A stretch of 20,000 nucleotides of DNA. Origin: an uncultured virus (IMG/VR IMGVR_UViG_3300007956_000001) (Duplodnaviria > Heunggongvirae > Uroviricota > Caudoviricetes). The stretch lies in IMG/VR virus record IMGVR_UViG_3300007956_000001, positions 56,183 through 76,182 of that record. One strand, written 5' to 3'. Of the stretch, positions 1-20,000 are shown in pieces. The translations under genes and the position numbers were made by a program. Within the stretch, counting starts at the first letter, position 1. The number at the start of each line of letters is the position of its first letter. The notes under the pieces are model-generated. The model was not told the DNA's origin. It did not search any database and saw only the letters and a list, made by a program, of their open reading frames with translations.

Positions 1-810
1 GAAGAAGGAAGAAAGAGAGATAAAGCAGCAAATGCTGTTCTAGGATTAGCATTTGCTGCTAATGCTGCATCTTCACCGGAAGCAATGTTACGTTCTGGTC
101 ATGTTGAGGCACCTGGGTATCAACTCATGTCTAGAATGATGCGAAAAAGAAAGGAAGCAGATAGAAATCTTGATAATGAAAGAGTCTCTAAAGGATCAAG
201 AAATAGAAAGGTAAAGAAAGAACAAAAAACATTTAATTCATTTGTAATTGAAGCGCAAAAGCATTTTCCATCTAGAGCAGAATTAGAGAAGCATCATAGT
301 GGTATTCCTGATGGAATGTATGCAAATAATGCAGGAAGCACCGAAAATCCTAAGTGGAGACTAAAACCAAAGTCTGGTGGTGCGAAAGAACGTTCTGCTA
401 GAAAGGAAAGAATACAAGGTCTTAGTTCATCTGAGCAAAGAGATAAAGCAGAAAGAAAGACAGCAAAGATAAAGAAAAGAGGATATGAAGCACATCATAT
501 TACTCCAACACATCACTCTGCTAAATTGAAGTCTTCAATGAGTGATTCAGAGTGGAAAGAAAGAGTGAATAGGGATAAGAAGATTGGTGTTTATCATGGA
601 CATCAACCTAGAAATTTAATGGCAACAAAGAAGTCTACCGACTCCAAAGAAAAGAAAGGTGTCTATCATAGAAAAGGTGGAGCACATGAAATTGAAGGCA
701 AAGTAAAAGATCTTGTTTCTGGAGTGGGAAGCAAAGAAAGTGCAATTTCTCATAGAGATTTACTTAATGCTGCACTCAGAAAGCAAAGAAAACAGAACCA
801 AGATAAATAA
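1..810 (+). CDS. 5'-truncated basic protein, probable virion-internal protein with a C-terminal AHH/HNH-like His cluster
   Basis: Frame is open from base 1, so the true start is probably upstream. Internal KTFNSFVIE|A motif resembles the T4 capsid-targeting sequence. YEAHHITP...HQPRNL...YHRKGGAH follows. Confidence 0.6.
   Translation, partial: EEGRKRDKAANAVLGLAFAANAASSPEAMLRSGHVEAPGYQLMSRMMRKRKEADRNLDNERVSKGSRNRKVKKEQKTFNSFVIEAQKHFPSRAELEKHHSGIPDGMYANNAGSTENPKWRLKPKSGGAKERSARKERIQGLSSSEQRDKAERKTAKIKKRGYEAHHITPTHHSAKLKSSMSDSEWKERVNRDKKIGVYHGHQPRNLMATKKSTDSKEKKGVYHRKGGAHEIEGKVKDLVSGVGSKESAISHRDLLNAALRKQRKQNQDK
803..809 (+). promoter_or_regulatory. T4-like late promoter core ATAAATA
   Basis: ATAAATA just upstream of the ATG at 828. 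Confidence 0.5.
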
Positions 811-827
811 AAATAAAAGTGCGAGAA

Positions 828-2300
828 ATGAAGACTTTTAATCAATTTTTGGATAAGTCATATCTCTCAGAGATGCGTAAGGAAGATAAGGTAAAAGGTG
901 AGAAAAGGACACCTCTTTATCAAACTTTAAGTAAAAAGCATATTACTAAAGATGATGAAGGAAAGTGGAAAGTAAAGAAGTCTGAGAAGAAAGCACTCTC
1001 CATGAAAGCAGCAATGGGGAGAATGAAACAGGCTATGGATAATCCTACCAATCCATATTCCCGTGGTACTGAGAGGATTCCTGGAACCCGTAGACATCTT
1101 CATGGTGGTGGTGGATCTGGTGCAAGAGAAGAAGGTCTCGCAAGAGGAAAGAAAAAAGTAAAAGGTGAGAAGAAGGAAAGAGCATGGAATGATGCACCAA
1201 CTCCTGCACAGAAAGTTAAGGCTAAAAGAGATGCAGCAGATAAAACGAATAGGTCTTATTATGGTGGAGGATCTAGAAGAATGTATGAGGGTTATGATAA
1301 ACCCGATGAGAAACTGAAGACTGATAGGGATATGTTTAATGTTCCTAAAGATGAGCAGGATTCAGCAAAAGCACGACTTCTTGCAAAAGCAAAGAAGATG
1401 AGAGAAAAAAAAAAGTTAACTGAGGGTAGTGAAGCAAAATCTTGCCCTGATGGGAAGTATTGGTGTTTTGATGATGAAAAGTGCAAAAAGATTCCAAAAG
1501 GGTATTCAATAGGACGTGGTGGATATCTTTCAAGGGAAGATGATGATGATGATGTCGAAGTTAATGACATGGGTGATGGTGGAGGTGATGGTGGAGGACT
1601 GGGTGAAAGTAATATTCAGGAGATTGCACCTATTGCTCTTGGTGCTTTAGCATTAAAAGGTATTGGTGCGGGATTGGCAGGATATTCTGCTTATAGTGCG
1701 GGAAAGAATTTACAAAAAGGAAATTATGGTGCTGCTGCTTTAGATGCTCTTGGTGCTATTCCTGGTGTTGGTATATTTGGCAAAGGAGCAAAAGTAGCAA
1801 AGGGAGCAAGAGCAGCAAGAAATGCAGGAAGAGTAAATTCAGTATCTAAGGCAGCAAGAACTGGCAAAAATGCAAATAAAGCAAAAAAAATAACTGGAGT
1901 AAAGAGAAATGTTCTTGGTAATGTAGCATCTAATGCTCTTAATAAGATTACTAATAACTCCGGTTCTGATAATTCCCCATCTAAAAAATATGGTGCTAGT
2001 GCTAAAGATATGGATGCACCTGATAGTAAAGATGCATTGGAAAAGTATAGAAAGATGATTGCTAAGAAAAAGCAAGAGACTAATGTAGATGAAAATTATA
2101 ATCATTCTAATTGGAGAGATGATTTCTCTGCATTGGAAGTTGAAAGTTTTGACATTATCAAAGCAGAACCTCTAACACCATCAAAAGGTATTGGTAGTGA
2201 CATGCTTGATGAAAAGTGTTGGCCAGGTTATACTAAAAAAGGTATGAAAACTATGTTTGGGAAAAAGTATCCAAACTGTGTTAAGAAGAAAAGTAAATAA
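828..2300 (+). CDS. Modular virion-internal/structural protein
   Basis: Starts MKTFNQFLDKSYLSE (CTS-like; alternative GTG at 819). Modules are separated by xxE sites (MYE|G, LTE|G, IQE|I, LDE|K). Contains CPDGKYWC...C and CWPGY...GKKYPNCV motifs and a Gly/Ala-rich hydrophobic segment. Confidence 0.65.
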   Translation: MKTFNQFLDKSYLSEMRKEDKVKGEKRTPLYQTLSKKHITKDDEGKWKVKKSEKKALSMKAAMGRMKQAMDNPTNPYSRGTERIPGTRRHLHGGGGSGAREEGLARGKKKVKGEKKERAWNDAPTPAQKVKAKRDAADKTNRSYYGGGSRRMYEGYDKPDEKLKTDRDMFNVPKDEQDSAKARLLAKAKKMREKKKLTEGSEAKSCPDGKYWCFDDEKCKKIPKGYSIGRGGYLSREDDDDDVEVNDMGDGGGDGGGLGESNIQEIAPIALGALALKGIGAGLAGYSAYSAGKNLQKGNYGAAALDALGAIPGVGIFGKGAKVAKGARAARNAGRVNSVSKAARTGKNANKAKKITGVKRNVLGNVASNALNKITNNSGSDNSPSKKYGASAKDMDAPDSKDALEKYRKMIAKKKQETNVDENYNHSNWRDDFSALEVESFDIIKAEPLTPSKGIGSDMLDEKCWPGYTKKGMKTMFGKKYPNCVKKKSK

Positions 2301-2318
2301 ATAAAAGTAAAAAGTAAG

Positions 2319-2477
2319 ATGAAACCAACTCCAAAGGAAGCAAAGAAAATTCATGAGCACTACGAAGTTGTAGTAGAACATCTTATTAAAGAAGGATATT
2401 CTACGGATAAAGAGGGTGCTGATAGAGTTATTGAGGGTATGAGTGACATGTGGTTTAATCTTATTGTTGGAGAATAA
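2319..2477 (+). CDS. 52-aa protein not in the ORF track, with a HLIKEGY...MSDMW module
   Basis: MKPTPKEAKKIHEHYEVVVEHLIKEGYSTDKEGADRVIEGMSDMWFNLIVGE. ATAAATA at 2297-2303. Paralogous to modules in 2480-2968 and 5288-5719. Confidence 0.75.
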   Translation: MKPTPKEAKKIHEHYEVVVEHLIKEGYSTDKEGADRVIEGMSDMWFNLIVGE

Positions 2478-2479
2478 AA

Positions 2480-2968
2480 ATGAATTCACAAGACTTGCGT
2501 AATATTTGCGAAGCATATACTAATGTATATGAACCAAAAGAACTTACCGAACAAGAATACTGTGATGTAATTATTTTTGAATATCTGATTAGTGAAGGTT
2601 ATGTAGATACTGATGATGATGCATTAGTCATTATGTCTACTATGAGTGAAGAGTGGAGACAGAGCATTCTTGAAGCAGAAGTTCTTGCGATGAAGGGGGG
2701 TGTTCCTGGTTCTGTAAAAGTTAAACCAGCATTGAGTATTCCTGGAACTAGCATTGGTATTGGACCAAAAAGACCAGTTCCTGGAACCTTTACGACTACA
2801 ACTCCAGAACAAAGATCAAAAATTAAATCTGGTAATACACATATTGACCGTGGTATCTATAAACAACCAAGAAAGGGTGCAGGACCAACATACAATGAAA
2901 GAAGCAGATATAACTCAGAGTTAACTAGACAAAATAAACATTCTGCTCCTGGGATGAGAGAGTGGTGA
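2480..2968 (+). CDS. Probable virion-internal protein
   Basis: MNSQDLRNICEAY start, YLISEGY...MSEEW module, ILE|A site, then a basic tail. Confidence 0.7.
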   Translation: MNSQDLRNICEAYTNVYEPKELTEQEYCDVIIFEYLISEGYVDTDDDALVIMSTMSEEWRQSILEAEVLAMKGGVPGSVKVKPALSIPGTSIGIGPKRPVPGTFTTTTPEQRSKIKSGNTHIDRGIYKQPRKGAGPTYNERSRYNSELTRQNKHSAPGMREW

Positions 2969-2969
2969 T

Positions 2970-3040
2970 TATCCACTCCTCAAACCGTCCCCAAGACCGT
3001 GCCAAGACCCCTGATGGGTGCTATGATTACAGAGTAATCA
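2970..3040 (+). promoter_or_regulatory. Early-type promoter module, copy 1
   Basis: TATCCACT-N6-ACCGTCCC, then TGC-TATGAT (-10 at 3022-3027) and GATTAC-aga-GTAATC. Confidence 0.65.
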
Positions 3041-3058
3041 ACAAAGGGGTCGCACCTA

Positions 3059-3289
3059 ATGAACGTCATCGAGTTCACCAATTCTTCTGCCGTTGCTAAA
3101 GTTGGTATCGACCAAGGAGAGTCTCAAGTTGGTGTTGCTTTTACGTCTAATCCCGAAAAATACTATATGTTCCAATGTGATAATGTTGATGGATTTGTTG
3201 AGAGTCTGAATAAGACTGTCTCCGAAGAGGAGAGTGTTGGGAAGTTTATTTCTCAACTGCGTAAAGAGGGTACTTTGACTGCTGTCTGA
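3059..3289 (+). CDS. KTSC-domain-like small protein
   Basis: SSAVAKVGID...VGVAF...YYMF...ESVGKFI matches the KTSC pattern SSxIxxVGYD...VxF...YxY...SxGxFF. Confidence 0.6.
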   Translation: MNVIEFTNSSAVAKVGIDQGESQVGVAFTSNPEKYYMFQCDNVDGFVESLNKTVSEEESVGKFISQLRKEGTLTAV

Positions 3290-3293
3290 ACAC

Positions 3294-3324
3294 TTGACAT
3301 CCTAGGGGTTATCCTCTAGGATGT
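3294..3324 (+). promoter_or_regulatory. Sigma70-type promoter overlapping a hairpin
   Basis: TTGACA(3294)-17 nt-TAGGAT(3317). ACATCCTAGGGG-ttat-CCTCTAGGATGT inverted repeat at 3297-3324. Confidence 0.7.
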
Positions 3325-3330
3325 TCTTAT

Positions 3331-3402
3331 GGGACTATCGCATATTGGTTAATGCCCACTGCTTATAACGGTGTGAACCGGGTTCAATTCCCGGTAGTCC
3401 TA
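3331..3402 (+). tRNA. tRNA-Ile(TAT)
   Basis: Acceptor GGGACTA/TAGTCCT; anticodon arm CACTG-CTTATAA-CGGTG; T arm CCGGG-TTCAATT-CCCGG. Confidence 0.88.
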
Positions 3403-3404
3403 CT

Positions 3405-3560
3405 TAGGAACTTGAGACGTTCCAACCAAAGGTGCCACCCAGAATGATGGATGGAACTAACTCCCTTTGGATGTTCGCAGTGGTTTTGCGTCCTACTCCA
3501 TTACAAACTGTCAGTATACTGGGTGTAATGCCCACATAGCATACGGATAAGTGTAATGTC
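3405..3560 (+). ncRNA. Structured RNA between tRNAs, probably a manA-motif RNA
   Basis: Stems GGAAC/GTTCC (3407-3423), CCAAAGG/CCTTTGG (3426-3470), CGCA/TGCG (3476-3490) and CATTACA/TGTAATG (3499-3558) enclosing TGGGT/GCCCA. Family assignment is from recall of cyanophage manA RNAs and is unverified. Confidence 0.55.
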
Positions 3561-3562
3561 TT

Positions 3563-3646
3563 GCGAGTATGGCGGAATCGGTAGACGCACCAGACTTAAA
3601 ATCTGTTGAGAGCAATCTCGTGGGAGTTCAAGTCTCCCTACTCGCA
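3563..3646 (+). tRNA. tRNA-Leu(TAA)
   Basis: GCGAGTA/TACTCGC acceptor; loop CTTAAAA; long variable arm GAG-AGCAAT-CTC; T loop TTCAAGT. Confidence 0.95.
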
Positions 3647-3662
3647 CTTTGTTCATCTTATT

Positions 3663-4244
3663 ATGATTACTACAGAACAGTTCAAAGAAATCTGTGAGAC
3701 TCAGATTGATTGGAACAAAGTATTTGGAACATTTCGAGATGTTTCTGAAGACCCTGGTCTGAAGAGTAATTCTGATAACTTCTTTCGTTCAAAGGCATTT
3801 GAACTTGCAGTATCTTGTTTTTCACCATTTAAGTATGTTGATGAAGATGGTGTAGACTTCCACATGGATTACAATGGGGAAACTATTCGTATCGAGCAAA
3901 AAGCACTAAAAGGTTTCTTTTATGGAAATGGTAAGTGTAAACAAGTGAAGATGAAGAATTACCGAGGAGATACAAGTGAATCAACATTTAATCGGTATAA
4001 GACAGAGAATAAGTTTGACTTCGTTATGATTATTGATTACAAGAATTATAAGGTTGCTGTTGCTTCCCGTGAAGTTGCACAGAGTTGCTACATAAGCAAG
4101 GGTGATGGTGTTTTCTCTATTTTCACTCCAAAAGATATGACAACTTTGAACATTGATTTGGATTATTTCTCATTACCATCTTCAAATGTTCGATTGTCCG
4201 AAACAGTCAACAGCACAATTGTAAATTGGATTAGGAGTAGGTAA
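3663..4244 (+). CDS. Putative PD-(D/E)xK restriction-endonuclease-like protein (193 aa)
   Basis: Start moved to ATG 3663 to avoid tRNA-Leu. FELAV helix, then GVDF...IRIEQKALK motif. Lies upstream of the methylase. Confidence 0.55.
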   Translation: MITTEQFKEICETQIDWNKVFGTFRDVSEDPGLKSNSDNFFRSKAFELAVSCFSPFKYVDEDGVDFHMDYNGETIRIEQKALKGFFYGNGKCKQVKMKNYRGDTSESTFNRYKTENKFDFVMIIDYKNYKVAVASREVAQSCYISKGDGVFSIFTPKDMTTLNIDLDYFSLPSSNVRLSETVNSTIVNWIRSR

Positions 4245-4259
4245 GTGTTAAATGTATTA

Positions 4260-4418
4260 ATGAATGTAATAAAATTGTATATTGCTTCTGCACGTTGGGG
4301 TAATCTAACTATTGAAGACGCTGAATTAATTTGTAAATCACCATTTGGCAAAGTAATGGGTGCATGTTATATTAGAAGTACAAGATTATCTCTATGGAGT
4401 TGTAATACTTTAGAATGA
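4260..4418 (+). CDS. 52-aa hypothetical protein not in the ORF track
   Basis: MNVIKLYIASARWGNLTIEDAELICK...TLE. Stop overlaps the methylase ATG (ATGA). Confidence 0.55.
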   Translation: MNVIKLYIASARWGNLTIEDAELICKSPFGKVMGACYIRSTRLSLWSCNTLE

Positions 4419-5257
4419 AGCAATTTCCACTTAAAACTTGTTTACGATATCCGGGTGGTAAAAGTAAAGCATTGAAAACTCTTGCACCTTGGTTTCCCTC
4501 TGACTTCAAAGAGTTTAGGGAACCATTCTTGGGTGGTGGTAGTATTTCATTGCTTGTAAGTCAGAATTATACTAAGACACCTATTTGGGTGAATGACAAA
4601 TATTTTTACTTATATAATTTCTGGGTACAACTTCGTGATAATGGATTGGCATTATCAGAAAAGTTGAGGAGTATCAAAGAAGAAGTAAATGGTGACGATG
4701 AAGCACATAAAGAGTTGTTCAAACAATATCAGAGTGATATTGAAACTCTAGAACCATTTGACCAAGCAGTTGCTTTCTTCGTGATGAATAAGTGTTCTTA
4801 TTCTGGTTTGACTGAAAACTCCACGTTTTCTGTTCAAGCATCACGTTCTAACTTTTCTTTGGTTGGTATTGATAAACTTCCAAAGTATTCTTATATTATC
4901 AGAGATTGGAAAATAACTAATATTGATTATGCAGAAGTGATGAATGCTCCTGGAGAAAATGCATTTATTTTTCTTGACCCTCCATACGATATTAAAGATT
5001 TCCTATATGGTACTGGTCGCAAACTTCATTCTTCTTTTAGTCATGAGAGGTTTGCTGATGATGTTGATTCATGTCCACATCGATTCATGATTACTTACAA
5101 TGTAAATGAGTGGTTGCTGAATCGATATAAAGAGTATAACTTGAATGAGTGGAAACTTCGTTATTCCATGGTTCATAGAGGACAAAAGGGTACTAACGAC
5201 AATGTGAAAACAGAATTGCTAGTCACTAACTATAATCTTCAAGACCTGACATTATAA
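4415..5257 (+). CDS. dam: DNA adenine methyltransferase (Dam/D12 class, N6-adenine)
   Basis: LRYPGGKS, motif I EPFLGGGS, catalytic FLDPPY, C-terminal ELLVTNY. Confidence 0.93.
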   Translation: MKQFPLKTCLRYPGGKSKALKTLAPWFPSDFKEFREPFLGGGSISLLVSQNYTKTPIWVNDKYFYLYNFWVQLRDNGLALSEKLRSIKEEVNGDDEAHKELFKQYQSDIETLEPFDQAVAFFVMNKCSYSGLTENSTFSVQASRSNFSLVGIDKLPKYSYIIRDWKITNIDYAEVMNAPGENAFIFLDPPYDIKDFLYGTGRKLHSSFSHERFADDVDSCPHRFMITYNVNEWLLNRYKEYNLNEWKLRYSMVHRGQKGTNDNVKTELLVTNYNLQDLTL

Positions 5258-5260
5258 ATA
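5253..5260 (+). promoter_or_regulatory. T4-like late promoter TATAAATA
   Basis: Exact TATAAATA upstream of ATG 5288. Confidence 0.75.
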
Positions 5261-5287
5261 AAAATATTCAGGCAGTTTTAAATAGAC

Positions 5288-5719
5288 ATGAAATCCCAAG
5301 ATTTAACAAATTTAAGAGAACTAACTAACGGAATCCTTTCTGAGTCTACTCAAGGACAAGAAAGTTTCATGAATAGTTGGCCCTATACTGCTCCTTACTT
5401 AAGTGAAGAAGCACATGTAGAAGAATATGCTTCTGAAGTAGAAACTGAAGTTACGGAAGAATCAAATTTGTTTGATGTAATATCTGGATTCCTAGTTTCT
5501 GAAGGTTATTCTGAACAAGAATCACTTGAAATGATGGCAATTATGACCGAAGAACAAAAAGACATAATTATTGAATTTATTGCTGCACCAGCAGGATCAC
5601 CTATTGATAGACATAGTAGAGGTATATCAAAATATGATAAGAGAAGTGAAAGAAGAATAAGAATGGATAACTTTGCTGCTAAAAGAACGAAGATGTTAAA
5701 TCAACCCAAGACACCCTGA
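5288..5719 (+). CDS. Late, probable virion-internal protein
   Basis: MKSQDLTNLRE start paralogous to 2480; FLVSEGY...MTEE module; several LSE/IIE sites; basic tail. Confidence 0.7.
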   Translation: MKSQDLTNLRELTNGILSESTQGQESFMNSWPYTAPYLSEEAHVEEYASEVETEVTEESNLFDVISGFLVSEGYSEQESLEMMAIMTEEQKDIIIEFIAAPAGSPIDRHSRGISKYDKRSERRIRMDNFAAKRTKMLNQPKTP

Positions 5720-5754
5720 AAACTAATTAATCTATATAAAAATTATTCTTTATC

Positions 5755-6441
5755 ATGGCTATTTTTAATTGGTTTTCTATTCCAATATATGAAAAATCTC
5801 TTCTTCCACCAGAACAGGTAGAAGAAGAGATGTTGTTTTATATGAGAGAATATGATAGTAATGTATACTCTCTTGAAAAAAATAAACAAAGGAAAAATAT
5901 AACAGGTGATACTGACGGCAATGCTGATATTGCTAATTTAAGAGAATTTTCTTGGTTAGTTGAAGAAGTTTCAAGAGGAGCAACAGAATATTTGAAAGAG
6001 TTGAATGTCGATATGGATAATGTTGACTTATTTGTGCAAAAATCTTGGCCAGTTGTTTGCTCAACTGATGGTGGTAATGTGTCCTCACATAGACATCTTA
6101 ATTCCCATCTTAGTTGTGTATATTATATTCAAAAAGAATGCAGTAAAGAAGCAGGTGGGTCATTAAGATTTTGGATGCCAGATAATCATCCATTGAATAC
6201 TCTTCCTGTGCGATTTAAGGATGGTTGTAGGACAGATTTATCAACAAATTTTATTGATTATGATTTTTCTAAAAATATGTTGATTATATTTCCTTCAATG
6301 TTATCGCATGAAGTTACTAGGTATGTTTCCAACATACCTAGATACTCTGTTTCTTTTGATATTATCATTTGCAGTAAAATGAATACAGTTGAAAATGATG
6401 AGATGGTCTGTGCTAATCCATTTAGGTGGAAGAAAATTTAA
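5755..6441 (+). CDS. 2OG-Fe(II) oxygenase-like protein (TIGR02466-type)
   Basis: SW...HRHLNSHLSCVYY...IIFPSMLSHEV...RYSVSFD. Confidence 0.85.
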   Translation: MAIFNWFSIPIYEKSLLPPEQVEEEMLFYMREYDSNVYSLEKNKQRKNITGDTDGNADIANLREFSWLVEEVSRGATEYLKELNVDMDNVDLFVQKSWPVVCSTDGGNVSSHRHLNSHLSCVYYIQKECSKEAGGSLRFWMPDNHPLNTLPVRFKDGCRTDLSTNFIDYDFSKNMLIIFPSMLSHEVTRYVSNIPRYSVSFDIIICSKMNTVENDEMVCANPFRWKKI

Positions 6442-6469
6442 AAAATTATTATATCAGAGTTCAAATTTT

Positions 6470-6498
6470 TTGACATAATACACTATATCATGTATTAT
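6470..6498 (+). promoter_or_regulatory. Sigma70-type promoter for tRNA-Ser
   Basis: TTGACA-17 nt-TATTAT. Confidence 0.75.
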
Positions 6499-6507
6499 AG
6501 TAAACAT

Positions 6508-6592
6508 GGAGAGGTGGTCGAGTGGTTTATGGCACTGGTCTTGAAAACCAGCGATGTGAAAGCATCCGTGGGTTCAAATCCCACTCTCTCCG
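6508..6592 (+). tRNA. tRNA-Ser(TGA)
   Basis: GGAGAGG/TCTCTCC; CTGGT-CTTGAAA-ACCAG; long variable arm; G discriminator. Confidence 0.95.
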
Positions 6593-6621
6593 TTGACAAT
6601 TAAAACCTATTTTGGTATAAT
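6593..6621 (+). promoter_or_regulatory. Consensus sigma70 promoter for tRNA-Val/Pro
   Basis: TTGACA-17 nt-TATAAT with extended TGn. Confidence 0.85.
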
Positions 6622-6630
6622 TGTTTTATC

Positions 6631-6702
6631 GGGTGAATAACTCAGAGGTAGAGTGTCTCCTTTACACGGAGGTTGTCGGGGGTTCGATCCCCTCTTCACC
6701 CA
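6631..6702 (+). tRNA. tRNA-Val(TAC)
   Basis: GGGTGAA/TTCACCC; TCTCC-TTTACAC-GGAGG; GGTTCGATCC. Confidence 0.95.
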
Positions 6703-6705
6703 TTT

Positions 6706-6779
6706 CGGAATGTAGCTCAGTTTGGTAGAGCACTCGCTTTGGGAGCGAGATGTCGCAGGTTCAAATCCTGTCATTCCGA
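6706..6779 (+). tRNA. tRNA-Pro(TGG)
   Basis: CGGAATG/CATTCCG; CTCGC-TTTGGGA-GCGAG. Confidence 0.95.
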
Positions 6780-6818
6780 CTTCCTCTATATAGAGGAACA
6801 AATATAATATATAACTTT

Positions 6819-6989
6819 ATGAAAATAAATTTATGGTACTGTACTGACATGGGTCAGTGGAGATGGACTCTTACCACTGATGAAGAAAGTACTCCAGTAA
6901 AAATGGAATCAGGTCAAAGACCTTTTCTTAAAGATGCCATGAACGATGTTGCTATTACAGTTGAATACTTATTGAACTATAAAAATTAG
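6819..6989 (+). CDS. 56-aa hypothetical protein
   Basis: MKINLWYCTDMGQWRWTL...; start moved from 6750, which lies inside tRNA-Pro. Confidence 0.7.
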   Translation: MKINLWYCTDMGQWRWTLTTDEESTPVKMESGQRPFLKDAMNDVAITVEYLLNYKN

Positions 6990-6997
6990 CATTTCAA

Positions 6998-7069
6998 TCC
7001 TCTTTAGCTCAGAGGTAGAGCGAACGACTGTTAATCGTTTGGTCCCTGGTTCGATCCCAGGAAGGGGAG
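6998..7069 (+). tRNA. tRNA-Asn(GTT)
   Basis: TCCTCTT/AAGGGGA; AACGA-CTGTTAA-TCGTT. Confidence 0.95.
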
Positions 7070-7072
7070 TTT

Positions 7073-7154
7073 GTCGATGTGGTGGAATTGGTAGACACGC
7101 AAGGTTTAGGTTCTTGTGTCGCAAGACGTGAAGGTTCAAGTCCTTTCATCGACA
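7073..7154 (+). tRNA. tRNA-Leu(TAG)
   Basis: GTCGATG/CATCGAC; CAAGG-TTTAGGT-TCTTG; variable arm GTC-GCAA-GAC. Confidence 0.93.
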
Positions 7155-7178
7155 TTGTAGTTTTAATTACTACAAATT

Positions 7179-7355
7179 ATGGATAAAAAAATTTATGTGG
7201 TTACATGGACTAATCATATTGTTGGTCAAGTGAAACCAGAAGACATTAAATGTTTTGATAATCGTGAAATAGCAATTACTTTTGCTAAACTCATGACTAA
7301 TGAATATAATTACGTTAATACATTTGAAGATTATGCCTCAAACTGGAACCAGTGA
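7179..7355 (+). CDS. 58-aa hypothetical protein not in the ORF track
   Basis: MDKKIYVVTWTNHIVGQVKPEDIKCFD...NWNQ. Confidence 0.65.
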   Translation: MDKKIYVVTWTNHIVGQVKPEDIKCFDNREIAITFAKLMTNEYNYVNTFEDYASNWNQ

Positions 7356-7533
7356 ATATGATTTTGGTGGTCTTGAAAGACATCCTGTCAATGTATTAAG
7401 ATTAATTAGTGAGTTGGAGGGGTCATCTCAACTATGTAAATACATGGGGTTTAAGGATGATATGGATACTATTAATGAAATAAAGAAGAGATATTATAAA
7501 TTATATTTTAAATTAAAAAAAGAGGGGAATTAA
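7333..7533 (+). CDS. 66-aa hypothetical protein
   Basis: MPQTGTSEYDFGGLERHPVNVLRLISELEG...; stop falls inside tRNA-Ala. Confidence 0.7.
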   Translation: MPQTGTSEYDFGGLERHPVNVLRLISELEGSSQLCKYMGFKDDMDTINEIKKRYYKLYFKLKKEGN

Positions 7534-7596
7534 CTCAGTTGGTAGAGTGCAACCTTTGCAAGGTTGAAGTCAGGAGTTCGAGTCTCCTATTCTCCA
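7524..7596 (+). tRNA. tRNA-Ala(TGC)
   Basis: GGGGAAT/ATTCTCC with G3:U70; CAACC-TTTGCAA-GGTTG. Confidence 0.95.
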
Positions 7597-7600
7597 TTTT

Positions 7601-8200
7601 ATGAAAAAGGGTATGAAATTAATAAAGCATAATAATTTTATTTACGAATATGAGAATTTTGTTTCTTATGAAGATTGTGATCTTATTGTTGACTTAGTTG
7701 AGTCTTGTCCTGATATACTATTAAAATATAAATCTGAAAAATCTAAAACTAGATATAATCAAGCAATATCTTTATCTGGTCTTTCATGTGAATCATCACT
7801 AATTAAAGAAGCAGACCTATTAACTCATAAAATTATAAGTGAATGTAATACGAGATATTGTAATGATAATATATTACTTAAAAAGTTTTCATATGTTCTA
7901 GACTATGGTGAAGATTTTTCAGCATCTTATATTTACAGATATTATAATGAGGATGATTATTATGATTGGCACATTGATGAAAGTAAAAATGCATATTATG
8001 TGTTGTCTATAATAATTTACTTAAATGATAATTTTGAGGGTGGGTCAACATTATTTTTGACAGATAAACTTAAAGTAACTCCCAAAAAAGGAAGTGTTTT
8101 AGTATTTCCATGCGACCTTAGAACTATACACAAAGGAACAAAAATAACATCTGGAACAAAGAAAATAATTTGGACTTGCACTGAGAGGAGATTGTGCTAA
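7601..8200 (+). CDS. 2OG-Fe(II) oxygenase (prolyl-4-hydroxylase-like)
   Basis: WHID...IIYLND.FEGGST.F...GSVLVFP...IHKG...GTK. Confidence 0.88.
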   Translation: MKKGMKLIKHNNFIYEYENFVSYEDCDLIVDLVESCPDILLKYKSEKSKTRYNQAISLSGLSCESSLIKEADLLTHKIISECNTRYCNDNILLKKFSYVLDYGEDFSASYIYRYYNEDDYYDWHIDESKNAYYVLSIIIYLNDNFEGGSTLFLTDKLKVTPKKGSVLVFPCDLRTIHKGTKITSGTKKIIWTCTERRLC

Positions 8201-8208
8201 TATATAAA

Positions 8209-8268
8209 GTGTTCAAGAGGTTGCAAAGTCTGTTGTTCTGGACAGGGGTTCGATTCCCCTCACCTCCA
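8209..8268 (+). ncRNA. ssrA: Two-piece (permuted) tmRNA, acceptor piece
   Basis: GGAC-AGGGG-TTCGATT-CCCCT T arm, then CACCTCC-A acceptor strand. Upstream TGC-TAATAT extended -10 (8195-8203). 5' boundary approximate. Confidence 0.85.
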
Positions 8269-8270
8269 TT

Positions 8271-8352
8271 GGGTAGATGTCCGAGTGGTTAAAGGAGGAA
8301 GACTGTAAATCTTCTGGCTCTGCCTACGTTGGTTCAAATCCAACTCTGCCCA
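8271..8352 (+). tRNA. tRNA-Tyr(GTA), nested in the tmRNA intervening segment
   Basis: GGGTAGA/TCTGCCC; GAAGA-CTGTAAA-TCTTC; variable arm GGC-TCT-GCC; GTTGG-TTCAAAT-CCAAC. Confidence 0.95.
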
Positions 8353-8357
8353 CTCCT

Positions 8358-8545
8358 GGGGGTGCCATGGTTTCGACAGGGCAAAAAGGTTGTAATTGTT
8401 GACGGGACAAAACCATAGATGCAAAAACATCTGACTCCGCAGCGAATAATATCGTTGCATTCTCCCGCACTCGCACACTTGCGACTGCCTGAATGGGAGA
8501 TGGGGGATAAGTTATCCTTCTAATCCAATAACTCTTGGGGGTGTA
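8358..8545 (+). ncRNA. ssrA: Two-piece (permuted) tmRNA, coding piece
   Basis: GGGGGTG-CCATGGTTTCGAC 5' signature pairs with CACCTCC (G3:U70). Tag frame 8421-8492 reads AKTSDSAANNIVAFSRTRTLATA*. 3' boundary approximate. Confidence 0.88.
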
Positions 8546-8558
8546 ATGCCCCTATGTT

Positions 8559-8566
8559 TATAAATA
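8559..8566 (+). promoter_or_regulatory. T4-like late promoter TATAAATA
   Basis: Exact match upstream of ATG 8596. Confidence 0.7.
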
Positions 8567-8595
8567 AACTCAGGTAGTTATTATTTCATAAACCT

Positions 8596-8763
8596 ATGAA
8601 AAGTTCAGTAGTAAAGGGTGCTTCAAATATTGCACCATTGACGGCAGCAGTAGCAGTTGCATTTTTTAGTACTGTAATTGGATTTGGATTCTATCATGGA
8701 GCATTTCACATGAATGGAAATTCAACTCATTGCCACGCAGAAGGAGTTTGTCATAATCATTAA
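8596..8763 (+). CDS. 55-aa membrane protein with a His/Cys-rich tail, not in the ORF track
   Basis: MKSSVVKGASNIAPLTAAVAVAFFSTVIGFGFYHGAFHMNGNSTHCHAEGVCHNH. Confidence 0.7.
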   Translation: MKSSVVKGASNIAPLTAAVAVAFFSTVIGFGFYHGAFHMNGNSTHCHAEGVCHNH

Positions 8764-8764
8764 T

Positions 8765-8884
8765 ATGAAAAATACTATTATTATTTCTTTGATTGCATCG
8801 TCCGTTAGTATTTTTACTTGGGAGTGGATGCACCACGTATATGGAATTGATGACAATCCACAACAAGTAGTTTCAATTAAATAG
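8765..8884 (+). CDS. 39-aa hydrophobic small protein not in the ORF track
   Basis: MKNTIIISLIASSVSIFTWEWMHHVYGIDDNPQQVVSIK, tightly packed between neighbours. Confidence 0.55.
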   Translation: MKNTIIISLIASSVSIFTWEWMHHVYGIDDNPQQVVSIK

Positions 8885-8888
8885 AACC

Positions 8889-9074
8889 ATGGGAAGATTT
8901 AGAGATTTATTTCAAGGTAAAGCACAAAATGATGGACTGACTGCACCAGCAGCAGCACCTATCGTCGAAGAGGTTGCACCACCTGTTGCTGAAGAAGCAC
9001 CAGCACAAGAAGAAGTATTTGCACCAGAAACTGTTGCTGAAGAAGCAGAAGTTTCCGCACCAGAGGAAGAGTGA
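8889..9074 (+). CDS. Small Ala/Pro/Glu-rich acidic protein
   Basis: MGRFRDLF then low-complexity VAEEAP repeats. Confidence 0.7.
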   Translation: MGRFRDLFQGKAQNDGLTAPAAAPIVEEVAPPVAEEAPAQEEVFAPETVAEEAEVSAPEEE

Positions 9075-9142
9075 GACCAGTAGTCTAACTGTCCACTAAA
9101 CTCACCACACAGTCCGAGACATGCTATGATTACGAAGTAATC
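9074..9142 (+). promoter_or_regulatory. Early-type promoter module, copy 2
   Basis: AGACCAGT-N6-ACTGTCCA, then TGC-TATGAT (-10 at 9125) and GATTAC-gaa-GTAATC. Confidence 0.7.
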
Positions 9143-9153
9143 AAAACGGAAGC

Positions 9154-9315
9154 ATGACTCGGATTTTTATTGAAAAGGAGCAGATTGAAGAGATCAATGA
9201 CTTTGATTTGCATGAAATTTTTGATGAGATTGCAGATAAAGATATGGAATCAATGATTGAAACCGAGCAAGAAGATTGGTTCGGCAATCAAGATGACATT
9301 TTCATCAACCTCTGA
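9154..9315 (+). CDS. 53-aa very acidic protein not in the ORF track
   Basis: MTRIFIEKEQIEEINDFDLHEIFDEIADKDMESMIETEQEDWFGNQDDIFINL. Confidence 0.7.
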   Translation: MTRIFIEKEQIEEINDFDLHEIFDEIADKDMESMIETEQEDWFGNQDDIFINL

Positions 9316-9347
9316 TTTTTTATTCAACTCTCTAACCTTTCTACATA

Positions 9348-9788
9348 ATGGGAACACGTTCACGCATCGGTATTCAACTTTCAGATGATTCTATTCTTTC
9401 TGTTTATCATCACTGGGATGGTTATCCTACTTGGTTGGGTAGGATTCTTAAGACGCACTACAATACGAAGGAGAAAGTATCCGAACTGATTGATGGTGGT
9501 GATATGTCTTGTGCATGGACAAAAGAACGTTGGACTGGTAAAGAACTTGCTCCTTATGTAAAAGAGATTAAAGAAGCAGAAGAATATGGTCCACAATATT
9601 ATGCACAACGTGGTGATGATTGTCCTCCCCATCTCGATAATAATGTGGCAGAATATCTAAGTGATGGTGAAGAGTATGCTTATATTTTTACACCAACTGG
9701 TGAATGGGTATGCTATGATATGAATCAGTTTGATCATAGAAAAAAACCTGAAATCGTTGAAATCTCTAACACTCCCCTGCACGTTTGA
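9348..9788 (+). CDS. Conserved phage hypothetical protein
   Basis: MGTRSRIG...YHHWDGYP...EEYAYIF...W pattern common in phage early regions. Confidence 0.8.
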   Translation: MGTRSRIGIQLSDDSILSVYHHWDGYPTWLGRILKTHYNTKEKVSELIDGGDMSCAWTKERWTGKELAPYVKEIKEAEEYGPQYYAQRGDDCPPHLDNNVAEYLSDGEEYAYIFTPTGEWVCYDMNQFDHRKKPEIVEISNTPLHV

Positions 9789-9985
9789 TGACTAAAAGAA
9801 AAATGATTTGCGTTCAACCGAAAACTAGCATTGCAAACATTCGGTTTGAATTGGACATGGACAAACTTCATAGTTGCTATGTTGATGATGAGAATAATGG
9901 AATTTTTTCTCTTACATCTATCAATAAAAAATATAAGTTTAGAATGAATGCGAAGAATGATGATAATTGGGAACTTGTTAAATAG
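9788..9985 (+). CDS. Hypothetical protein
   Basis: ATG overlaps the previous stop (TGATG). Confidence 0.7.
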   Translation: MTKRKMICVQPKTSIANIRFELDMDKLHSCYVDDENNGIFSLTSINKKYKFRMNAKNDDNWELVK

Positions 9986-10004
9986 GTAAGAATTGATAGT
10001 AATT

Positions 10005-10658
10005 ATGGAACTTGGAGATTTAATTTATATACAAAAAAATAATCTTGATAGGGATTTTTGTGATAAACTTATAGAGAAATTTAATTCTAAGGGTAAAAAG
10101 AAACCTGGAGTTGTTGGCGGTGGATATATACCAGAAATTAAACAATCCATCGATTTGAACATAACTTTTACTGATGGGTTTGACTATGAAGATGGTGTAT
10201 TATGTGATTCTTTAGGTAAAGCTATTAAAAAATACACTAGCTTTGCTAAAGTAATATTAAATGGAGCATATGGTATCAATAAGGTAGAAGATACTGGATT
10301 TCAAATCCAAAGAACTGAACCTAATGAATTTTATACTTGGCATCATGATGCCAGTATGAAATTTAAGAGTAGAGATGGTGATAAAGTAATTATACAGAAA
10401 AGAATACTTACTTATGTTTGGTATTTAAATGATATTAAAGAAAACGGATATACTGAGTTTATTGATGGAACTAGAGTACAACCAGAAACGGGAACTTTAG
10501 TTATGTTTCCTGCGGATGAAACTTTTGTGCATAGGGGTTATCCACCAAAAAGTGAAGTAAAATATATTTGCACTGGTTGGGTTTGGCAAGACATTGCGTT
10601 CAACATGGAGTCCAATGGGGATGATCCTTCTCCTTCTAATGATAATGATTTAAATTAA
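10005..10658 (+). CDS. 2OG-Fe(II) oxygenase
   Basis: WHHD...LTYVWYLND...GYTEF...FPA..TFVHRG...KYICTGW. Confidence 0.9.
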   Translation: MELGDLIYIQKNNLDRDFCDKLIEKFNSKGKKKPGVVGGGYIPEIKQSIDLNITFTDGFDYEDGVLCDSLGKAIKKYTSFAKVILNGAYGINKVEDTGFQIQRTEPNEFYTWHHDASMKFKSRDGDKVIIQKRILTYVWYLNDIKENGYTEFIDGTRVQPETGTLVMFPADETFVHRGYPPKSEVKYICTGWVWQDIAFNMESNGDDPSPSNDNDLN

Positions 10659-10669
10659 TAGTAAGAATT

Positions 10670-11797
10670 ATGCAAAGTAAATTAAATGAACATGGTTATG
10701 AAATTATTCGTAATTTTATAACCAGTGAAAAAGCAGAAAAACTTGCACTCAATATTTCTGAACAAGTAAAGTCCAATATAGATGTTATGCGTGATGGGCA
10801 AGTTCCAGATGCAGATTCATTGTATAATTCAAAGTATGGATTAGAGTTACTTGTAAATAAAAATGGAGAGATTTCCTCTTTAATAAATGAGTCACTTCTT
10901 CCTACATATTGCTATTCAAGAATTTACAAAAATGGTTGTGAGTTGATAAAACATGTAGACAGACAGGAATGTGAAGTATCTTTAACTGTTCATCTTGATG
11001 GTGATGAGAAATGGGATTTTTATGTTGAAAATTATGAAAAAGAAGAAGTATGTATAACTCTTAATAAGGGAGATGCAATCATCTATCTTGGTGCAAAAGT
11101 ACCACATTGGAGAAATAAGTATATTGGTAAATCTTATACTCAATTATTTTTACATTATGTACGTTCCGATGGTGAATATGCAGATAGATATTTTGATAAT
11201 GCTAAGAGAAAAGAACAATATGACAATGTAGAGGATTATATTGTTTATGAACAAAATTTTTTAGACCATGATATTTGTGATGAACTAATTTCAGAATTTC
11301 ATGAGTCTGAGTGGCAAAATACTAGAATAAGTGGGGGAAGTGATTCTCAGGGTTCCGTTTTAGAAGATGTTAGAAACTGTAAATCGATTGAATTTTCTTA
11401 TTCAGATGTGATGGGAAAAAATTATGAAGCAAGAAATAAATTAGATAGCATTATTTTTAATAAAATTAGTGAAGCATATAGCAATTATGCAAGTACTGTT
11501 AAAAATTCACAAATTACATGTGAAGAAGATGAAGGATATACTTTATTGAAGTATGATGTTGGTGGAAAATATGTTCAACATACAGATCACTATCAGGGGA
11601 GACCTAGGTCTCTTACAATTATCATCAATTTAAATGATGATTATACTGGAGGTGAACTTGCCTTTCGTAATAGGACAAAAATTTACAATTTACAAAAAGG
11701 TGATATAATTATTTTCCCTTCAAATTTTATGTATCCTCATGAGATTATACCAGTAAAGTCTGGGACTAGATATGCTTTAATTACTTGGATGATTTAA
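10670..11797 (+). CDS. Tandem two-domain 2OG-Fe(II) oxygenase
   Basis: Domain 1 KHVD...PHWR; domain 2 QHTD...YPHEI...TRY. Confidence 0.88.
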   Translation: MQSKLNEHGYEIIRNFITSEKAEKLALNISEQVKSNIDVMRDGQVPDADSLYNSKYGLELLVNKNGEISSLINESLLPTYCYSRIYKNGCELIKHVDRQECEVSLTVHLDGDEKWDFYVENYEKEEVCITLNKGDAIIYLGAKVPHWRNKYIGKSYTQLFLHYVRSDGEYADRYFDNAKRKEQYDNVEDYIVYEQNFLDHDICDELISEFHESEWQNTRISGGSDSQGSVLEDVRNCKSIEFSYSDVMGKNYEARNKLDSIIFNKISEAYSNYASTVKNSQITCEEDEGYTLLKYDVGGKYVQHTDHYQGRPRSLTIIINLNDDYTGGELAFRNRTKIYNLQKGDIIIFPSNFMYPHEIIPVKSGTRYALITWMI

Positions 11798-11808
11798 ATA
11801 CTTCAAAC

Positions 11809-13551
11809 ATGAATTTAAAAGAAAATATTTTTGTTATATCATTAAAGACTAGGAAAGATAGAAGAGATTTAATTAAAAATAATATACATACTGCATCAAT
11901 AAATTTTAATATCATTGATGCAGTGAATGGTTATGAAATAGATTATGACTGGATTTTAGAAAAAGGATTTTTTATTGACGAAGACTGGAGAGAACCTTAT
12001 TGTAATTACCCAGTTCAAAAAGGTGAGGTTGGATGTTTTTTATCTCATTATTTTCTTTGGGAGAAATGTGTAGAGAAAGATGAACCAATAATAATTTTTG
12101 AAGATGATTTTCTTATTACAAGAGAAATACCTTTTGATGAAATTTCTGAATTGATAAATGAATATGATTTCATTTATCTTGATTGGATGGAACAGTACAA
12201 AACAATCAAAATAAATGATTATCTTTGCATTCCGGGTTTACCATTTTGCACTCATGCATACGTAATAACTCCAACAGCAGCAAAGGAACTAATAAAGAGT
12301 AAGAGGATAATACCATCAGATGAGTGTATTCCACGTCATTTAAAAAAATTTCGTGTTTGTGGATATAATGAAGAATATAGATTTGTGAGTTACGTTCCAA
12401 CTGAAACTGATATTCCTAGACCAATAAACGGAAAAAATGGAAACGAATTTCTTAAGAAAGAATTTTCAATGAACAACAAAATTTTAGAAAAAGGATACAT
12501 AATTCTCCGTAATTTTATTGAAAAAGATATTGCTTGTGAAATTGGTAATATCTTTAAACTTAATATTGCTAGAAATAGAGTTGACTGGAAAGGTCCTGAT
12601 TCATTTACTACTCATAATCCAATTTCTGGTATAGAGTTACTTGTCAATAAAAATAAAGAAGTTTCTGATATTTTGGGGGAAAAATTACTTCCAAAATGTT
12701 GCTATTTGAGAGAAGATGTTAATCAATCCAAATTGGAAAAGGGTACAGATCAATATGAAAACGAAATATCTTTAATGGTTCACTTATGGAGTGATAAATC
12801 TTGGGATTTTCATGTGGAAACATTGGAAGGAACAACTGAAATAATAAATTTAGAATGTGGAGATGCGATAGTTTACTTGGGAAGTAAAATATCATATTGG
12901 AGAGAACCATATCAAGGTGAATCTTATATACAATTATTTCTTGAATATGTAAGGCAAAATGGGGAAAATAAGCATGATTATTTTCAAATAGGGGAGGTAA
13001 AGCAAAGTTCATATTACTCCAATATGATTTATCATTTGGGGGAATATTTTAACCCATCAGAATGTGATTATATTTTAAATGAATATAACCAATCTGATGA
13101 ATGGCATAGACATGAGTATGGAGATTGTGATTTTATAGAAATTTCCCATGAAGATAGTATTATAAAAAATAAGAATGTAAGAAAGGGAATTGATGACTTT
13201 ATTTTTAAAAAAATATCTAATTTATATTCTAAGTATGCGGAATTATTTCCGAATATGATATTTTCATCTAAAGATGATATTGGATATACTTTGTTAAAGT
13301 ATGATTGGGAGTTTTATCGTGACCATCCTGAATATACTGATGATTTTAAGAATAAATCAAAAACTCTCACAATGATTATCAACTTAAATGATGAATACGT
13401 TGGTGGAGAATTGTCTTTTTGGGGAAAAAAGAAAGTGTACAATTTACAAAAAGGTGATGCTATTGTATTTCCTTCAAATTTCATGTATCCTCATAAAGTC
13501 TTGCCCGTAAAGTATGGGACTAGATATTCTATAATTACTTGGATGATTTAA
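11809..13551 (+). CDS. Glycosyltransferase family 25 fused to two degenerate 2OG-Fe(II) oxygenase domains
   Basis: VISLKTRKDRR, DAVNG, GEVGCFLSH, FEDD, THAYVIT (GT25). From Met 12469 it is colinear with the 10670 protein. Confidence 0.85.
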   Translation: MNLKENIFVISLKTRKDRRDLIKNNIHTASINFNIIDAVNGYEIDYDWILEKGFFIDEDWREPYCNYPVQKGEVGCFLSHYFLWEKCVEKDEPIIIFEDDFLITREIPFDEISELINEYDFIYLDWMEQYKTIKINDYLCIPGLPFCTHAYVITPTAAKELIKSKRIIPSDECIPRHLKKFRVCGYNEEYRFVSYVPTETDIPRPINGKNGNEFLKKEFSMNNKILEKGYIILRNFIEKDIACEIGNIFKLNIARNRVDWKGPDSFTTHNPISGIELLVNKNKEVSDILGEKLLPKCCYLREDVNQSKLEKGTDQYENEISLMVHLWSDKSWDFHVETLEGTTEIINLECGDAIVYLGSKISYWREPYQGESYIQLFLEYVRQNGENKHDYFQIGEVKQSSYYSNMIYHLGEYFNPSECDYILNEYNQSDEWHRHEYGDCDFIEISHEDSIIKNKNVRKGIDDFIFKKISNLYSKYAELFPNMIFSSKDDIGYTLLKYDWEFYRDHPEYTDDFKNKSKTLTMIINLNDEYVGGELSFWGKKKVYNLQKGDAIVFPSNFMYPHKVLPVKYGTRYSIITWMI

Positions 13552-13553
13552 CT

Positions 13554-13739
13554 ATGATGTTTGACGAACCACTAATTAATTCTCTTCAGGGAACAATGGC
13601 AACAATAGACCCATATTCTGTGAAGAGAGAGGCAATTACAGAGCACAGATTAGACCTTATTGAAGACAGACTCACTAGAATCGAAATCCTCCTCAGGGAC
13701 GGTCGTAGAGGTGGCACAGACGCACTTGATTGGGAGTGA
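13554..13739 (+). CDS. Hypothetical protein
   Basis: MMFDEPLINSLQGTMATIDPY... with a short coiled-coil-like segment. Confidence 0.6.
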   Translation: MMFDEPLINSLQGTMATIDPYSVKREAITEHRLDLIEDRLTRIEILLRDGRRGGTDALDWE

Positions 13740-13755
13740 AAATCGTGTATATTAG
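13696..13755 (+). promoter_or_regulatory. Early-type promoter module, copy 3
   Basis: GGGACGGT-N6-GGTGGCAC, then GTG-TATATT (-10 at 13748). Confidence 0.6.
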
Positions 13756-13775
13756 AAGGGTAGAGCAAATGACTG

Positions 13776-14045
13776 ATGGAATTTTCCAATCTCTCTAAAA
13801 TCAAACCAAAATTTCGCACTAATGGTCGAGTTTCTGGTAACTTTGGAAAAAACAAAGTAAATGCAGGTTCTCCTATGAAGGACATTGGTGTTACTAACGC
13901 AACTAATTTGAAAATGACTACTCAAAATGATTATCTTCAACGTTTGCGTGATGCTTACGGCACCACAGAAAATCCTCGTATGAGGGAATTTATCTATCTT
14001 GAAATGCGTAAAATTCTTGTGCAAAGAGGACAATGGGTAGGGTAA
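13776..14045 (+). CDS. Basic hypothetical protein
   Basis: 89-aa ORF directly after a promoter module. Confidence 0.75.
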   Translation: MEFSNLSKIKPKFRTNGRVSGNFGKNKVNAGSPMKDIGVTNATNLKMTTQNDYLQRLRDAYGTTENPRMREFIYLEMRKILVQRGQWVG

Positions 14046-14218
14046 AAAATGGATACGAAATCATTGAGAATGTCTACAATCAACTTATTGATCTTGTAGA
14101 ACATGAAGAAAAACTTCATCAGATGGATATGAGTCTCATTCATTTTCATCTTGATGATCTTAAGTATGAGATTATTCCAAGAATTGAGGAAATTGTCTAT
14201 TATGACCCAACATCTTAA
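14033..14218 (+). CDS. Hypothetical protein
   Basis: 61-aa ORF overlapping the previous stop. Confidence 0.55.
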   Translation: MGRVKNGYEIIENVYNQLIDLVEHEEKLHQMDMSLIHFHLDDLKYEIIPRIEEIVYYDPTS

Positions 14219-14241
14219 TTGACTACATATTGTTGAGTGAA

Positions 14242-14310
14242 GTGCCAGTATTTTTTCTGGCACGTTCTACTTGCAAAACCCCCAAAACCCTGTTATACTT
14301 ACAAAGTAAC
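14242..14310 (+). promoter_or_regulatory. Early-type promoter module, copy 4
   Basis: Perfect GTGCCAG-N8-CTGGCAC; TTGCAA(14271)-17 nt-TATACT(14294) with TGn. Confidence 0.75.
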
Positions 14311-14343
14311 CAATCAATAACGGACTGGATTCTAAACTGTCAA

Positions 14344-14571
14344 ATGACTTACGATAGCAAAACCCTTCAGCAATACGAAAAAGAACTGAAGGATTCAAAG
14401 AAAAAATTCGATAAACTTTCTAAACAGTATAGAAAGTGTACCAGTTATTATCAAGCAGAACTTCTGTATGATGATTTGTCAATTTTGAATGAAGACATCT
14501 CTCAACTCAAACTTCTTGTAAAGGAAATGAGGGAAGAGAAAAAACTTGCCAAACTTATTGAAAATGGTTGA
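14344..14571 (+). CDS. Coiled-coil hypothetical protein
   Basis: MTYDSKTLQQYEKELK...; start moved downstream of the promoter. Confidence 0.75.
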   Translation: MTYDSKTLQQYEKELKDSKKKFDKLSKQYRKCTSYYQAELLYDDLSILNEDISQLKLLVKEMREEKKLAKLIENG

Positions 14572-14872
14572 ATTTAACTACGATCTCTATAACCAAATTT
14601 TAGAATACGATAAACCAGACATGGACCTTGAAGATTTTATTGATAGTATTGTGGAAAATCCTCAAGTGAGAAATGACTTTTTGCAAGAGTATGTTGATGA
14701 AGTTATTGACTCTATGAGTCCAAAAGATATTGCTAAAGCATATTCAAAAATTCTATTGAATAGTCTCAACTCTAGAGTTGAATATCATCAAGAGGATATG
14801 ATTGTCAAAGAATGTTATGAACAATTTCCATACGTTCTTGACCGTTTTAATGTCAATGCGAAAGAAGAATAA
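14564..14872 (+). CDS. Acidic hypothetical protein
   Basis: MVEFNYDLY... Confidence 0.7.
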   Translation: MVEFNYDLYNQILEYDKPDMDLEDFIDSIVENPQVRNDFLQEYVDEVIDSMSPKDIAKAYSKILLNSLNSRVEYHQEDMIVKECYEQFPYVLDRFNVNAKEE

Positions 14873-14886
14873 TTTTTACTTATAAC

Positions 14887-14914
14887 TTGCGAACTAATAT
14901 AAATCTGTTATAAT
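14887..14914 (+). promoter_or_regulatory. Sigma70-type promoter
   Basis: TTGCGA-16 nt-TATAAT with TGn; AAGGAG RBS before ATG 14943. Confidence 0.6.
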
Positions 14915-14942
14915 TACTAATGTGATTCAAGGAGTTCCCCCA

Positions 14943-15089
14943 ATGATTGACACCTGTCGTTTACACGATGATTACGAAAATTTCGCAAAAAGTTTTCTTG
15001 GTATTGATTATGAAGATTATGTGAACATGCAGTATAGTCTCAATGATGATTCTTATGAAATTGAATTTGACAATGCTCTAAACTATTGA
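14943..15089 (+). CDS. 48-aa acidic protein not in the ORF track
   Basis: MIDTCRLHDDYENFAKSFLGIDYEDYVNMQ...; strong RBS. Confidence 0.7.
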   Translation: MIDTCRLHDDYENFAKSFLGIDYEDYVNMQYSLNDDSYEIEFDNALNY

Positions 15090-15120
15090 ATCTAAAACGG
15101 GAGTATTTCTCCCCTTATTT

Positions 15121-15194
15121 GTCTTGTTAGCTCAGATGGATAGAGCAACTGCCTTCTAAGCAGTCGGTCGAAGGTTCGAGTCCTTCACAAGACG
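15121..15194 (+). tRNA. tRNA-Arg(TCT)
   Basis: GTCTTGT/ACAAGAC; ACTGC-CTTCTAA-GCAGT. Confidence 0.95.
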
Positions 15195-15213
15195 TTTTTA
15201 CCATATAATTAAA

Positions 15214-15441
15214 ATGAAACCAGTAGAATCAAATCAACAACTAATTGATAGATTTGTAAAGAGAACCAAGCAACTTCAAACAAGACTTGAAGAGTTGCAA
15301 GAATCTTATGATGAATATGTAAAAATAGAAGGTGACTTAAAACGTCTTGAAGGTTCTATGCAAGTTGTTCAATATATTGAATTTGGTAGACTTCCTGGTG
15401 ATGGTAATCACGATGGAATGAAAGACCACAAACCAAATTGA
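15214..15441 (+). CDS. Coiled-coil hypothetical protein
   Basis: 75-aa ORF with a heptad-like pattern. Confidence 0.75.
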   Translation: MKPVESNQQLIDRFVKRTKQLQTRLEELQESYDEYVKIEGDLKRLEGSMQVVQYIEFGRLPGDGNHDGMKDHKPN

Positions 15442-15466
15442 CACCTAGATATTAATGAGTTAAACT
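15438..15466 (+). promoter_or_regulatory. Sigma70-type promoter
   Basis: TTGACA-17 nt-TAAACT. Confidence 0.6.
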
Positions 15467-15481
15467 CACAAAAAACCTTCT

Positions 15482-15958
15482 ATGGACTATTATCGGATTC
15501 AACCAAATAATACTATATTAGTTCTGAATGCAACATATGAACCAATTAACTTTTGTGATTGGAAAAGGGCAATTGTATTATTAATGAAGGAAAAGGCACA
15601 GTTATTATCAGGAACTGTTATTAGATTAGTAAATTATATTAAAATTCCATATAGACGTATGATGGCACATAAACCATCAAGAACAATGATTTATAAACGT
15701 GATGGTAATAAGTGTCAGTATTGTGGAGCAACAAAAGATTTGACGATTGATCATATACATCCACGTTCTTTGGGTGGGGAAGATACTTGGGAAAATTTAG
15801 TTACTGCATGTTCTAATTGTAATAGTAGAAAGGGAGGAAAACTCCTTACTGAAACAAATATGGTCTTAAAAAAGAAACCATCAGTACCAATGAATAAAAT
15901 AGTTTTGTCACTTAATAAAACAAATAATCCAGAATGGAAAGAATATTGCTATGGATAA
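15482..15958 (+). CDS. HNH endonuclease (McrA-like)
   Basis: LVLNATYEP; RD..CQYCG...TIDHIHPRSLGG..WENLVTACSNCNSRK. Confidence 0.92.
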   Translation: MDYYRIQPNNTILVLNATYEPINFCDWKRAIVLLMKEKAQLLSGTVIRLVNYIKIPYRRMMAHKPSRTMIYKRDGNKCQYCGATKDLTIDHIHPRSLGGEDTWENLVTACSNCNSRKGGKLLTETNMVLKKKPSVPMNKIVLSLNKTNNPEWKEYCYG

Positions 15959-16112
15959 ATTCCGTGATGAGTTTTACACTGTTGAATATGAATTGCTAGG
16001 TAAACCTAAATTTGCAGTATATTTTCAATTAGAATCTGCTCAAGAAGCAATGATGAAAATGATTAAAATGGGAACGGTTGTTAAAGGTATGGAAACTAAA
16101 AGACTTAAATGA
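15951..16112 (+). CDS. 53-aa hypothetical protein not in the ORF track
   Basis: MDKFRDEFYTVEYELLGKPKFAVYF... Confidence 0.6.
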   Translation: MDKFRDEFYTVEYELLGKPKFAVYFQLESAQEAMMKMIKMGTVVKGMETKRLK

Positions 16113-16117
16113 CACTT

Positions 16118-16176
16118 GTGCCACATGTAGAACCGTCTATAACACCTCTCCAAACCCCTGGAGAGGTGTTATACTA
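16118..16176 (+). promoter_or_regulatory. Early-type promoter module, copy 5, with a perfect 15-bp inverted repeat
   Basis: GTGCCACA-N6-ACCGTCTA; TGT-TATACT (-10 at 16170); TATAACACCTCTCCA-aacccc-TGGAGAGGTGTTATA. Confidence 0.7.
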
Positions 16177-16199
16177 TGTTCATAACACAAAGGGCAGAA

Positions 16200-16439
16200 A
16201 TGGATTCCTTTTTTGGTGATGTTCAATCTCAACTCGATAAACTCACTATTGTGAAAAACCCATTTACTTATCGTACACTTCTCAATAAACTTTCTGAATT
16301 GTCTGAAGAACAACTCAATCAAACTGTAACAGTCTATGCTTGTGAGATGGATGAGTTTTATCCTTGTGAGGATATGCTTATCACCGATGAAAGAGAAGAG
16401 GTTTTAGATTGTAATCATGCTTATATCACTCTCTCCTGA
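16200..16439 (+). CDS. Acidic hypothetical protein
   Basis: MDSFFGDV...TYRTLLNKLSELSEEQLNQTVTVY. Confidence 0.7.
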   Translation: MDSFFGDVQSQLDKLTIVKNPFTYRTLLNKLSELSEEQLNQTVTVYACEMDEFYPCEDMLITDEREEVLDCNHAYITLS

Positions 16440-16444
16440 AATAA

Positions 16445-16621
16445 ATGACCGACGAACTTTCTGCTATCATTGACCGATTGCAAAAAGCAATTGAAGTTTG
16501 CCGTAAAGCAGAGCAAATTACTGAGTATGATGCTTATCCATATGCTGCTGGATATTCCAGAGCAATTATGATGGATACCATCGAAGATCTCAAAATACTC
16601 ATCTACACTCAATCACAATGA
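16445..16621 (+). CDS. 58-aa hypothetical protein not in the ORF track
   Basis: MTDELSAIIDRLQKAIEVC...YPYAAGYSRA; ATGA coupling to the next ORF. Confidence 0.7.
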   Translation: MTDELSAIIDRLQKAIEVCRKAEQITEYDAYPYAAGYSRAIMMDTIEDLKILIYTQSQ

Positions 16622-16848
16622 TCATTCTTACATCAGAACAGCATGGATGTGCCTATTCTATTGATAGTGAGGGAACTCTATTCTATACATCAATGATGGA
16701 AGGGGGAGAGATAGAAACAGAAGATTGGTGTGAAGTTGATTTCATGAGTATGTTTGGAGAAGAAGAATACCTTCGTTTTGAAGTTGATGATATTCATGAT
16801 AAACTTATTTCTATGATGAAATCTATTGGAGAGTATTACCAATGCTGA
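16618..16848 (+). CDS. Acidic hypothetical protein
   Basis: 76-aa coupled ORF. Confidence 0.75.
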   Translation: MIILTSEQHGCAYSIDSEGTLFYTSMMEGGEIETEDWCEVDFMSMFGEEEYLRFEVDDIHDKLISMMKSIGEYYQC

Positions 16849-17120
16849 AAGCATTTCTTTTTACAGAAAGTGAGATGGATGCAATTTATGAATTTGTTTT
16901 CATTGCACATGATGTAGCAACAACTAAAGAAGAAAAGGATAGTCTCCAAATGATTCTTGATTCTATCGATAACCAATCTAATTACACACCAAGTTTGATG
17001 AAAGAGTTTGCAATTAGTACTCCAAATCATGATAAAACTGATTTTGTTTATGCAGATTCTGAAGATAAAGCAATTCTTAAGTGGGCAGATGAAGTTGGTC
17101 TCACTGCGACTCGTGTTTAG
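16842..17120 (+). CDS. Hypothetical protein
   Basis: 92-aa coupled ORF. Confidence 0.7.
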   Translation: MLKAFLFTESEMDAIYEFVFIAHDVATTKEEKDSLQMILDSIDNQSNYTPSLMKEFAISTPNHDKTDFVYADSEDKAILKWADEVGLTATRV

Positions 17121-17125
17121 ACTAG

Positions 17126-17185
17126 GTGACAGTTTACTAACTGACCACAAAACCCCCCACGGGGTCGGTTTTCGTGTATATTAGA
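17126..17185 (+). promoter_or_regulatory. Early-type promoter module, copy 6
   Basis: GTGACAGT-N6-ACTGACCA; GTG-TATATT (-10 at 17177). Confidence 0.7.
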
Positions 17186-17209
17186 AGAGTCAAAGGAACA
17201 CAACCAACA

Positions 17210-17389
17210 ATGAACAACCTCGCACCCAATCCACAACTTGACATGTTAACAGCACGAGAGCAGTTAATGGAGGACATTGATTGTATTATAACATCACAAT
17301 ATTTGGATGATAAAATTGATGAAGATGATTTTGAAGATATAATTCGTGTCCTATGTGATGCCGTTGTGAAGAACTTCCCCTCTAACTAA
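17210..17389 (+). CDS. Acidic hypothetical protein
   Basis: MNNLAPNP...REQLMEDIDCI...LCDAVVKNFP. Confidence 0.75.
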   Translation: MNNLAPNPQLDMLTAREQLMEDIDCIITSQYLDDKIDEDDFEDIIRVLCDAVVKNFPSN

Positions 17390-17408
17390 CACTCAATCAT
17401 AAGCACAA

Positions 17409-17699
17409 ATGAACTACACTCTCAAAGAACTCCAGCAACGTGTCAATCAAATGATTGAACAACAGGGTGAAGATGCACATTGTGCCGCATGGATTTATAC
17501 CAAGAATGATTGTCACTTAAAGGATGAAGATGGTGAGATTGATTACAATAACAACGTAGAAGATCCTGAGGTTCTTGCACGTATCTTTGATGATGTGGGC
17601 AACATCGATTACATTTATCAGGTGATTCAAGAGTGTGTGGATGAGGTTACAGAGGAGCAATTGATGTTACAACAGCAGGAATTAGTGGAGGTAGAATGA
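17409..17699 (+). CDS. Acidic hypothetical protein
   Basis: MNYTLKELQQRVNQMIEQQGEDAHCAAWIYT... Confidence 0.8.
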   Translation: MNYTLKELQQRVNQMIEQQGEDAHCAAWIYTKNDCHLKDEDGEIDYNNNVEDPEVLARIFDDVGNIDYIYQVIQECVDEVTEEQLMLQQQELVEVE

Positions 17700-17824
17700 A
17701 ATTCACTCAGTATTTTCTAAGCAGCATTTTCATTGTTGTTGCACTTACAGGTTACTTACTCTTTTTATCACAGAGAGACACCAAAATGATGAACTATTAC
17801 GACTCAACTATTGAACGTAGGTAA
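17696..17824 (+). CDS. 42-aa single-TM small protein not in the ORF track
   Basis: MKFTQYFLSSIFIVVALTGYLLFLSQRDTKMMNYYDSTIERR; ATGA coupling. Confidence 0.65.
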   Translation: MKFTQYFLSSIFIVVALTGYLLFLSQRDTKMMNYYDSTIERR

Positions 17825-17828
17825 GTGT

Positions 17829-17898
17829 GTGACACTTTATAAGGTGTCCATTATATCCCCCAAACCAACCCTGGGGGTGCTATGATTACGAAGTAACC
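17829..17898 (+). promoter_or_regulatory. Early-type promoter module, copy 7
   Basis: GTGACACT-N6-GGTGTCCA; TGC-TATGAT (-10 at 17881); GATTAC-gaa-GTAACC. Confidence 0.7.
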
Positions 17899-17910
17899 AA
17901 TCAAAAGTAC

Positions 17911-18279
17911 ATGCCCACCGAATTTGTTGATTTCCAAGCACAGCAAGATGCACGGAATACAATTCAACTTAATGTTCGTAAATGGACTTTGATGTTGTGT
18001 GATGCACTAATTGATAACTTTAAGTCTAGTCATCCTAACTCTGATTCTTACAAGTTCTACATTGAATCTGGTCGTAAGTATCACAAGATTATCATGGAGA
18101 CTGGTACTGGTTCTCGTAGTGTTCATGCTTTTGTTGATAAAAAGACTGGTGAGGTTTACAAAGCAGCATCATTCAAAGCACCTGCTAAAGGTGTACGTTT
18201 CAACATGAACATCATAAGTGAACGTGAATGGTTGTTTGGCAATGCTGATTGGTCCGGTTCTTATCTGTATAAAAAGTGA
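17911..18279 (+). CDS. Conserved phage hypothetical protein
   Basis: GRKYHKI...SVHAFVDKKTGEVYKAASFKAPAKGVRFN pattern common in phages. Confidence 0.85.
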   Translation: MPTEFVDFQAQQDARNTIQLNVRKWTLMLCDALIDNFKSSHPNSDSYKFYIESGRKYHKIIMETGTGSRSVHAFVDKKTGEVYKAASFKAPAKGVRFNMNIISEREWLFGNADWSGSYLYKK

Positions 18280-18434
18280 TTGTAAATTTATCAAAAAATG
18301 AAATAAAGCATCTTGTTTACCTTATGGGTAAAGGAGATATTGATTTTTTCTCTGATGAACTAAATGAAAAGTTACTGAAGAAACTGGCACCATTGATTGA
18401 AATTTGTACTTGCAAAGAAAATGATGAAAGTTAA
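18276..18434 (+). CDS. 52-aa hypothetical protein not in the ORF track
   Basis: GTGA-coupled start, MIVNLSKNEIKHLVYLMG... Confidence 0.55.
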   Translation: MIVNLSKNEIKHLVYLMGKGDIDFFSDELNEKLLKKLAPLIEICTCKENDES

Positions 18435-18651
18435 ATCAATTCATCCAGATATTCCCGCAAGAGTTCTAGGGAGTATTTTGGTTGTTTCTGCATATTTTGT
18501 TATTCTCCATGTAAACATTATGGCAGGAGGCGTAATGAATTTAATTGCAGATTGTATTTCAATTCCTTACTTTATTCGCACAAAGTCTTGGGATGTTGTT
18601 ATCATGTTAGTATTCTTACTCGCAATTTCCTCTTCTAAATTATTTTCATGA
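18421..18651 (+). CDS. Small membrane protein
   Basis: Two to three hydrophobic segments. Confidence 0.7.
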   Translation: MMKVKSIHPDIPARVLGSILVVSAYFVILHVNIMAGGVMNLIADCISIPYFIRTKSWDVVIMLVFLLAISSSKLFS

Positions 18652-18935
18652 AAAAGTATGTACCTGAGGTTGATGATTATGTAATCTGGAAAGAGTTCAG
18701 TGGTTGGGTATATTTTGTCGATGATTTATACATTACAATAGAGACAGGTATTAAACCAAAACCTAATTGTGAGTATACGAAGAATGAGAAGCATAAGTAT
18801 ATTCATACATTGTTATTATGTCATCCACAATATTGGAAAGATCTAGAGTATGTTCATACAAGAAAGAATAAGTATGGTAAAACATTAGAAGAGATGGATA
18901 CATATAATCGGTTTGACAATGTTGATGTAGATTAG
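18648..18935 (+). CDS. Hypothetical protein
   Basis: MKKYVPEVDDYVIW...GWVYF...YITIE; ATGA coupling. Confidence 0.8.
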   Translation: MKKYVPEVDDYVIWKEFSGWVYFVDDLYITIETGIKPKPNCEYTKNEKHKYIHTLLLCHPQYWKDLEYVHTRKNKYGKTLEEMDTYNRFDNVDVD

Positions 18936-18996
18936 ATTTGTAAATTCATATTATCATCTATCCCTACATAGTCCTACATAGTGCAAATTGAATGTT

Positions 18997-19686
18997 ATGA
19001 TAAAAATTATTGATAGACTTGCAACAATAATCAGAACACATCAAAAAAATCTTCCTAATGTTGCACCGTTGGAAGTAGATGAGGGATTTGATGCTGTTTA
19101 TAGGGAAACTGAAGATGGAAATTTGAATATAGATAATGAAATGTATTCATGCACAGGGTTACGAAAAGTTCATTTAGAACTTGCAACACTGGGACCATTG
19201 GATATTCTTCATTGTATTTGGTATCCCGAACCAGAATATGATTTACCTATTTTTGGTGCAGATATTGTTGCAAATAAGAATATAGTTAGTGCTGCTATTA
19301 CTGACCTATCACCTGTTGATGGTATTAACTCATCTGTTTATGATGAAATTGCGGCAATTAGTAATGTTTATAACTTTACTAATGTAAGGAAAACTCCTGC
19401 TTGGGGTGATATATTTTCTCCATATTGTAAGTTTGCTAGGTTAGAAACAGAAGATGAACGAGACATATTTTGTAGTATAGTTGATGAATATCTGGATAAA
19501 TTTACTAAGGTTGTTCATAATACAAAACCAAGTTTAGATAGAAAACAGCAGAGACGAGATGGGCAAATAAATTATTGCTCACAGCAAAAGATGAATGATA
19601 AAACTAGACGTATTCTTGCCAAATACTTCGGTGATGATTGGGCAGACTTTTACATTAACCAAATCCTTTTTGACCTTCCACAATGA
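18997..19686 (+). CDS. pcyA: Phycocyanobilin:ferredoxin oxidoreductase
   Basis: RKVHLE, LDILHC, LPIFGADIV, AAITDLSP, PAWGDIFS, YCSQQKMNDKTRRIL. Residues equivalent to PcyA His74, Glu76, His88 and Asp105 are present. Confidence 0.93.
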   Translation: MIKIIDRLATIIRTHQKNLPNVAPLEVDEGFDAVYRETEDGNLNIDNEMYSCTGLRKVHLELATLGPLDILHCIWYPEPEYDLPIFGADIVANKNIVSAAITDLSPVDGINSSVYDEIAAISNVYNFTNVRKTPAWGDIFSPYCKFARLETEDERDIFCSIVDEYLDKFTKVVHNTKPSLDRKQQRRDGQINYCSQQKMNDKTRRILAKYFGDDWADFYINQILFDLPQ

Positions 19687-19820
19687 TGCACGAATCCACT
19701 CTTGACCTATTCTGCGAATATGCAGATGAAATTATGGCAGACGAATATGCAAAAGAAATTGAACTAAAAGCAGCAGAACTAGAAGTTACTGTTGATTACT
19801 ATATGTCGGAGTTTATGTGA
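19683..19820 (+). CDS. 45-aa acidic protein not in the ORF track
   Basis: MMHESTLDLFCEY...AAELEVTVDYYMSEFM; ATGA coupling. Confidence 0.65.
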   Translation: MMHESTLDLFCEYADEIMADEYAKEIELKAAELEVTVDYYMSEFM

Positions 19821-19821
19821 T

Positions 19822-20000
19822 ATGCATGATTGGGTATTTCAGGTAAAAACAGATAGTGGTCTCTATAAAAATGTTAGAGTTAATGACTATGGAAATTACG
19901 GTGATGCTCAACGTGCTGCATTAGATATAACTGGTGCAGTAATGGTAACTGGATACAATCAAGTTCCCAGAGAAAGTGAAGTAAATACGGTTGTTAATAA
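19822..20000 (+). CDS. 3'-truncated hypothetical protein
   Basis: MHDWVFQVKTDSGLYKNVRV... open to the window end. Confidence 0.6.
   Translation, partial: MHDWVFQVKTDSGLYKNVRVNDYGNYGDAQRAALDITGAVMVTGYNQVPRESEVNTVVN

Follow-up and report, generated by a model that had tools for sequence, protein, structure and literature searches.

The window, a 20-kb stretch of DNA that forms the final part of a 76-kb IMG/VR virus record (estimated completeness 38%), contains 10 tRNA genes, one tmRNA and several paralogues of 2OG-Fe(II) oxygenases, and its best DNA matches are the Synechococcus myophages S-CAM1 and S-CAM3. On scanning the window with ARAGORN, a permuted tmRNA (tmRNA*) was called at 8179-8583 with a tRNA-Tyr(GTA) at 8271-8353 within it. 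The Rfam family cyano_tmRNA (RF01851) matches 8194-8552 at 112.3 bits (cut-off 70, E-value 4e-30), its alignment placing 87 nt at a site where the consensus has 10, and tmRNA_permuted (RF04321) scores the gene at 80.6 bits against a cut-off of 47. Because tRNA and tmRNA share one Rfam clan, the tRNA-Tyr match is masked in the whole-window Rfam scan; searched on its own, 8271-8352 obtains 58.4 bits with the tRNA family RF00005 (cut-off 29), the alignment having 10 inserted nt in the variable region. The parts of the locus are as follows.

8194..8268, + strand: acceptor (3') piece of the tmRNA, without an encoded CCA (RF01851, ARAGORN, sequence)
8196..8204, + strand: candidate extended -10 element (TG-n-TAATAT), putative, from alignment to sites flagged in S-CAM1 and S-CAM3
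8219-8240, + strand: pairing strand of the acceptor piece
8244-8260, + strand: T arm of the tmRNA (sequence)
8261-8267, + strand: acceptor 3' strand, CACCTCC (sequence)
8268, + strand: discriminator A of the tmRNA (sequence)
8269..8270, + strand: 2-nt leader TT joining the tmRNA 3' end to the tRNA-Tyr (sequence, alignment)
8271..8352, + strand: tRNA-Tyr(GTA), type II, with a long variable arm and no encoded CCA (ARAGORN, RF00005, compensatory changes)
8353..8357, + strand: 5-nt trailer CTCCT, the counterpart of the entire spacer (CTCAT/TTCTT) of empty relatives (alignment)
8358..8552, + strand: coding (5') piece of the tmRNA, including the pseudoknot region (RF01851 up to 8552)
8358-8364, + strand: acceptor 5' strand, GGGGGTG (sequence)
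8377-8398, + strand: pairing strand of the coding piece
8421..8492, + strand: tag frame AKTSDSAANNIVAFSRTRTLATA and TGA, with the resume codon GCA at 8421 (ARAGORN coding part 243-314, gene start 8179)
8536..8554, + strand: terminal hairpin of the tmRNA model, then a T-rich tail; probably the unit's terminator (terminator-like site, 8 pairs)

An earlier note, made from the letters alone, had read this locus as a permuted tmRNA with an intact tRNA-Tyr filling its spacer, and ARAGORN, RF01851, RF04321 and RF00005 bear this out. Every limit that it gave for the two halves, the TT, the tRNA-Tyr and the CTCCT matches the sequence, and a covariance-model search with the locus left intact gave scores above the cut-offs for the permuted tmRNA models RF01851 (cyanobacterial) and RF04321 (general). 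The order is indeed permuted, both by ARAGORN and by alignment to the tmRNAs of three cultured phages, with the acceptor 3' piece preceding the coding 5' piece on the same strand. The 7-bp acceptor stem with its G3:U70 pair can be read directly from 8261-8267 and 8358-8364; it is accompanied by a discriminator A and a T-arm loop of the GTTCGAnTC type. The pairing of TTGTTCTG (8233-8240) with CAGGGCAA (8377-8384), also anticipated, agrees with the Rfam consensus structure, and the expected tag frame is read by ARAGORN at 8421-8492: it has a resume codon for alanine and a stop codon, and the C-terminus of the tag is hydrophobic. The location of the tRNA (8271-8352) between A8268 and G8358 is that of the one published case of a tRNA in an intervening sequence, as far as the accessible text of that paper describes it (PMC11915505). 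A further helix that had been suggested, TTCAAGAG (8212-8219) with CTCTTGGG (8532-8539), found no support: 8 pairs are possible, but it falls outside the Rfam model and shares bases with the terminal hairpin. Its 5' strand is invariant in 23 S-CAM-type loci, compared with a search pattern that was one base off for the commonest class, and the three variant 3' strands only lose pairs, so that there is no compensation.

The same phage-type tmRNA is found in the cultured cyanophages S-CAM1, S-CAM3 and Sf-FS3 (RF01851 scores of 128.2, 126.9 and 143.3 bits, respectively), where the spacer is 5 nt long (CTCAT or TTCTT). On alignment, the window differs from all three by a single clean 84-nt insertion (TT plus the tRNA) right behind the tmRNA discriminator base, and S-CAM1 is ~93% identical to it across the two tmRNA halves. 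The nested form was found in none of the cultured phages of the collection: S-CAM1, S-CAM3, Sf-FS3, S-SSM7, S-SSM6a and AG-345-P14 look empty, the last three as scored from the spans of their matches. The tmRNAs of these cultured cyanophages resemble that of the window in belonging to the phage-type lineage, and differ from it in having short spacers without a tRNA. In GenBank cyanophage records the gene is either unannotated or lies beneath a 'hypothetical protein' CDS. ARAGORN found no tRNA-Tyr in the complete records of S-CAM1 (8 tRNAs) and S-CAM3 (10 tRNAs), and the nested gene is the sole tRNA-Tyr that it detects in the 76-kb record of the window.

The frequency of the arrangement was examined with two scans. 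The first used a generic tmRNA 5' end as the query and returned at least 119 loci; among the matches listed, ARAGORN called 50 permuted tmRNAs, one of which (locus L057) holds a tRNA-Asn. The second, in which a phage-type tag motif was searched against viral contigs, yielded 110 loci, and ARAGORN called a permuted tmRNA in 100 of these: 78 without an inner tRNA, 14 with tRNA-Tyr(GTA) and 8 with tRNA-Asn(GTT). The 10 loci without a call are mostly truncated. Since L057 carries the tag motif and was yet missed by the second scan, the scans are not exhaustive. Structural extraction of the two halves was then applied to the 110 loci together with the window and 3 loci from GenBank (114 sources); it succeeded for 106, and the remaining 8 are truncated. 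Of these 106 phage-type loci, one of which is the window, 82 show a spacer of 4-11 nt, and in the other 24 it measures 79-90 nt and contains a tRNA (16 Tyr, 8 Asn); a nested tRNA thus recurs in roughly a fifth of the related marine cyanomyophage tmRNA genes (24/106). After dereplication, 77 unique sequences are left, comprising 59 empty, 10 Tyr and 8 Asn forms. As a control, cellular genomes were scanned for ANNIV-type tags, giving at least 120 loci. Among the matches listed, ARAGORN placed a tRNA inside none of 85 host-type picocyanobacterial permuted tmRNAs (0/85); their spacers measure 5-98 nt and no CCA is encoded. Two further observations were made on the phage loci. The GGTTTCGAC box at the tmRNA 5' end is variable, such that a fixed pattern misses 68 of the 110 loci, and in empty relatives a tRNA-Asn frequently lies directly downstream of the tmRNA (16 loci).

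The survey of phage loci for the same order and for covariation, which the earlier note had called for, shows not only that the order recurs but also that compensatory changes are present. With RF01851, scores are 110.5-159 bits for the 11 distinct nested forms, all of them above the cut-off, and 122-142 bits for five empty sisters. Seven variants of the acceptor stem that differ by compensatory changes were found among the 106 loci, for example GGGGATG/CATCTCC and GGGGGCG/CGCTTCC, and all seven have G3:U70; as 7/7 pairing was required for extraction, full pairing is by construction and the information lies in the variety of pairs. The GGGGATG/CATCTCC stem is also seen, independently, in L057. 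Tags are intact in all nested forms called by ARAGORN. Covariation was assessed in a sample of five Tyr-bearing alleles, in which 98.1% of cells are paired as compared with 40-58% when the partners are slid by 1-3 columns. Seven double-change pairs were seen in these alleles: 3 in the anticodon stem, 2 in the variable arm and 2 in the helix closing the tRNA-like domain of the tmRNA. The anticodon loop of the tRNA-Tyr, CTGTAAA, is invariant, and the gene has the marks of its class, namely a GTA anticodon in a 7-nt loop, a long variable arm and a cloverleaf kept by compensation (5 sequences). Judging from these alignments, both the tmRNA and the tRNA nested in it retain their structure through compensatory changes.

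The distribution of the nested forms is patchy. In a FastTree tree of the backbone, built with the spacer excluded and read without support values, they are scattered. Independently of the tree, filled genes have near-identical empty sisters (identities are given as 3' piece and 5' piece): the Asn-bearing L166 matches the empty L136 at 75/75 + 208/215, the Tyr-bearing L201 and L150 match the empty L142 and L126 at 73/75 + 212/215 and 74/75 + 205/215, respectively, and the window matches the empty L164 at 71/75 + 203/213. Conversely, the 89-nt spacer of the window is identical to that of L127 (89/89), while the two backbones agree at only 45/75 + 164/207. Each of the two main Tyr alleles is present in two backbone clades, the S-CAM-like and the Sf-FS3-like. 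The acceptor stems of the two Asn families are unrelated and their flanks differ, so that these families are separate acquisitions. None of the surveyed loci has, besides its nested tRNA, a free copy of that tRNA.

Taken together, the near-identical filled and empty sisters and the Tyr cassette shared by divergent backbones suggest that the spacer is a slot for exchangeable cargo. The shared Tyr alleles fit cassette transfer via conserved arms, which are the T arm and acceptor on the upstream side and GGGGGTGCCATGGTTT on the downstream side, and tRNA-Tyr and tRNA-Asn cassettes are likely to have been gained, lost and moved among backbones, probably by recombination through these tRNA-like arms. 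On this comparison of sequences, the tRNA-Tyr is optional, exchangeable cargo and not a fixed part of the gene, an aspect that the earlier note had missed. It is possible, although we advance it only tentatively, that the spacer is a true cargo slot in which tRNA-like homology arms spread Tyr and Asn cassettes among diverged phages at co-infection. The flanks of 2 nt and 5 nt leave no room for signals of the cargo's own, and its expression would therefore be tied to the promoter and terminator of the tmRNA. Both cargo tRNAs (Tyr, Asn) read NAY codons with G34 anticodons, and in bacteria G34 tRNAs for NAY codons carry queuosine; a tie of cargo choice to codon usage or to queuosine modification is conceivable.

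How such a gene might work can be considered from its junction. The junction of a permuted tmRNA consists of a tRNA-like 3' end, a short spacer and a tRNA-like 5' end, the same arrangement as between two tRNA genes in tandem, and a tRNA inserted there therefore makes two ordinary tRNA-tRNA junctions. Gaps between tRNA genes elsewhere in the window are 2-3 nt (Val/Pro, Asn/Leu), and the 2-nt and 5-nt flanks of the nested tRNA fit a model in which three RNAs would be processed from one precursor. We infer that a single transcript would start at an adjoining upstream promoter (about 8175-8204) and stop at the terminal hairpin (8536-8554). The 5' ends at G8271 and G8358 would be made by host RNase P, and RNase Z or exonucleases would trim behind A8268 and A8352. 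As neither the tmRNA nor the tRNA-Tyr encodes CCA, its addition must follow trimming, and a CCA-adding enzyme would complete both 3' ends. Cyanobacteria use RNase Z together with a CCA-adding enzyme. Three products are expected: an acceptor piece of ~60 nt, the tRNA-Tyr, and a coding piece that measures ~195 nt. Base-paired between 8219-8240 and 8377-8398 and in the acceptor stem, the two halves of the tmRNA would be aminoacylated and would act with SmpB and AlaRS of the host. A search of the 76-kb record for SmpB (PF01668) found none, which says little for a record that is 38% complete. In a review, the processing of permuted tmRNA precursors is assigned 'probably' to RNase P and tRNase Z (PMC3985003).

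Transcription signals were compared with those of the cultured relatives. In S-CAM1 and S-CAM3, a strong promoter-like site (TTGACA-17-TACTAT/TAATAT with TG, 10/12 matches) ends ~10 nt before the tmRNA. The promoter scan of the window left the aligned site unflagged; TG-TAATAT is kept there and the -35 element is degenerate. The final hairpin of the tmRNA is terminator-like in the window and in S-CAM1, and unflagged in S-CAM3. In Sf-FS3-like phages a tRNA-Thr adjoins the 5' side of the tmRNA, which is therefore one member of the tRNA array there.

RNA libraries were also consulted, in the form of Logan contigs from the runs listed for 8150-8620, for which the best word shares are 0.27 and 0.25 and none reaches half. 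One RNA-library contig of 443 nt (X10), from a relative with the other Tyr allele, is unbroken over 8193-8432, in a library that may contain DNA. This contig is compatible with a precursor, although assembled contigs cannot reveal transcription, RNA ends or processing. Contigs X1 and X2, from another study, cover 8240-8343 on a backbone of the L127 type, and contigs of a third study include one relative with an empty site and one in which 45 other letters replace the spacer. Since contigs of relatives bridge the junctions, the arrangement is real in other samples.

With the anatomy, its conservation and its patchy recurrence in view, our preferred reading, to which we give a probability of about three in four, is that the window carries a functional two-piece tmRNA of a cyanomyophage whose spacer holds a functional tRNA-Tyr, one precursor giving rise to three RNAs and the tRNA being exchangeable cargo. 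The insertion of the tRNA could instead have broken the tmRNA, leaving the halves as a decaying pseudogene and the tRNA-Tyr alone functional, and the RF01851 score of the window (112.3 bits) is indeed below those of the empty S-CAM1 (128.2) and S-CAM3 (126.9). However, the lower score is the price of the 87-nt insertion in the model, and all 11 distinct nested forms pass RF01851 (110.5-159 bits). Nested forms occur in several diverged backbones with tags intact and acceptor stems paired, compensatory variants included, and a tRNA at a tRNA-like junction need disturb neither flank; we consider such decay very improbable. A role in processing deserves somewhat more consideration. In the mitochondrial model of tRNA punctuation, tRNA-processing enzymes free the flanking RNAs by cuts at tRNA ends, and the nested tRNA, located precisely at both cleavage sites, could be mainly a handle of this kind that separates the tmRNA pieces and takes no part in decoding. 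The window differs from that model in that its flanks are tRNA-like ends already recognised by RNase P and RNase Z, so that a nested tRNA is unnecessary for cleavage, as the empty relatives show; 82 of the 106 loci manage with a spacer of 4-11 nt. Moreover, the invariance of the anticodon loop CTGTAAA, with an anticodon stem and variable arm that vary by compensation, indicates constraint beyond the acceptor/T domain that the two enzymes recognise. The gene is also the only one for Tyr in the record, and S-CAM1 and S-CAM3 are without a tRNA-Tyr. A mere handle is, in our view, improbable.

That the contig is a chimera joined at tRNA-like repeats might be suspected from the metagenomic source of the record and the repetitive nature of T-arm sequences, but the chance of such an assembly artefact is negligible: the same order is present on 23 other contigs, with 4 Tyr alleles and 2 Asn families, and contigs of other runs bridge the junctions (X10 over 8193-8432, X1 and X2 over 8240-8343). 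The direction of change can be argued with less assurance. If the nested state were ancestral, the empty genes would be repeated deletions, and the clade with the REFAR tag offers a hint of this, its empty spacers being longer (CCTTTGCAA, CCTTGCAA) and having CCTT+TGC in common with the beginning of L166's filled spacer, possibly as a scar. This scar is not derivable from the filled form by one simple deletion, however; a simple deletion leading from the filled L166 to the empty L136 was ruled out, as their 3' ends differ. Empty forms prevail in every clade, the outgroup-like host genes are without a tRNA among the matches listed, and two unrelated Asn genes with different flanks, in addition to Tyr, need several gains. 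Ancestral nesting therefore seems unlikely to us, though it keeps some weight; it bears on direction only and leaves the mechanism unaffected.

Among known systems, the two-piece tmRNA of marine picocyanobacteria (RF01851) shares with the window the permuted order, the tRNA-like domain, G3:U70, the ANNIV...FSR core of the tag and the lack of an encoded CCA. Its spacers (5-98 nt, 0/85 with a tRNA among the matches listed) differ from the empty phage spacers of 4-11 nt, and phage tags bear a 7-residue N-terminal extension (A-K/N-T-S-D-x-A) as compared with those of the picocyanobacterial hosts. The permuted tmRNAs of the first scan that are not of the cyanophage type have tags such as ANDSVYALAA, which we take to be alphaproteobacterial-type; among the matches listed, they have spacers of 33-203 nt that begin with an encoded CCA and hold no tRNA. 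The tmRNA of the OM43 phage Melnitz is, like that of the window, a phage-encoded permuted ssrA, but it is of the alphaproteobacterial type with a glutamine riboswitch, and a nested tRNA goes unmentioned in the accessible part of its description (PMC9004378). In the same portion of that paper, the two-piece tmRNAs of phage isolates number 53, of which 50 come from marine or aquatic samples, and the tree has a cyanophage branch. The phage cases of a 2014 tmRNA survey are, in the portion available, mycobacteriophages and Bacillus phage G only (PMC4131195).

The closest precedent appeared in 2025, when one permuted tmRNA, GCA-2688965__sp002688965.2, was described as holding an intact tRNA-Ala in its intervening sequence and called 'unique'; the database paper, as far as its text could be accessed, lists 79 phage sequences, and the one text supplement available has no match for the phage or MAG names (PMC11915505). 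Like the window, that case has a tRNA gene in the intervening sequence of a permuted tmRNA; on the accessible text it is a single, nominally archaeal MAG, whereas the window belongs to a cyanomyophage and has a tRNA-Tyr (tRNA-Asn in relatives) in an arrangement that is recurrent (24/106) and polymorphic (PMC11915505). The novelty that the earlier note had suggested is accordingly narrowed. Phage two-piece tmRNAs (PMC9004378) and one nested tRNA-Ala (PMC11915505) had been published; for cyanophages, a search of freely accessible full-text papers found no description of tRNAs nested in the tmRNA. What we describe is a scarcely documented form of a known gene type, not a new kind of system.

What is new here is its frequency in marine cyanomyophages (24/106, against 0/85 host genes among the matches listed), together with two cargo identities, several independent acquisitions and signs of cassette movement between backbones. 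A trait once published as 'unique' proves to be recurrent and polymorphic, and the filled and empty pairs can serve as natural controls. The findings also expose an annotation gap, as cyanophage tmRNAs are missing or labelled 'hypothetical protein' in GenBank, and clan competition of the Rfam style hides the inner tRNA. The junction of a permuted tmRNA would appear to act as an ordinary tRNA-tRNA junction, which may provide natural genetic support for the long-assumed and little-tested maturation of two-piece tmRNA by RNase P and RNase Z. For the phage, this may be a route to adding a tRNA, the window gaining a tRNA-Tyr at a place where expression and processing would come free. If the spacer is truly a slot for exchangeable cargo, it would constitute a small mobile-cassette system built upon the processing sites of an RNA gene.

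Phage tags carry a seven-residue N-terminal extension of the form A-K/N-T-S-D-x-A, found at 8421-8441 of the window and at all phage-type loci, which precedes the host-like ANNIVAFSR core. In one clade the tags also have long ...REFARTxELVTA tails of 31-32 residues. The 5' pieces of phage tmRNAs also differ in the usually conserved GGTTTCGAC box 3' of the acceptor stem (loci L127, L140, L155, L132 and the Asn-filled L166), the variants being GGTTTAGAC, GGTTTTGAC and GGTCTCGAC, with CATGG changed to CAAGG; because this box varies, many phage tmRNAs escape exact-pattern scans.

The spacers occur in more than one state. Empty spacers of the REFAR-tag clade read CCTTTGCAA, CTTTTGCAA and CCTTGCAA (L136, L137 and L160), and have CCTT+TGC in common with the beginning of the Asn-filled spacer, a likeness that may mark a scar left by a lost tRNA. 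A single simple deletion does not account for these empty spacers. In a 1195-nt contig from an RNA library (X6), an S-CAM-like relative, 45 different letters replace the 88-nt spacer (window 8269-8358). The spacer thus occurs in a third state, in which it is not long enough to hold a tRNA. Permuted tmRNAs of a non-cyanophage kind, with tags such as ANDSVYALAA, are also present on viral contigs (L020, L028, L011, L073 and others). Among the matches listed for the scan with the generic tmRNA 5' end, their spacers are 33-203 nt long, start with an encoded CCA and contain no tRNA; many begin CCAAAAG... and end ...CTTTTGAT, ends which by eye look like a long closing hairpin.

The tRNA/tmRNA array of the window is interspersed with four ORFs bearing 2OG-Fe(II) oxygenase domains (PF13640/PF13759), one of which, ending at 8200, overlaps the tmRNA's candidate -10 element (8196-8204).

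Oxygenase-domain ORFs in the window
5755-6441
7601-8200, overlapping the candidate -10 element
9993-10658
10670-11797

In S-CAM1 (L001), a wcaG RNA motif (RF01761, 83.5 bits) lies at 5607-5703, directly upstream of tRNA-Gly.

In GenBank cyanophage records the tmRNA is either left without annotation or lies under a 'hypothetical protein' CDS, which is likely a mis-annotation.

Cyanophage tmRNAs unannotated or under a 'hypothetical protein' CDS
L001 (S-CAM1), 3000-3276
L002, 3000-3140
S-SSM7 (GU071098.1), 21006-21297

ARAGORN, moreover, makes spurious one-piece 'tmRNA' calls across runs of tRNA genes adjoining the true permuted gene.

Spurious one-piece calls
L003, 2587-3004
L133, 167-608

Such calls constitute a pitfall in automated annotation.
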